Part shown: one piece after another, positions 1-64,000 of the stretch
Layout of the letters: the number at the start of each line of letters is the position of its first letter
How positions within the stretch are numbered: position 1 is the stretch's first letter
Assembly (NCBI RefSeq): GCF_044324875.1
Contig: NZ_CP172185.1
Reading direction: 5' to 3' (one strand)
Length of the DNA stretch: 64,000 nucleotides
Source of the DNA: Escherichia coli
Lineage (GTDB): Bacteria > Pseudomonadota > Gammaproteobacteria > Enterobacterales > Enterobacteriaceae
Program-made: the position numbers and the translations under genes
The notes under the pieces: model-generated
The model's input: the letters and a program-made list of their open reading frames with translations, nothing else
What the model was told of the DNA's origin: nothing
Database searches by the model: none

Positions 1-749
1 GACATCGACTTCAACAACCTCGCATCGGGCACCTGACGCGGGTCGCAGGTATAGACCCCGTCAACGTCCGTCCAAATCTCGCAACAATCGGCGCGTAAAC
101 AGGCAGCCAGCACCGCCGCGGAGTAGTCGGAACCGTTGCGTCCAAGTACCACCAGTTCGCCTTTTTCATTACCGGCGGTGAAACCTGCCATCAGCACCAT
201 GTGATCAGCCGGAATACGACTTGCCGCAATACGGCGGGTGGACTCAGCAATATCGACGGTAGATTCGAGGTAATGCCCCACTGCCAGCAGTTTTTCGACC
301 GGATCGATAACGGTAACGTTGTGACCACGCGCTTCTAACACGCCGGCCATAATGGCGATCGACATTTTCTCGCCACGGCAAATCAGCGCAGCGTTAATGC
401 TATCCGGGCACTGCCCTAACAAACTAATGCCATGCAGGACATGTTTTATTTGGGCAAATTCCTGGTCGACGAAAGTTTTCAATTGCGCCAGCGGGAATCC
501 CGGCTGGGCGGCGGCGAGTCCTGTCAGAAGTTCGGCAAAAATACGTTCGGCATCGCTGATATTGGGTAAAGCATCCTGGCCGCTAATGGTTTTTTCAATC
601 ATCGCCACCAGGTGGTTGGTGATTTTGGCGGGGGCAGAGAGGACGGTGGCCACCTGCCCCTGCCTGGCATTGCTTTCCAGAATATCGGCAACACGCAGAA
701 AACGTTCTGCATTTGCCACTGATGTACCGCCGAACTTCAACACTCGCAT
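1..749 (-). CDS. thrA: Aspartokinase I / homoserine dehydrogenase I, N-terminal part (gene continues beyond window start)
   Basis: Reverse-strand translation from the start codon at 749-747 reads MRVLKFGG...; sits directly downstream of the thr leader and attenuator. Confidence 0.9.
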
Positions 750-771
750 GGTTGTTACCTCGTTACCTTTG

Positions 772-812
772 GTCGAAAAAAAAGCCCGCACTGTCAGGTG
801 CGGGCTTTTTTC
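772..812 (-). terminator. thr operon attenuator (hairpin plus U-run between thrL and thrA)
   Basis: Minus strand reads agcccgcac-ctgacag-tgcgggct followed by a run of T; located between thrL and thrA. Confidence 0.8.
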
Positions 813-829
813 TGTGTTTCCTGTACGCG

Positions 830-898
<69 letters not shown>

Positions 899-1108
899 TG
901 TTGTGTACTCTGTAATTTTTATCTGTCTGTGCGCTATGCCTATATTGGTTAAAGTATTTAGTGACCTAAGTCAATAAAATTTTAATTTACTCACGGCAGG
1001 TAACCAGTTCAGAAGCTGCTATCAGACACTCTTTTTTTAATCCACACAGAGACATATTGCCCGTTGCAGTCAGAATGAAAAGCTGAAAAATACTTACTAA
1101 GGCGTTTT

Positions 1109-1795
1109 TTATTTGGTGATATTTTTTTCAATATCATGCAGCAAACGGTGCAACATTGCCGTGTCTCGTTGCTCTAAAAGCCCCAGACGTTGTTGTAACC
1201 AGTCGACCAGTTTTGTGTCATCTGCCACTGCCAGAGTCGTCAGCAATGCCATGGCTCGTTCGCGTAAAGCTTGCAGTTGATGTTGGTCTGCCATTGTGTC
1301 ACTTTTCGCCGGTTGTTGTATTAATGTTGCTAATTGATAGCAATAGACCATCACCGCCTGCCCCAGATTGAGCGAAGGATAATCCGCCACCATCGGCACA
1401 CCAGTAAGAACGTCAGCCAACGCTAACTCTTCGTTAGTCAACCCGGAATCTTCGCGACCAAACACCAGCGCGGCATGGCTCATCCATGAAGATTTTTCCT
1501 CTAACAGCGGCACCAGTTCTACTGGCGTAGCGTAGTAATGATATTTCGCCCGACTGCGCGCAGTGGTGGCAACAGTGAAATCGACATCGTGTAACGATTC
1601 AGCCAGTGTCGGGAAAACTTTAATATTATCAATAATATCACCAGATCCATGTGCGACCCAGCGGGTGGCTGGCTCCAGGTGTGCCTGACTATCGACAATC
1701 CGCAGTTCGCTAAACCCCATCGTTTTCATTGCCCGCGCCGCTGCCCCAATATTTTCTGCTCTGGCGGGTGCGACCAGAATAATCGTTATACGCAT
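1109..1795 (-). CDS. lasT: SpoU/TrmH-type RNA methyltransferase (228 aa from internal Met)
   Basis: ORF 1109..1816; protein MRITIILVAPARAENIGAAARAMKTMGF...; position between thrL and arcA matches K-12 yjtD. Confidence 0.8.
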   Translation of the reverse strand: MRITIILVAPARAENIGAAARAMKTMGFSELRIVDSQAHLEPATRWVAHGSGDIIDNIKVFPTLAESLHDVDFTVATTARSRAKYHYYATPVELVPLLEEKSSWMSHAALVFGREDSGLTNEELALADVLTGVPMVADYPSLNLGQAVMVYCYQLATLIQQPAKSDTMADQHQLQALRERAMALLTTLAVADDTKLVDWLQQRLGLLEQRDTAMLHRLLHDIEKNITK

Positions 1796-2194
1796 ATTGC
1801 CACTCTTCTTGATCAAATAACCGCGAACCGAGTGATCACTGTCAACTTATTACGCGGTGAGAATTTACAAATTCTTAACGTAAGTCGCAGAAAAAGCCCT
1901 TTACTTAGCTTAAAAAAGGCTAAACTATTTCCTGACTGTACTAACGGTTGAATTGTTAAAAAATGCTACATATCCTTCTGTTTACTTAGGATAATTTTAT
2001 AAAAAATAAATCTCGACAATTGGATTCACCACGTTTATTAGTTGTATGATGCAACTAGTTGGATTATTAAAATAATGTGACGAAAGCTAGCATTTAGATA
2101 CGATGATTTCATCAAACTGTTAACGTGCTACAATTGAACTTGATATATGTCAACGAAGCGTAGTTTTATTGGGTGTCCGGCCCCTCTTAGCCTG

Positions 2195-2335
2195 TTATGT
2201 TGCTGTTAAAATGGTTAGGATGACAGCCGTTTTTGACACTGTCGGGTCCTGAGGGAAAGTACCCACGACCAAGCTAATGATGTTGTTGACGTTGATGGAA
2301 AGTGCATCAAGAACGCAATTACGTACTTTAGTCAT
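2195..2335 (-). CDS. yjjY: Small protein YjjY (46 aa)
   Basis: Hand translation of minus strand: MTKVRNCVLDALSINVNNIISLVVGTFPQDPTVSKTAVILTILTAT*; below the ORF-track size cutoff; between lasT and arcA. Confidence 0.65.
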   Translation of the reverse strand: MTKVRNCVLDALSINVNNIISLVVGTFPQDPTVSKTAVILTILTAT

Positions 2336-2430
2336 GTTACGCCGATCATGTTAATTTGCAGCATGCATCAGGCAGGTCAGGGACTTTTGTACTTCCTGTT
2401 TCGATTTAGTTGGCAATTTAGGTAGCAAAC

Positions 2431-3147
2431 ATGCAGACCCCGCACATTCTTATCGTTGAAGACGAGTTGGTAACACGCAACACGTTGAAAAGTATTTTCG
2501 AAGCGGAAGGCTATGATGTTTTCGAAGCGACAGATGGCGCGGAAATGCATCAGATCCTCTCTGAATATGACATCAACCTGGTGATCATGGATATCAATCT
2601 GCCGGGTAAGAACGGTCTTCTGTTAGCGCGTGAACTGCGCGAGCAGGCGAATGTTGCGTTGATGTTCCTGACTGGCCGTGACAACGAAGTCGATAAAATT
2701 CTCGGCCTCGAAATCGGTGCAGATGACTACATCACCAAACCGTTCAACCCGCGTGAACTGACTATTCGTGCACGCAACCTGCTGTCCCGTACCATGAATC
2801 TGGGTACTGTCAGCGAAGAACGTCGTAGCGTTGAAAGCTACAAGTTCAATGGTTGGGAACTGGACATCAACAGCCGTTCGTTGATCGGCCCTGATGGCGA
2901 GCAGTACAAGCTGCCGCGCAGCGAGTTCCGCGCCATGCTTCACTTCTGTGAAAACCCAGGCAAAATTCAGTCCCGTGCTGAACTGCTGAAGAAAATGACC
3001 GGCCGTGAGCTGAAACCGCACGACCGTACTGTAGACGTGACGATCCGCCGTATTCGTAAACATTTCGAATCTACGCCGGATACGCCGGAAATCATCGCCA
3101 CCATTCACGGTGAAGGTTATCGCTTCTGCGGTGATCTGGAAGATTAA
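2431..3147 (+). CDS. arcA: Aerobic respiration control response regulator ArcA
   Basis: 238 aa; [36 protein letters not shown]... receiver domain plus OmpR-type winged helix. Confidence 0.97.
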
Positions 3148-3160
3148 TCGGCTTTACCAC

Positions 3161-3196
3161 CGTCAAAAAAAACGGCGCTTTTTAGCGCCGTTTTTA
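3161..3196. terminator. Bidirectional rho-independent terminator between convergent arcA and creD
   Basis: aaaaaaaacggcgct-tttt-agcgccgtttttatttt: GC stem flanked by A-run and T-run. Confidence 0.6.
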
Positions 3197-3206
3197 TTTT
3201 TCAACC

Positions 3207-4559
3207 TTATTTCCAGATACGTAATTCATCGTCCGTTGTAACTTCTTTACTGGCTTTCATTTTCGGCAGTGAAAACGCATACCAGTCGATATTACGGGTC
3301 ACAAACATCATGCCGGCCAGCGCCACCACCAGCACACTGGTTCCCAACAACAGCGCGCTATCGGCAGAGTTGAGCAGTCCCCACATCACACCATCCAGCA
3401 ACAACAGCGCGAGGGTAAACAACATGCTATTGCGCCAGCCTTTCAATACCGCCTGCAAATAAATACCGTTCATTAACGCCCCAATCAGACTGGCGATTAT
3501 CCATGCCACGGTAAAACCGATATGTTCAGAAAGCGCCAGCAAGAGCAAATAAAACATCACCAATGAAAGCCCCACCAGCAAATATTGCATTGGGTGTAAA
3601 CGTTGCGCGGTGAGCGTTTCAAAAACAAAGAACGCCATAAAAGTCAGTGCAATCAGCAGAATGGCGTACTTAGTCGCCCGGTCAGTTAATTGGTATTGAT
3701 CGGCTGGCGTCGTTACTGCGACGCTAAACGCCGGGAAGTTTTCCCAGCCGGTATCATTGCCTGAAGCAAAACGCTCACCGAGATTATTAGCAAACCAGCT
3801 GCTTTGCCAGTGCGCCTGAAAACCTGACTCGCTAACTTCCCGTTTGGCTGGTAGAAAATCACCTAAAAAACTGGGATGCGGCCAGTTGCTGGTTAAGGTC
3901 ATTTCGCTATTACGCCCGCCAGGCACCACAGAAAGATCGCCGGTACCGCTTAAATTCAGGGCCATATTCAGCTTCAGGTTCTGCTTCCGCCAGTCCCCTT
4001 CAGGTAAAGGGATATGCACGCCCTGCCCGCCTTGCTCTAACCCGGTGCCGGGTTCAATGGTCAGCGCCGTTCCGTTAACTTCAGGCGCTTTCACCACACC
4101 AATACCACGCGCATCCCCGACGCTAATCACAATAAATGGCTTGCCTAAGGTGATATTTGGCGCGTTGAGTTCGCTAAGACGCGAAACATCGAAATCGGCT
4201 TTTAGCGTTAAATCACTGTGCCAGACCTGACCGGTATAAATCCCTATCTTGCGTTCTTCCACGTTCTGATTGCCATCAACCATCAATGACTCAGGTAACC
4301 AAAAATGGATAAAACTTCGTTTCCGCTCCACGGTTTTATCCTCTTCCTGCACCGTATAAAGCTCGGTCACAGGAATAGCGATGAGCGGCCCAACGAGTTT
4401 TTGCGGCCCGCTGGTACTTTGGCGAATCGCATCTTCCACATCGCTACGGTAATCAGCACGTTCGACAATCACCTGCCGAATCAGCATTATCGGAATCAAC
4501 AACAGCAATACTGCACCAAACAGGGTGGTCATTTTCCAGAACAGGGGGGATTTCAACAT
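3207..4559 (-). CDS. creD: Inner membrane protein CreD
   Basis: 450 aa; membrane protein downstream of creC in creABCD order. Confidence 0.9.
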   Translation of the reverse strand: MLKSPLFWKMTTLFGAVLLLLIPIMLIRQVIVERADYRSDVEDAIRQSTSGPQKLVGPLIAIPVTELYTVQEEDKTVERKRSFIHFWLPESLMVDGNQNVEERKIGIYTGQVWHSDLTLKADFDVSRLSELNAPNITLGKPFIVISVGDARGIGVVKAPEVNGTALTIEPGTGLEQGGQGVHIPLPEGDWRKQNLKLNMALNLSGTGDLSVVPGGRNSEMTLTSNWPHPSFLGDFLPAKREVSESGFQAHWQSSWFANNLGERFASGNDTGWENFPAFSVAVTTPADQYQLTDRATKYAILLIALTFMAFFVFETLTAQRLHPMQYLLVGLSLVMFYLLLLALSEHIGFTVAWIIASLIGALMNGIYLQAVLKGWRNSMLFTLALLLLDGVMWGLLNSADSALLLGTSVLVVALAGMMFVTRNIDWYAFSLPKMKASKEVTTDDELRIWK

Positions 4560-4616
4560 AGTCTTCTCCTTTGCAATGGCAGCAGGATACGAAGGCTATG
4601 TGGGAAGAATTTGAAG

Positions 4617-6041
4617 CTATGTGAAGTGACGGTGAAGTCGAAGCGAAGCCAGCACGCCACCTTCCTGCACGTTGCGCAGCGTGACTTCGCCGTTAAACAA
4701 ACGGGCGACCTCACTGACGAACGCCAACCCCAGACCGCTGCTTTTTTGCCCATTTGCACGAGGCAAAGAGTAAAAGCGTTCAAAAATACGTGAAAGCGCG
4801 TAGTCAGGAATACCACTACCGGTATCCAGCACCTTAAGCGTGACGTGTTCCTGCTCCACTTCGGCGCTTAGCGTGATGCAACCGCTCTCGGGGGTAAAAT
4901 CGATGGCGTTATCCAGTAAATTTCCCAGCGCCTGCTCCAGTAACGCCGGTTCAGCAGCAACGTTAACCTCGGTGGGCGTAACATGCAGAGTGATTTTTTT
5001 TTCTGCCAACTGCACGGTGCGCGCTTCGCTGACGCGGCGAAATAATGCCGCCACATCAACAGCAGTCAGAACGACTTCCTGACGATTCTCCAGTCTTGCC
5101 TGGCGTAGAAACGTTTCTACCAATGCCTGCATACGCACATTTTGCGTCAGAATGTTGTCAGTAAAACGAGCCACCACTTCCGGCGGCGGACCTTCGCGTA
5201 AAATTTCCGCCGCTCCACGAATCGCCGCCAGTGGGCTTTTTAGCTCATGAGTTAATGCGTAAACATACTGCTCAATATAGTTTTTCCCTTCCAGCTTCAC
5301 GCGCATACTTTCCAGCGCCTGCGCGAGTTTACGCAGCTCGCTACTACCGAGATCGGGGAGAGGAACGGGCTTATTGTCAGTGACGGAATCAGCATAGCGA
5401 GTGAGCCGGGCAATGGAGCGGTTGATCCACCAAACCATGCCTGCGCCAATCACCAGTGCAATCCCCAACAAAATGGCGCTGGCCCATAAAATTCGCCGCT
5501 CGCTGCGTTTAATGACCGGAGCCATCGCCGCGTTCGGTTTGCCTACGCTCAAAACGCCAATAAGCCGCGAGCCGTCCATAATCGGCGCGGCAACATACAT
5601 CACCGAACTTTCGGGATCGGTAGGATTTTGCAACGTGCTGCGCGCACCATACTGACCACGCAACGTTAGCCAGACGTCATTCCAGCGCGAATAATCCTGT
5701 CCAACGGCTTTATTTGCCGAATCGAACAATACTTTGCCCTGCGCATCGGTCATATAGACATGATATTCATTGCGCACTTTGTTAATGCCACCGATATTGG
5801 CGCGAAACGGGCGATGCTGTAGCTGATTAAACGCCTGCGCCAGTTGCCCATGCGTTGGGTCCCCAGAGAGCAAATCGGGACGCGCCAGCTCCGCCAGCAA
5901 CGTTGCGGTGTCGATCAATGTCCCCTCCGTTGCTCTTCGCACGCCCGGTTTAACTTCTTTGACAAAAATGGCCAGTACGAACCAGGCTGCCACCGCCACC
6001 AGTAAAAAATAGCCCAGCAACAACCGCATGCCGATACGCAT
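4617..6041 (-). CDS. creC: Sensor histidine kinase CreC
   Basis: 474 aa; N-terminal transmembrane segment, HisKA motif ALTHELKSPLAAIRG, ATPase domain; overlaps creB stop. Confidence 0.92.
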   Translation of the reverse strand: MRIGMRLLLGYFLLVAVAAWFVLAIFVKEVKPGVRRATEGTLIDTATLLAELARPDLLSGDPTHGQLAQAFNQLQHRPFRANIGGINKVRNEYHVYMTDAQGKVLFDSANKAVGQDYSRWNDVWLTLRGQYGARSTLQNPTDPESSVMYVAAPIMDGSRLIGVLSVGKPNAAMAPVIKRSERRILWASAILLGIALVIGAGMVWWINRSIARLTRYADSVTDNKPVPLPDLGSSELRKLAQALESMRVKLEGKNYIEQYVYALTHELKSPLAAIRGAAEILREGPPPEVVARFTDNILTQNVRMQALVETFLRQARLENRQEVVLTAVDVAALFRRVSEARTVQLAEKKITLHVTPTEVNVAAEPALLEQALGNLLDNAIDFTPESGCITLSAEVEQEHVTLKVLDTGSGIPDYALSRIFERFYSLPRANGQKSSGLGLAFVSEVARLFNGEVTLRNVQEGGVLASLRLHRHFT

Positions 6042-6730
6042 TACAGGCCCCTCAGGCTATATCCCATGCCGCGATGAGTATTAATCGGTGAAAGATCGGG
6101 GTTGATGGCGCGCAGCTTGGCACGCAGCGTTTTAATGTGGGTATCGACGGTGCGATCGTAGGTGTCCTGCGCATCTTCCCACACGCTATCCATCAGTTGC
6201 TGGCGGGACCAGACACGGCCCGGTGACTTGAGTAACGTCTTCAGCAATAAAAACTCATACCGCGTCAGCGTTAATGGCGTGTCAAACCAGCTGATCTGCG
6301 CCGCGGGTTCATTCAATTCAAAATGTCCAATACGGATGACGGGAGACGGCGTCGAGAACTTCTTCATCCGACGCAGTAAGGTGCGCACCCTGGCGCACAC
6401 TTCGCGGGGTGAAAACGGTTTAGCCACATAGTCGTCAGCGCCAATTTCCAGCCCAAGCAGGCGATCGACCTCTTCACTTCGGGCCGTCAGGAACAGTACA
6501 GGTAACGCCGGATGGAGCGCCAGTAACTGGCGGCACAATTCAAAGCCACTGATATCAGGCAAACCAACGTCGAGAATCATGACATCGGGAACCTGCTGGC
6601 GAGCTTTATCCAGCACCGGCAAGCCTCGCTCAAAGACCTCGACGGCAAAACCTTCCTGCTGCAACATGTAGACCAGAGTGTCGGCTATCCCTTGCTCATC
6701 TTCCACTAACCAGACCGTTTCCCGTTGCAT
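6041..6730 (-). CDS. creB: Response regulator CreB
   Basis: 229 aa; MQRETVWLVEDEQGIADTLVYMLQQEGF...; OmpR family. Confidence 0.92.
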   Translation of the reverse strand: MQRETVWLVEDEQGIADTLVYMLQQEGFAVEVFERGLPVLDKARQQVPDVMILDVGLPDISGFELCRQLLALHPALPVLFLTARSEEVDRLLGLEIGADDYVAKPFSPREVCARVRTLLRRMKKFSTPSPVIRIGHFELNEPAAQISWFDTPLTLTRYEFLLLKTLLKSPGRVWSRQQLMDSVWEDAQDTYDRTVDTHIKTLRAKLRAINPDLSPINTHRGMGYSLRGL

Positions 6731-6742
6731 AAATCGCCTCTG

Positions 6743-7216
6743 TTATTGCCGCCACGGCATGACAGGAACCGCGCTAATCGCGTTTTTCGGCGAACCTTCT
6801 ACAACTTTGTCGGAGTAAGCCAGATAAGCGAGCGCGTTGCGTTTGGCGTCATAAAAGCGCACGACCTGTAACGACTTAAAGACCAGGGACGTGCGTTTTT
6901 TGAATACTACCTCGCCCTGAGCTTTGCCGTTTTTAATACGATCCGACAGTTCAATCGGCCCGACTTGCTGACAAGAAATGGCCGCATCGGAGGTATCTTC
7001 TGCCAGGCCCAATCCCCCTTTAATACCACCGGTTTTCGCCCGGCTCACATAACAGGTGACATTTTTCACATCGGGATCGTCAAAGGCTTCCACAACAATT
7101 TTGTGATCCGGGCCGATCATTTTAAATACGGTGTCGACCGAACCAATCTCTTCTGCATGAGCCAATGGCCCCAGCATTATCAGGCTTAAAGACAGGATCA
7201 AATGCTTGTATTTCAT
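6743..7216 (-). CDS. creA: Periplasmic protein CreA
   Basis: 157 aa with signal peptide [21 protein letters not shown]; first gene of cre operon. Confidence 0.9.
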
Positions 7217-7426
7217 ATTGTTACCATTTTTATCTATTACACGAGCAATTAGTTCGTCACGGTAAATAACATATTGATTAAGAACAAAATCTCAATACTT
7301 TTATTTCCGTCAAGTCCTAAAACATACTCTACTAAGAAAAAAACACTGAATGCTAAAACAGCAAAAAATGCTATTATCCAATTACCTGATGTCAGGTGCT
7401 CGTTGTTGAAAGGATGAGGATATTTT

Positions 7427-8296
7427 ATGGATCAGGCCGGCATTATTCGCGACCTTTTAATCTGGCTGGAAGGTCATCTGGATCAGCCCCTGTCGCTCGA
7501 CAATGTAGCGGCGAAAGCAGGTTATTCCAAGTGGCACTTACAGAGAATGTTTAAAGATGTCACTGGCCATGCTATTGGCGCGTATATTCGTGCTCGTCGT
7601 TTGTCGAAATCGGCGGTCGCACTACGCCTGACTGCGCGTCCGATTCTGGACATCGCGCTGCAATACCGCTTCGACTCTCAACAGACATTTACCCGCGCAT
7701 TCAAGAAGCAGTTTGCCCAGACTCCTGCACTTTACCGCCGTTCTCCTGAATGGAGCGCCTTTGGTATTCGCCCGCCGCTACGCCTGGGTGAATTCACTAT
7801 GCCAGAGCACAAATTTGTCACCCTGGAAGATACGCCGCTGATTGGTGTTACCCAGAGCTACTCCTGTTCGCTGGAGCAAATCTCTGATTTCCGCCATGAA
7901 ATGCGTTATCAGTTCTGGCACGATTTTCTCGGCAACGCGCCGACCATTCCGCCGGTGCTCTACGGCCTGAATGAAACGCGTCCGAGTCAGGATAAAGACG
8001 ACGAACAAGAGGTATTCTATACCACCGCGTTAGCCCAGGATCAGGCAGATGGCTATGTACTGACGGGGCATCCGGTGATGCTGCAGGGCGGCGAATATGT
8101 GATGTTTACCTATGAAGGTCTGGGAACCGGCGTGCAGGAGTTTATCCTGACGGTATACGGGACGTGCATGCCAATGCTCAACCTGACGCGCCGTAAAGGT
8201 CAGGATATTGAGCGATACTACCCGGCAGAAGATGCCAAAGCGGGAGATCGCCCAATTAATCTGCGCTGTGAACTACTGATTCCGATCCGTCGTTAA
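7427..8296 (+). CDS. rob: AraC/XylS-family regulator Rob (right origin-binding protein)
   Basis: 289 aa; MDQAGIIRDLLIWLEGHLDQPLSLDNVAAKAGYSKWHLQRMFKDVTGH... Confidence 0.95.
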   Translation: MDQAGIIRDLLIWLEGHLDQPLSLDNVAAKAGYSKWHLQRMFKDVTGHAIGAYIRARRLSKSAVALRLTARPILDIALQYRFDSQQTFTRAFKKQFAQTPALYRRSPEWSAFGIRPPLRLGEFTMPEHKFVTLEDTPLIGVTQSYSCSLEQISDFRHEMRYQFWHDFLGNAPTIPPVLYGLNETRPSQDKDDEQEVFYTTALAQDQADGYVLTGHPVMLQGGEYVMFTYEGLGTGVQEFILTVYGTCMPMLNLTRRKGQDIERYYPAEDAKAGDRPINLRCELLIPIRR

Positions 8297-8940
8297 CGCT
8301 GCAGCTCATCTAATGCAGGGGCGTCCAGATGCGAGATGTCCCCTGCGGTTTCAACGACCCAGCCAGACGCCAGCCACAGGCTTTCCTGATAATCCACGCG
8401 CGAAATAGAACAGTTACGCAGACGTAAGCGACGCTCTGCCCATGCTGGTAATCCGAGAATCGTACTCACCAGGCATCCCAGTGCAATACCGTGGCTCACC
8501 AGCAGCGGTCGGCTTCCCTGCGGTAAGTCCCGGCAAGATTCCAGTGCCGCATTGACGCGATCGCTGAGCTCCTGCATTGACTCGCCTTCAGGAATACGCC
8601 CGTCAACGGTGCCATTGACCAGCTGCCGTCGCCAGTTCTCTTCTTCTTCGGTCAGAGAATCGATATGTCTTTTTTCCAGCACACCCATGTTTAATTCACG
8701 CAGGCGAGAATCAAAGATGATGTCACAGCCGCAGGCCTGGGCGATGATTTCCGCCGTACGCCGGGTGCGCCCTAAATCGCTACTGATGATATGCGTAATG
8801 CCAAGCTCTTTGGCACGGGTTGCCACCTGCATCGCCTGTTGCTCACCTTTGGCGGTCAGCGGGCTGTCAGACTGGCCCTGAATACGTCGCTCGGCGTTCC
8901 ACTGCGTTTCACCGTGGCGGACTAGGTATACCTGTAACAT
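8293..8940 (-). CDS. gpmB: Histidine-phosphatase family protein (phosphoglycerate mutase-like GpmB)
   Basis: 215 aa; MLQVYLVRHGETQWNAERRIQGQSDSPLTAKG (RHG motif); convergent 4-nt overlap with rob. Confidence 0.9.
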   Translation of the reverse strand: MLQVYLVRHGETQWNAERRIQGQSDSPLTAKGEQQAMQVATRAKELGITHIISSDLGRTRRTAEIIAQACGCDIIFDSRLRELNMGVLEKRHIDSLTEEEENWRRQLVNGTVDGRIPEGESMQELSDRVNAALESCRDLPQGSRPLLVSHGIALGCLVSTILGLPAWAERRLRLRNCSISRVDYQESLWLASGWVVETAGDISHLDAPALDELQR

Positions 8941-8978
8941 GCTTTTTTTCCGTATACTGCTGTAACGTTAATTTTTGA

Positions 8979-9841
<863 letters not shown>

Positions 9842-9873
9842 TTAGCGGGGGAAGCAAAATGCCTCCCCCGGTT

Positions 9874-9891
9874 GTACTCGCTAAAGAGTAC
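9874..9891 (-). promoter_or_regulatory. TrpR operator (autoregulatory) in trpR promoter
   Basis: 18-bp palindrome gtactcgctaaagagtac; minus strand reads ATCGTACTCTTTAGCGAGTACAAC, matching the Trp operator half-site GTACT...AGTAC, about 50 bp upstream of the trpR start. Confidence 0.75.
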
Positions 9892-9915
9892 GATAGCATA
9901 TCATAAACGTGCGGA

Positions 9916-11853
9916 TCAGTAACGACGTCCCCATTCCGTGGCGCTCATCAATGTCGGTTTATCCCCCATGAAATAGCGGTAGTAAGCGTCATAAGCCAGC
10001 ACGTTCTTCACATAACCGCGCGTCTCGGAGAACGGAATACTCTCGACAAATGCCACTGCGTCGATACGCCCGGCGCTGTTGCCAAGCCAGGTTCGCACCC
10101 GCCCTGGTCCGGCGTTATAAGCTGCTGAGGAGAAAATACGGTTATTACCAAACTGCTGATAAACATATTGCAGGTAACTGGTGCCAATGTTGATGTTCGT
10201 TTCCGGATCCAGCAATTGCCCAGGGCTGCTATAACCAGGAATAGAGAACATCTTCACCGTATGGGTCGCCGTGCCCGGCATAATCTGCATCAGGCCGCTG
10301 GCCCCTACCGGTGATTTCACTTTCGGATTCCAGGCGCTCTCCTGACGGGCAATCGCCATCGCATAGCTTTGCGGGATCTCCTTCCCACTGGTGTAACGTT
10401 TGAAAAGATCGTTGTAAGCCAGCGGGAATCGCTCTTCCAGATGATCCCATAGCTTCCCGGCGATCGTTGCCTGAACGCTAAGATCCCACCATTGGTTATT
10501 GAAAGCATACCGAGCCAGTTGCGCCTGCTCTGTTTTTGACTTGCTCTTCACCAGATTGGCCCACTCGCTACGCGCGGTATTATCGAGATTCCAGTACATC
10601 AACTCGCGCACGCGCGCCATCTCCGGCCCCTGAGTCAAGGTGCTGTCAACATTCTGCGGCGCTTTATCAATCTTCAGCTCATACTCTTCACCGATGCGTT
10701 GTGCTGCAACCATCGGGTAGAAACCACGCTGTTGCATGAGTTGATGCAAAATCTCTTTTGCTTCAGCTTCACGTCCGCGTTCCAGCAGTAAATCCGCCTG
10801 CCAGTAACGCCATTCATCTTTCTCTTTCGCCTCCATCGGCAGACGCGCCAGCCAGGTATTCAGGCCGCGACGATCGCCGGTGCCAAGCGCCATTCGCACA
10901 CGGCGTTCAATAAGCGAAGTAGATTGCGAACGCATAATGGCGTCATCACGCCATTTCGCCTGTTCGTCGGTGACATCGTTGCCCATCAAACGCCAGGCGA
11001 CGATATCGCGCAGCTCCTGAATCTGATCTTCATTAAGCTGCTGCGCCTGGGCAAGCGACGGGATCATCAGCCGTGCATTTTCAGCATCCTGCCGCGCTAC
11101 ACTGGCAAACGCCACCGCCGCCATTTGACGGGTAAAATCGGTCGCTCCGGTTGTACGCGCGAAGGTCAGTACCGTATTAGGATTGTTCGCTAGTGAAATG
11201 ATTGCCGAAGCGATAGTCTGGTAATCGGCAGGCATCTGCCCTGCCAGCACTGTTACCAGGCCAGTGTTACCCGCTTTCATCGCCAGACGGATACGCTCTA
11301 AATACGCCAGCGGATCTTGTTTACCTGACGCACGCCAGACGCTGAATAACTTGTCACAGGCGTTAGGCTGGCTCTTGCCGGTTAGCCACAGCTCTTTCGC
11401 CCCTTGCCAGGCTTCTTCACTCTGCCCGGTGTTCCATTTCGCATAGTAGTAATTACATTGCGCTTCGGTAGTTCCGGGCTTTTCTGGGCTAAAGGCTAAC
11501 AAGCCACGCCAGTCTTCACGCCGCGCCAGTTCATTGACGAAACGAGATTGCAGCGTGCGAGCGGGAGGAAGCGTGGGGTTAGCGCGAACAAAGTTAGTGA
11601 CCGTCACCGCCGGTTGATTCATCAGGTCATCGGTGATCTGACGGTATTCCAGGTAGGGATAAAGCGGATAATCCTTCAGTCCAGGCATCATTTGTTCGAC
11701 CACATCCATTTGTCGATTATCCCAGGCCTGCTTGATTTGGGCGTAGCGGCTACGCTGCTCATCCAGTGAGTCGGCTCGCGCCACGCTGCTGACCGTCAGC
11801 AGACAGACACCGGCAGCCAACAGCCGCCAGGTAACGTGTTTGGCTTTTTCCAC
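9916..11853 (-). CDS. slt: Soluble lytic murein transglycosylase Slt70
   Basis: ORF 9916..11883; probable GTG start at 11853 (agagga about 8 nt upstream) gives 645 aa beginning (V/M)EKAKHVTWRLLAAGVCLLTVSSVARA; C-terminal lysozyme-like domain. Confidence 0.92.
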   Translation of the reverse strand: MEKAKHVTWRLLAAGVCLLTVSSVARADSLDEQRSRYAQIKQAWDNRQMDVVEQMMPGLKDYPLYPYLEYRQITDDLMNQPAVTVTNFVRANPTLPPARTLQSRFVNELARREDWRGLLAFSPEKPGTTEAQCNYYYAKWNTGQSEEAWQGAKELWLTGKSQPNACDKLFSVWRASGKQDPLAYLERIRLAMKAGNTGLVTVLAGQMPADYQTIASAIISLANNPNTVLTFARTTGATDFTRQMAAVAFASVARQDAENARLMIPSLAQAQQLNEDQIQELRDIVAWRLMGNDVTDEQAKWRDDAIMRSQSTSLIERRVRMALGTGDRRGLNTWLARLPMEAKEKDEWRYWQADLLLERGREAEAKEILHQLMQQRGFYPMVAAQRIGEEYELKIDKAPQNVDSTLTQGPEMARVRELMYWNLDNTARSEWANLVKSKSKTEQAQLARYAFNNQWWDLSVQATIAGKLWDHLEERFPLAYNDLFKRYTSGKEIPQSYAMAIARQESAWNPKVKSPVGASGLMQIMPGTATHTVKMFSIPGYSSPGQLLDPETNINIGTSYLQYVYQQFGNNRIFSSAAYNAGPGRVRTWLGNSAGRIDAVAFVESIPFSETRGYVKNVLAYDAYYRYFMGDKPTLMSATEWGRRY

Positions 11854-12188
11854 AAGCGCATCCTCTAAGTGTAAATACATCAATGCAGCGTCATGCCGCG
11901 TAATAGATTTATGCTAACCAGTCATTGCCGTTTACGCCACGTTACGGACACTTTTTTACTTTTATACTCTAAATAATTCGAGTTGCAGGAAGGCGATAAG
12001 TGAGTGAGTCCCCAGGAGCTTACAGAAGTAAGTGACTGGGGTGAGCGAGCGTAAGCGCAGCACATGCAACTTGAAGTATGACGAGTATACTGCGAGGGTG
12101 ATCGACCGGCTGGGATTAGATAAGGAAACAGGCTACACTTCGCCTTTGAAAACTCATCATCACGATAAACATAGAGGCGAAGTCCAAC

Positions 12189-13856
12189 GTGGCTCAATTC
12201 GTTTATACCATGCATCGTGTCGGCAAAGTTGTTCCGCCGAAACGTCATATTTTGAAAAACATCTCTCTGAGTTTCTTCCCTGGGGCAAAAATTGGTGTCC
12301 TGGGTCTGAACGGCGCGGGTAAGTCCACCCTGCTGCGCATTATGGCGGGCATTGATAAAGACATCGAAGGCGAAGCGCGTCCGCAACCGGATATCAAGAT
12401 TGGTTATCTGCCGCAGGAACCGCAGCTGAACCCGGAACACACCGTGCGTGAGTCCATTGAAGAAGCGGTTTCAGAAGTGGTTAACGCCCTGAAACGCCTG
12501 GATGAAGTGTATGCGCTGTACGCCGATCCGGATGCCGATTTTGACAAGCTGGCCGCTGAACAAGGCCGTCTGGAAGAGATCATTCAGGCTCACGACGGTC
12601 ACAACCTGAACGTTCAGCTGGAGCGTGCGGCGGATGCGCTGCGTCTGCCGGACTGGGACGCGAAAATCGCTAACCTCTCCGGTGGTGAGCGTCGTCGCGT
12701 GGCGTTGTGCCGCCTGCTGCTGGAAAAACCAGACATGCTGCTGCTCGACGAACCGACCAACCACCTGGATGCCGAATCCGTGGCCTGGCTGGAACGCTTC
12801 CTGCACGACTTCGAAGGCACCGTTGTGGCGATTACCCACGACCGTTACTTCCTCGATAACGTTGCGGGCTGGATCCTCGAACTGGACCGCGGTGAAGGTA
12901 TTCCGTGGGAAGGTAACTACTCCTCCTGGCTGGAGCAGAAAGATCAGCGCCTGGCGCAGGAAGCTTCACAAGAAGCGGCGCGTCGTAAGTCGATCGAGAA
13001 AGAGCTGGAGTGGGTACGTCAGGGAACTAAAGGCCGCCAGTCGAAAGGTAAAGCACGTCTGGCACGCTTTGAAGAGCTGAACAGCACCGAATACCAGAAA
13101 CGTAACGAAACCAACGAACTGTTTATTCCACCTGGACCGCGTCTGGGCGATAAAGTGCTGGAAGTCAGCAACCTGCGTAAATCCTACGGCGATCGCCTGC
13201 TGATTGATGACCTGAGCTTCTCGATCCCGAAAGGGGCGATCGTCGGGATCATCGGTCCGAACGGCGCGGGTAAATCGACCCTGTTCCGTATGATCTCCGG
13301 TCAGGAACAGCCGGACAGCGGCACCATCACTTTGGGTGAAACGGTGAAACTGGCATCGGTTGATCAGTTCCGTGACTCAATGGATAACAGCAAAACCGTT
13401 TGGGAAGAAGTTTCCGGCGGGCTGGATATTATGAAGATCGGCAACACCGAGATGCCAAGCCGCGCCTACGTTGGCCGCTTTAACTTTAAAGGGGTTGATC
13501 AGGGTAAACGCGTTGGTGAACTTTCCGGTGGTGAGCGCGGTCGTCTGCATCTGGCGAAGCTGCTGCAAGTTGGCGGCAACATGCTGCTGCTCGACGAACC
13601 AACCAACGACCTGGATATCGAAACCCTGCGCGCGCTGGAAAACGCTCTGCTGGAGTTCCCGGGCTGCGCGATGGTTATCTCGCACGACCGTTGGTTCCTC
13701 GACCGTATCGCCACGCACATCCTGGACTACCAGGATGAAGGTAAAGTCGAGTTCTTCGAAGGTAACTTTACCGAGTACGAAGAATACAAGAAACGCACGC
13801 TGGGCGCAGACGCGCTGGAGCCGAAGCGTATCAAGTACAAGCGTATTGCGAAGTAA
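12189..13856 (+). CDS. ettA: ABC-F translation throttle protein EttA
   Basis: 555 aa; two ABC ATPase cassettes (GLNGAGKST; GPNGAGKST; LSGGE signatures); GTG start. Confidence 0.95.
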   Translation: MAQFVYTMHRVGKVVPPKRHILKNISLSFFPGAKIGVLGLNGAGKSTLLRIMAGIDKDIEGEARPQPDIKIGYLPQEPQLNPEHTVRESIEEAVSEVVNALKRLDEVYALYADPDADFDKLAAEQGRLEEIIQAHDGHNLNVQLERAADALRLPDWDAKIANLSGGERRRVALCRLLLEKPDMLLLDEPTNHLDAESVAWLERFLHDFEGTVVAITHDRYFLDNVAGWILELDRGEGIPWEGNYSSWLEQKDQRLAQEASQEAARRKSIEKELEWVRQGTKGRQSKGKARLARFEELNSTEYQKRNETNELFIPPGPRLGDKVLEVSNLRKSYGDRLLIDDLSFSIPKGAIVGIIGPNGAGKSTLFRMISGQEQPDSGTITLGETVKLASVDQFRDSMDNSKTVWEEVSGGLDIMKIGNTEMPSRAYVGRFNFKGVDQGKRVGELSGGERGRLHLAKLLQVGGNMLLLDEPTNDLDIETLRALENALLEFPGCAMVISHDRWFLDRIATHILDYQDEGKVEFFEGNFTEYEEYKKRTLGADALEPKRIKYKRIAK

Positions 13857-13865
13857 TGCGTAAAA

Positions 13866-13899
13866 TGCCGGATGCGGCGCGCCAGCATCGCATCCGGTA
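13866..13899. terminator. REP-like palindromic hairpin downstream of ettA
   Basis: gccggatgcggcgcgccagcatcgcatccggt: imperfect inverted repeat typical of REP units. Confidence 0.5.
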
Positions 13900-14011
13900 T
13901 TAGTTAAATGATTAGTCCCCGGAAAAAAGCAAAATTTTCTTTAAGCGTATTAGCTCAGATGCGGACTGACATCTCAAATCAAGCGGGAACTCATGGTTCC
14001 CGCTTAACGTT

Positions 14012-14899
14012 TTATTCACCGCGCAGGATCTGGCGGAAATGGGAAACCAGCGGACGTTGGTTGGCTTTATGCCAGGCTGCCCATAATTGCGTTGAATAAT
14101 TCATCCACGGCAATTCACGTAATACCACCCCTTCCGGCGCATTATGACGCAGACTATTTTGAATTAAGGCCAGACCTAATCCCGCAGCGACCAAACCTAA
14201 TGCCGTGAGGGGTTCACCCGCTTCCAGGCGAATATCAGGATTAAACCCGGCGTTAACACAGGCGGCGACAAAATGATCGCGAGAATGCGCATCGTCGTTA
14301 TGAATCACCGCAATCCACTGCTCATCGCCAAGTTGTGACGCGACAAGGTTTTCCTCCTGCGCCAGAGGATGATTTTGCGGTAAGGCCAACAACATTCGAT
14401 CATCCAGAACCTGAATATATTCCAGATCCTGCTCGCTGTCGGTGGGCGGCGTATCGACCAGAGAAAAATCGAGACTGCGCTGACGCAGGCCTTCAATCTG
14501 GGTAGCCGGTGGTTGGCTGTAAAGAGCGATATGCACATTCGGACGCGATACACGTAACGTACGTAGCGCCGTAGAAAGCACACCGGAATGCATGGCGTTT
14601 TCGATATAGCCAATACACAAGCCACCATCTTCCCCCCGTCCCAGGCGTTTGCCTAACGACTCCAGGCGGTTGGCGTGTGTCAGCAACGAACGTGTTTCGG
14701 CAAGGAATGTCTGTCCATCAGCGGTCAGGCGAATGCGCTGCTGATTACGCTCAAACAGCGTCAGTCCCAGCCGTTCTTCCAGTTGTGCAATCTGGCGGCT
14801 CAGCGGCGATTGCGAGATATGTAATCGCTCGGCTGCGCGTCCCACGTGCTCTTCTTCTGCGACCACCACGAAGTACTTCAGTTGGCGTAAATCAATCAT
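14012..14899 (-). CDS. LysR-family transcriptional regulator (accessory)
   Basis: ORF 14012..15028; likely start at Met 14899 giving MIDLRQLKYFVVVAEEEHVGRAAERLHISQSPLSRQIAQLEERLG... (LysR HTH); divergent from the aldo-keto reductase gene. Confidence 0.85.
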   Translation of the reverse strand: MIDLRQLKYFVVVAEEEHVGRAAERLHISQSPLSRQIAQLEERLGLTLFERNQQRIRLTADGQTFLAETRSLLTHANRLESLGKRLGRGEDGGLCIGYIENAMHSGVLSTALRTLRVSRPNVHIALYSQPPATQIEGLRQRSLDFSLVDTPPTDSEQDLEYIQVLDDRMLLALPQNHPLAQEENLVASQLGDEQWIAVIHNDDAHSRDHFVAACVNAGFNPDIRLEAGEPLTALGLVAAGLGLALIQNSLRHNAPEGVVLRELPWMNYSTQLWAAWHKANQRPLVSHFRQILRGE

Positions 14900-15031
14900 G
14901 TTAGACCTCAAAGGACTTAAGTCAGACGAATTATGTCCTATCAAGTCACAACCTCGCAAGGTATTGTGATCCACGTCACAGGGCAATAGCAAAAAACGCC
15001 CGAACCCAAACCGAATAATTGAGGACATCTT

Positions 15032-16042
15032 ATGAGCATCAAAAATTTACTTCCCGGCAAAATTGGCTTAGGCGGCGCACCACTCGGCAACATGTTCCGT
15101 GCCATTCCGGAAGAAGAGGCCCACGCCACCGTGAGCGAAGCCTGGAACCTGGGTGTGCGTTACTTTGATACCGCGCCGCTGTACGGCTCTGGCCTTTCTG
15201 AAATCCGCATGGGTGAAGCGCTGTCTCAGTATCCACGCGATGAATACGTTCTGAGTAGCAAAGTCGGTCGCATCGTGCTGGACGAAATGGAAGATCCGGC
15301 AAAACGGGATTTCGGTGAAAAAGGTGGCCTGTTCGAACACGGCCTGAAAAACAAAATTCTGAATGACTACTCTGCTGACGCCACGCTGCGCTCGATTGAA
15401 GACAGCCTGAAACGCCTGAAAACAGATCGTCTGGATATTGTCTGGATCCACGACCCGGCGCAGGACTTCTACGGTGACAGCTGGCTGGAGCAGTTCAACA
15501 TAGCCCGTACCGGTGCGTTTCGTGCGCTGACGCGTTTGCGTGACGAAGGTGTGATTAAAGCCTGGGGACTGGGTGTCAACCGCGTCGAACCTTGCGAACT
15601 GACGCTGGCGCTGGACGAACCGAAGCCGGATGCGTTCCTGCTGGCGGGGCGTTATTCCCTGCTGGATCACGAACGTGCGCTGCAACGCCTGATGCCAGAA
15701 GCACTGGAACAGAACGTGGATATTGTTGTGGGCGGTCCGTACAGCTCTGGCGTACTGGCAGGCGGCGAGCACTTTGAATATCAGAAAGCTTCTGCGGCCA
15801 TCCAGCAGAAAGTGGCGCAAATTAACGCCATTGCCACACGTTTCAATGTGAACGTTAAAGCGGCTGCGCTGCAGTTCGCGCTGGCAAACCCGGCCGTTGC
15901 AGCGGTTATTCCTGGCTCCAGCCGTCCTGGCCGTATGGCAGAAGATCTGGCTGCACTGAATGCGCCTGTTCCGGCTGAATTCTGGGCAGAAATGCGCCGT
16001 CAAAATCTGGTTGCGGAAAACGCTCCGCTGCCGACCCGTTAA
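15032..16042 (+). CDS. Aldo-keto reductase family oxidoreductase (accessory)
   Basis: 336 aa; AKR-like pattern (FDTAPLYG, IVWIHDP, LAGRYSLL); divergently paired with LysR regulator. Confidence 0.85.
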   Translation: MSIKNLLPGKIGLGGAPLGNMFRAIPEEEAHATVSEAWNLGVRYFDTAPLYGSGLSEIRMGEALSQYPRDEYVLSSKVGRIVLDEMEDPAKRDFGEKGGLFEHGLKNKILNDYSADATLRSIEDSLKRLKTDRLDIVWIHDPAQDFYGDSWLEQFNIARTGAFRALTRLRDEGVIKAWGLGVNRVEPCELTLALDEPKPDAFLLAGRYSLLDHERALQRLMPEALEQNVDIVVGGPYSSGVLAGGEHFEYQKASAAIQQKVAQINAIATRFNVNVKAAALQFALANPAVAAVIPGSSRPGRMAEDLAALNAPVPAEFWAEMRRQNLVAENAPLPTR

Positions 16043-16061
16043 TCAACCTGGTGAGAAAACG

Positions 16062-16858
16062 ATGAAACTGGATCTGACAGGTAAAGTCGCGGTGGTCAGC
16101 GGCTCAACCTCCGGCATTGGGCAGGGTATCGCCGCCGGACTGGCAAAAGCAGGCGCAACGGTGGTTGTCGTCGGCCGTAAACAGCGCGGCGTTGATGATG
16201 CCATGGCTGCGATTGCGGCACAAACTCCCACGGCGTCACTGCGCGGCGTGGTGGCCGATCTCAGCACCGAAGACGGCGTGGCTGCGCTGATCGCTGCAGT
16301 CCCAACGGCTGATGTGCTGGTCAATAATCTGGGCATTTTTAACGATAAAGATTTCTTTAGCGTTCCGGATGATGAGTGGATGCACTTCTATAACGTCAAC
16401 GTCCTCTCCGGCGTTCGTCTGGCGCGTCACTATGCGCCAGGCATGACGGAACAGGGCTGGGGCGGATTATCTTTGTCTCGTCTGAATCCGGCGTGGCAAT
16501 TCCTGGCGACATGATCAACTACGGCGTCACCAAAGCCGCGAATCTGGCGGTTTCTCATGGTCTGGCGAAACGACTGGCAGGGACCGGTGTGACCGTCAAC
16601 GCCATTCTGCCAGGGCCAACCTTTACCGATGGCCTGAAAGAGATGCTGGCGGATGCCGCTGCACAATCGGGACGCAGTGCGCGTGAACAGGCCGATGAGT
16701 TTGTTAAAACCTCGCGTCCGAGCTCCATCATCCAGCGTGCGGCGGATGTGGAAGAAGTGGCGAATCTGGCGGTTTATCTCGCGTCACCGCTTTCCTCGGC
16801 AACCACAGGGGCAGCCCTGCGCGTCGATGGCGGCGTCGTCGACACCCTGACAATGTAA
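16062..16858 (+). pseudogene. Short-chain dehydrogenase/reductase disrupted by a -1 frameshift
   Basis: N-terminal part MKLDLTGKVAVVSGSTSGIGQGIAAGLAKAGATVVVVGR (Rossmann TGxxxGIG) ends at 16514; C-terminal part (AIPGDMINYGVTKAA..., YxxxK active site) runs in a different frame to 16858; frames join at the G-run ctggggcgg near 16457-16463. Confidence 0.75.
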
Positions 16859-16883
16859 CCCTATAAATTAAGAGAAAATTATC

Positions 16884-17300
16884 ATGGCTAAAACAACTGT
16901 ATCGATCGAAATTCCGGCTTCTGCCGACGCCGTATGGCAATTGATGGGCGGCTTTGATGCGCTGCCAGACTGGCTGCCGTTCATCCCGAAAAGCGTAGTG
17001 ACAGAAGGCGGTCGCGTTCGTTCGCTGACAACCTCTGACGGCGGCACTGTGGTTGAACGTCTGGAAGCGTTTGATAACCGTCAACGCAGTTATACCTATT
17101 CCATTATTCAGGCACCGTTCCCGGTGGTGGATTACCTCTCCACCATTACCGTTCATGAAACCGCCGACAGCCAGGTTTCCCGTGTGGAATGGTTCGGTGA
17201 ATTCACCCCGGTGAATGTGACGAACGAAGAGGCCGAAGCGCTGTTTACCGGCATCTATCGGGATGGTCTCAAGGCGCTGAAGGACAACTTTGTTGCCTGA
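16884..17300 (+). CDS. SRPBCC (Bet v1-like / polyketide cyclase-like) family protein
   Basis: 138 aa; MAKTTVSIEIPASADAVWQLMGGFDALPDWLPFI... Confidence 0.7.
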   Translation: MAKTTVSIEIPASADAVWQLMGGFDALPDWLPFIPKSVVTEGGRVRSLTTSDGGTVVERLEAFDNRQRSYTYSIIQAPFPVVDYLSTITVHETADSQVSRVEWFGEFTPVNVTNEEAEALFTGIYRDGLKALKDNFVA

Positions 17301-17457
17301 TGCGATCGACAGGCGTCGGAACGTCCGGCGTCTGATTATTAACAAAAACAGAATAGTCTATTGCCATTTGTATCATTTATGTTATCAGGCAGTAGGCGTA
17401 TTCTCTCCCCATCGCGTTAATAAACGCCAAACAATTAAGACACTCTGGAATATAAAC

Positions 17458-17670
17458 ATGAAAACGATCATCGCAATTTTTACGGCTTCTCTTTTCTCTG
17501 TCGCGGCGTTTAACGCATCGGCGCAAAGCGTGACAGCAACCGGTACAACACTGGATTCCGCTGAAGCGGTTATTGCGCAGAAAGCGAAAGAGATGAACGC
17601 CTCTGAATACAAAATTACCAGCGCTCGCATGGGCAATACCGTCACCATGAGTGCCGAACTGTACAAATAA
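17458..17670 (+). CDS. DUF1471 (YdgH/BhsA/McbA-like) small secreted protein
   Basis: 70 aa with signal peptide MKTIIAIFTASLFSVAAFNASA and ...ASEYKITSARMGNTVTMSAELYK. Confidence 0.7.
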   Translation: MKTIIAIFTASLFSVAAFNASAQSVTATGTTLDSAEAVIAQKAKEMNASEYKITSARMGNTVTMSAELYK

Positions 17671-17694
17671 CCGCACGAGAGACCCATTACGTAA

Positions 17695-18001
17695 TTTGCT
17701 AAATATGCGCTGAATGCGTTGCCATTAATAAACCGTATTGTAATGCCACCGATGACGCGTTCCCGTGCGGGTGACGTTGCGACTGACATAATGGCGGCCT
17801 ATTACGCGCAGCGCGCCAGTGCTGGACTTTTCATTAGCGAAGGTACGCAAATCAGCAGAAGCGCTGCGCATAATTTTCCACGGCACGCTGATTTACTCCG
17901 GTAAAGACACCAAAGCGCGCGCCGAACAGGCGCTGGCTAACGGCTAGTCGGATCTGATTGGATTTGGTCGTCCGTATAGTGCCAAAAGCGGAAGTTGGTA
18001 G
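17695..18001 (+). pseudogene. Remnant of Old-Yellow-Enzyme family NADH:flavin oxidoreductase (NemA-like), internally deleted with stop codons
   Basis: Frame reads ...ALPLINRIVMPPMTRSRAGDVATDIMAAYYAQRASAGLFISEGTQIS (OYE N-terminus) then ...YSGKDTKARAEQALANG*SDLIGFGRPY... (OYE C-terminal motifs); about 250 central codons missing. Confidence 0.65.
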
Positions 18002-18097
18002 TTTCAGCCTATGTTGATAAACGGGGAGCCGGTCAGCACGTAAAGAGATTTTTTTGTACTGCTATGGCCCGATCAAAAATCGATTGAGCCGAATGTG

Positions 18098-18469
18098 CTA
18101 GCTATCTCCGAAGATAATTTTTTCGAGCTCCTGCAAGTCCTGCTGTGATTGCTCGTTAAGGTTAGCCTCTAACTTGTCGTACCATGTAAGCAGTTTCTTG
18201 CCAAGTGGTGTCAAAACCGAGCCTCCACCTTTACTGCCGCCTGTTGATGTAATTACCACCGGCTTACCTATGCCTTTATTGAGTGTATCAATCAGGAGCC
18301 ACGCCCTTTTATAGGGGATTCCCAGATCTTTTGCGGCAGCTGAAAGGGAATGAAACCCATCTATAGCTCGTAAAAGATCGATTTTCCCCGGTCCCAGCGA
18401 GATATTGTCATTAATGTAGATTCGGGGTCTGACCAAAATAAAATCAAACATAAGCGTTTTTTTATTCAT
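18098..18469 (-). CDS. ModE N-terminal-domain-like winged-helix regulator (no Mop domains)
   Basis: ORF 18098..18487; GGAG about 9 nt before Met at 18469; LGPGKIDLLRAIDGFHSLSAAAKDLGIPYKRAWLLIDTLNKGIGKPVVITSTGGSKGGGSVLTPLGKKLL resembles ModE N-domain (GGKGGGGAVLT). Confidence 0.7.
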   Translation of the reverse strand: MNKKTLMFDFILVRPRIYINDNISLGPGKIDLLRAIDGFHSLSAAAKDLGIPYKRAWLLIDTLNKGIGKPVVITSTGGSKGGGSVLTPLGKKLLTWYDKLEANLNEQSQQDLQELEKIIFGDS

Positions 18470-18494
18470 TCTGAGAACTCCGTGCAAAGTATTT

Positions 18495-19301
18495 TTATCG
18501 GGTGTGTTTGAAAGTTTTGATGGCAGAAATAAGAAGGATCACACCAAGTAAAGTCATAAGGGCTTTAAGTGGGAACAAGCCGACCATAAGTCCACCAATT
18601 GCTGCACCAATTACTGAACCAATAACCATCCATACAAACAGTGTCCTTTCTTGCTTCAGAATCAGGAAAGCATCTGCATTTATATAACGGGAAAAGCCAA
18701 CAATCATTGTTGGCAGGCTAATCATCAGTGAAAGACTTCCGGCCAGTTTAATATCTTCCCCGAAAAGGATAACGATTGTGGGGATAAGAAGCTCTCCGCC
18801 AGCCACTCCGAGCAATGCTGCGACTATCCCGATAAAGCCCCCTGATACCACCCCCACAATAATCATGGCAAGGCCAGGTTGAAATAACCCGCCTGAAATA
18901 CTGTGCAACGGCATCTAGGCTTCAGAGAGCATGACAAAAGACAGTAAAACAAGCAGGATCAGAATGATTCTGTCCAGCCAGATTCTGGACATCTTTATGG
19001 CACGACCTGCGGCCCACCATGCTCCAATAAGACTTCCTGCCAGCAAATTTATGACAATATCAAGATGCGCCACCAACTGATCAAAAGATATAGATTTTGT
19101 TCGGAAAATTAAAGCAATAGCCACCACGGCGAGACTCATTGCTTTGTTAAAAATGACGGCTTCCAGAGAAGGGATTTTGAAACTACCGATCAGTACGGGA
19201 AGGCGAAATTCAGCCCCTCCGAGGCCAATCAACCCACCTAAAGCCCCTATTACCGCGCCTGAGAAAAAACCTTTACCATTCCTGTTTGAAACTGACGACA
19301 T
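18495..19301 (-). pseudogene. TauE/SafE-family (DUF81) membrane permease interrupted by in-frame amber codon
   Basis: Two adjacent same-frame ORFs (19301..18915 and 18914..18495) separated only by TAG at 18917-18915; each half has Gly-rich transmembrane helices; combined about 268 aa. Confidence 0.7.
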
Positions 19302-19714
19302 GCGTTCCTCTCTAATTCGTTATGTCTTTTTTGACATAACGACAAGCATAGCATTGCAGAACAGGCGTCTGGTAGTTGCTTGTAAAGACGAGGATTGATC
19401 CAGGTTAAAATTTATTCTATTAACCTGCTCTCCGTTGTTTAACACACCACGATTTATGTGATGCTTTCATGAGAAATTAAAACAACTAAGAACTTCCGCT
19501 TCTCGCTCGAAGCGGACTGTCAGATTTGATTGCATTCTGGCTACGCAACTGGTCGGTTGGAGTATGAAGTTGCTCACGAATAGCCTTAGCATCCGCAATT
19601 TCGTAGCGGGTCACCCGTGCAGGTTCTTTCTAATCTCAACAGCCTCTTCCAGAGAGTTTTTCAACTCATCAAAAAACTCAATTTATACCTCGCCTTTGAG
19701 CCGTTTCATCACGG

Positions 19715-20947
19715 TTATCTCTGCTCCCCCATCATCTCCCGCACAAGTTCCACGCAGCGCAGGAAACGGCTGTCATAATCGTCCTCTTCAACACGCACGA
19801 ATTCGATATTGTTCTCTTCCAGCATCTCCACCAGCAAGTTCTGGAACTCTTTGCGATCCACCGAACTACCGAGGCTGCGTAAACCATCCGCCACCCACGG
19901 GGTGTTGTTCTCCAGCAAGATAACCAGATCAAAACGGTATTCATCAATCAGCGCCTGCACGAACGGATGCTCACGCCCTTCGTACTTTTTGCAGAACGCC
20001 TGGGTAGTGACAAAATCAGTGTCGATAAACGCCACTTTATTGGCGTATTTCACTGCAAAATCAATATATTGCGCGTGTCCCAGCGCGATTTTATCGTAGT
20101 CAGAATACTGCAATGCGATCTCATCACCGCCGAGGTGTGAAAAGACATAATCGCGACCATATTCCCACGCACTGGTGGTATTGAAGATATTGGCAAGTTT
20201 GTTTACCAGGGTGGATTTACCGCTCGACTCGCCGCCAAGGATCGCCACGGTACGCACAAAAAACGGCTTCACTTCAGTGGGGATATATTCCCAGTAGCGG
20301 AACGGGTTTTCGCGGATCTGCGCACCGCTGATACTCATAAAGGTGCGTTTCGGATCGACCAGCACCGTTTCGATCCCCAGATGTTCCATATACTGTGGCG
20401 CATCGGCTTCTTCCGAGGTGTAGATCAGGTCCGGCTGGATCCCCTTTTCAGCCATAAACTTTTTGATGCCATTGCTCCACACATCCCAGCCGTGCGGATA
20501 TGGCTCCATGCCCTCTTCGTTGAAAGCATGAATACGGATATTTTTCTGATATTTAAAGGTTTGCAATAACCAGCGCAGACGATCCGGCACGGTGGGCTGC
20601 TGCGACATGGCGCTGTCTTCAAACAACGCACGGTCACGGGTATCGTCAAAGCCCATAATGATATGCAGCTCGTCAACCTGGCTACAGGCGCGCTGGATAA
20701 GGTAGATATGTCCGGTATGTAGCGGGTAGAACTTACCGAATACGACACCAATGGTTTTCTTCTGCCGGGGAAATTCAAGCCCCAAAAAACGGTGCAACGC
20801 CTCCAGCTTTTGCGCGCTGGGGCTTTTAATTTTGGCATTCAGTAACTGGCTTAAATACCCTTTGGTCATACCGCTGGCATCAGCTACCTGCTGTAGCGTG
20901 CAGCCCTGTTGCTTGATGGCAGTTTTCAGGTAATCAAATGACGACAT
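19715..20947 (-). CDS. nadR: Bifunctional NMN adenylyltransferase / ribosylnicotinamide kinase and transcriptional regulator NadR
   Basis: ORF 19715..20968; 410 aa from MSSFDYLKTAIKQQGCTLQQVADASGMTKGYLSQLLNAK... (HTH), HTGH nucleotidyltransferase motif, P-loop GGESSGKST. Confidence 0.95.
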   Translation of the reverse strand: MSSFDYLKTAIKQQGCTLQQVADASGMTKGYLSQLLNAKIKSPSAQKLEALHRFLGLEFPRQKKTIGVVFGKFYPLHTGHIYLIQRACSQVDELHIIMGFDDTRDRALFEDSAMSQQPTVPDRLRWLLQTFKYQKNIRIHAFNEEGMEPYPHGWDVWSNGIKKFMAEKGIQPDLIYTSEEADAPQYMEHLGIETVLVDPKRTFMSISGAQIRENPFRYWEYIPTEVKPFFVRTVAILGGESSGKSTLVNKLANIFNTTSAWEYGRDYVFSHLGGDEIALQYSDYDKIALGHAQYIDFAVKYANKVAFIDTDFVTTQAFCKKYEGREHPFVQALIDEYRFDLVILLENNTPWVADGLRSLGSSVDRKEFQNLLVEMLEENNIEFVRVEEDDYDSRFLRCVELVREMMGEQR

Positions 20948-20967
20948 ATCTCCCTCCGTATCTCTCA

Positions 20968-22350
20968 TTATAAGTCGTCGAACACGCTAAGCGCGTCGGA
21001 GAGTTTTTTAACGCCAAAAATCTGCATCCCTTCCGGCGCTTTTTTCGGCACGTTAGCCGCCGGAACAATCGCCCGCCGAAAACCGTGTTTCGCCGCTTCA
21101 GAGATTCGTTCCTGGCCGCTGGGCACCGGGCGGATCTCCCCTGCCAGCCCGACTTCACCAAACACCACCAGATCCTGCGGTAGCGGTCTATCACGCAGGC
21201 TGGAAACCATCGCCAGCAGTAACGCTAAGTCGGCACTGGTTTCCGTCACCTTCACGCCGCCGACCACGTTAACAAATACATCCTGATCGGCCATTTGCAA
21301 CCCACCGTGACGGTGCAGCACCGCCAGCAGGATTGCCAGACGGTTTTGCTCCAGCCCTACTGCGACGCGGCGTGGATTCGCCATCATCGAGTGATCGACC
21401 AATGCCTGGATCTCCACCAGCAGTGGACGCGTTCCTTCCCATACCACCATCACTGAGCTACCGGAGGTCACTTCATCACCGCGGCTTAAAAAGATGGCGG
21501 AAGGGTTGCTAACTTCACGCAGCCCCTGTTCGGTCATCGCGAAGACGCCCAGCTCATTCACCGCGCCGAAGCGGTTTTTATGGCTGCGTAAGGTGCGAAA
21601 ACGGGAGTCGGCATCGCCATCCAGAAGCACCGAACAGTCGATACAGTGTTCCAGCACTTTAGGGCCAGCCAGCGAGCCATCTTTGGTTACGTGCCCAACC
21701 ATGACAATCGCCACACCGCGCGTTTTGGCGAAGCGCGTCAGATAAGCCGCCGTTTCACGCACCTGCGCCACGCTGCCAGGCGATGACTGAACATCCGCCA
21801 TATGCATCACCTGGATCGAGTCAATTACCATCAGCTTCGGTTGCTCTTCTTCGGCAATCAGGCAGATTTGTTCGATGCTGGTTTCAGACAGCATATTGAG
21901 ATTGTCAGTCGGCAGGCCAAGGCGATGAGCGCGCATTGCCACCTGTTGCAGCGACTCTTCGCCGGTGACATACAGCGTTTTCATCTGCTGGGCCAGTTTG
22001 CACAGCGTTTGCAACAGCAGCGTGGATTTCCCCGCGCCTGGGTTACCGCCAATCAGAATGGCGCTTCCCGGCACCACCCCGCCGCCTAATACGCGGTCGA
22101 ACTCTTTAAATCCGGTGGAAAAACGCGGCAGCTCTTCAAGGCTGATGTCGGAAAGTTTCTGGACTTTTGCCACCCCGGCGCTACCGGCATAGCCACTGAG
22201 ACGCTCGTTACGCGCCACCGTTGGCGACGCTGCAAGACGCACCTCGGTGATGGTGTTCCAGGCATGACAGGCGCTGCACTGCCCCTGCCAGCGCGGATAA
22301 TCGGCCCCGCATTCATTACAAACAAAGGCGCGTTTTGGAGCTTTTGCCAC
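20968..22350 (-). CDS. radA: DNA repair protein RadA/Sms
   Basis: ORF 20968..22398; GTG start at 22350 gives 460 aa (V/M)AKAPKRAFVCNECGADYPRWQGQCSAC... (zinc finger), Walker A GGNPGAGKST, Lon-like C-terminus. Confidence 0.95.
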   Translation of the reverse strand: MAKAPKRAFVCNECGADYPRWQGQCSACHAWNTITEVRLAASPTVARNERLSGYAGSAGVAKVQKLSDISLEELPRFSTGFKEFDRVLGGGVVPGSAILIGGNPGAGKSTLLLQTLCKLAQQMKTLYVTGEESLQQVAMRAHRLGLPTDNLNMLSETSIEQICLIAEEEQPKLMVIDSIQVMHMADVQSSPGSVAQVRETAAYLTRFAKTRGVAIVMVGHVTKDGSLAGPKVLEHCIDCSVLLDGDADSRFRTLRSHKNRFGAVNELGVFAMTEQGLREVSNPSAIFLSRGDEVTSGSSVMVVWEGTRPLLVEIQALVDHSMMANPRRVAVGLEQNRLAILLAVLHRHGGLQMADQDVFVNVVGGVKVTETSADLALLLAMVSSLRDRPLPQDLVVFGEVGLAGEIRPVPSGQERISEAAKHGFRRAIVPAANVPKKAPEGMQIFGVKKLSDALSVFDDL

Positions 22351-22398
22351 GGTGTACCTCGTTAATGCTGTGCCGCCCGCAGGATGACGGGCGAGCAA

Positions 22399-23367
22399 TT
22401 ACTTCTGATTCAGGCTGCCAGAGAGGATGCAGAATACCCCCATCAGGTCAGCGTGACGGATGGTGACTTCCGTCTTTTCATTCACTTTTGGCTTGGCATG
22501 GTAGGCAATCCCCAGCCCTGCCGCTTTGATCATCGGCAGGTCATTGGCTCCATCACCAATCGCCACGGTCTGCGCCAGCGGGATTTCATACTCCTGCGCG
22601 AGGCGAGTCAGAGTTTTCGCTTTGTACTGCGCGTCTACGATGTCGCCGATCACATTGCCGGTAAATTTACCGTCCATGATCTCCAGTTCATTGGCTACCA
22701 CGGCTGTCAGGCGCAGCTTGTCGCGCAGGTATTCAGCAAAGAAAGTAAAGCCACCGGAGGCAATCGCCACTTTCCAGCCCAGCGTTTCCAGCTTGAGTAC
22801 CAGTTGCGTTAAGCCTGGCATCAGCGGCAGATTTTCACGCACCTGTTGCAGAATATTGGCGTCAGCGCCTTTCAGCGTCGCCACGCGGCTGCGCAGGCTG
22901 GCGGTAAAATCGAGTTCGCCGCGCATCGCCCGTTCGGTTACCTCCGCCACCATCTCGCCCGTTCCGGCCAGTTTGGCAATTTCATCAATACATTCAATCT
23001 GGATGGCGGTGGAATCCATGTCCATCACCAGCAAACCCGGCGTGCGCAGGTGCGGGATTTTCCCCAGCGGCGCGACATCCAGCTGCGCTTCGTGAGCCAG
23101 GCGCGTAGCCCGCGCGGTGAGTGAACCTGCCAGACGAATCACCTGATAATCTTCCACGCACCAGGCGGCAACAATCACCATCGCCGCGCCCAGTTTGCTC
23201 TGGTATTGGGTCAGACGTTGTTTATCCAGCCCACGACCATACAGCAGCCAGCCGCTACGACCTGCGTGGTAATCCAGTGGCATCACTTCATCACCACTTA
23301 ATGAAAGAGGCAGCCCCGGCCATAAAGAGACATCTTCAGGCAGGTCGCACCAGGTAATGTTAGGCAT
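22399..23367 (-). CDS. serB: Phosphoserine phosphatase
   Basis: ORF 22399..23505; 322 aa from MPNITWCDLPEDVSLWPGLPL...; HAD motif LVMDMDSTAI. Confidence 0.95.
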   Translation of the reverse strand: MPNITWCDLPEDVSLWPGLPLSLSGDEVMPLDYHAGRSGWLLYGRGLDKQRLTQYQSKLGAAMVIVAAWCVEDYQVIRLAGSLTARATRLAHEAQLDVAPLGKIPHLRTPGLLVMDMDSTAIQIECIDEIAKLAGTGEMVAEVTERAMRGELDFTASLRSRVATLKGADANILQQVRENLPLMPGLTQLVLKLETLGWKVAIASGGFTFFAEYLRDKLRLTAVVANELEIMDGKFTGNVIGDIVDAQYKAKTLTRLAQEYEIPLAQTVAIGDGANDLPMIKAAGLGIAYHAKPKVNEKTEVTIRHADLMGVFCILSGSLNQK

Positions 23368-23472
23368 TAAGGCTCCTGTAAAATCGTTCGAAGCAGGGAA
23401 AATAACGCATGAGGCTACCTTGTATCCATTGCTTCTGGCAACATTAAGTCTCAAATTTTCAAAGGGTGGAAG

Positions 23473-24117
23473 ATGGCTCGCACAAAACTGAAATTCCGGC
23501 TGCATCGGGCAGTGATTGTCCTGTTCTGTCTTGCCTTGTTAGTGGCGCTGATGCAGGGAGCGTCATGGTTTAGTCAAAACCACCAGCGACAGCGTAATCC
23601 TCAGCTGGAAGAACTGGCCCGCACCCTGGCGCGTCAGGTGACGCTGAACGTTGCACCGCTGATGCGTACCGACTCACCGGATGAAAAACGCATTCAGGCG
23701 ATCCTCGATCAGTTAACGGATGAAAGCCGCATCCTCGACGCGGGCGTGTATGACGAACAAGGCGATCTTATCGCCCGTTCTGGCGAAAGCGTCGAAGTGC
23801 GCGACCGGTTGGCGCTCGACGGCAAAAAAGCGGGCGGCTATTTTAACCAGCAGATTGTCGAACCCATTGCCGGGAAAAACGGACCGCTCGGCTATCTGCG
23901 CCTGACGCTCGACACCCATACGCTCGCCACCGAAGCCCAACAGGTGGATAACACCACTAACATTTTACGCCTGATGTTGCTGCTCTCACTGGCAATCGGC
24001 GTAGTGCTGACCCGCACGCTGCTACAGGGTAAACGCACCCGCTGGCAGCAATCGCCCTTCCTGTTAACCGCCAGCAAACCGGTGCCGGAAGAGGAAGAAA
24101 GCGAGAAAAAAGAGTGA
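23473..24117 (+). CDS. ytjB: Membrane protein YtjB (Smp)
   Basis: 214 aa; MARTKLKFRLHRAVIVLFCLALLVALMQGASWF... Confidence 0.85.
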   Translation: MARTKLKFRLHRAVIVLFCLALLVALMQGASWFSQNHQRQRNPQLEELARTLARQVTLNVAPLMRTDSPDEKRIQAILDQLTDESRILDAGVYDEQGDLIARSGESVEVRDRLALDGKKAGGYFNQQIVEPIAGKNGPLGYLRLTLDTHTLATEAQQVDNTTNILRLMLLLSLAIGVVLTRTLLQGKRTRWQQSPFLLTASKPVPEEEESEKKE

Positions 24118-24144
24118 CCCATTACTACAAGAAAGGAAATCGTT

Positions 24145-25161
24145 ATGTCCACATTACGCCTGCTCATCTCTGACTCTTACGATCCGTGGTTTAACCTGGC
24201 GGTGGAGGAGTGTATTTTTCGCCAGATGCCCGCCACGCAGCGCGTTCTGTTTCTCTGGCGCAATGCCGACACGGTAGTGATTGGTCGCGCACAGAACCCG
24301 TGGAAAGAGTGTAATACCCGGCGGATGGAAGAAGATAACGTCCGCCTGGCGCGGCGCAGTAGCGGTGGCGGCGCGGTGTTCCACGATCTCGGTAATACCT
24401 GCTTTACCTTTATGGCTGGCAAGCCGGAGTACGATAAAACTATCTCCACGTCGATTGTGCTTAATGCGCTGAACGCGCTCGGCGTCACCGCCGAAGCGTC
24501 CGGACGTAACGATCTGGTGGTGAAAACCGCCGAAGGCGACCGCAAAGTCTCAGGCTCGGCCTATCGCGAAACCAAAGATCGCGGCTTCCACCACGGCACC
24601 TTGCTGCTCAATGCCGACCTTAGCCGCCTGGCAAACTATCTCAATCCGGATAAAAAGAAACTGGCGGCGAAAGGCATTACGTCGGTACGTTCCCGCGTGA
24701 CCAACCTCACCGAGCTGTTGCCGGGGATCACCCATGAGCAGGTTTGCGAGGCCATAACCAAGGCCTTTTTCGCCCATTATGGCGAGCGCGTGGAAGCGGA
24801 AATCATCTCCCCAGACAAAACGCCAGACTTGCCAAACTTCGCCGAAACCTTTGCCCGTCAGAGTAGCTGGGAGTGGAACTTCGGTCAGGCTCCGGCGTTC
24901 TCACATCTGCTGGATGAACGCTTCACCTGGGGCGGCGTAGAACTGCATTTCGACGTTGAAAAAGGCCATATCACCCGCGCCCAGGTGTTTACCGACAGCC
25001 TCAACCCCGCGCCGCTGGAAGCCCTCGCCGGGCGACTGCAAGGCTGCCTGTACCGCGCGGATATGCTGCAACAGGAGTGCGAAGCGCTGTTGGTTGACTT
25101 CCCGGAACAGGAAAAAGAGCTACGGGAGTTGTCTGCGTGGATAGCGGGGGCGGTAAGGTAA
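24145..25161 (+). CDS. lplA: Lipoate-protein ligase A
   Basis: 338 aa; [57 protein letters not shown]... Confidence 0.95.
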
Positions 25162-25192
25162 CTCGCTGATTAAAATATCCAGGGAAGGAAAT

Positions 25193-25456
25193 ATGATCGA
25201 TCTGGAAAACCAGGAACGGGAGATTATCAATTTAATGTTCAGCCAGGGTATATCATGGCTAACCGCCGTGCGTATCAGGCATAAACTATCACTTGCTGAA
25301 GTAAGTAAAATGTTAGGTATCTCCATTAATTCTCTAATACAGATCGAAAAGACGGAACGGCTTAGTTCAAACATCAAAAGCAAAATGGCAGGAATTTATG
25401 GTTGTCCACCAGAGTTGCTGATATGCCCTTCCTGGATGACGGCTGAACATAAATGA
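25193..25456 (+). CDS. XRE-type helix-turn-helix small protein (87 aa), at the K-12 yjjJ position
   Basis: agggaagg 5 nt before ATG; LSLAEVSKMLGISINSLIQIEKTE resembles HTH_XRE; followed by AT-rich non-coding DNA. Confidence 0.55.
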   Translation: MIDLENQEREIINLMFSQGISWLTAVRIRHKLSLAEVSKMLGISINSLIQIEKTERLSSNIKSKMAGIYGCPPELLICPSWMTAEHK

Positions 25457-25551
25457 ATAGATTCGTGAATAGATACTTGAATGTATTTTATTTTCTATCC
25501 ATATGAAAAATAATAGTGAATCTATAAATCAGTTGCTATTGATGAATAGAT

Positions 25552-25582
25552 ACTAAAAAGCCGGAGCAGTCCCCCACTCCGG
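25552..25582 (-). terminator. Rho-independent terminator downstream of deoD
   Basis: Minus strand gccggagtgggggactgctccggc followed by ttttt. Confidence 0.65.
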
Positions 25583-25616
25583 CTTAACACGACGTTCGCC
25601 TTTCAGCAAAACACAA

Positions 25617-26336
25617 TTACTCTTTATCGCCCAGCAGAACGGATTCCAGTGCGATTTTGATCATGTCGTTGAAGGTGGTCTGACGCTCAGCGGCAGTGGT
25701 CTGCTCGTGAGTGCGGATGTGGTCAGATACGGTACAGATGGTCAGGGCTTTCGCGCCAAATTCTGCAGCGACGCCGTAGATACCAGCTGCTTCCATTTCC
25801 ACGCCGAGGATGCCGTATTTTTCCATCACGTCGAACATTTCGCCGTCCGGAGAGTAGAACAGGTCAGCGGAGAACAGGTTACCAACGCGAGCATCAACGC
25901 CCAGTGCTTTAGCCGCGTCTACCGCGTTACGCACCATGTCAAAGTCAGCGATAGCGGCAAAGTCATGGTCTTTAAAACGGATGCGGTTAACTTTGGAATC
26001 GGTGCAGGCACCCATACCGATAACGACGTCGCGCAGTTTTACGTGTGGCAGAACAGCGCCACAGGAGCCTACGCGGATAATTTTCTTCACGCCGAAATCG
26101 GTGATCAGTTCTTTGGTGTAGATGGAGCAGGACGGGATACCCATACCGTGACCCATTACGGAAATTTTGCGGCCTTTGTAAGTACCGGTGAAGCCCAGCA
26201 TACCGCGAACGTTGTTCACTTCACGGGCATCTTCAAGGAAAGTTTCAGCAATATACTTCGCACGCAGCGGGTCGCCTGGCATCAAAACTACGTCAGCGAA
26301 ATCGCCCATTTCTGCATTAATGTGTGGGGTAGCCAT
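25617..26336 (-). CDS. deoD: Purine nucleoside phosphorylase DeoD
   Basis: 239 aa; [55 protein letters not shown]... Confidence 0.97.
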
Positions 26337-26339
26337 TGT

Positions 26340-26412
26340 TTTATCCTTATCAACATGTTTTCACCCTCTCCCTGTGGGAGAGGGCCGGGGTGAGGGCATC
26401 AAGCCGCACCCA
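26340..26412. repeat. Intergenic palindromic element between deoB and deoD
   Basis: ccctctccc-tgt-gggagaggg inverted repeat followed by ccggggtgagggc. Confidence 0.5.
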
Positions 26413-26415
26413 TTA

Positions 26416-27660
<1,245 letters not shown>

Positions 27661-27690
27661 TCAAATTTAAATGATCAGATCAGTATACCG

Positions 27691-29013
27691 TTATTCGCTG
27701 ATACGGCGATAGACAGTTGGTGTGCTTTCCGGTGCTTTATCGGCAAGTTTAATTGCCGCTTTCACCGCTTTAGCCGCTTCCTGCCAGCTGTTTTCGTCTT
27801 TCGCGTGGATAACCGCCAGCGGACGCTGACCGTCTACCTGGTCGCCCAGACGCGCCATATCAGTAAAGCCGACGCTGTAATCGATGGTGTCAGATGCCTG
27901 ACGGCGTCCGCCGCCCATTGCAACCACTGCCATCCCCAGCGCACGGGTATCCATTTCACTGACAAAACCTTCGGTATCAGCATAGACTGCTTTCGTCAGC
28001 ATCGCTGTCGGTAGATACTTCGCGTAGTTCTCAACGAAGTCAGTCGGGCCTTTTTGTGCCGCTACCATACGACCAAAGACTTCTGCCGCTTTACCGTTGT
28101 CCAGCACCGCCTGCAATTTCGCGCGCGCTTCGGCGTCATCTTTCGCCAGTTTGCCGGAGATAAGCATCTCTACGCACAGCGCCATCGTGACATCAAACAG
28201 ACGCGGGTTACGATACTCACCCGTCAGGAACTGCACCGCTTCACGAACTTCAACCGCGTTACCTGCACTGGAGGCCAGTACCTGATTCATATCGGTGAGC
28301 AGCGCGGTGGTACGCACGCCAGCGCCGTTAGCCACGCCAACAATCGCTTCGGCAAGGGCTTCAGAGAGTTCGTAGGTCGGCATAAACGCGCCGCTACCCA
28401 CTTTCACGTCCATCACCAGCGCGTCCAGACCTTCCGCCAGTTTCTTCGCCAGAATAGAGGCGGTGATCAGCGGGATGGAGTCCACGGTTGCGGTAATATC
28501 ACGGGTCGCGTAGAAACGTTTATCCGCCGGAGCCAGTGAGCTGGTCTGGCCGATAATCGCCACGCCGACGTCTTTAATAATTTCGCGGAAACGGTTGTCA
28601 TCCGGGAAAATGTCGAAGCCAGGGATGGATTCCAGTTTGTCGAGCGTACCGCCAGTATGACCGAGGCCGCGACCGGAGATCATCGGAATGTAACCACCGC
28701 AGGCAGCAACCATCGGCCCCAACATCAGCGAAGTGACATCGCCGACGCCGCCGGTGGAATGTTTATCAACAATCGGGCCATTCAGATGCAGGCTTTTCCA
28801 GTCGAGAACGGTTCCTGAATCTCGCATCGCCATGGTCAGCGAGACACGCTCAGGCATTGTCATATCGTGGAAGAAAATGGTCATCGCGAGGGCGGCAATC
28901 TGCCCTTCGGAGATAGTGTTGTCGCGAATACCGTTGATAAAGAAACGAATTTCTTCATCGCTCAGCGCATGACCATCACGTTTTTTACGAATAATTTCTT
29001 GTGCGAGAAACAA
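27691..29013 (-). CDS. deoA: Thymidine phosphorylase
   Basis: ORF 27691..29082; TTG start at 29013 gives 440 aa (L/M)[31 protein letters not shown]... Confidence 0.95.
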
Positions 29014-29090
29014 GGTAACCTCCCGTGGAAAAGAGACGAGGTAATCGGGGAACCGGATGAGCATCGCTGCGTCATCCGGCAAATCAAGCC

Positions 29091-29870
29091 TTAGTAGCTG
29101 CTGGCGCTCTTACCGTCGCCGTGGCCCAGCGCTTTCAGCAGGCTTGCCAGCAGGCTGGAAGCACCAAAGCGGTAGTGACGCGCATCAGCCCAGTCAGCAC
29201 CGAACAGTTCATCTGCGATAGCGAGATATTTCTGCGCATCTTCCGCAGTACGCACGCCGCCCGCCGGTTTGAAACCAACGGTTTTTTCTACGCCCATATC
29301 ACGGATCACTTCCATCATGATGCGCGCGCTTTCCGGCGTCGCGTTCACAGCCACTTTACCGGTAGAGGTTTTGATGAAGTCCGCACCCGCTTTGATGGAG
29401 ATTTCAGACGCTTTACGGATCAGCGCTTCGTCTTTTAGTTCGCCGGTTTCGATGATCACTTTCAGCAGTACATTCGCTGCCGCGCAAGCCTCTTTACAGG
29501 CTTTCACCAGGTCAAAACCAACCTGCTCGTTACCCGCCATCAGCGCGCGGTACGGGAACACAACGTCAACTTCATCAGCACCGTAGGCGATTGCCGCACG
29601 GGTTTCTGCCAGCGCGATGTCGATGTCGTCGTTACCGTGTGGGAAGTTGGTTACCGTAGCGATACGGATTTCCGGGGTACCCTGCTCTTTCAGCGTTTTG
29701 CGAGCAATTGGGATAAAGCGAGGATAGATACAGATAGCGGCGGTATTGCCGACCGGAGTTTTGGCCTGATGACACAGAGCAATTACTTTCTCGTCGGTGT
29801 CGTCGTCATTCAGGGTGGTCAGGTCCATCAATTTCAGTGCACGCAGGCTGCTTGCTTTCAGATCAGTCAT
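29091..29870 (-). CDS. deoC: Deoxyribose-phosphate aldolase
   Basis: ORF 29091..29894; 259 aa from [36 protein letters not shown]... Confidence 0.97.
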
Positions 29871-29914
29871 TTCATTCTCCTGGCTTGTCGCCAATAAAAT
29901 TCACCTTGCGAGTT

Positions 29915-29930
29915 TGTTAGTATTCTAACA
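29915..29930 (-). promoter_or_regulatory. DeoR operator O2 at deoP2
   Basis: Minus strand reads TGTTAGAATACTAACA, ending 44 nt upstream of deoC ATG. Confidence 0.85.
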
Positions 29931-29939
29931 TCTACTCCG

Positions 29940-30012
29940 CAACACACTTCGATATACATCACAATTAAGGAAATCTACTTACAAGTTTGCATCACTGTAA
30001 TGCGATCTGGTT
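29940..30012 (-). promoter_or_regulatory. deoP2 CRP/CytR binding region
   Basis: Minus strand reads TTATTTGAACCAGATCGCATTACAGTGATGCAAACTTGTAAGTAGATTTCCTTAATTGTGATGTGTATCGAAGTGTGTT with tandem TGTGA-type half-sites, matching the remembered deoP2 region. Confidence 0.6.
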
Positions 30013-30127
30013 CAAATAATTCACTTTCAAATGAATGCGTCAGTGGTGGCAAACGCATCAGGATCAAAGTGAACATCACGAAACTTCTTACAATGGCGCA
30101 TCACCTTCGGCATAAAAGGAAAAGAAG

Positions 30128-31678
30128 ATGCCCACTTCTCATGAGATTGCACTGCAACAACGTTGCCAGCAAATTGTCACCAGTCCGGTACTTAGCCCGG
30201 AGCAGAAGCGCCATTTTCTGGCGCTGGAAGCAGAAAACAATCTGCCTTATCCGCAGCTTCCTGCCGAAGCCCGCCGCGCGCTGGATGAGGGTGTAATCTG
30301 CGATATGTTTGAAGGTCATGCGCCGTACAAACCGCGCTATGTCTTACCCGATTACGCCCGTTTTCTGGCGAACGGTTCCGAATGGCTGGAGCTGGAAGGC
30401 GCGAAAGATCTTGATGATGCACTCTCTCTGCTGACCATTCTTTACCACCACGTACCGTCGGTCACATCGATGCCGGTCTACCTGGGGCAACTGGATGCGT
30501 TGTTGCAACCGTATGTTAGAATTCTAACACAAGACGAGATCGATATTCGAATAAAACGTTTCTGGCGTTACCTCGACAGAACCCTGCCAGACGCCTTTAT
30601 GCACGCCAATATCGGCCCGTCTGATTCGCCCATCACCCGTGCAATCTTACGTGCAGATGCAGAGCTGAAGCAGGTTTCACCGAACCTGACCTTTATCTAC
30701 GATCCTGAAATCACCCCTGATGACCTGCTGCAGGAAGTGGCGAAGAACATCTGTGAATGTAGCAAACCGCACATCGCCAACGGTCCGGTGCATGATAAAA
30801 TTTTCACAAAAGGGGGCTACGGGATTGTGAGCTGTTACAACTCACTGCCGCTGGCGGGTGGTGGCAGCACGCTGGTACGCCTTAACCTGAAAGCCATTGC
30901 CGAGCGCAGCGAATCGCTGGAAGACTTCTTTACGCGCACTCTACCGCACTACTGCCAGCAGCAGATCGCCATCATCGATGCGCGGTGTGAATTCCTCTAT
31001 CAACAATCACACTTCTTTGAGAATAGCTTCCTGGTGAAAGAAGGGCTGATTAACCCTGAACGTTTTGTGCCAATGTTTGGCATGTATGGGCTGGCGGAAG
31101 CGGTTAACTTGCTGTGTGAAAAAGAAGGGATTGCCGCGCGCTACGGTAAAGAGGCCGCCGCAAATGAAGTGGGTTATCGCATCAGCGCGCAACTGGCGGA
31201 GTTTGTCGCCAATACCCCCGTGAAATATGGCTGGCAAAAACGCGCCATGTTGCACGCACAGTCGGGGATCAGTTCTGATATCGGCACCACGCCGGGCGCA
31301 CGCTTGCCGTATGGCGATGAGCCAGATCCGATCACCCATCTGCAAACTGTCGCCCCGCATCATGCTTATTATTATTCCGGCATCAGCGACATTCTGACGC
31401 TCGACGAAACCATCAAACGTAATCCGCAGGCGCTGGTACAGCTTTGCCTCGGTGCCTTTAAAGCCGGAATGCGTGAATTTACCGCCAATGTCAGCGGTAA
31501 CGATCTGGTTCGCGTTACCGGTTATATGGTGCGTTTGTCGGATTTAGAAAAATATCGCGCCGAAGGTTCACGTACCAACACCACCTGGCTGGGCGAAGAG
31601 GCCGCACGCAATACTCGTATTCTGGAACGCCAGCCGCGCGTGATAAGCCATGAACAGCAGATGCGCTTTAGTCAGTAA
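30128..31678 (+). CDS. yjjI: Glycyl-radical-enzyme-like protein YjjI (DUF3029)
   Basis: 516 aa; C-terminal glycyl-radical-type fingerprint RVTGY; followed by overlapping radical-SAM activase gene. Confidence 0.9.
30514..30529 (-). promoter_or_regulatory. DeoR operator O1 (deoP1), inside yjjI coding sequence
   Basis: Perfect 16-bp palindrome TGTTAGAATTCTAACA; centre 599 bp from O2 centre. Confidence 0.8.
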
Positions 31679-32513
31679 GATTATCCCCTTCTCCTGCGTT
31701 GACGGGCCAGGCAGTCGTCTGGCTCTGTTTTTGCAGGGCTGCAATCTGCGTTGCAAAAATTGTCACAATCCGTGGACGATGGGACGCTGCAATGACTGCG
31801 GGGAGTGCGTGCCGCAGTGTCCGCATCAGGCGTTGCAGATTGTTGACGGCAAAGTGGTGTGGAACGCTGTGGTTTGCGAGCAATGTGATACCTGCCTGAA
31901 GAGGTGTCCGCAACATGCCACGCCAATGGCGCAATCCATGAGCGTGGATGAGGTGCTTAGCCATATCCGCAAAGCGGTGCTGTTTATTGAAGGGATAACG
32001 GTAAGCGGCGGCGAAGCCACGACCCAACTGCCGTTTGTAGTGGCGCTGTTTACTGCTATAAAAAACGATCCGCAACTGCGCCACCTCACCTGCCTGGTGG
32101 ACAGTAACGGTATGTTGAGCGAAACCGGCTGGGAAAAATTGCTCCCGGTGTGCGACGGCGCAATGCTCGATCTCAAAGCGTGGGGGAGCGAATGTCATCA
32201 GCAATTAACCGGACGCGATAATCAGCAGATTAAGCGCAGCATCTGTTTGCTTACCGAACGCGGTAAGCTGGCGGAACTGCGTTTGCTGGTAATCCCTGGC
32301 CAGGTGGATTATTTGCAACACATCGATGAGCTGGCGGCGTTTATCAAGGGACTTGGCGATGTTCCGGTACGCCTGAACGCGTTTCATGCCCACGGCGTGT
32401 ATGGCGAGGCGCAAAGCTGGCCGAGTGCCACGCCGGAAGACGTTGAGCCATTGGCTGATGCGTTAAAGGTGCGCGGGGTGAGCCGGTTAATATTTCCGGC
32501 GCTATATTTGTGA
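31650..32513 (+). CDS. yjjW: Glycyl-radical enzyme activating protein (radical SAM plus ferredoxin-like Cys clusters)
   Basis: 287 aa; CNLRCKNC (CX3CX2C) radical SAM motif, additional CxxCxxC clusters, SGGE; overlaps yjjI by 29 nt. Confidence 0.9.
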
Positions 32514-32515
32514 CA

Positions 32516-33807
<1,292 letters not shown>

Positions 33808-33811
<4 letters not shown>

Positions 33812-34881
33812 GCCAGATCCTCATTGTTAAATGTCGGGTCGTTCGCCTGCGGAGCATCGCTCACTTCGGCAACCAGCGTATCGTTGGCGACTGGCGCAGG
33901 CGGAATGACTATCGATTCCGGCGTCACCACGGGCACCAGATGGCGGGTAAGCGGCGCTTTTTCAGTCAATAATTTACCGACCGTGGCGAGGAAATAACGC
34001 CCGCATAAACGCCCAAGTTTATAGTCTTCACGCAGCGCCGGAATCCGACTGCCAAGCGCGATACTATGTAATGGCTTCGGCGGATAAATTTCGAATATCC
34101 GCAGTTTGCCCGGTGGTTTCTCAATAAATTGCTGAATGTCACGATAGCTGGTTTCATGATGCTGCACCAGATTGACCAGCGGCTGCAGGCTACTGTCACC
34201 CAGCCAGCGTTCCATGCGTTTGAACCACTGCGGCGTGTAGTACATTTGTGACGGCACAGTGCGGATGACGACTAACGTTTTAGCGCCCTGCCTTGCCGCC
34301 TCTTTAACCGGGATCGCATCACTGATCCCACCATCCAGGTAGTTAATACCTTCCAGCGACACTCCGCTACGATAAAAGCCAGGTATCGCACTGGAGGCGC
34401 GAATCACATCCAGCCAGTTTTGTTTGGTTGGTAAAAAGTAATTCGGCGCATAGTCATCCTGACGACAGGCGCACATATAAAACGATTTGCCGCTGTCAAA
34501 CAACCGCGCGGCGGTATCCATTTGCAACGGCATCTGGCTTGCAGTGGCCTCCACCAGCCAGTCGAGATCGATAAGATTTCCTCCACGGACAAAGCGCAAT
34601 GGATCGAAAAATTCGCGTTTTGTGGTATAGCGCATGATGACTTTGCGCGCGTAACCGGGCTGATTGCAGATATACGCCGAGAGGTTCTGCGCCCCGGCAG
34701 ATGTGCCGAGATAAAGATCGAAAGGATTAAACTGCGCGCGCATAAACTCATCCAGCACGCCAGCCGTGAAAATTCCACGCTGTCCGCCGCCTTCGCACAC
34801 CAGAGCTATTCGTCCAGGCTGGAACGGCCTTAGCGACAACGGCGCAATATTACCAAGCGTTACAGGTATTCGCTGCCCCAC
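33808..34881 (-). CDS. yjjU: Patatin-like phospholipase
   Basis: ORF 33808..34917; GTG start at 34881 gives 357 aa; GGGQRG oxyanion motif and GTSAG nucleophile elbow. Confidence 0.88.
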
Positions 34882-35002
34882 CTCTGCCTTCCTGTTTTTG
34901 TTGTGAAAGAATGACAAAGTAACGCAATTTATTATTCGCTAAAACCGCAAAAGCCAGTCCGCTGGACTGGCTTTGGATAAAATTTTCTTAATGGTCTGAA
35001 AT

Positions 35003-35164
35003 CTAGGGTCGTTTTCGGCCCATGAACAAACTCACCAGGAACAGAATAATCCCGACGACAAAGACAATTTTAGCTGCGCCTGCAGCGGTACCGGCCAGAC
35101 CACCAAACCCAAGTGCGGCGGCGATTAACGCGATAACCAGAAATATGATGCCCCAACGAAACAT
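35003..35164 (-). CDS. ytjA: DUF1328 small membrane protein
   Basis: ORF 35003..35194; 53 aa from [53 protein letters not shown]. Confidence 0.8.
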
Positions 35165-35290
35165 AAGCGTCTCCTTTACCATAGTTAATGTCACCGCTTG
35201 ATATGAGCGTGAAAATCACTCAATGCGATATTTTTAGTGTGGTGCACATCGCGCCTCCCGACAAAGTTCGGGAGGACGAATTACGACGAA

Positions 35291-35896
35291 TTACTTAGTT
35301 TTCAGATCATTTTTAACGCTTTTCACACCATCTACCGCTTTGGCGATACTTTCAGCACGGTCGCTCTGTGCCTGGGAATCGACGGTACCGGAGAGCTGAA
35401 CCACGCCGTCGGTGGTTTCAACTTTCACATGACGGGAAGGGACGATATCGTCCGCCAGCAGTTTGGCTTTGATTTCACTGGTGGTGGCGGTGTCACCCGC
35501 GTAGCCCTTCACCGAGCCTTCTTTAGCGTCGCGAACGTGCAGTTTGTCGCTGACAGAGGTCACCCCTTCAACGCCTTTCGCCACTTTCACTGCCTCTTCG
35601 GCCTGAGCCTGGCTTTCAACGAAACCGCTCAGGGTCACGACTTTTTGATCGGTTTTGACAGAGATATCGGTGCTCTTGATGTTGTCATGATCCACCAGCG
35701 CCGCCTTCACTTTCGCGGTGATGGCGCTGTCATCCATGAAATTACCGACTTTATTCATAGAGCTATCGACTTTTTGCCCTGCGCTTTCATTGGTAGTCTG
35801 TGCGTTGTTTTCCGCGTAGGCAGAGCCGGTCGCGACGGCAGAGGTCAACATTACAGCCAGCAGAGTTTTCGAAATCTTCAGTCTTGTCATAGTCAT
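35291..35896 (-). CDS. osmY: Osmotically inducible periplasmic protein OsmY (two BON domains)
   Basis: ORF 35291..35974; 201 aa from [28 protein letters not shown]... Confidence 0.93.
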
Positions 35897-36288
35897 CGAT
35901 TTATTCCTGTATGTTTGCTCGTAATTTGAGCCTGGCAACACGAGGTTGCATTGCTGAATAGGGAGAGACTTCACCCTCTACAGAAGTCAATGGTCGCCAT
36001 CACAAAAGCGATGGGTGATAAATAACGACCATTACAGCCTCTGAATCAGTTATTAATATCGGTAGAATGACAATCGACGGCTTTAGATACTGATATCTAC
36101 GCATTGAACGGTATTTAACGCCGTCAGAAATGTCATTACTTTGTTAAATATAGATCACAATTTTGAAACCGCTCGGGATATCAGCGAAAACATAAGCAAA
36201 AGTGAATGTTTTAAGAACATTCCGTAAGCGGCTAATAAGGAAGGGAAATTGACAGGGCGCAGCGGCTACCGCGCCCTGGAGGCAAGAA

Positions 36289-37878
36289 TTAATGCTCGCG
36301 GGTCTGGTGGAACTGAACGTCCGGATAACGTTCCTGCGCCAGGCGCAGGTTTACCATGCTGGTAGCGATGTAAGCGAGGTTATCGCCGCCATCAAGCGCC
36401 AGTTGGCTTTCGTTCTTACGCTTGAACTCTTCGAATTTCTTCGCGTCCGCACATTCTACCCAGCGGGCAGTGGCAACGTTGACTGACTCATACACTGCTT
36501 CAACGTTGTATTCGCTCTTCAGGCGCGCTACCACCACATCAAACTGCAGCACACCAACCGCACCAACGATCAGATCGTTGTTGGAGATCGGACGGAACAC
36601 CTGCACTGCGCCCTCTTCGGAAAGCTGTACCAGCCCTTTAAGCAGCTGTTTTTGCTTCAGCGGATCTTTCAGGCGGATACGACGGAACAGTTCCGGCGCG
36701 AAGTTCGGAATACCGGTGAACTTCATCATCTCACCCTGGGTAAAGGTGTCGCCGATCTGAATAGTGCCGTGGTTATGCAGGCCGAGGATATCGCCCGGAT
36801 ACGCTTCTTCAACGTGCGAACGGTCACCCGCCATAAAGGTCAGCGCGTCGGAGATCACCACATCTTTCGCAGTACGCACCTGGCGCAGCTTCATGCCTTT
36901 TTCATATTTACCGGACACCACACGCATAAACGCCACGCGGTCGCGGTGTTTCGGGTCCATGTTGGCCTGAATTTTAAATACGAAGCCGGTAAATTTGTCT
37001 TCGCTCGCCTCTACGGTACGGGTATCAGTCTGACGCGGCATCGGCGCAGGGGCCCACTCCACCAGGCCATCCAGCATATGATCAACGCCGAAGTTACCCA
37101 GCGCAGTACCGAAGAATACCGGAGTGATTTCGCCCGCAAGGAACAGCTCTTTGTCGAACTCGTTAGACGCGCCTTTCACCAGTTCCAGTTCGTCACGTAG
37201 CTGCTGTGCCAGATCTTCACCAACCGCAGCGTCGAGATCCGGGTTATTCAGCCCTTTAACAATGCGGACTTCCTGAATCGTGTGGCCTTTACCGCTCTGA
37301 TAGAGATAGGTTTCATCTTTATAAAGGTGGTAAACGCCTTTAAACAGCTTGCCGCAGCCAATCGGCCAGGTGATCGGTGCGCAGCCGATTTTCAGCTCGT
37401 TCTCAACTTCATCGAGCAGCTCCATCGGGTCGCGGATATCACGGTCAAGTTTGTTCATAAAGGTGAGGATCGGCGTGTCGCGCAGACGGGTAACTTCCAT
37501 CAGCTTACGGGTACGATCTTCAACACCTTTTGCAGCGTCGATAACCATCAGGCAGCAGTCCACCGCCGTCAGGGTACGATAGGTATCTTCCGAGAAGTCT
37601 TCGTGCCCCGGGGTGTCGAGCAGGTTAACCAGGCAATCGTGATACGGAAACTGCATCACAGAAGTAGTAATGGAGATCCCACGCTGCTTTTCCATCTCCA
37701 TCCAGTCCGACTTAGCGTGCTGGTTGGAACCACGGCCTTTTACTGTACCGGCGGTCTGAATGGCCTGTCCGAACAGCAGCACCTTCTCGGTGATGGTAGT
37801 CTTACCGGCGTCCGGGTGAGAAATAATGGCAAAAGTGCGGCGCTTCGCCACCTCTTGCAAATAAGGAGACAACGTCAT
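36289..37878 (-). CDS. prfC: Peptide chain release factor 3
   Basis: ORF 36289..37905; 529 aa from [35 protein letters not shown]... (GTPase G1 motif). Confidence 0.96.
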
Positions 37879-37968
37879 AATTCTTTCTTCTTGAGTAAGC
37901 GGCATCGCGCCGCGCTTGTTGAAAACGAAAAATTGCGGCTATTTTACCCATCAACGGGGGGGAGGCAA

Positions 37969-38646
37969 TCAGTGTTTACACAGGAGCTGCTCCAGTTCGT
38001 GCAACGAAGAAACGGTCCAGGTGGGCGCGATGCCTTCTGGTTGCTCGCGATTGTGCGCATTCAGCCAGCAGGTCGCAAGCCCGGCGTTGATGCCACCGAG
38101 AATATCGGACTCGGCAGTGTCGCCAACCATCAGCACGCGTGAACGGTCAGGATTGCCCGCCTGTTCCAGCGCATAATCGAAAATTTTCTTATTCGGTTTG
38201 GCAACGCCAACTTCTTCGGAAATCACCAGCAAATCGAAATAATCACGCAGGCCCGTGCGTTCCAGACGCACTTGCTGCAAGGCGCTAAAGCCGTTGGTGA
38301 TGATGCCGATTTTGGCGTTGCCACGAATGGCGTTAAGCAGAGAAACCGCGCCCGGCAGCGGCGTACAGATTTCCGCCATCGCATTAATAAAGGCTTCGTT
38401 GAGTTTACCCGGCTCGACGTTCAGTCGTTCGGCCCAGCTCTCAAACCGCCCGTGCTGAAGCTGTAATGAAGTGATCGCGCCGTTTTGATAATCCACCCAC
38501 AGTGGCTTATTAACGGCCTGATAGTCCTGAAAATCTTCAGCGGTAAAGGTGACACTGTAATCAAGAAACATCCGCTGCAGGCCGGTGAATGAGTCAAAGG
38601 TAAACAGCGTTTCATCGGCATCAAAGAAAATCCAGTCCCACTTCAT
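37969..38646 (-). CDS. yjjG: HAD-family pyrimidine 5-prime-nucleotidase
   Basis: 225 aa; [15 protein letters not shown] (DxDxT HAD motif). Confidence 0.9.
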
Positions 38647-38660
38647 TATTCCACCTTGTC

Positions 38661-39107
38661 TTACATACTGATTGGCAACGCCATGATGATGGCGTCTTCG
38701 CGACCGTCCGTGGTGGGGTAGTAATTGCGGCGAATCGTCGCCTCGTTAAAGCCTAAACTTTCGTACAGGGCAATGGCGGCAGCGTTTGAAGCACGGACTT
38801 CCAGCCATAGTGTCGCCACGCCGCGTTTTTCCAGTTCGTCGATCAGATGTTCCAGCAGCGCCCTTCCCAATCCCTGACGCTGATAGTCAGGATCGACCGC
38901 AATATTGAACAATGTAGCTTCATCCAGCACCACTTGCGTAATCGCAAACGCCGCCATTTTGCCGTTTTGCGTTAACTGAAAGTTGAGATAACGCTCGCCC
39001 TGGTTGCTGGCAAAGGTTTTTTCACTCCACGGAAAGGCGTGGGCGCGTTGTTCAATGTGGTAAGCCGCTGGTAAATCAGTCGTTTCGAGGGAAGAAATCG
39101 TGTTCAT
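38661..39107 (-). CDS. rimI: Ribosomal protein S18 alanine N-acetyltransferase
   Basis: 148 aa; GNAT motif [13 protein letters not shown]. Confidence 0.9.
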
Positions 39108-39489
39108 ATGTGCAAATTTGTTGCCATAACGCGGCGCGTGCCGTTGGGTTTGCCCGTAATTCGGTGAGCGCCGGTGATGCCACCTGAGCGCCTTCCAGTG
39201 ATAGCGGTTCGTCAGTACCCAACCGCCAGCTGTTGCAGCGACTGCCTTGTGGCAGCATCGAGATTTTTTCTGGCGTCAGTTGCAGCACTTGATCGGGGCT
39301 GACGGTTAATGCGCGCAGAACATCGCTCACCAGAGGATCAGTCAGGGCGGGAAGATCGTTTGCCACCATCACCAGACGGACGTGTGCCGGGATCGCAATG
39401 GCAATCTCCCCCTGCAACGCGCCAGGGCGACGCAGCGACCACTGGGTAATGCCCAGTTGCTGTAACTGCCAGTCTCGTCGGGATGTCAT
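39076..39489 (-). CDS. holD: DNA polymerase III psi subunit
   Basis: 137 aa; MTSRRDWQLQQLGITQWSLRRPGALQGEIAIAIP...; overlaps rimI start. Confidence 0.9.
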   Translation of the reverse strand: MTSRRDWQLQQLGITQWSLRRPGALQGEIAIAIPAHVRLVMVANDLPALTDPLVSDVLRALTVSPDQVLQLTPEKISMLPQGSRCNSWRLGTDEPLSLEGAQVASPALTELRANPTARAALWQQICTYEHDFFPRND

Positions 39490-39591
39490 AGCGAATCGCT
39501 CCTGTTGTCAGGGGCGCAAATATAGCAAATTCGTCGATACCGCGCCAACATATGGCTATAATCGCCGCCAGTATCAATTGAGGAGCATTCC

Positions 39592-40623
39592 ATGTCTGCA
39601 TTTACCCCGGCAAGTGAAGTCTTGCTGCGTCACAGTGATGATTTCGAACAAAGCCGTATTCTGTTTGCCGGAGACTTACAGGATGACCTGCCCGCGCGTT
39701 TAGATACCGCGGCCAGCCGTGCTCATACCCAGCAATTCCACCATTGGCAGGTGTTAAGCCGCCAGATGGGGGATAACGCCCGTTTTAGTCTGGTCGCAAC
39801 GGCAGATGACGTCGCAGATTGCGATACGCTGATCTACTACTGGCCGAAGAATAAACCGGAAGCCCAGTTCCAGTTGATGAATTTACTTTCTCTGCTGCCG
39901 GTGGGCACGGATATTTTTGTCGTTGGCGAGAACCGCAGCGGCGTGCGCAGCGCCGAACAGATGCTGGCAGATTATGCGCCGTTGAATAAAGTCGACAGCG
40001 CCCGTCGCTGCGGCCTCTATTTTGGCCGTCTGGAAAAACAGCCGGAATTTGATGCGGATAAATTCTGGGGCGAATATAACGTGGATGGCCTGACGGTCAA
40101 AACGCTGCCGGGCGTGTTTAGCCGCGACGGTCTGGATGTCGGTAGCCAGTTACTGCTCTCGACGTTAACTCCGCACACGAAAGGTAAAGTACTGGATGTC
40201 GGCTGTGGCGCGGGCGTGCTTTCTGTTGCCTTTGCGCGCCATTCACCGAAAATTCGTCTCACTCTGTGCGATGTCTCTGCGCCAGCGGTAGAAGCCAGCC
40301 GCGCAACACTTGCGGCCAACGGTGTTGAAGGTGAAGTCTTTGCCAGTAACGTCTTTTCCGAGGTGAAAGGTCGTTTTGATATGATCATCTCCAACCCGCC
40401 GTTCCACGATGGGATGCAAACCAGCCTCGATGCGGCGCAAACGCTGATTCGCGGCGCGGTGCGTCATCTTAATAGCGGCGGCGAGCTGCGAATTGTAGCG
40501 AACGCCTTCCTGCCTTACCCGGACGTGCTGGATGAGACATTTGGCTTCCACGAAGTGATCGCGCAAACCGGGCGCTTCAAGGTGTATCGCGCCATTATGA
40601 CCCGCCAGGCGAAGAAAGGTTAA
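39592..40623 (+). CDS. rsmC: 16S rRNA (guanine1207-N2)-methyltransferase
   Basis: 343 aa; SAM-binding [10 protein letters not shown] and NPPFH catalytic motif. Confidence 0.93.
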
Positions 40624-40880
<257 letters not shown>

Positions 40881-41001
40881 GTTTCCTGATGGCCATTTTT
40901 CCAGCAATTACACCTCCGGCGATAATTAACTATTGACGAAAAGCTGAAAACCACTAGAATGCGCCTCCGTGGTAGCAATTCTTTTTAAGAATTGATGGTA
41001 T

Positions 41002-41088
41002 GCGAAGGTGGCGGAATTGGTAGACGCGCTAGCTTCAGGTGTTAGTGTCCTTACGGACGTGGGGGTTCAAGTCCCCCCCCTCGCACCA
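41002..41088 (+). tRNA. leuQ: tRNA-Leu (anticodon CAG), copy 1
   Basis: GCGAAGGTGGCGGAATTGGTAGACGCGCTAGCTTCAGGTGTTAGTGTCCTTACGGACGTGGGGGTTCAAGTCCCCCCCCTCGCACCA; cloverleaf with long variable arm. Confidence 0.93.
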
Positions 41089-41116
41089 AAAACCACGTTG
41101 ATATTGCTCGCACTGG

Positions 41117-41203
41117 GCGAAGGTGGCGGAATTGGTAGACGCGCTAGCTTCAGGTGTTAGTGTTCTTACGGACGTGGGGGTTCAAGTCCCCCCCCTCGCA
41201 CCA
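41117..41203 (+). tRNA. leuP: tRNA-Leu (CAG), copy 2, with C-to-T change in variable arm
   Basis: Identical to copy 1 except GTGTTCTTACGG for GTGTCCTTACGG. Confidence 0.9.
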
Positions 41204-41237
41204 AACGAGGCGATATCAAAAAAAGTAAGACGACTGT

Positions 41238-41324
41238 GCGAAGGTGGCGGAATTGGTAGACGCGCTAGCTTCAGGTGTTAGTGTCCTTACGGACGTGGGG
41301 GTTCAAGTTCCCCCCCTCGCACCA
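41238..41324 (+). tRNA. leuV: tRNA-Leu (CAG), copy 3, with C-to-T change in T-stem
   Basis: Identical to copy 1 except TTCAAGTTCCCC for TTCAAGTCCCCC (G-U wobble in T-stem). Confidence 0.9.
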
Positions 41325-41362
41325 ATTATCTTTACTTCCTTTCTTGTTTCTTCCCTGATTTT

Positions 41363-41599
41363 TCATCCCTGATTCAAATTCATTATCATCAGCATGATGC
41401 CAGCAATAAGCGCCAGGCACGATGGCAGCAAAACGTAATGCCGCAACTGTTTGTGATACAGCATCACCGGCGTCAATATTAATCCCATCAGAATGACAAT
41501 CCGCCACTGATCCGGCGATAAATCCGCATACATCAGCCCTGCAATCAGCAATCCCGGCAGCAACACTCCCCAGCCACTGCCCAGCGTACGTTGCAACAT
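41363..41599 (-). CDS. yjjZ: Small membrane protein YjjZ (78 aa)
   Basis: ORF 41363..41710; 78 aa from MLQRTLGSGWGVLLPGLLIAGLMYADLSPDQWRIVILMGLILTPVMLYHKQLRHYVLLPSCLALIAGIMLMIMNLNQG. Confidence 0.7.
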   Translation of the reverse strand: MLQRTLGSGWGVLLPGLLIAGLMYADLSPDQWRIVILMGLILTPVMLYHKQLRHYVLLPSCLALIAGIMLMIMNLNQG

Positions 41600-41616
41600 G
41601 GTTTCATCTCTTTCAT

Positions 41617-41722
41617 TGATAATGATAACTAATATCATATGATAATTTTTATCATTTGCAAGCCAGAGAAATCCCTTGCTATCGGGTAAACCTATCGCTA
41701 GGATTAGCAATCATTATCATTT
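41617..41722. promoter_or_regulatory. Fur-box cluster in the yjjZ-fhuF divergent promoter region
   Basis: tgataatgataactaatatcat, atgataatttttatcatt and gcaatcattatcattt match GATAATGATAATCATTATC. Confidence 0.65.
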
Positions 41723-41739
41723 AGATTACTATCCCGATT

Positions 41740-42528
41740 ATGGCCTATCGTTCCGCACCGCTCTATGAAGATGTTATCTGGCGAACGCATCTCCAGCCGC
41801 AGGATGCTGGGCTTGCACAAGCCATACGGGCGACGATCGCCGAACATCGTGAACATTTGCTCGAGTTTATCCGCCTGGATGAACCCGCTCCGCTTAACGC
41901 CATGACGCTGGCGCAATGGTCATCAACGAATGCGCTAAGTTCTCTACTGGCGGTCTATTCCGATCATATCTATCGCAACCAACCAACGATGATCCGCGAG
42001 AACAAACCGCTGATCTCACTATGGGCGCAATGGTATATCGGCCTGATGGTGCCACCATTAATGTTGGCGCTGCTGACGCAGGAAAAAGCATTAGATGTGT
42101 CGCCGGAACATTTCCACGTTGAGTTTCACGAAACCGGACGCGCCGCCTGTTTCTGGGTCGATGTGTGTGAAGATAAAAACGCAACACTACATTCGCCGCA
42201 GCAGCGAATGGAAACGTTAATCAGTCAGGCGCTGGTTCCGGTAGTGCAGGCATTAGAAGCAACGGGAGAGATCAACGGCAAACTTATCTGGAGCAATACC
42301 GGTTATTTGATCAACTGGTATCTGACTGAGATGAAACAGCTGCTTGGCGAGGCGGCGGTTGAATCGCTGCGCCATGCCCTCTTTTTTGAGAAAATGCTCA
42401 CGAACGGTGAAGATAATCCACTCTGGCGTACCGTGGTACTGCGCGACGGCCTGCTGGTGCGCCGCACTTGCTGCCAGCGTTATCGCTTACCGGATGTGCA
42501 GCAATGTGGCGATTGTACGCTGAAATGA
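41740..42528 (+). CDS. fhuF: Ferric-siderophore reductase FhuF (2Fe-2S, C-terminal Cys cluster)
   Basis: 262 aa; C-terminal CCQRYRLPDVQQCGDC. Confidence 0.93.
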   Translation: MAYRSAPLYEDVIWRTHLQPQDAGLAQAIRATIAEHREHLLEFIRLDEPAPLNAMTLAQWSSTNALSSLLAVYSDHIYRNQPTMIRENKPLISLWAQWYIGLMVPPLMLALLTQEKALDVSPEHFHVEFHETGRAACFWVDVCEDKNATLHSPQQRMETLISQALVPVVQALEATGEINGKLIWSNTGYLINWYLTEMKQLLGEAAVESLRHALFFEKMLTNGEDNPLWRTVVLRDGLLVRRTCCQRYRLPDVQQCGDCTLK

Positions 42529-42565
42529 AAGCACTGCCGGGGAAGTAAACCCGGCATCATGCGGA

Positions 42566-43243
42566 TTAATAGGGATGCAACACATTACTTGCTTCGCAAT
42601 GCCGCATACATAACAGAATATCTGCGGCCTCCAACAACCCTGCATCAGAACTGACGCCCAGTTTCGACATCACATTAAATTTATGTGCACGGATCGTTTT
42701 GATATTGCGTTTAAGCTGCTCGGCAATTTGTGTCATTGAGTAGCCACGCGACATAAAGCGCAATATTTCTCTCTCCGTCGGGCTTAGCGTTCGGCTTTGA
42801 TTAATGTACCACTGATTGTTCAGTCGGTCGGTCGCCTGACGTACACCATTTAATGACAAAAAGAGTTCCTGATGAAAAATCTCCAGCGTTGACGCTTTAC
42901 TTAATACACCGTCCAGCGGTGATGGCGACAATGAACCAATCAGCCGAGCTTCAATATCATCATCCGCAATAACTAAACGCCGGGTACGCGGAAACTTAAT
43001 CGCCAGTTCAGTCAGGCAAGATAATCCCTCTCTGCGCTCACTTCTCATGGCAGAAAAAGAAAAAATGACCGCCGCAAACGAGATCCGCGACATGGCATCC
43101 TGAAATGACTCCTGACTGGTATAGGTATGGAGCTTATAAGGGTTACCCGCAAACTTTCTGAATAAACTCTCAATACCGATACTACTCATGACGCATTTTT
43201 CTATGAGTGCGACATTTCTCTTCTTAATTCGGCTGTGTTCCAT
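42566..43243 (-). CDS. bglJ: LuxR-family transcriptional regulator BglJ
   Basis: 225 aa; C-terminal LuxR HTH ([25 protein letters not shown]); start may be at a downstream Met since the ORF overlaps yjjQ by 43 nt. Confidence 0.85.
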
Positions 43244-43926
43244 TCTGCGGCATCTCCATAAACAGAAGGCAAGTTAAGTTCTCTTGCACCCTGCGCGCTA
43301 TTTATCCATGCATACATTTCAGCGTTGCTGTGAATTGCCAGTCGACGCATCGCACTGTTTTTTTGGGCGCTGATAGTTTTATTACTTTTCTTAAGCAATG
43401 AAGCTATCTGGTTGATGCCCCATCCTTTACCTAATAGCCGCAGTACCTTGCGCTCTGAAAGAGTGAGAATGACGGAGCGATAGCTAAAATCATGAGTTTC
43501 AGTCATTGCCGGAGAGGTCAGCATGGCGCTGATACGCTCTGCGTGCGTATTACCGGAACGTACGGTCTTGACCAGATTCTCAATGGGTTCAACATCAGAC
43601 AATAACGTCGCCGTAGGGCACATGAGCAATTCTACTGCCTGGGAATACCAGGATCGTGACACCATGAAAACCCAGTGAATTTCCCGATATTGTGAGATTA
43701 AAGAATAATAATGTTCACAAACAGAACGTGGATCTTCACTTTCACCGGCTAAATCAGCAATGACTAATCCGGAACGACGTAATTGTAATAAGGTAAGGTC
43801 CTCCGCAGAGGCGCTGGATATTATTTCATATTCAGGGAAGTGAGTCCTCATGACCTCTTTTAACCCTGCTTGCATAACAGGTATTTTACTGATAACAATT
43901 CCATTTTTGCAGCATCCTGGCAACAT
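43201..43926 (-). CDS. yjjQ: LuxR-family transcriptional regulator YjjQ
   Basis: 241 aa; C-terminal LuxR HTH ([23 protein letters not shown]). Confidence 0.88.
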
Positions 43927-44544
43927 ATTTCCTCCACATCCACTGTCTAAAAATTATGATGGTTTATTCAGGATATTCATTCCTTAAATGTTTCCAGCAA
44001 ATTAATAGATTAAGCGAATAAATTATCCTTAGCATTCACTTTCATATCAGCATACTCCTGCTGCACAACAACTCCACTGCATGTGTCAGAAGGTTAGCAT
44101 CAAATGATAACCTGGTGAAATAGCCTGGAGACATTTAAAATATCTACATTAAGTTGTTAGAAATACTTAATGAAAAACAGAATTCTCATTCATTTAATTT
44201 ATAATTAACTGATATCCCTTCCAGTAGAATGCAAAATCACACAATCAATATTTATTCAATAAAATCTGATAGTTTTAACTTGTAAAAATTAAAAAACGCG
44301 CCCAGTTATCTTTTATCCTGATTCGTAAAGGCTAAACAATAAATTTATTATAGTGATAATATTCATGTGATAATTTGTTTGCGGCGAGAGATAATTCGCT
44401 TTTTATCACCGAGCTTCTCCCGATAACCAGGATTAATCAGCGCAATTTTGATCTTAACCTACCGCAAAACAACCGTGCTTCATGATACAAATGGATTCTC
44501 ATTATCTGAACAATACGCAGCACGTCTATGACAAAGGGCGAGTT

Positions 44545-45315
44545 ATGCAAACTGAGCAACAGCGAGCCGTAACACGGCTTTGTATCCAGTGTGGATTATT
44601 TCTTTTGCAACATGGTGCGGAAAGCGCGTTGGTTGATGAGCTTTCCTCACGACTGGGTCGGGCGTTGGGGATGGACAGCGTCGAAAGTTCTATCTCTTCG
44701 AACGCCATAGTGCTGACAACCATTAAAGATGGGCAATGCCTGACATCGACACGTAAAAATCAAGATCGCGGCATTAATATGCATGTGGTGACTGAAGTCC
44801 AGCACATTGTGATTCTGGCGGAGCACCATCTGCTGGATTACAAAGGCGTAGAGAAACGATTTAGCCAAATTCAGCCATTACGTTACCCAAGATGGCTGGT
44901 AGCCTTAATGGTTGGCCTTTCTTGTGCCTGTTTCTGTAAACTCAATAAAGGTGGCTGGGATGGTGCCGTCATCACCTTCTTTGCCAGTACGGTCGCGATG
45001 TATATCCGCCAGCTGCTGGCACAACGTCATCTTCATCCACAAATCAACTTTTGCCTCACCGCTTTCGCCGCCACCACCATTTCCGGTTTGCTTTTGCAAC
45101 TCCCCACTTTCAGCAATACCCCCACCATTGCGATGGCCGCCAGCGTTCTGCTGCTGGTGCCGGGCTTTCCGTTGATTAATGCCGTCGCCGATATGTTTAA
45201 AGGCCACATCAATACCGGACTGGCACGCTGGGCGATCGCCAGTCTGCTGACACTGGCTACCTGCGTCGGCGTAGTGATGGCACTGACGATTTGGGGGCTA
45301 CGCGGATGGGTGTGA
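44545..45315 (+). CDS. yjjP: Membrane protein YjjP (succinate exporter subunit)
   Basis: ORF 44482..45315; 256 aa from [30 protein letters not shown]... Confidence 0.85.
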
Positions 45316-45779
45316 TCGAATTTCTGTTAGCGTTGGCGCAGGATATGATCCTCGCCGCCATTCCTGCGGTCGGCTTTGCGATGGTGTTCAACGTTCCCGT
45401 TCGGGCGTTACGCTGGTGTGCGCTGCTTGGCTCGATAGGTCATGGTTCCCGAATGATCTTAATGACCAGCGGGCTGAATATTGAGTGGTCAACTTTTATG
45501 GCTTCTATGCTGGTCGGCACCATTGGTATTCAATGGTCGCGCTGGTATCTGGCGCATCCGAAAGTGTTTACCGTGGCGGCCGTTATCCCTATGTTCCCGG
45601 GCATATCGGCTTATACCGCAATGATTTCGGCGGTAAAAATCAGCCAGTTAGGTTACAGCGAACCGTTGATGATTACCCTGTTAACCAACTTTCTTACAGC
45701 TTCATCGATTGTTGGTGCGTTATCCATCGGTCTTTCCATTCCTGGATTATGGTTGTACCGCAAGCGCCCTCGCGTATAA
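45306..45779 (+). CDS. yjjB: Membrane protein YjjB (succinate exporter subunit)
   Basis: ORF 45291..45779; 157 aa from [31 protein letters not shown]... Confidence 0.85.
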
Positions 45780-45885
45780 AATTGCCTCGCTTAAGCACAC
45801 GGATGAGAGACAGCCTCCTCTCCTCCGTGTGTTACTATAAAAGTTATCTCCCTTCTCGTTCATCGTTCCATATTTGAGAAACAGT

Positions 45886-46425
45886 ATGTCTTCCAGAGTT
45901 TTGACCCCGGACGTCGTTGGTATTGACGCCCTGGTACACGATCACCAAACCGTTCTGGCAAAAGCTGAAGGCGGTGTGGTTGCCGTATTTGCTAACAATG
46001 CCCCGGCGTTTTATGCCGTCACGCCTGCACGCCTGGCTGAACTGCTGGCGCTGGAAGAAAAGCTGGCGCGTCCGGGAAGCGATGTCGCTCTGGACGATCA
46101 ACTCTATCAGGAACCGCAAGCCGCTCCCGTTGCTGTACCCATGGGGAAATTCGCCATGTATCCGGACTGGCAACCCGATGCCGACTTTATCCGCCTGGCG
46201 GCGCTATGGGGCGTGGCACTAAGAGAGCCGGTGACCACCGAAGAACTGGCCTCATTCATTGCCTACTGGCAGGCGGAAGGTAAAGTCTTTCACCATGTGC
46301 AGTGGCAACAAAAACTGGCGCGCAGCCTGCAAATCGGTCGTGCCAGCAACGGCGGACTGCCGAAACGAGATGTGAATACGGTCAGTGAACCTGACAGCCA
46401 AATTCCACCAGGATTCAGAGGGTAA
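45886..46425 (+). CDS. dnaT: Primosomal protein DnaT
   Basis: ORF 45874..46425; 179 aa from [45 protein letters not shown]... Confidence 0.95.
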
Positions 46426-46427
46426 CG

Positions 46428-47165
46428 ATGAAAAACGTTGGCGACCTGATGCAACGCCTGCAAAAAATGATGCCTGCCCATATCAAACCTGCTTTCAAAA
46501 CGGGTGAAGAACTACTGGCCTGGCAGAAAGAACAAGGGGCGATCCGCTCCGCCGCTCTCGAACGTGAAAATCGGGCGATGAAAATGCAGCGCACCTTTAA
46601 CCGCTCCGGTATTCGTCCACTGCATCAGAACTGCTCCTTTGAGAACTATCGCGTTGAGTGTGAAGGGCAGATGAATGCGTTAAGCAAAGCGCGCCAGTAT
46701 GTCGAAGAGTTTGACGGCAACATCGCCAGCTTCATCTTTTCTGGTAAGCCAGGAACCGGCAAAAACCATCTGGCGGCGGCAATCTGCAACGAGCTGCTGC
46801 TACGCGGTAAATCCGTATTGATCATCACCGTGGCCGATATTATGTCGGCGATGAAAGATACCTTCAGGAATAGCGGTACCAGCGAAGAACAACTACTTAA
46901 CGATCTGAGCAACGTTGATCTGCTGGTGATCGATGAGATCGGCGTGCAGACCGAATCGAAATACGAAAAAGTGATCATCAACCAGATCGTCGATCGCCGC
47001 TCTTCTTCCAAACGCCCAACCGGGATGCTGACCAACAGTAATATGGAAGAGATGACCAAGTTGCTGGGCGAACGCGTGATGGACCGTATGCGCCTGGGTA
47101 ACAGTTTGTGGGTGATCTTCAACTGGGATAGCTACCGTAGCCGGGTAACGGGTAAAGAGTATTAA
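46428..47165 (+). CDS. dnaC: Helicase loader DnaC
   Basis: 245 aa; Walker A GKPGTGKNHLAAAI; immediately downstream of dnaT. Confidence 0.96.
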   Translation: MKNVGDLMQRLQKMMPAHIKPAFKTGEELLAWQKEQGAIRSAALERENRAMKMQRTFNRSGIRPLHQNCSFENYRVECEGQMNALSKARQYVEEFDGNIASFIFSGKPGTGKNHLAAAICNELLLRGKSVLIITVADIMSAMKDTFRNSGTSEEQLLNDLSNVDLLVIDEIGVQTESKYEKVIINQIVDRRSSSKRPTGMLTNSNMEEMTKLLGERVMDRMRLGNSLWVIFNWDSYRSRVTGKEY

Positions 47166-47210
47166 TCCCCGTTTCTGGCGGTATACTGCGACACAATTCC
47201 ACCTTGAGTA

Positions 47211-47708
47211 ATGATGATGAAAACTGTTAAACATCTTCTGTGCTGTGCCATTGCCGCCAGCGCATTAATTTCCACCGGGGTGCATGCTGCGTCCTGGAAA
47301 GATGCACTCTCCAGCGCCGCCAGCGAACTTGGCAACCAAAACAGCACGACACAGGAAGGCGGTTGGTCGCTCGCGTCATTAACTAACTTGCTTAGCAGCG
47401 GAAACCAGGCCTTAAGCGCAGATAACATGAACAATGCCGCAGGCATTCTGCAATACTGCGCGAAGCAAAAGCTGGCTTCGGTAACCGATGCCGAAAACAT
47501 CAAGAATCAGGTACTGGAAAAACTGGGCCTGAACAGTGAAGAGCAAAAAGAAGACACCAATTATCTGGATGGCATTCAGGGTTTGCTGAAAACTAAAGAT
47601 GGTCAGCAACTCAATCTGGATAATATCGGAACGACTCCGCTGGCAGAAAAGGTGAAAACCAAAGCCTGCGATCTGGTGTTAAAGCAGGGGCTGAACTTCA
47701 TTTCCTGA
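47211..47708 (+). CDS. yjjA: DUF2501 secreted protein YjjA
   Basis: 165 aa; signal peptide MMMKTVKHLLCCAIAASALISTGVHA. Confidence 0.85.
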   Translation: MMMKTVKHLLCCAIAASALISTGVHAASWKDALSSAASELGNQNSTTQEGGWSLASLTNLLSSGNQALSADNMNNAAGILQYCAKQKLASVTDAENIKNQVLEKLGLNSEEQKEDTNYLDGIQGLLKTKDGQQLNLDNIGTTPLAEKVKTKACDLVLKQGLNFIS

Positions 47709-47961
47709 ACCGCGAAACGCCGCGTTTTAGCTGTTATCCGGCTGACGCGGCTCTCTCCTGCCCTTTTCCCTGCTCCTGGACGGTTTTCCCCCTGTTACAC
47801 GGGAAGCGACCGTAATCAAAAAAGTCTGTTTATAAACTAATTCCTAACAACATCGCATTTTTTTGACACTAGAATTGCAGCAATATGGCGACGCCATTAC
47901 ATTGTGCTTCTCAAAAAGCTTAAACGTTGGCTAAACGGCCCGGTTTAGTGAGGATCGCCCG

Positions 47962-50253
47962 TTGTCAGAACTACTCTCTTTCGCCCTTTTTCTCGCCTCT
48001 GTGCTGATTTACGCATGGAAAGCGGGACGTAACACCTGGTGGTTTGCAGCCACATTAACGGTACTGGGGCTATTTGTCGTTTTAAATATCACCCTGTTTG
48101 CCAGCGACTATTTTACTGGCGATGGTATTAACGACGCGGTTCTCTATACCTTAACCAACAGCCTGACCGGTGCTGGTGTCAGTAAATACATCCTGCCTGG
48201 TATCGGCATTGTGCTGGGGCTGACGGCGGTGTTCGGTGCGCTGGGCTGGATCCTGCGCCGTCGTCGCCATCATCCGCACCATTTTGGTTACAGCCTGCTG
48301 GCACTCTTACTGGCGCTGGGCTCAGTGGATGCCAGCCCGGCATTTCGTCAGATAACGGAACTGGTGAAATCCCAGTCACGCGACGGCGACCCGGACTTTG
48401 CGGCTTATTATAAAGAGCCGTCGAAAACTATCCCTGACCCGAAACTCAACCTGGTTTATATCTACGGCGAAAGTCTCGAGCGGACCTATTTTGATAACGA
48501 GGCTTTCCCGGATCTCACGCCTGAACTGGGCGCGTTGAAAAATGAAGGCCTGGATTTCAGCCACACGCAGCAGCTGCCGGGAACAGATTACACGATTGCT
48601 GGCATGGTGGCTTCTCAGTGCGGCATACCGCTGTTTGCCCCCTTTGAAGGTAACGCCTCCGCCTCTGTCTCCAGCTTCTTCCCGCAGAACATCTGTCTGG
48701 GCGATATCCTGAAAAACTCGGGTTATCAGAACTATTTCGTGCAGGGCGCGAATCTGCGTTTTGCCGGTAAAGATGTGTTCCTGAAGTCGCATGGCTTCGA
48801 CCACTTATACGGCTCAGAAGAGCTGAAAAGCGTGGTGGCCGACCCGCACTATCGCAACGACTGGGGATTCTACGACGATACCGTTCTCGATGAAGCGTGG
48901 AAAAAGTTTGAAGAGCTTTCCCGCTCAGGTCAGCGATTCTCACTGTTTACCCTGACAGTCGATACCCATCACCCGGATGGTTTTATCTCGCGTACCTGTA
49001 ACCGCAAAAAATATGATTTTGACGGTAAGCCGAATCAGTCATTCAGCGCGGTAAGTTGCAGCCAGGAGAATATCTCGACGTTTATCAACAAAATCAAAGC
49101 GTCACCGTGGTTTAAAGATACTGTTATCGTCGTCTCTTCTGACCATTTAGCGATGAACAATACGGCGTGGAAATACCTTAATAAGCAGGATCGCAATAAC
49201 CTGTTTTTTGTCATCCGTGGCGACAAGCCGCAGCAAGAGACGCTGGCAGTGAAGCGTAATACGATGGATAACGGCGCGACGGTGCTGGACATTCTCGGTG
49301 GCGATAACTATCTCGGACTTGGCCGTAGCAGTTTATCCGGGCAGTCGATGTCGGAAATCTTCCTCAATATCAAAGAGAAAACATTGGCGTGGAAGCCGGA
49401 TATCATCCGCCTGTGGAAATTCCCTAAAGAGATGAAAGAGTTCACCATCGACCAGCAGAAAAACATGATTGCCTTCTCAGGTAGCCATTTCCGTTTGCCG
49501 CTGCTGTTGCGGGTTTCAGACAAACGCGTGGAACCGCTGCCGGAAAGCGAATACTCAGCACCGCTGCGTTTCCAGCTGGCCGATTTCGCTCCACGCGACA
49601 ATTTCGTCTGGGTTGACCGTTGCTACAAGATGGCACAACTTTGGGCTCCGGAACTGGCACTCTCCACCGACTGGTGTGTCTCGCAAGGGCAGCTTGGCGG
49701 TCAGCAAATTGTTCAGCATGTTGACAAAACAATGTGGAAGGGCAAAACGGCATTTAAAGATACGGTCATCGACATGGCGCGTTACAAAGGCAATGTCGAT
49801 ACGCTGAAGATTGTTGATAACGATATTCGCTACAAAGCCGACAGTTTCATCTTTAACGTCGCCGGTGCGCCAGAAGAGGTGAAACAGTTTAGCGGGATTT
49901 CCCGTCCGGAGTCGTGGGGCCGCTGGTCCAACGCGCAACTGGGCGACGAAGTAAAAATCGAGTACAAGCATCCGCTGCCGAAGAAATTTGACCTGGTGAT
50001 TACCGCCAAAGCATACGGCAATAACGCCAGCCGTCCTATTCCGGTACGCGTAGGCAATGAAGAACAAACTCTTGTGCTGGGCAATGAAGTGACCACCACC
50101 ACGCTGCATTTCGATAACCCAACCGATGCCGACACGCTGGTAATTGTGCCGCCGGAACCTGTCTCAACCAACGAAGGGAATATCCTCGGACACTCGCCGC
50201 GTAAGCTCGGGATCGGCATGGTGGAAATTAAAGTGGTAGAACGTGAAGGGTAA
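47962..50253 (+). CDS. opgB: Phosphoglycerol transferase I (osmoregulated periplasmic glucan biosynthesis)
   Basis: 763 aa; N-terminal transmembrane helices plus sulfatase-like domain; TTG start. Confidence 0.93.
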
Positions 50254-50261
50254 TTCCTGAC

Positions 50262-50296
50262 TGATGTGTAGGTCGCATAAGGTGCGACCTACACGC
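50262..50296. repeat. Palindromic REP-like element / terminator downstream of opgB
   Basis: tgtaggtcgcataaggtgcgacctaca perfect hairpin. Confidence 0.6.
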
Positions 50297-50389
50297 CTTC
50301 TCCGGCTTACAACACATTATTAAGAAACAAAAAAACAGCGCCCAACACTTCCCCGGACGCTGCATGGCAACTTGAATAATCTCGCCTTA

Positions 50390-51412
50390 TCAGAAAGTAA
50401 TTACCCCCTTAATCAACTCACGATTGTTAATCACATCGCGCTCGTAGGTTTCTGCCAGCGTGGCGAACGGGTATCGATGGGTTAACATCATGTCGGCAGT
50501 GATTTTCCCTTCCGCCATCAGTCGACCGACTTTAGCGAAATCTTCCGGCGTGGCGTTGCGGCTACCCATCATCGTCGTTTCTTTTTTATGGAATTCTGGA
50601 TCGGAGAACTGCAACTCACCTTTAAACAGACCGACAAATACCACCGTGCCGCCGTGACGAATCAGATTCACGGTGTTATTCATCGCATGTTGATTACCTG
50701 TCGCGTCGATCACTTTCTGCGCCAGAGAACCACCAAACTGCGCCCGCAGCTGCGCGTCAAAATCTTCGGCTGACGGGTCCAGTACAGGTAATTCCAGACG
50801 TGTTGCCACATGTTCACGGCGCGCCGGACTGGTATCCGCCACCACCACCTGTGCGCCATCGGCTTTAGCGATTGCCGCCGCGCCCAGACCGATTGGCCCC
50901 GCCCCGACCACCAGCACCTGCTCGCCGGGAGCAATGGCTGCGCGACGCACCGCATGAGCGCTAATAGCGAAAGGTTCAATCAATGCTGCCGCCTGCGGGT
51001 CAATACCATCTGCGGGCAAAATGTTCGCCACCGGCACGCTCAAATACTCACTAAAACCGCCATCCTGATGCACGCCAATGACTGAAATTTTTTCACAGCA
51101 ATTGGTACGCCCGCTTTTACACGCCGGGCATTGCTGACAGGCAACATAAGGGATCACAGCAACTTGCTGACCATTTTTAAGATCAGCAATATTTTTACCC
51201 AGCCCAACAATCTCCCCACATATTTCATGGCCTAAAACCCGTGGATAACTAAAAAATGGTTGATTTCCACCCCAGGCATGAATATCGGTACCGCAAATCC
51301 CGACAGACTTAATTTTTATTAATGCTTCATTGTCACCCGGAATAGGTATCTCACGTTGTTTCCAGACTAATTCTTTCGGCTGCTGGCAAATTAAAACATT
51401 CATCGTAGACAT
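50390..51412 (-). CDS. lgoD: Zn-dependent L-galactonate 5-dehydrogenase
   Basis: ORF 50390..51427; 340 aa from MSTMNVLICQQPKELVWKQREIPIPGDNEALIKIKSVGICGTDIHAW... Confidence 0.9.
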   Translation of the reverse strand: MSTMNVLICQQPKELVWKQREIPIPGDNEALIKIKSVGICGTDIHAWGGNQPFFSYPRVLGHEICGEIVGLGKNIADLKNGQQVAVIPYVACQQCPACKSGRTNCCEKISVIGVHQDGGFSEYLSVPVANILPADGIDPQAAALIEPFAISAHAVRRAAIAPGEQVLVVGAGPIGLGAAAIAKADGAQVVVADTSPARREHVATRLELPVLDPSAEDFDAQLRAQFGGSLAQKVIDATGNQHAMNNTVNLIRHGGTVVFVGLFKGELQFSDPEFHKKETTMMGSRNATPEDFAKVGRLMAEGKITADMMLTHRYPFATLAETYERDVINNRELIKGVITF

Positions 51413-51550
51413 GATTCGGCTCTCCATTTTTTGTTGCCTTAGATATCAATGAAAATGAAAAATGGCAGCGGAACGGAAAATCTGTTTTGTGAAAACACAC
51501 GCATAAAAATGTTTTAAATCGGGTTTTAATGGACTCACAAGGAGGAAAAT

Positions 51551-52465
51551 ATGAGTCGTTCACAAAATTTACGCCACAATGTGATTAACCAGGTCATTGA
51601 TGATATGGCGCGGGGTCATATCCCTTCCCCACTTCCATCGCAAAGTGCGCTGGCGGAAATGTACAACATCAGCCGCACTACAGTGCGTCATATTCTCAGC
51701 CACTTACGCGAATGCGGCGTCTTAACGCAGGTTGGAAACGACTATGTTATTGCGCGTAAACCTGACCATGATGACGGTTTCGCCTGTACTACCGCTTCAA
51801 TGAGTGAACAAAACAAAGTGTTTGAGCAGGCTTTTTTCACGATGATAAACCAGCGTCAGTTACGCCCTGGGGAAACTTTTTCCGAACTGCAACTGGCGCG
51901 GGCCGCGGGTGTCAGCCCGGTGGTTGTAAGAGAATATCTTTTAAAATTCGGCCGTTATAATCTTATTCAAAGCGAAAAGCGCGGCCAGTGGAGCATGAAG
52001 CAATTCGATCAATCCTACGCCGAGCAGCTGTTTGAGCTACGCGAAATGCTCGAAACACATTCACTTCAGCACTTTCTCAACCTGCCTGATCACGATCCCC
52101 GCTGGCTGCAGGCGAAAACCATGCTCGAACGTCATCGGCTACTGCGTGACAACATCGGCAATAGCTTTCGCATGTTCTCGCAACTTGACAGAGATTTTCA
52201 CTCCTTACTGCTTTCAGCTGCCGACAATATCTTTTTTGATCAATCGCTTGAGATCATCTCAGTCATCTTTCATTTTCACTATCAATGGGACGAAAGCGAT
52301 CTTAAACAGCGCAATATCATTGCCGTCGATGAGCATATGACCATTCTCAGTGCTCTGATTTGCCGCAGTGACCTGGATGCCACCCTTGCGCTCCGTAACC
52401 ATTTGAATTCAGCTAAACAATCAATGATTCGATCCATTAATGAGAACACGCGTTATGCTCATTAA
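51551..52465 (+). CDS. lgoR: GntR/FCD-family regulator LgoR
   Basis: 304 aa; N-terminal GntR HTH. Confidence 0.88.
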   Translation: MSRSQNLRHNVINQVIDDMARGHIPSPLPSQSALAEMYNISRTTVRHILSHLRECGVLTQVGNDYVIARKPDHDDGFACTTASMSEQNKVFEQAFFTMINQRQLRPGETFSELQLARAAGVSPVVVREYLLKFGRYNLIQSEKRGQWSMKQFDQSYAEQLFELREMLETHSLQHFLNLPDHDPRWLQAKTMLERHRLLRDNIGNSFRMFSQLDRDFHSLLLSAADNIFFDQSLEIISVIFHFHYQWDESDLKQRNIIAVDEHMTILSALICRSDLDATLALRNHLNSAKQSMIRSINENTRYAH

Positions 52466-52679
52466 GTACGGATTAAAAACAGCAAACTATTAGCGGGTGC
52501 ACGGTTTTATCAAAAGATAAATACCGGGAAATTCCCGCTTACCTATGCTCACAATCAGTCGACTAAAAATGTTTTTGTGAGCGGTAGTAAAGTCCTAAAA
52601 CTTTAACCTGCCGTTAATGTCAACCTTGCGTAATGCACAATTACGTAAACAATTAAAATTATAAATACAGGAGTCCGGC

Positions 52680-54041
52680 GTGGAAAAAGAAAATATCACC
52701 CTCGATCCGCGTTCTTCATTTACTCCATCTTCGTCGGCAGATATTCCCGTGCCACCAGATGGATTAGTTCAACGCAGTACCCGAATTAAACGCATTCAAA
52801 CCACCGCCATGTTGTTATTATTTTTTGCGGCGGTAATCAATTATCTCGACCGCAGTTCGCTGTCGGTAGCAAATTTAACGATTCGTGAAGAATTGGGATT
52901 AAGTGCCACCGAAATCGGCGCTTTGCTCTCCGTGTTTTCACTCGCTTACGGGATTGCGCAACTTCCTTGCGGCCCACTATTGGATCGTAAAGGCCCACGC
53001 CTGATGCTGGGACTGGGGATGTTCTTCTGGTCACTGTTCCAGGCCATGTCTGGCATGGTGCACAGCTTTACGCAGTTCGTGTTGGTGCGTATTGGTATGG
53101 GGATTGGTGAAGCGCCGATGAACCCATGCGGTGTAAAAGTCATTAACGACTGGTTCAACATCAAAGAGCGCGGACGCCCGATGGGCTTCTTCAACGCAGC
53201 TTCTACCATTGGCGTTGCCGTAAGCCCACCGATTCTGGCGGCGATGATGCTGGTGATGGGCTGGCGCGGGATGTTTATTACCATTGGTGTACTGGGGATT
53301 TTTCTCGCCATCGGCTGGTATATGCTCTATCGCAACCGCGAGCACGTAGAACTGACTGCCGTTGAACAAGCTTATCTCAATGCAGGTAGCGTCAATGCCC
53401 GCCGAGATCCGCTCAGTTTTGCCGAATGGCGCAGCCTGTTCCGTAACCGCACAATGTGGGGAATGATGCTCGGATTCAGTGGCATCAACTACACTGCGTG
53501 GCTGTATCTGGCCTGGCTTCCTGGTTACCTGCAAACAGCCTATAACCTGGATTTAAAAAGCACAGGATTGATGGCGGCTATCCCTTTCCTGTTTGGGGCT
53601 GCCGGGATGCTGGTCAACGGTTACGTTACCGACTGGCTGGTCAAAGGGGGAATGGCTCCGATTAAAAGCCGTAAGATCTGCATTATTGCCGGGATGTTCT
53701 GTTCTGCCGCCTTTACGCTGGTCGTACCGCAAGCGACAACATCCATGACGGCGGTTCTGCTGATTGGCATGGCACTGTTCTGTATTCACTTTGCCGGAAC
53801 ATCCTGCTGGGGCTTGATCCACGTCGCAGTTGCTTCTCGCATGACTGCGTCGGTGGGCAGTATCCAGAACTTTGCCAGCTTCATCTGCGCCTCTTTCGCG
53901 CCGATCATTACTGGTTTTATTGTTGATACCACCCACTCATTCCGTCTGGCACTAATCATCTGCGGTTGCGTCACCGCGGCGGGTGCACTGGCGTACATCT
54001 TCCTGGTTCGTCAGCCGATCAACGACCCGCGTAAAGATTAA
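52680..54041 (+). CDS. lgoT: MFS L-galactonate transporter
   Basis: 453 aa; 12 predicted transmembrane helices; GTG start. Confidence 0.88.
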   Translation: MEKENITLDPRSSFTPSSSADIPVPPDGLVQRSTRIKRIQTTAMLLLFFAAVINYLDRSSLSVANLTIREELGLSATEIGALLSVFSLAYGIAQLPCGPLLDRKGPRLMLGLGMFFWSLFQAMSGMVHSFTQFVLVRIGMGIGEAPMNPCGVKVINDWFNIKERGRPMGFFNAASTIGVAVSPPILAAMMLVMGWRGMFITIGVLGIFLAIGWYMLYRNREHVELTAVEQAYLNAGSVNARRDPLSFAEWRSLFRNRTMWGMMLGFSGINYTAWLYLAWLPGYLQTAYNLDLKSTGLMAAIPFLFGAAGMLVNGYVTDWLVKGGMAPIKSRKICIIAGMFCSAAFTLVVPQATTSMTAVLLIGMALFCIHFAGTSCWGLIHVAVASRMTASVGSIQNFASFICASFAPIITGFIVDTTHSFRLALIICGCVTAAGALAYIFLVRQPINDPRKD

Positions 54042-54089
54042 TCTCCCTATGCCCGATAACATTTTGCTTATCGGGCATTTTTATGGCGA

Positions 54090-55754
54090 TTAAAACGTTT
54101 CCCAGTTCTCCCCGCTATCTGCCACGGCTATTTTACGCGGCGCAGCTGGCGTCACGGTTTTTACCACAGCCGATGTTTCACGCTGATGTTGCTGCTGTTG
54201 CTGAATCCGGAACACTGCCACAGCTTCGGTCAGGCGACTGGCCTGCTCTTCCAGCGCGGCGGCGGCAGCGGCAGATTCTTCCACCAGCGCAGCGTTCTGT
54301 TGAGTTACCCGGTCCATCTCAGCGACCGCTAAGCCAACCTGATCGATACCACGGCTCTGCTCATCAGAAGCAGAAGCTATTTCGCCCATAATGTCCGTCA
54401 CACGGGTCACGGCGCTGACAATCTCCGCCATTGTTTCCCCGGCGCTTTCGACCAGCGTAGAGCCAACATCCACTTTCCCCACCGAGTCTTCAATCAGGCT
54501 TTTAATTTCACGAGCCGCCTGGGCGCTACGCTGGGCCAGATTACGCACTTCTCCCGCAACCACCGCAAAACCGCGCCCTTGCTCACCCGCACGCGCAGCC
54601 TCAACCGCGGCGTTCAAAGCCAGAATATTGGTCTGGAAGGCAATGCCGTCAATTACGCTGATAATATCGGCGATTTTCTGCGAACTGGTGGAGATATCGC
54701 GCATGGTCTGCACCACGTTATCCACCACTTTGCCGCCGCGTTGCGCCGTTTCAGAAGCACTTAATGCCAGATGGCTGGCCTGGCGCGCATTCTCGGCGTT
54801 CTGTTTCACCGTTGCGGTCAGTTGCTCCATGCTGGCTGCCGTCTCTTCCAGCGAAGCGGCCTGTTGCTCGGTGCGCGAAGAGAGATCGTTATTGCCGGTG
54901 GCGATTTCGCTGGCACCGCTATAAATGGCATTGGCCCCGTTGCGCACATCACCGACGGTACGCATCAGCTCTCCCTGCATATGGCGCAAACTCTCTGCCA
55001 GTTGCCCCATCTCATTAGAGCCATCCACCTCAATCGGTTTGACCAGATCGCCGCCTGCAATATGACGAATGCTGTCAATCAGGCGATTCATTGGCGCTAC
55101 CAACGAGGCTTTAATACCGAACCAGACGGCGAAGATGACTGCCAGTACGACGATCATCACGCCCACCAGAATCCACATCGCCTGGCTGTAGGAGGCATTA
55201 TTATCGCTGACGGCGATATCATAGAGCCGATCGTTTTGCTCCATGTAAGCCACATACTGCTTCTCGAAACCGTCCTGATATCCCTGGGTTGGCTGATCAA
55301 AGAACTCGTTGATTTTGCCTGCACCTAACAGTTGGATCAGCTCCGCCAGCGCATTGTGATAAATATCGTAATTACGTTTGATCTCTGCCGCTGCGGCGGT
55401 GCTCTGACGCGGGTCACGCGGCAACGCTTCGTAATCCGCCCAGTTTTTTTCCGCCTGTTTCAGCGAAATACTGGCACTCTGCATTAGCTCAGCAACGGTT
55501 GAACCGCTACCAATATTATTCTGATCCATCATGTAGCGGATACCCGCGCGGTTGAGGGTGTTACGCGTCTGCAACAACGCAACCCAGCTGCCATTCAGCG
55601 TGGATTGCTGCTGGCGAATGGTTTGTAAAACAGTGAAATTTTCTTTGTCATTCTTTAAGGCATTAAAGAACAGACCGCCTGATGTCAGTTGTAAAAGGCC
55701 AAAAACGGCCAAAACCAGCAGTAAGCTGGTCACAATTTTGATACGTTTTAACAT
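54090..55754 (-). CDS. tsr: Methyl-accepting chemotaxis protein I (serine receptor)
   Basis: 554 aa; HAMP, methylation helices ([17 protein letters not shown]), C-terminal NWETF pentapeptide. Confidence 0.95.
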
Positions 55755-55902
55755 GGTTTCTCTTTCCTGTGGACCGATGCAAGATTTTCGGCCTGGAAAG
55801 GAAAAACTTTATGAATATCCCGCGGAGATTACGCCGAGTAATTTTATTCACACTCTGAATTTAAAAAACCATTATTTACATAAATTATTCACAATATAAA
55901 TA

Positions 55903-55918
55903 TGTGATATGAATCACA
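55903..55918. promoter_or_regulatory. Consensus CRP site in tsr-btsT divergent intergenic region
   Basis: TGTGA-tatgaa-TCACA inside 26-bp perfect palindrome aaatatgtgatatgaatcacatattt. Confidence 0.7.
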
Positions 55919-56130
55919 TATTTATCGTCACTTAAACGACGCCTTTGCCGCTCAACCGCAAAACTGACCGCTTACATCCCTAAAATAACCACTCAGTTAT
56001 TTACCTTACTTTACGCGCGCGTAACTCTGGCAACATCACTGCAGGATAGCGGTCAATTTACCTCCTCAAACGCAACGCAAACCTAGAACGGCTTCGGCCA
56101 ACTATTAATCAATACATGCCAGGTTTTACT

Positions 56131-64000: not shown

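Follow-up and report, generated by a model that had tools for sequence, protein, structure and literature searches.

The yjjI-yjjW glycyl-radical enzyme and activase pair of Escherichia coli: gene context suggests a possible role in anaerobic nucleoside catabolism

The yjjI-yjjW locus and its products

The window analyzed here is a 64,000-nucleotide stretch of Escherichia coli DNA (contig NZ_CP172185.1 of assembly GCF_044324875.1) in which yjjI is followed on the same strand by yjjW (Table 1). An earlier note on this DNA had described the two genes as overlapping by 29 nt, and this figure is exact. The locus shares 98.2% identity with chromosomes of E. coli in which RefSeq annotates the same two genes, and the window YjjI matches the K-12 protein at 512 of 516 residues. 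Of 5426 complete E. coli genomes, 5422 carry the yjjI-yjjW region at a coverage of at least 80%, which makes the pair core in this species. The pair is also found in Haemophilus, Salmonella, vibrios, the bee-gut genus Gilliamella and many uncultured anaerobes, as well as in one archaeal locus and in an organism that reads UGA as Trp (likely a Mollicute). The order yjjI then yjjW is kept in 78 of 80 genome loci and 69 of 86 metagenome loci.

Table 1. Coordinates of genes, motifs and regulatory sites, numbered from the first nucleotide of the window
Feature	Position	Strand	Details
DeoR operator O2 of deoP2	29915..29930	.	TGTTAGTATTCTAACA, reverse complement TGTTAGAATACTAACA; deoC-yjjI intergenic region
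CRP site of deoP2	29948..29963	.	TGTGATGTATATCGAA on - strand; ~170 bp upstream of yjjI ATG
yjjI CDS	30128..31678	+	516 aa, YjjI-family glycyl-radical enzyme
Perfect DeoR operator O1	30514..30529	.	TGTTAGAATTCTAACA; within yjjI ORF, codons Y129-T134; 599 bp from O2
Candidate third DeoR operator (OE)	30793..30808	.	TGATAAAATTTTCACA; four consensus mismatches; inside yjjI, 279 bp past O1
Cys loop S235-C236-Y237-N238	30830..30841	+	C236 = 30833-30835, putative thiyl-radical residue
Glycyl-radical motif R462-V-T-G465-Y466	31511..31525	+	Residues 462-466; G465 = 31520-31522; aligns with G734 of PFL 'RVSGY'
yjjI 3' end / yjjW 5' end overlap	31650..31678	+	29 nt; same overlap annotated by RefSeq
yjjW CDS	31650..32513	+	287 aa, radical-SAM glycyl-radical activase
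Radical-SAM [4Fe-4S] motif C31-X3-C35-X2-C38	31740..31763	+	CNLRCKNC, residues 31-38; aligns to PflA CX3CX2C
Two CX2CX2CX3C ferredoxin-type motifs	31788..31907	+	Residues 47-57 and 76-86; auxiliary-cluster insert of YjjW

That yjjI-yjjW encodes a glycyl-radical enzyme (GRE) and its activase is close to certain, because the family HMM scores lie far over their cut-offs, the AF2 model supports the assignment, G465, C236 and R462 are invariant and the glycyl motif and Cys loop align to PFL (G734 and C419). YjjI scores 790 bits against TIGR04040 (cut-off 498.3) and 733 bits against Pfam PF11230 (cut-off 23), covering profile positions 1-485 of 485. The AF2 model has a pLDDT of 91.4 and a pTM of 0.91, and the conserved, putative thiyl-radical Cys sits on a finger loop within a ten-stranded alpha/beta barrel. 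The C-terminal RVxG[FWY] motif with its conserved Gly, by which the GRE superfamily is recognized, is present in the RVTGY form read by the earlier note; across 24 relatives of 33-90% identity R462 and G465 never vary, and Y466 hardly does. The cysteines of YjjI are at residues 13, 58, 209, 211, 236, 276, 287, 330 and 440, none of them near the Gly loop, and C236 is the sole invariant one, both among the 24 relatives and in an alignment of a distant clade. It aligns to PFL C419, and S235 occupies the place of PFL C418. The window YjjI has no Pfam match to PFL-like (PF02901) or Gly_radical (PF01228) at E <= 0.01, no solved structure was matched using the single sequence as query, and the family profile gave only weak matches to PFL, HPAD, YbiW and NrdD (E 4e-4 to 4e-3). 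Some distant YjjI relatives have faint or weak precomputed PFL-like or Gly_radical matches.

YjjW bears out the description of a CX3CX2C motif with extra ferredoxin-like Cys clusters, the latter comprising two CX2CX2CX3C motifs within a region (residues 44-90) matched by Fer4_9, Fer4_7 and Fer4. It also has Radical_SAM and Fer4_12 Pfam matches, a DGPG motif (residue 18) and the SAM-binding motif GGE (residue 120). With the N-terminal CX3CX2C these are features of PflA/PflC-type activases, and the two auxiliary-cluster motifs are a further feature of the PflC type. The protein scores 397 bits against TIGR04041 (cut-off 250.2) and matches the PflA structures 8fo0 and 3c8f at 1.7e-18. NrdG models give it 49-63 bits, against cut-offs of 126-131, and PFLE_PFLC-type activase models score higher. 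In several distant lineages the activase, at 243-251 aa, has no ferredoxin insert.

To our knowledge YjjI is apparently the last GRE of E. coli K-12 without a reaction, those of PflD and YbiW having reportedly been assigned in 2024. The pair itself is already known, and its gene context is the new element here. The earlier statement that no reaction has been assigned to YjjI agrees with the databases: the names in NCBIfam, where TIGR04040 and TIGR04041 were both still 'hypoth_equivalog' in June 2026, and in K-12 RefSeq ('DUF3029 domain-containing protein YjjI') carry no substrate. Literature mentioning yjjI (subscription-only papers were outside the search) yielded no substrate or function; what bears on function consists of regulatory and omics mentions and a computational guess of 'nitrogen metabolism' from 2011 (PMC3228777).

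Regulatory sites around and within yjjI

In the Enterobacteriaceae yjjIW is divergent from deoCABD, and the DeoR operator O1, which marks deoP1, is inside yjjI. In the window, DeoR operators lie both in the deoC-yjjI intergenic region and within yjjI. The position of the candidate third operator would agree with that reported for OE (Valentin-Hansen 1986). The O2 palindrome is as quoted in PMC5326754, and the distance between O2 and O1 equals the P1-P2 spacing of deo (PMC3334521). Given that O1 lies inside yjjI, deoP1 is antisense within this gene. O1 occurs at +371 to +389 of yjjI in 29 of 29 deoC-adjacent loci (+386 or +389 in 28 of them) and is absent from yjjI wherever yjjI does not adjoin deoC. 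The operators within yjjI could simply be deo regulation overlapping a neighbor. yjjI and the deo operon of E. coli are transcribed divergently, not together.

With regard to CRP, a ChIP-seq peak labelled 'yjjI/deoC' contains exactly TGTGATGTATATCGAA (PMC4287617), the CRP site of deoP2. The lone match to an FNR box upstream of yjjI with no more than two mismatches (29949-29962) is this same CRP site; we therefore claim no FNR site, and the case for FNR control comes from ChIP and expression studies. In ChIP, yjjI is among the targets of FNR, on which its anaerobic activation depends (Category 1; PMC3688515), yjjI and yjjW are both flagged as FNR-activated (PMC2634741), and in Yersinia intermedia anaerobic induction was 4.3-fold for yjjI and 2.1-fold for yjjW (PMC3792023). 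Because FNR activates it directly, the pair is made only anaerobically. Promoter and terminator scans at the locus gave nothing beyond shuffle expectation.

The expression data also bear on a role of YjjI in nitrate/nitrite respiration or in nitrogen-oxide or nitrosative-stress metabolism. Co-expression in E. coli places yjjI with nitrate/nitrite-respiration genes rather than with deo (PMC3228777; PMC6643234): it is in the core of an expression bicluster, conserved between E. coli and Salmonella, that includes narGHJI and other nitrogen-metabolism genes with FNR/NarL-like motifs (PMC3228777), and it has been grouped among respiration genes (PMC6643234). We nevertheless consider this role very unlikely. 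The co-expression is explained by the FNR control common to anaerobic genes; nar, nir, nrf and NO-detoxification genes lie beside yjjIW in none of the approximately 170 loci examined; and NO inactivates GREs themselves (PMC11888291).

Gene neighborhoods and a proposed function

Nucleoside transporter or catabolic genes lie within 8 kb of yjjI in 30 of 67 informative metagenome loci, which come without taxonomy and with only approximate ORF calls and BLAST-cluster families. Counted by YjjI cluster (65% identity clustering) the figure is 11 of 19, and such genes are in yjjI's own co-directional block in 26 of the 67 loci and 9 of the 19 clusters. The enrichment would be roughly 25-fold, as estimated from typical gene counts. 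The distant YjjI relatives are 42-59% identical to the seed protein and about 35% identical to the E. coli protein.

The arrangements differ from one group of loci to another. Four metagenome loci have the order udp-bmp-yjjI-yjjW-ABC-permease-permease-deoC-add-deoB-punA, and in the one of these that was scanned (L167) YjjI and all the catabolic enzymes exceed their NCBIfam cut-offs. Four others have yjjIW-bmp-ABC-permease-permease, and a further four, with GC contents of 0.52-0.56, have bmp-ABC-permease-permease-yjjIW. Among solved structures, the Bmp binding protein matches TmpC (2fqw), a nucleoside receptor, as well as related basic membrane lipoproteins. Single loci have rihC-like, ribokinase-like, deoD and phosphodiesterase genes with yjjIW, an MFS gene and bmp, or psuK-psuG-like genes after the ABC genes downstream of yjjIW. 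In Gilliamella the neighbors are add, a 5'-nucleotidase gene, cdd and deoA, and yjjIW-nupC(-PNP) is found in two metagenome loci and in H. influenzae (PMC5609409).

About half of the informative loci have no nucleoside genes near yjjIW. These include loci of Vibrionaceae, Shewanella and Proteus/Providencia, and also one actinobacterial-type and one archaeal locus, whose contexts gave no functional pointer. Other gamma-proteobacterial neighbors include genes for a LysR regulator, an MCP, an L,D-transpeptidase, TerC and a methyltransferase, as well as moeA/moeB and folE. Outside the Enterobacteriaceae, Gilliamella and Pasteurellaceae we found no shared theme except a LysR gene that recurs in convergent orientation and, in Shewanella, an aldehyde dehydrogenase gene directly upstream on the same strand with a Zn-ADH gene nearby, which would be compatible with an aldehyde or ketone product. 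In one clade, genes for a 135-aa protein and an AlkD-like protein lie downstream of yjjW.

Given these neighborhoods, we favor a link of YjjI to nucleoside or pentose metabolism; the case that comparative genomics makes for such a role is guilt by association throughout. The more specific proposal, that this conserved and intact orphan GRE with its dedicated activase performs an accessory step in anaerobic nucleoside scavenging and catabolism, we regard as evenly balanced. Judging from the motifs, the AF2 model and the literature, YjjW should cleave SAM to generate a radical at Gly465 of YjjI, and the radical would pass to Cys236, which would attack the substrate. The substrate may be an imported nucleoside or its ribosyl or pentose(-phosphate) part, used alongside the Deo enzymes. 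The chemistry, for which we go by the anatomy of the enzyme, is the least certain element and might begin with hydrogen abstraction as in RNRs and proceed to a C-O (or C-N) elimination on the sugar; that YjjI performs such an elimination on a ribosyl moiety is a tentative suggestion, and a doubtful one. Since the NrdD-like barrel comes without the second reducing Cys of NrdD, the step would be either redox-neutral or dependent on an external reductant such as formate. Canonical nucleoside catabolism is already covered by the known Deo, Udp, Add and Cdd enzymes, and for this reason the 'missing step' that YjjI might supply is undefined.

GREs have repeatedly been a source of new gut-relevant anaerobic chemistry, as with choline, hydroxyproline and isethionate. 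The gene context makes the function of yjjI-yjjW experimentally approachable, as the link to nucleoside transport and the Deo pathway narrows the substrate candidates to nucleosides and pentose phosphates, a small set of commercially available compounds. The Deo link also points to regulatory questions around DeoR, CytR and FNR.

Comparison with known glycyl-radical enzymes

YjjI and YjjW resemble PflB and PflA in that the RV[ST]GY motif and the Cys loop align and YjjW matches PflA structures, but they differ in that Ser235 replaces Cys418 of PFL and PflA has no ferredoxin insert. PFL requires the adjacent Cys418-Cys419 pair, and because of the Ser235 replacement its acyl-enzyme mechanism is unavailable to YjjI, which has S235-C236 there with the Ser kept in at least 90% of relatives. 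YjjI is also 240 residues shorter than PFL and without the PFL-like Pfam match. We thus regard it as extremely improbable that YjjI is a 2-keto-acid formate-lyase, that is, a C-C lyase of the PFL/TdcE kind, even though the profile similarity with PFL around the Cys loop, itself weak, has an E value of 4e-4 and an EcoGene-era annotation, quoted in PMC3228777, listed the H. influenzae orthologue as a homologue of pflB.

A second comparison is with the PFL-type 'eliminases' that have PflC-type activases: PflD and YbiW of E. coli, CutC, IslA, HypD and glycerol/propanediol dehydratase. If the nucleoside context were incidental or lineage-specific, YjjI might be such an enzyme, converting an unrelated small molecule (a diol, amino-alcohol, sulfonate or anhydro-sugar phosphate) to an aldehyde or ketone. 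We think this rather unlikely, on the following grounds: (i) the Glu of the canonical G-C-x-E Cys loop is absent from YjjI, which has S-C-Y-N instead; (ii) the E. coli protein has neither of their Pfam matches; and (iii) nucleoside genes occur in at least eight arrangements over clusters with GC contents of 0.28-0.56, which makes chance unlikely. YjjI is about 250-300 residues smaller than the eliminases, and YjjW scores far under the cut-offs of the eliminase-partner activase families.

The remaining comparison is with NrdD, the class III ribonucleotide reductase. hhalign aligns YjjI to E. coli NrdD with a probability of 89.7%, with the Cys loop misplaced in the alignment; sequence identity is 13-17% and YjjI is some 200 residues shorter. 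YjjI could be a true reductase, a stripped-down relative of class III RNRs that turns a ribosyl substrate, whether nucleoside, ribose-1-P or ribose-5-P, into its 2-deoxy form with formate or another donor, either for salvage of dNTP precursors or to make RNA-derived pentose cleavable by DeoC. This is unlikely in our estimation. NrdD's second active-site Cys (C175 in E. coli, C79 in T4), on which the reductive half-reaction depends, has no counterpart: N174-C175 falls in a two-residue gap of YjjI (P-R-Y--V-L-P-D-Y), where the hhalign alignment is locally of uncertain reliability, and the YjjI family (24 relatives and the distant-clade alignment) shows no conserved Cys besides C236. The C-terminal four-Cys zinc site of NrdD is missing as well, there being no YjjI Cys past residue 440, and the window YjjI has no ATP cone, allosteric specificity site or NRDD Pfam match. 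YjjW is of the PflA/PflC kind and carries a ferredoxin insert with two clusters, unlike the small NrdG, and E. coli already has three RNRs. The neighbors of yjjI are catabolic (deo, udp, add and transporters) and not biosynthetic.

A broader reading is that YjjI represents a third functional GRE lineage, beside the PFL-type enzymes and the RNRs, with RNR-like C2' chemistry on nucleoside-level or pentose-phosphate substrates that serves catabolism and not DNA synthesis. We consider this distinctly unlikely. YjjI might, for example, remove the 2'-OH (or 2'-O-methyl) of RNA-derived ribosyl units and so feed the deoxyribose branch, in which DeoA/DeoD and DeoB would act before DeoC yields glyceraldehyde-3-P and acetaldehyde. 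If this is true, the ribose of nucleosides would be fermented by an anaerobic route that has gone unrecognised, and in enterobacteria this route would be tied to the DeoR loop, the P1 operator of which lies inside yjjI. An RNR-like chemistry put to catabolic use would, if real, bear on how RNRs diverged from the other glycyl-radical enzymes.

The yjjI-yjjW pair and its expression

The earlier note had read an overlapping glycyl-radical enzyme (GRE) and activase pair from the sequence, and its coordinates, motifs and 29-nt overlap all held: an ORF listing of 27-36 kb returned both genes exactly, in the same direction, and RefSeq annotation of E. coli chromosomes shows the same overlap. The RVTGY motif of YjjI spans residues 462-466; in YjjW, CX3CX2C is CNLRCKNC (residues 31-38), with extra ferredoxin-like Cys motifs at residues 47-57 and 76-86, DGPG (residue 18) and GGE (residue 120). 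YjjI scores 733 bits on Pfam PF11230, in a match along the full length, and 790 bits on TIGR04040 (cut-off 498). YjjW, with Radical_SAM and 4Fe-4S domains, matches TIGR04041 at 397 bits (cut-off 250), and the activase models that rank next (hydroxyproline dehydratase activase, PFLE_PFLC, PflA, CutD and others) were all far under their cut-offs. The observation is confirmed and a chance motif match is ruled out; the pair belongs to the already-described YjjI and YjjW families and to the glycyl-radical enzyme and activase superfamilies and is not new as a sequence feature.

The gene order, deoD-deoB-deoA-deoC (minus strand), yjjI-yjjW, then yjjV-yjjU-ytjA-osmY-prfC (minus strand), has the deo-yjjIW-yjjV arrangement of E. 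coli. At the DNA level, the identity to E. coli chromosomes is 98.2%, and their RefSeq annotation has these two genes as well. YjjI shares 512 of 516 residues with the K-12 protein, and at least 80% of the region is present in 5422 of 5426 complete E. coli genomes. A tandem array of five REP/BIME-type units, each ~100 nt long, lies between yjjW and yjjV. Identity to the first unit is 72-94%, and every unit matches Rfam naRNA4 (RF02564) on the minus strand at 68-79 bits (gathering score 59.5).

That the reaction is unassigned also still stands: in the open-access literature, none of 29 papers naming yjjI and 19 naming yjjW gives a substrate, NCBIfam (June 2026) still grades both models 'hypoth_equivalog' and the K-12 RefSeq name is still 'DUF3029 domain-containing protein YjjI'. 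A preprint from 2025 that lists the glycyl-radical enzymes of E. coli makes no mention of YjjI. Anaerobic, FNR-dependent expression is strongly supported: yjjI is a direct, FNR-activated target in FNR ChIP (PMC3688515), both genes were flagged as FNR-activated in an HU-regulon study (PMC2634741) and both are induced anaerobically in Yersinia intermedia (PMC3792023). Because yjjIW cluster with nar and other nitrogen-metabolism genes in co-expression data, a computational study in 2011 guessed at 'nitrogen metabolism' and also predicted an NrdD-like fold (PMC3228777). A nitrate- or NO-linked role, for which this clustering speaks, is one rival to the role in nucleoside scavenging that we favor from gene context.

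Regulatory sites in and around yjjI

Genes and sites at the deo-yjjIW-yjjV junctions (nt positions)
Feature	Position	Location	Detail
O2, DeoR palindrome	29915-29930	deoC-yjjI intergenic	TGTTAGTATTCTAACA
CRP-like site 1	29948-29963	deoC-yjjI intergenic	deoP2 CRP site
CRP-like site 2	30001-30016	deoC-yjjI intergenic	
yjjI	30128-31678		516 aa
O1, DeoR palindrome	30514-30529	inside yjjI, codons Y129-T134	TGTTAGAATTCTAACA, perfect
Weaker DeoR-like site	30793-30808	inside yjjI	279 bp further in than O1
yjjW	31650-32513		287 aa
REP/BIME-type units	32517-33073	yjjW-yjjV intergenic	five, tandem

The two DeoR palindromes are spaced by exactly 599 bp. Since this spacing and the operator sequences match the published deoP1-deoP2 distance of 599 bp and the published DeoR operators (PMC5326754, PMC3334521), the yjjI coding sequence contains deoP1 and its operator in antisense orientation. 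The DeoR repression loop takes in the promoter of yjjI together with its initial ~400 nt. The weaker site is at what we take to be the place of the third DeoR operator, OE, which is thus probably antisense within yjjI as well. In the 29 loci with deoC beside yjjI, which range from Escherichia to Edwardsiella and Hafnia, the intragenic operator is always kept; its place within yjjI is +371 to +389 (+386 or +389 except in one locus). It is missing from all examined loci in which yjjI lacks deoC as a neighbour.

In ETEC CRP ChIP-seq, the peak labelled yjjI/deoC has the exact sequence of CRP-like site 1, and a second peak falls within yjjI (PMC4287617). Site 1 also resembles an FNR box (2 mismatches), and its dual CRP/FNR use is conceivable; a candidate FNR box at 29949-29962 was rejected, its sequence being the deoP2 CRP site under the ChIP-seq peak (PMC4287617). 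The layout gives DeoR, CytR and CRP a way to influence yjjI; it may just as well have come about passively because deoC and yjjI are neighbours.

Genomic neighbourhoods and the nucleoside link

Among 80 genome loci, all gamma-proteobacterial-type with at least 59% identity, yjjW follows yjjI in 78. Neighbours otherwise vary, with three prominent patterns: deoCABD divergent from yjjIW in Enterobacteriaceae and Hafniaceae; add, 5'-nucleotidase, cdd, deoA, (5'-nucleotidase), yjjI and yjjW on a single strand in Gilliamella; and, in Shewanella, an aldehyde dehydrogenase gene immediately upstream with a Zn-ADH gene close by. In about 30 loci of Vibrionaceae and Shewanella (L039-L073), a LysR-family regulator gene is found near the 3' side of yjjW, mostly convergent; this may be a dedicated regulator, in which case its ligand would be a clue to the substrate. 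A single 574-aa NCBI protein (P0004, 2.9-kb contig) joins PF11230 (100% identical to YjjI over 91% of the query) to a DeoC-family domain; an error of gene calling or assembly over the divergent deoC-yjjI junction probably explains it.

A metagenome scan was seeded with the distant YjjI clade, flanking ORFs were clustered and loci with at least 5 ORFs were counted (n=67). Genes for nucleoside uptake or catabolism (Bmp-type ABC transporter, NupC family, nucleoside phosphorylases, IU-nucleoside hydrolase, ribokinase-like kinase, DeoB, DeoC, Add) lie within 8 kb of yjjI in 30 of the 67 and share its co-directional block in 26; per YjjI sequence cluster (65% identity), the figures are 11/19 and 9/19. 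The clearest case, L167, is tightly packed as udp-bmp-yjjI-yjjW-ABC-permease-permease-deoC-add-deoB-punA, its catabolic enzymes all exceeding NCBIfam cut-offs and its YjjI scoring 707 bits. A distant representative, L091, carries a rihC-like hydrolase, ADP-ribosylglycohydrolase, ribokinase-like kinase, deoD, phosphodiesterase/sulfatase, yjjI, yjjW, MFS and Bmp. The structures that the Bmp protein matches are those of the nucleoside receptor TmpC (2fqw) and related basic membrane lipoproteins. The order differs among loci: bmp-yjjIW-ABC-permease-permease, yjjIW-bmp-ABC-permease-permease, bmp-ABC-permease-permease-yjjIW (GC 0.52-0.56), the Pasteurellaceae type yjjIW-nupC-PNP, and one ending in psuK-psuG-like genes (L109); this variety favours selection acting repeatedly over the inheritance of a single block. 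[quoted passage not shown]

From this context, YjjI probably serves anaerobic nucleoside scavenging, its substrate being an imported nucleoside or its pentose(-phosphate). An eliminase with an unrelated substrate is a rival reading. The link to nucleoside genes was not seen in about half of the lineages, including Vibrionaceae, Proteus/Providencia, one actinobacterial-type and one archaeal locus. We know of no earlier use of nucleoside-operon association, or of a DeoR operator within the ORF, to frame YjjI function, and the gene context turns a long-standing orphan into a directly testable case.

Several loci have features of their own. In one metagenome lineage, a class II (B12-type) ribonucleotide reductase (RNR) gene with an ATP cone (L121:4591-7020) lies ~1 kb upstream of yjjI-yjjW-bmp-ABC-permease-permease-amidohydrolase-PNP. 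One low-GC clade (L131-L142) has a short YjjW (243 aa) without the ferredoxin insert, and after it come a protein of 135 aa that matches no family, an AlkD-like 'DNA_alkylation' protein and an IU-nucleoside hydrolase; in L137, L138 and L142 a LacI-type regulator gene is immediately upstream of yjjI. In the homologue at L086:1264-2805 (P0145, GCA_024449855.1), a single in-frame TGA stands at a Trp of the database protein, which makes it probable that the host translates UGA as Trp (Mollicutes-like code 4). Directly upstream is a BPD_transp_2 permease gene; no yjjW follows directly downstream.

Proposed chemistry and relation to known enzymes

YjjI family members are few: when 1.84 billion representatives were scanned exhaustively with HMMER, 537 matched, only ~25 of them both full length and below 60% identity. 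An alignment of 24 members (33-90% identity) has 12 invariant positions (G83, G120, D123, H159, L174, T196, P214, C236, E305, G418, R462 and G465), C236, in an S-C-Y-N motif, being the sole invariant Cys; a second alignment of the distant clade gave the same picture. When the family profile is aligned with PDB sequences, the G734 motif of pyruvate formate-lyase (PFL) falls on 'vRvtGY' and its 'YAIACCVS' on 'YGIVSCYN', pairing C236 with PFL C419 and S235 with C418. With strong support, YjjW is predicted to place a radical on Gly465, and Cys236 is the predicted working thiyl radical. A PFL-like keto-acid lyase, another rival reading, is excluded by Ser235.

Solved PflA structures align with YjjW at 1.7e-18, and a single-sequence search of solved structures detected no relative of YjjI. 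In fold comparison, YjjI scored 31.1, 28.2 and 28.1 with class III RNRs (9d3x, 8p23, 4u3e), 22.5-27.3 with PFL-type GREs (PflD, IslA, CutC, PFL, HPAD, propanediol dehydratase, HplG, HypD, YbiW, BSS) and 18-22 with class II and I RNRs; it is a minimal glycyl-radical barrel, marginally nearer NrdD than the PFL-type enzymes. A true ribosyl reductase is a further rival reading; against it, the hhalign match with E. coli NrdD (probability 89.7%) has NrdD N174-C175, C175 being the reducing cysteine, facing a two-residue gap in YjjI. Without that cysteine, the YjjI step would either be redox-neutral or draw on a reductant from outside. Much more tentatively than the scavenging role, we propose that YjjI abstracts a hydrogen from the ribosyl ring, with C-O or C-N elimination as the next step. 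The product would enter the Deo branch; the aldehyde dehydrogenase and ADH of Shewanella fit a carbonyl product.

Unlike NrdD, YjjI has no ATP cone, and it lacks the zinc ribbon, there being no Cys beyond residue 440. Defining features of NrdD, PFL and the G-C-x-E eliminases were tested for and are absent from YjjI, which places the pair outside those families, although it would work in the manner of NrdD and the PFL-type eliminases.

Follow-up and report, generated by a model that had tools for sequence, protein, structure and literature searches.

Fur sites lying between two divergently transcribed genes raise the question of whether a single operator serves both promoters or each promoter has an operator of its own, and at the yjjZ-fhuF locus of Escherichia coli this question is confined to a spacer of 140 bp with 32% G+C. 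A preliminary description of the window (the whole 64-kb stretch of DNA that was analysed) had proposed that three overlapping Fur-box matches in this spacer, taken together as one cluster at 41617-41722, place both genes under iron-dependent control. That the spacer holds Fur sites and two promoters, and that both genes depend on Fur, is already recorded in the literature, EcoCyc and RegulonDB. As to the arrangement of the sites, the spacer very probably consists of two back-to-back sigma-70 promoters, each equipped with its own Fur operator. The Fur binding, the transcription starts and the Fur dependence on which this reading draws are experimental results of others, while the excess of matches over chance, their positions and their separate conservation come from the present analysis.

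The locus and published evidence for Fur control

The segment at about 41.0-43.9 kb belongs to the E. coli chromosome and carries rsmC, three tRNA-Leu(CAG) genes, yjjZ, fhuF, bglJ and yjjQ; at the yjjZ-fhuF locus the gene order is identical to that of K-12 MG1655. The 1.3 kb around the Fur sites find a match in 5,424 of 5,426 complete E. coli genomes, mostly with 95-99% identity and at best with 99.8%, and the annotation of the matching genomes names yjjZ (DUF1435), fhuF (siderophore-iron reductase), bglJ and tRNA-Leu. The start positions put forward in the preliminary description, 41599 on the minus strand for yjjZ and 41740 on the plus strand for fhuF, agree with the sequence, the open reading frame list and the annotation. 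The three tRNA-Leu genes follow yjjZ immediately on its downstream side, in tandem and on the other strand (41002-41085, 41117-41200 and 41238-41321); they are the counterparts of K-12 leuQ, leuP and leuV, which are tRNA-Leu(CAG) in the K-12 record, and the open reading frames listed over them are spurious, being translated tRNA sequence. Between rsmC and these genes lie two Rfam matches to naRNA4, a REP-type nucleoid-associated RNA, scoring above gathering (40669-40751 and 40780-40862). Compared with Rfam under permissive settings, the stretch 40500-43000 gave only the three tRNA-Leu and two naRNA4/REP-type matches, and the spacer itself is without a match, so that no RNA element accounts for its conservation.

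Using DNase I footprinting, Chen et al. (2007) found two Fur-protected regions at the fhuF promoter region, one of high and one of low affinity, and the strong cluster, with the K-12 sequence, also binds purified Fur in gel shift experiments (PMC2189734). [quoted passage not shown] These positions were transferred to the window as 41740 + 4603686 − coordinate, and the mapping holds because the two ATG codons are 141 bases apart both in Chen et al. and in the window. The mapped footprints (Table 1) leave an unprotected gap of about 30 bp between them, at 41664-41692.

On the side of yjjZ, a sigma-70 promoter with its start at K-12 4,605,777 has been shown to support strong initiation in vitro, and the gene is silent in the wild type and transcribed in a fur deletion strain (PMC10301672). 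EcoCyc, as cited in the same paper, lists two Fur sites at the yjjZ promoter (PMC10301672). Nine E. coli strains share a core Fur regulon that includes both fhuF and yjjZ (PMC10164565), and in strain CFT073 yjjZ is likewise counted in the direct Fur regulon (PMC7157518). In the Fur titration assay the reporter is the fhuF::lacZ fusion carried by strain H1717, which is iron-regulated and is described as exceptionally sensitive owing to its weak affinity for Fur (PMC3050691). Footprints, expression in the fur deletion strain and membership of the core regulon (PMC2189734, PMC10301672, PMC10164565) thus bear out the earlier proposal that iron and Fur control both genes, and the outcome that would have spoken against it, namely an absence of Fur binding and of any response to iron or Fur, is already ruled out by published experiments. 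The binding and derepression data for this locus refer to K-12 or other published strains.

Fur is not the only regulator reported at fhuF. Zheng et al. are said to have described an OxyR site at this gene in 2001, a review cites repression of the gene by OxyR, and binding of UvrY at the fhuF promoter has been reported from ChIP-exo and EMSA data. The OxyR pattern is ATAG-N7-CTAT-N7-ATAG-N7-CTAT; by eye, an OxyR-like arrangement of ATCG-N7-CTAT-N7-ATTA-N7-TTAT can be seen at 41681-41717, overlapping the fhuF -35 and -10, and no claim of an OxyR site is made for it here.

As regards allelic differences, the K-12 fhuF/yjjZ promoter region (PMC2189734, PMC10301672) is the same locus, onto which footprint and start coordinates map directly, and it differs by strain-level changes only. 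Within the 161 aligned bases of 41590-41750, which include the spacer, there are four such differences, two of them outside the sites. At 41630 the window has T, whereas K-12 and most genera have C, and this lowers the first Fur box from 17/19 to 16/19; Salmonella arizonae and some of the other Escherichia share the T. At 41701 the window has G and K-12 has T, giving a fhuF -10 of TAGGAT here and TATGAT in K-12. Of the 5,426 complete E. coli genomes, 3,559 contain the exact 57-mer with TAGGAT and 414 contain its K-12 version, and TAGGAT is the form of the fhuF -10 in almost all other genera. K-12, the strain of the footprints and of the titration assay, therefore carries a minority fhuF -10 that is more consensus-like.

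Table 1. Genes, promoters, Fur-box matches and mapped footprints of the yjjZ-fhuF region (positions in the window; a point marks features given without strand)
Feature	Position	Strand	Description
yjjZ	41363..41599	-	78 aa/codons, DUF1435 membrane protein; ATG 41599; Pfam PF07256, E 1e-36; ORF list; RefSeq annotation, including K-12
fhuF	41740..42528	+	262-aa ferric-siderophore reductase; ATG 41740; Pfam FhuF and FhuF_C; ORF list; annotation
yjjZ sigma-70 promoter	41634..41661	-	-35 TTGCAA 41661-41656, 16-nt spacer, -10 TATGAT 41639-41634; promoter scan
fhuF sigma-70 promoter	41677..41704	+	-35 TTGCTA 41677-41682, 16-nt spacer, -10 TAGGAT 41699-41704; starts 41709 and 41710 (published, mapped)
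fhuF1, high-affinity Fur-protected region	41611..41663	.	Published footprint, mapped; contains the two best 19-mer and the two best 7-1-7 matches of the window
fhuF2, low-affinity Fur-protected region	41693..41746	.	Published footprint, mapped; over fhuF -10, start, 5' UTR and start codon
Fur box 1, GATAATGATAACTAATATC	41618..41636	.	16/19; corresponds to 7-1-7 sites 41617-41631 and 41623-41637 (6-bp offset); over yjjZ start and part of -10
Fur 7-1-7 site, TGATAATTTTTATCA	41640..41654	.	13/14; inside the 19-mer match 41641-41659 (15/19); fills the yjjZ -35/-10 spacer
Weak-site core, 7-1-7 match TAGCAATCATTATCA	41705..41719	.	11/14; within conserved block TAGGATTAGCAATCATTATCATTTAGATT (41699-41727)

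Fur-box matches and their relation to the two core promoters

The aerobactin iucA operator is the prototype of the Fur box, and the classical 19-bp box was reportedly read by Baichoo and Helmann, in 2002, as overlapping 7-1-7 inverted repeats. Both descriptions were used here, the whole 64-kb window being scanned with the 19-bp consensus GATAATGATAATCATTATC (on both strands) and with the 15-bp 7-1-7 motif TGATAATNATTATCA, scored over 14 positions; scoring relied on these two scans together with shuffled sequences and on no weight matrix. The two best 19-mer matches of the entire window both fall in the spacer, GATAATGATAACTAATATC at 41618-41636 and a second match at 41641-41659, and the remaining matches of the window have 5 mismatches at best. 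Shuffling the spacer 20,000 times with dinucleotides preserved gave a match with ≤3 mismatches 17 times, and such a match accompanied by a second of ≤4 mismatches once. The best 7-1-7 matches of the window are likewise those at 41640-41654 (13/14) and 41623-41637 (12/14), and matches with 3 mismatches (11/14) are found at 41617-41631 and 41705-41719. The strongest site predicted by Chen et al. (22.3 bits, 4603779) maps to 41647, the exact centre of the best 7-1-7 match. The strong cluster at 41617-41659 accordingly comprises three dimer-sized sites, two of which overlap at an offset of 6 bp. Box 1 may be taken as a pair of 7-1-7 units with this offset, a third unit follows 17 bp downstream, and the arrangement does not differ in kind from the classical Fur box.

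The site near fhuF is of another quality. It lies at 41700-41724, 45 bp from the strong cluster, and matches the 19-mer at 12/19, the level that the best match in a shuffled spacer typically reaches. Its assignment rests on the 7-1-7 core (11/14), on conservation and on the published footprint, the 19-mer match giving it no support, and a motif match above chance is found for the strong cluster. Thus the matches reported in the preliminary description are real for the strong sites, which stand far above chance, and less surely so for the third, which reaches only 12/19; they are not of equal quality, and the overlap ascribed to them holds for two of the three sites of the strong cluster and not for the third 19-mer match, 45 bp away.

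It might be argued that all these matches are a by-product of AT-rich promoter DNA, in which TATGAT/ATCATA palindromes, UP elements or sites for H-NS, Fis or IHF resemble Fur boxes without being functional. The low G+C content of the spacer and the chance-level 19-mer score of the third site would agree with such an origin, as would the fact that a -10 hexamer can be read in ATCATATGAT on either strand. We consider it hardly credible, given that the strong pair arose in a single one of the 20,000 composition-keeping shuffles, that the other AT-rich 140-bp stretches of the window were none of them better than 6 mismatches to the 19-mer, and that the columns concerned are 94-98% conserved across genera; the published Fur footprints already refute it, and the gel shift and fur-deletion data speak against it too. 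A further Fur-like match to the 7-1-7 motif, with 3 mismatches, occurs at 41374-41388 (TCAAATTCATTATCA), inside the last codons of yjjZ, and probably arises from the codons that specify MIMNL.

The positions of the sites become informative when set against the core promoters. The start of yjjZ maps to 41626, 27 nt upstream of the ATG, and the hexamers found by the promoter scan are correctly placed for that start. The -35 and -10 hexamers of fhuF were placed by reading the sequence only; the cTTGC and TAGGAT blocks to which they belong are conserved across genera, and the -10 lies 5-6 nt from the mapped starts, slightly closer than canonical. The two promoters are arranged back to back, with their starts 83-84 bp and their -35 hexamers 15 bp apart. 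Overlap with the -35, -10 or start of a repressed promoter, as judged from the promoter scan and the mapped published starts, is found for both groups of sites: the strong sites at 41617-41654 cover the yjjZ start, its -10 and the spacer up to the -35, and the -10, start, 5' UTR and ATG of fhuF fall under the weak site together with the low-affinity footprint. The strong cluster, 47-99 bp upstream of the fhuF start, is outside the fhuF core promoter.

The scan for terminators and promoters also returned a promoter-like TTGATA-16-TATGAT on the plus strand at 41616-41643 (10/12), which is made by the ATCATATGAT palindrome of the yjjZ -10. It was rejected as a second fhuF promoter, since its TATGAT forms a palindrome with the yjjZ -10, the T that precedes GATAAT varies among genera, and the published starts of fhuF are at 41709/41710.

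Separate inheritance of the two site groups in the Enterobacteriaceae

The comparison covered 52 fhuF loci from species-representative genomes, 48 of which include the start of yjjZ. In ten of them (five Escherichia, three Leclercia and two Silvania) the distance between yjjZ and fhuF is 140-166 bp, in agreement with the window. The other 38 come from further genera, among them Citrobacter, Salmonella, Klebsiella, Enterobacter, Kosakonia and Trabulsiella, and there 1396-1444 bp separate fhuF from the yjjZ ATG upstream of it. The gap in these 38 loci is occupied by a gene on the fhuF strand for a membrane GGDEF protein of 348-354 aa (Pfam PF00990). A first pass limited to 700 bp upstream of fhuF had suggested that yjjZ is missing from most genera, and this was rejected when whole loci showed the gene about 1.4 kb away. 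The GGDEF gene, a diguanylate-cyclase gene found for example at 348-1394 of locus L040 and 316-1380 of locus L009, plus 36 more loci, is transcribed divergently from yjjZ where present. Escherichia, Leclercia and Silvania lack it, and the 140-bp spacer of E. coli holds no remnant of it.

The two groups of Fur sites follow different genes in this comparison. A Fur box with ≤4 mismatches is found 17-20 bp from the yjjZ ATG in all 48 loci (≤3 in 45), whether fhuF is near or far; the block GATAATGATAACCAATATCATATGATA…TTTcTCATTTGtcAG is nearly invariant, the columns of Fur box 1 are 98% conserved (50 distinct sequences from many genera), and homology ends right after the yjjZ -35. At the other end, the block cTTGC…TAGGATTgGCAATCATTATCATTTAGATT is kept by every fhuF, and the fhuF-proximal block at 41699-41728 is 94% conserved (53 distinct sequences), compared with 59-69% in its flanks; overall, the flanks of the two conserved blocks are 45-71% conserved in about 50 species. 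In the separated loci, the 300 bp upstream of fhuF contain no 19-mer match with ≤5 mismatches further than 46 bp from the fhuF ATG. An alignment in which the two sides of the Citrobacter and Salmonella loci were set against the window places the module junction at about 41664/41665. Conservation in orthologous promoters, as expected of Fur operators, is therefore present, and the strong operator is inherited with yjjZ and the weak operator with fhuF. The promoter as such, and regulators such as OxyR and UvrY, may likewise contribute to the conservation seen in the fhuF-proximal block.

In Escherichia the two operators are adjacent because the GGDEF gene is absent. Since this gene is widespread, its loss in Escherichia and, separately, in Leclercia/Silvania would be the more economical reading of the distribution. 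In the genera that have the gene, the strong Fur operator may affect it too, and the plus-strand match at 41616-41643 could there correspond to its divergent promoter.

These comparisons bear directly on whether the two divergent genes are controlled together from one shared group of Fur sites, as has been proposed for the compact fepA-fes region. All sites lie within 110 bp between the start codons, both yjjZ and fhuF respond to Fur, and protection was seen by Chen et al. to extend along the DNA at higher Fur concentration, a behaviour termed 'secondary footprinting' (PMC2189734). We nevertheless regard a shared cluster as very unlikely, since what is found is not one contiguous cluster over both promoters and inherited as a unit: the two footprints are about 30 bp apart, separated by the gap at 41664-41692, and differ in affinity, each of them lies over a different core promoter, and in 38 of 48 species the site groups stand 1.4 kb apart, each with its own gene. 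The interval 41617-41722, first described as one cluster, is accordingly better divided into two.

A two-operator model and its implications

In the model of two back-to-back promoters with an operator each, Fe(II)-Fur at the strong operator (41617-41659, with its three dimer-sized sites over the -35/-10 spacer, -10 and start of yjjZ) would block RNA polymerase and so keep yjjZ silent when iron is sufficient. The weak operator, at about 41699-41728 in the footprint 41693-41746, would repress fhuF from its position over the -10 and start, and its low affinity would allow fhuF to be derepressed early and in a graded manner as active Fur, or iron, falls; early derepression of this kind is in keeping with the choice of fhuF::lacZ as the reporter for Fur titration. 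Each operator would thus act mainly on its own promoter, by occlusion, and the weak site alone would set the sensitivity of fhuF. Both protected regions were counted by Chen et al. as parts of 'the fhuF promoter' (PMC2189734). From its position and its co-inheritance with yjjZ, the 'high-affinity fhuF site' of the literature is here read instead as the yjjZ operator; fhuF itself then has only a weak site, and this would explain simply why the fhuF::lacZ fusion performs so well in the titration assay.

The strong cluster is close to the fhuF start, and it is possible that Fur spreads, or binds cooperatively, onto the weak site. In its strongest form, this would mean that the fusion of the two modules in Escherichia created a new coupling, the strong yjjZ operator nucleating Fur and helping to load the weak fhuF site, so that repression of fhuF would here require both operators. 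The modules do abut with essentially no spare DNA, the -35 hexamers being separated by 15 bp, and the extended protection at higher Fur concentration in Chen et al. (PMC2189734) would be in line with such a coupling; the weak site and the fhuF promoter are, however, equally conserved in genera without a strong site nearby, and the E. coli fhuF promoter, too, is characterised as one of weak affinity (PMC3050691), which makes the coupling unlikely. Equally speculative, and in our opinion unlikely, is the extension of this idea in which loss of the GGDEF gene led to a lineage-specific cooperative loading of Fur and to an iron threshold of fhuF unlike that of Salmonella or Klebsiella, with the TATGAT of K-12 shifting the titration reporter further.

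Two separate operators also set this locus beside better known iron-regulated pairs. The fepA-fes, fepB-entC and fepD-entS regions of the enterobactin cluster, footprinted examples of which are given in PMC2189734, are likewise back-to-back iron-regulated sigma-70 promoters with Fur boxes over their core elements. Compared with these pairs, the yjjZ and fhuF operators differ clearly in affinity, their modules are evolutionarily separable and would have been joined by loss of an intervening gene, and YjjZ (DUF1435) and FhuF have no known common pathway.

The significance of the two-operator arrangement amounts to little beyond the correct annotation of the yjjZ-fhuF spacer. Because the fhuF -10 of K-12 is the minority form, results obtained with K-12 fhuF reporters may slightly overstate the strength of the fhuF promoter relative to most E. 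coli.

Follow-up and report, generated by a model that had tools for sequence, protein, structure and literature searches.

The closest described system is the region between yjjQ-bglJ and yjjP in Escherichia coli K-12; of the two regulators encoded beside it, YjjQ represses flhDC and is linked to APEC virulence, and BglJ acts with RcsB as an activator of bgl, leuO, and further loci. Stratmann, Madhusudan & Schnetz 2008 (J Bacteriol 190:926; doi 10.1128/JB.01447-07, PMC2223560) is cited for the findings that H-NS represses both divergent units in K-12 and that LeuO relieves the H-NS repression of yjjQ-bglJ (PMC5025477, PMC3950696, PMC4264507). Among these citing papers, PMC5025477 describes yjjQ-bglJ as H-NS-repressed and LeuO-activated, with repression dominant and the operon staying OFF, and reports that the LeuO/BglJ feedback loop was irrelevant in laboratory conditions. 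PMC3950696 states that an hns stpA mutant would express yjjQ-bglJ, and according to PMC4264507 H-NS at yjjQ-bglJ is counteracted by LeuO.

The K-12 spacer is independently listed in Table 1 of Shimada 2014 (PMC3946193) as a type-A spacer (yjjP/yjjQ), where both an RpoD-holoenzyme SELEX site and H-NS binding (HNS) are marked for it; the promoters predicted there are ATGAAA-17-TTTAAT for yjjP and CTGATA-17-GATAAT for yjjQ-bglJ. It shares this status with other long, H-NS-bound divergent spacers from genomic SELEX, for example nanC/fimB and stpA/alaE, which the same table also classes as type A and for which it likewise gives RpoD and HNS entries, and the difference from them is limited to the specific regulators (LeuO and MarA at yjjQ/yjjP). 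In ETEC H10407, a MarA ChIP-seq peak was found at yjjP<>yjjQ, and the box gcatcaaatgataac was bound in vitro at 0.3 uM (Sharma et al. 2017, PMC5684230). Furthermore, independent IS2, IS1, and IS5 insertions arose 185, 111, and 256 bp upstream of yjjP in the mouse gut (Lourenço et al. 2016, PMC5094792), where the selection coefficient for yjjP-region mutants was approximately 0.03-0.05 and aerobic yjjP expression rose approximately 2-fold in the tested IS1-insertion clone; the IS2 allele upstream of yjjP was used later as a known adaptive mutation (PMC7064181). H-NS repression, LeuO derepression, SELEX binding of H-NS and RNA polymerase, MarA binding, and IS effects have all been demonstrated in K-12 or ETEC.

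A further system of the same type is the bgl operon, which is H-NS-silenced and is activated by IS insertions, LeuO, and BglJ-RcsB. Like the bgl control region, the yjjQ/yjjP region has AT-rich silencer DNA beside a weak promoter, and both LeuO and IS elements inserted between promoter and silencer relieve its repression (PMC5094792, PMC3950696). Unlike bgl, a single silencer tract serves two divergent promoters, and the IS effect is modest, being about 2-fold on yjjP.

Here, we analysed the corresponding locus of an E. coli genome within a stretch of 64,000 nucleotides (hereafter the window). Gene annotation was transferred from the best-matching RefSeq genome, that of E. coli strain MEI003 (99.4% identical), and defined the spacer and its flanking genes as follows:

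42566-43243, minus strand: bglJ, overlapping the 3' end of yjjQ by 43 bp (NCBIfam BglJ equivalog, 383 bits; annotation)
43201-43926, minus strand: yjjQ, a LuxR/GerE-type regulator gene, first in the yjjQ-bglJ operon (RefSeq annotation; Pfam GerE HTH)
43927-44544, no strand assigned: yjjQ/yjjP intergenic regulatory region, 618 bp, 32.9% GC (annotation transfer and composition)
44545-45315, plus strand: yjjP, encoding a ThrE-family membrane protein with a ThrE domain, annotated in K-12 as "putative succinate exporter" (annotation; domain match)
45306-45779, plus strand: yjjB, second gene of yjjP-yjjB (NCBIfam equivalog, 325 bits; annotation)

In the wider neighbourhood, the transferred annotation places fhuF, yjjZ, and three tRNA-Leu genes on one side and dnaT, dnaC, yjjA, and opgB on the other. 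A preliminary description of this DNA, made from the letters alone, had proposed a gap of about 620 bp at 43927-44544 between divergent yjjQ-bglJ and yjjP, flanked by a LuxR-type regulator operon and by the transporter genes yjjP-yjjB. Both points are borne out: the gap is exactly 618 bp by annotation, as it is between yjjQ and yjjP in K-12 MG1655, BglJ and YjjB match equivalog models, YjjQ carries a GerE HTH, and YjjP has a ThrE domain. The gap had also been called unusually long; on a crude ORF map, 618 bp is long but is not the longest gap of the window. The alignment of the NCBIfam BglJ model begins at residue 19 of the annotated 225-aa bglJ ORF (42566-43243). The annotated bglJ start may thus be too far upstream, in which case the 43-bp overlap with yjjQ would be shorter.

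The yjjP-side boundary of the spacer deserves comment. The longest yjjP ORF begins with an ATG at 44482 and would shrink the gap to 555 bp, which is reportedly the spacer length stated in the abstract of the 2008 K-12 study. Cross-genus alignment showed that this extension is not open in Salmonella or Citrobacter and that its ATG falls within a promoter-like block that is itself conserved; position 44545, on the other hand, has a conserved ATG with a conserved AGGGCGAG just before it. Since the extension is unconserved in both genera, 44544 is the better end of the spacer, and a start at 44545 with the 618-bp definition is preferable to 44482 with 555 bp.

At the other end of the analysed DNA, the 3' end of the window (59535-63451) is accessory DNA that follows btsT (yjiY) and yjiA and lies at what we take to be the place occupied in K-12 by the mrr/hsd immigration control region. 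Its products include a 699-aa GmrSD-type (DUF262/DUF1524 + DUF5655) type IV restriction-like protein (PADLOC Orf5, 706 bits) and a 244-aa protein that matches Fic below threshold; an ORF resembling the BrnA antitoxin is also present. An AT-rich segment at 62891-63116 is present in only 114 of 5426 complete E. coli genomes.

The base composition of the yjjQ/yjjP spacer is extreme for the window. Its GC content is 32.9% against 51.7% for the window as a whole, and no 618-bp stretch in the 64 kb is lower; an AT content this high is reached by only 0.29% of the possible 618-bp windows, every one of them overlapping the yjjQ/yjjP locus. GC reaches its minimum of 25% in the central 200 bp (44100-44299), and the abstract of the 2008 study is said to place H-NS binding at the spacer centre. 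TpA steps number 57 (window mean 26.9, sd 7.6), and there are 12 A/T tracts of at least 4 nucleotides where 6.3 are expected by length. AT content far over the genome average across hundreds of base pairs is what characterizes H-NS-silenced regulatory DNA. The 10-bp high-affinity H-NS nucleation motif TCGATAAATT, which reportedly goes back to Lang et al. in 2007, has no match with up to one mismatch within the 618-bp spacer. With 2 mismatches, 4 matches were found in 618 bp against approximately 0.75 expected by length, a weak enrichment that arises because the spacer is AT-rich, composition alone being sufficient. Repeats in the spacer were limited to short, chance-level matches. The preliminary description had called the region very AT-rich and typical of H-NS-silenced DNA; the composition supports the first statement, and the second agrees with the H-NS repression and LeuO relief published for the K-12 copy and with its HNS mark in Shimada 2014. 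The promoter fusions in hns and leuO backgrounds that it put forward as a check have largely been published for K-12 already.

A spacer of such AT content, beside yjjQ and bglJ genes whose GC also lies under the genome average (approximately 42-50% in 200-bp windows), might be taken for recent foreign DNA, that is, an island including yjjQ-bglJ on which H-NS acts as a xenogeneic silencer. The distribution of the locus makes this origin very improbable. Positions 43400-45000 were matched in 5424 of 5426 complete E. coli genomes, and in a cross-genus survey (a YjjP scan with one genome per species, giving 80 Enterobacteriaceae loci) yjjQ was located divergently upstream of yjjP in 75 of the 80 species representatives, including Escherichia, Salmonella, Citrobacter, Enterobacter, Klebsiella, Kosakonia, and others. 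In every surveyed locus reaching that far, bglJ follows yjjQ. Neither the patchy distribution nor the absence at the same locus in relatives that defines a genomic island was observed, and the conserved family-wide arrangement therefore argues that the spacer is not recently acquired foreign DNA. Rather, the divergent yjjQ/yjjP arrangement with an AT-rich spacer is ancestral to the Enterobacteriaceae.

Within this arrangement, the spacer itself takes different forms. It is short and AT-rich in 52 of the 80 loci (347-709 bp, median 457 bp; median GC 36% vs 51% for the locus), and in 23 loci, from Klebsiella, Raoultella, Kluyvera, and some Citrobacter, approximately 2.6 kb is inserted between yjjQ and yjjP. 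In Klebsiella (K. pneumoniae locus, 1141-3223), the insert holds genes for an AraC-type regulator and for an FAD-dependent monooxygenase, which at a guess are a pobR/pobA-like pair. In the loci with the 2.6-kb insert, AT-rich DNA remains on the yjjQ side. Alignment across genera revealed conserved blocks at 44014-44030, 44131-44150, and 44448-44491, with the core between them unalignable or deleted.

Promoter-like sites are more numerous in the spacer than in shuffled sequences (8 vs 3.6 +/- 1.8). The two genes diverge and each has a cross-genus conserved block beside it, and with this excess of promoter-like sites the spacer has the make-up of a divergent promoter region. The following features were recognized inside it:

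44014-44030, no strand assigned: block GCGAATAAATTATCCTT, which includes the predicted yjjQ -10 and is shared with Salmonella and Citrobacter
44022-44050, minus strand: predicted sigma-70 promoter of yjjQ-bglJ, CTGATA-17-GATAAT (from the scan; identical string in Shimada 2014 Table 1)
44097-44111, plus strand: MarA box GCATCAAATGATAAC, identical to the 15-mer of the ETEC H10407 ChIP-seq site and present as a single exact copy in the window
44131-44150, no strand assigned: AT-rich block ACATTTAAAATATCTACATT, a putative factor site conserved across genera
44155-44380, no strand assigned: AT-richest core, 23.9% GC, polymorphic, presumed H-NS nucleation tract; it contains all 20 differences from K-12 and is unalignable between genera
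44170-44198, plus strand: promoter-like ATGAAA-17-TTTAAT, listed for yjjP in Shimada 2014, 347 nt upstream of the yjjP ATG in the non-conserved core
44448-44491, plus strand: yjjP-proximal block TTGATCTTAACC...GCTTCATGATACAAA, conserved in Escherichia, Salmonella, and Citrobacter
44483-44491, plus strand: predicted extended -10-like TGaTACAAA in the yjjP-proximal block

Judging from position and conservation, the promoter-like site at 44170-44198 is probably not the main yjjP promoter, and the block at 44448-44491 is likely to comprise the yjjP core promoter and a regulator site. When projected onto the window, the mouse-gut IS2, IS1, and IS5 insertions fall at approximately 44360, 44434, and 44289, respectively, so that all three have the AT-rich trough on one side and the conserved yjjP-proximal block on the other. 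Such positions would be expected if the insertions cut the yjjP promoter off from the silencer, as at bgl.

Insertions at this locus are also found in natural isolates. One isolate (NZ_LR536430.1, 3120-4340) has the IS3-family element ISSen4 at window position 44042-44045, between the predicted yjjQ -10 and -35, and another (NZ_CP040390.1) has IS1 at 44606-44615, in the 5' end of yjjP. In NZ_CP102675.1, IncI1 conjugation genes abut the spacer core with a junction at window position 44322, reflecting either an integrated plasmid or an assembly error. A match split within the yjjQ-proximal part of the spacer was seen in approximately 25 E. coli genomes.

An unusually long gap may also hide an unannotated gene, such as a small RNA, a riboswitch or leader, a small protein, or a decayed remnant of genes kept by other genera. 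The yjjQ-proximal 228 bp are about 7-fold more conserved than synonymous sites, and Klebsiella, Raoultella, and Kluyvera do have two genes between yjjQ and yjjP. Nevertheless, the conserved blocks are already explained by known promoter and regulator sites, and we give a hidden gene very little credence. An Rfam scan of the spacer returned no match at E<=1, and the folds of the putative yjjQ and yjjP leaders and of the sole terminator-like hairpin (44383-44400) were not better than those of shuffled sequences (z +0.4 to +0.9); the spacer showed neither the covariance match nor the extra-stable fold of a structured non-coding RNA. ORFs lying wholly or mainly inside it are only 21-40 aa long and are broken by indels in sister Escherichia species. 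Descent of the spacer from the Klebsiella AraC-type regulator and FAD-monooxygenase genes was considered separately and rejected, tblastn having found no trace of them in the spacer or the window.

We therefore return to the spacer as a shared control region and to its comparison with the K-12 copy. The K-12 yjjQ-bglJ/yjjP region (Stratmann 2008) is the orthologous locus, with the same flanking genes, the same 618 bp, and identical promoter-proximal parts. The two spacers are 96.8% identical and equal in length, and their 20 substitutions all lie at 44161-44373; no difference occurs in the initial 234 bp or in the final 171 bp. The MarA box, the promoter-proximal parts, and the predicted -10/-35 elements are unchanged. 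We see no reason against the published regulation applying here, and we infer that the window's copy would behave like that of K-12, with its promoters at the positions predicted above. Unlike the K-12 region, the window carries the 20 core substitutions and belongs to a minority haplotype (approximately 13% of complete genomes lie within 5% of it vs approximately 44% for the K-12 type). Its core has 23.9% GC vs 28.3% in K-12, at a divergence of 8.8%.

The variability of the core extends across E. coli. We counted complete genomes by their identity to the window in the core, in the adjacent yjjQ-proximal segment, and in a control spacer of similar composition:

44155-44380, core (5419 genomes): at least 99% identity in 245; 95-99% in 459; 90-95% in 3868; 80-90% in 844
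43927-44154, adjacent yjjQ-proximal 228 bp (5418 genomes): at least 99% identity in 4761 (88%); 95-99% in 656; 90-95% in 1; 80-90% in 0
1860-2085, control AT-rich spacer (5423 genomes): at least 99% identity in 4918; 95-99% in 505; 90-95% in 0; 80-90% in 0

The control is a 29% GC intergenic segment by the thr/arcA end of the window that is almost invariant in E. coli. Among 12 aligned strains, nucleotide diversity (pi) was 6.7% in the core, 0.8% in the left part of the spacer, and 0.9-2.5% in the genes. Core haplotypes form at least 3 families that are 7-10% apart, and the numbers of genomes within 5% of each core type were 704 for the window, 2384 for K-12, 1833 for O157, and 1042 for the related MS1737. 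The haplotypes are discordant with their flanks, the K-12 and O157 cores being 8.0% apart at a flanking-gene dS of 0.015. The K-12 core is found 100% identical in strain DSM 30083 = ATCC 11775, which we take to be a phylogroup-B2 strain.

Deep haplotype families that are discordant with their flanks, next to an adjacent segment and an equally AT-rich control that are both at least 99% identical in most genomes, could indicate functionally different regulatory alleles that set the silencing strength for yjjQ-bglJ and/or yjjP and spread by recombination; the host-informative SNP markers obtained from the spacer (PMC11267920) point the same way. Weighed against this, the core has a mean JC divergence of 0.072 where the flanking genes have a dS of 0.055, a ratio of only about 1.3 even though the strains were picked to span core diversity, and neutral drift and ordinary recombination suffice for this. 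Moreover, in other genera the core either fails to align or has been deleted, and every haplotype keeps 24-29% GC. We regard regulatory alleles as unlikely, the neutral-rate comparison not favouring them. The more specific form, in which the haplotypes would be recombining alleles with lineage- or host-specific H-NS thresholds for YjjQ/BglJ and the YjjPB exporter and the window's would be the tightest silenced, is slightly more doubtful still. Were it true, the rare and most AT-rich haplotype of the window (23.9% GC) would be the most tightly silenced one.

The simplest reading of the core polymorphism is that composition is constrained and sequence is free, the core changing at a roughly neutral rate and being shuffled by ordinary recombination. 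A stronger claim, that the core is a mutation or recombination hot spot, was rejected because the ratio of core to synonymous divergence is only about 1.3 and because the polymorphism of the spacer has already been exploited for source tracking. Indeed, variability of this spacer within E. coli is likewise not new: the yjjP-(yjjQ-bglJ) spacer has already yielded host-informative SNP markers for microbial source tracking (PMC11267920).

Taken together, we conclude with a probability of about 0.9 that 43927-44544 is a shared, bidirectional control region of yjjQ-bglJ and yjjP-yjjB that is silenced by H-NS and relieved by LeuO. In the proposed mechanism, the promoter of each unit would lie in the conserved block adjoining its own gene, and the AT-rich tract of approximately 220 bp between the blocks would be free in sequence with its composition kept. 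H-NS, with StpA, would bind this AT-rich DNA and spread or bridge, and both promoters would be nearly off in laboratory conditions. LeuO, acting at several sites in the spacer, would counter H-NS at the yjjQ promoter or promoters, and MarA has a tightly bound site nearer to yjjQ. IS elements that insert between core and yjjP promoter relieve yjjP in part and are beneficial in the mouse gut.

The original observation of an H-NS-silenced intergenic region is correct and was already known, the region having been characterised in 2008 and often revisited since. Our analysis adds that the silencer core appears to be constrained in composition only and that the promoter-proximal blocks are under strong purifying selection. 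As published work has established, the region governs two LuxR-type regulators and a putative succinate exporter whose up-regulation is beneficial in the mouse gut.

Follow-up and report, generated by a model that had tools for sequence, protein, structure and literature searches.

Between the divergent genes tsr and btsT (yjiY) of Escherichia coli lies a striking palindrome, and the locus raises the question of which protein this palindrome serves and which of the two genes it controls. An earlier note on the window (the whole stretch of 64,000 nucleotides that was analysed) had read it as a perfect CRP site, TGTGA-N6-TCACA at 55897-55924 with fully symmetric flanks, set between two genes that it would serve in common. 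We conclude that the palindrome is a genuine CRP site but one that was already catalogued, and that its divergent setting and its perfect symmetry are incidental. Very probably it is the cAMP-CRP site of the btsT promoter, where it co-activates with BtsR from far upstream (−132.5).

Results

The palindrome and its genomic setting

The 376-bp spacer between tsr and btsT is 100% identical to that of E. coli strain MEI003, for which the RefSeq gene order is lgoR-lgoT-tsr<>btsT-yjiX-yjiA-mrr. Compared with K-12 MG1655, the spacer differs at three positions, all of them outside the palindrome, and the 30-bp palindrome itself is identical. Given this near-identity, the K-12 literature is directly applicable to the window. 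For btsT, the ORF lister places the start at an in-frame ATG at 56116, as against the ATG at 56131 used here, and the best NCBIfam match of the product is the CstA model (1012.8 bits, under the curated cut-off of 1188). The features of the locus are collected in Table 1.

Table 1. Features of the tsr-btsT region (window coordinates; minus-signed positions are relative to the btsT start site)
Feature	Position	Strand	Description
tsr CDS	54090..55754	-	Serine chemoreceptor, divergent; NF011615, 1222.6 bits, over the NCBIfam equivalog cut-off
tsr σ28 promoter	55785..55811	-	TAAAGTTT-N11-GCCGAAAA; conserved in 22 loci; outside the CRP module
Perfect palindrome, 30 bp	55896..55925	.	Arms of 13 nt each, centre of 4 nt; encloses the CRP box
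CRP centre	55910.5		−132.5 relative to btsT TSS 4591367
R1	55947..55954	+	GCCGCTCA; −96..−89; third, upstream repeat of the BtsR (YehT) type, departing from ACC[G/A]CT[C/T]A at one base
R2	55967..55974	+	ACCGCTTA; −76..−69; BtsR direct repeat
R3	55988..55995	+	ACCACTCA; −55..−48; promoter-proximal BtsR direct repeat
btsT core promoter end	56031..56043	+	Predicted −10 CAACAT at 56031-56036 (−12..−7); TSS A 56043
btsT (yjiY) CDS	56131..58281	+	Pyruvate/H+ symporter, 716 aa; RefSeq annotation of the strain with the 100% identical spacer

The palindrome was found where it had been reported and proved to be one base pair longer at each end. Its arms (55896-55908 and 55913-55925) are 100% complementary around a 4-nt centre, which is ATGA in this window. 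Within it, the CRP core TGTGATATGAATCACA occupies 55903-55918 and the 22-bp CRP site 55900-55921. All ten half-site positions match (10/10), as in a two-fold symmetric TGTGA-N6-TCACA site, and the 22-mer agrees with the CRP consensus AAATGTGATCTAGATCACATTT at 17 of 22 positions, the mismatches being confined to the N6 and the outer flanks. From its centre it is 220.5 bp to the btsT ATG and 156.5 bp to the tsr ATG (at 55754), in agreement with the distances of about 220 and 156 bp estimated previously. The TGTGA-N6-TCACA core occurs twice in 64 kb, where dinucleotide shuffles lead one to expect 0.05 per 64 kb.

The site in the K-12 literature

The palindrome is the already annotated CRP site of the K-12 yjiY (btsT) promoter. 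In the genomic SELEX-chip study of in vitro cAMP-CRP binding by Shimada in 2011, Table S3 contains the entry 'yjiY< >tsr TGTGATTCATATCACA' (PMC3105977), and this sequence is the reverse complement of the 16-mer in the window. The Reg-Seq TSS table (supplementary file 1) gives the RegulonDB features for yjiY as 'BtsR CRP', with the remark 'CRP outside of area', where the area runs from −115 to +45 (PMC7567609). Both records were pre-existing and uphold the identification as a CRP site: locus, 30-bp palindrome and 16-mer are the same in K-12 and in the window, and the position fits a site outside −115 to +45. In addition, yjiY ranked fourth to seventh among genome-wide CRP predictions in four of six PhyloScan analyses (PMC1794230). 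At the level of expression, cAMP-CRP is needed for btsT/yjiY besides BtsS/BtsR (PMC5431176, PMC10653868), and PbtsT-lux activity was abolished in a Δcrp strain (PMC7730263). A literature search that included an ETEC CRP ChIP-seq paper and its supplements yielded no in vivo CRP ChIP record for the site, and an exact-sequence text search of the literature covered gave no paper.

Anatomy of the btsT promoter

The Reg-Seq table describes 4591367 on the reverse strand as the 'only experimentally validated TSS' of yjiY and ascribes it to Kraxenberger 2012 (PMC7567609). For the '0' position of yjiY the Reg-Seq files differ by 30 nt: the source data of figure 1 give 4591397, the TSS table 4591367 (PMC7567609). 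We preferred 4591367 because it is the sole value that fits the remark 'CRP outside of area' (−115 to +45); the alternative would put the CRP centre at −102.5. When mapped to the window via the btsT coordinates and the indel-free K-12 alignment, the preferred start corresponds to an A at 56043 and leaves a 5′UTR of 88 nt.

Between the CRP box and the first BtsR-type repeat, R1, is a gap of 28 bp (55919-55946), so that R1 begins 36.5 bp from the CRP centre. Kraxenberger reportedly described the BtsR motif in 2012 as ACC[G/A]CT[C/T]A, present as two repeats with a 13-bp spacer. We take R2 and R3 to be these two repeats and R1 to be a third, 20 bp further upstream. The −10 element of btsT is predicted to be CAACAT from its position and from a conserved CAnnAT. 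No good −35 element is present for btsT, as expected for an activator-dependent promoter. A σ70 consensus scan did not detect the btsT promoter, an activator-dependent and weak one, and returned only chance-level AT-rich matches.

A candidate σ54 promoter, TGGCAA-N5-CTGCA at 56028-56043, was rejected. It has the correct −24/−12 spacing, but other genera do not conserve its −12 element and the mapped σ70 TSS falls inside the motif, and we judged it coincidental. To our knowledge, LytTR regulators are not σ54 enhancer-binding proteins, which is a further point against a σ54 reading. On the tsr side of the spacer, a genomic SELEX peak for RpoF, recorded at 4589632 between yjiY and tsr (PMC5493296), maps to the tsr σ28 promoter.

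A natural swap among E. coli haplotypes

Among 5389 matching E. coli genomes, the whole spacer aligned in 2751 (haplotype A, K-12-like), and the remainder match only from 55948 (R1) on. In haplotype B (2222 genomes) the hpa (4-hydroxyphenylacetate) cluster, hpaR...hpaBC, lies between tsr and btsT, and a different perfect box, TGTGATCTCAATCACA, is found immediately past the hpaC terminator. Haplotype C (363 genomes, mostly O157:H7) has a hypothetical 180-aa ORF upstream and the box TGTGATCATCATCACA. Box centre and R1 are 36.5 bp apart in A, B and C alike. The half-sites are 10/10 in A, B and C and the interval from R1 to the TSS is identical at 89-95 of 97 positions, while identity is near random in the 5′ flank (5-9 of 30) and in the 28-nt gap (8-11 of 28).

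In hpa+ ECOR29, tsr has an intact σ28 promoter and a 118-bp spacer to hpaR, in which no CRP box scoring at least 8/10 was found; the nearest one to this tsr, matching at 9/10, lies 0.7 kb off between hpaR and hpaG. In haplotype C, 843.5 bp separate the box from the tsr ATG. Across hpa+ and C-type E. coli, the interval between tsr and the box ranges from 0.8 kb to over 11 kb.

The 13-nt-arm symmetry is limited to haplotype A, which has a sub-variant with the centre ATAA, and the arms are broken in E. albertii. The fully symmetric flanks claimed for the site thus hold for this strain but not as a conserved property, as E. albertii and the other two E. coli haplotypes attest. Likewise, the claim that perfectly symmetric sites are rare stands for the 10/10 core and does not extend to the flanks, whose additional symmetry is an accident of lineage specific to the K-12-like haplotype.

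The segment of the spacer at 55816-55947 is a polymorphic hotspot in E. coli, as seen in the loci examined (ECOR29, L004; UTME-7, L005; L086; L087), with haplotype breakpoints just upstream of the tsr σ28 −35 and at the BtsR repeat R1. An insertion of about 125 bp is present in the btsT 5′UTR of haplotype-B E. coli and of E. albertii (L004 6153-6292; also L006, L008 and L018), and places the CRP box 344 bp from the btsT ATG instead of 221 bp. It resembles an ERIC/IRU dispersed repeat, and a relative of it with one mismatch in a 33-nt core lies at 12004-12036 of the window.

Conservation across the Enterobacterales

A scan for BtsT with one genome per species gave 80 loci, ranging from Escherichia, Salmonella, Citrobacter, Klebsiella and Enterobacter to Pantoea, Erwinia, Rahnella and Leminorella. 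Loci were anchored on the BtsR repeats alone, by means of a flexible triple-repeat anchor that is independent of the CRP box. A repeat search with a fixed 13-nt spacer was unsuited to many species, since most have 12-nt spacers and three repeats. Triple BtsR-type repeats with a spacing of 20/20 or 20/21 bp were present in 81 of 81 loci. A repeat stands at the R1 position in every locus; it reads GCCGCTCA in K-12-like strains, and most other species have ACCGCT[C/T]A there without a mismatch.

In 79 of the 81 Enterobacterales loci, the best TGTGA-N6-TCACA-like box was located 36.5±1 bp upstream of R1 with a score of at least 8/10, and 75 of the 81 loci examined scored 9-10/10. The two exceptions are loci in which a fourth repeat displaces the anchor. 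When the loci were aligned on the box, the half-sites carried 1.56 and 1.96 bits per position, whereas the 5′ flank carried 0.14 and the 28-bp gap 0.37; this gap is of invariant length and starts with conserved TA(T/A)-rich bases. The box is conserved in orthologous promoters, in the manner of a phylogenetic footprint for a CRP site. Because the commonest form of the box across the loci is TGTGATCTCAATCACA, the K-12-type N6 (TATGAA) is derived. Only 22 loci have a tsr orthologue as the immediate neighbour, including those of Salmonella, Citrobacter and Kosakonia. Most other loci have no tsr within 3 kb or have other DNA in between, and the box is nonetheless kept.

Which gene the site serves

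Judged by sequence comparison, the CRP box travels with btsT independently of tsr, and tsr would function without it. We assign the box to btsT because its position is locked to the BtsR repeats, its spacing to tsr is variable and it is kept in the swapped haplotypes. Service to both divergent genes, which the earlier note had implied, is the part of that account that is not supported. A single shared CRP site driving both btsT and tsr, after the fashion of malE/malK or araBAD/araC, might be suspected from its location between the genes at about 132 bp from each start (−132.5 for btsT and 125.5 bp to the end of the tsr −10) and from the recurrence of the tsr<>btsT arrangement in 22 loci. Within those 22 loci, however, the distance from the CRP centre to the tsr σ28 −10 takes 14 distinct values (69.5-131.5 bp), as opposed to ±1 bp to the BtsR repeats, and spacing conserved to both starts, as befits a bidirectionally acting CRP site, was not observed. 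The persistence of the box where tsr is missing or separated from it argues in the same direction, as do the hpa+ and haplotype C strains described above. Moreover, tsr is a class 3 flagellar (σ28) gene, and its CRP dependence is explained through flhDC. A CRP site at flhD is in the SELEX list of Shimada 2011 (PMC3105977). Taken together, we regard a shared site as very unlikely.

Control of btsT by CRP might instead be indirect, through btsSR expression or physiology, with the box binding CRP but having no role at the promoter. The unusually remote position (−132.5), the SELEX CRP site upstream of yehU (btsS) (PMC3105977) and the description of cAMP-CRP as an activator of BtsSR (PMC11508082) would all fit such a scheme, and no mutation of the box was found in the literature searched. 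It is nevertheless highly improbable: the half-sites and their exact spacing are conserved across many genera of Enterobacterales while the neighbouring bases are randomised, which is why we favour direct function, and both recur in three unrelated upstream segments of E. coli. Without selection on function at this promoter, such a pattern would be difficult to account for. Given the SELEX site upstream of yehU, part of the CRP effect on btsT could still be indirect. We give next to no credence to the palindrome being an element unrelated to CRP, such as the operator of another regulator, a hairpin, terminator or cruciform, or a piece of an RNA gene. The 13-nt perfect arms do reach past the 22-bp CRP site, and three weak σ70-like matches in the AT-rich region overlap the palindrome, but a count of three promoter-like matches is within chance (1.3±1.1) and no terminator-like site was found at the palindrome. 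It lies upstream of both the btsT TSS and the inferred tsr σ28 start, and Rfam returned only a sub-threshold chance hit to Pistol (20.4 bits against a gathering score of 34.5, E 0.22). Finally, haplotypes B and C and other genera lack the extra symmetry and have kept only the CRP half-sites.

Discussion

A CRP site serving btsT would stack catabolite control on the two-component signal for extracellular pyruvate. In the absence of glucose, cAMP-CRP would bind the palindrome and, together with pyruvate-activated BtsR, turn on btsT. The predicted order of elements is the CRP box, the 28-bp gap, three direct LytTR (BtsR) repeats on the same face (−96 to −48) and a weak core promoter, which would amount to a co-dependent or 'class III-like' architecture. 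The centre of the site, at −132.5 (or −102.5 with 4591397), falls at neither the class II position (−41.5) nor the class I positions (−61.5, −72.5, −82.5 and −92.5), and CRP is not sufficient, since btsT is published to need BtsR in addition. What is found is the arrangement of a co-dependent promoter, with the second activator between CRP and the core promoter: the BtsR repeats occupy −96 to −48 at a fixed spacing.

Class I activation does not usually extend as far out as −132.5, so we can only infer how CRP acts from there. The likeliest route would be CRP-induced bending combined with docking of the RNA polymerase α-CTD in the gap beside CRP. Analysis of the gap suggests that, being A/T-started and of fixed length, it would be able to accommodate an α-CTD in that place, in the manner of the distal CRP sites of rhaSR, proP P2 and acs. 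Alternatively, CRP may stabilize the BtsR array, or the bend may help this array to engage RNA polymerase. It is possible, though we put it forward with considerable reservation, that the CRP box, the 28-bp gap and the three LytTR repeats form a rigid nucleoprotein module throughout the Enterobacterales, in which CRP at about −132 acts by stereospecific contact, either with an α-CTD in the gap or through CRP-assisted assembly of a BtsR oligomer. If true, this would be an undescribed mode of CRP/LytTR co-activation.

Distal CRP sites occur in other co-dependent promoters, namely araBAD (−93.5, with AraC) and rhaSR (−111.5, with RhaR), and further examples are proP P2 (−121.5, with Fis) and acs P2 (−122.5). 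The btsT promoter is like these in having a distal CRP site upstream of the sites for a signal-specific activator, with both regulators required. It is unlike them in pairing CRP with a response regulator of the LytTR type, for which there are three direct repeats, and in having CRP still further out. The cstA promoter offers another parallel, as it belongs to a CRP-activated gene for a CstA-family transporter and its CRP site, too, is in an unusual place, some 80 nt ahead of the TSS; the difference is that cstA is under σ70/CRP/Fis control without BtsR, whereas btsT is strictly dependent on BtsS/BtsR (PMC7730263). With the shared CRP sites of malE/malK, caiT/fixA and glpT/glpA, the site has in common its place in a divergent intergenic spacer. 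Unlike in those cases, the spacing to tsr is not conserved, and in about half of E. coli genomes tsr and btsT are not neighbours.

For genome annotation the impact is little, as the site was already catalogued, and btsT is a textbook case in which catabolite control and a two-component pyruvate signal are combined. The comparison has modest value in assigning the site to btsT and not to tsr. Selection maintains the half-sites and their precise distance from the BtsR array rather than the conspicuous extended symmetry. What novelty remains lies in the conserved module of CRP box, gap and three repeats and in the apparent third BtsR repeat. This conserved module offers a clean system for studying co-activation by a LytTR regulator and a CRP bound at about −130.

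Other CRP-like boxes in the window

A weak CRP-like box, AGTAATTTTATTCACA (8/10), is located at 55837-55852, about 66 bp upstream of the inferred tsr start. In K-12 this box has a 1-bp insertion that gives AGTGA-N7-TCACA, with the wrong spacing, and the match is probably due to chance. The other perfect TGTGA-N6-TCACA of the window, TGTGATCCACGTCACA at 14965-14980, lies in a 132-bp spacer between a gene for a LysR-family regulator (14012-14899, minus strand) and a divergent aldo-keto-reductase-like gene (15032-16042), and is a candidate CRP site.
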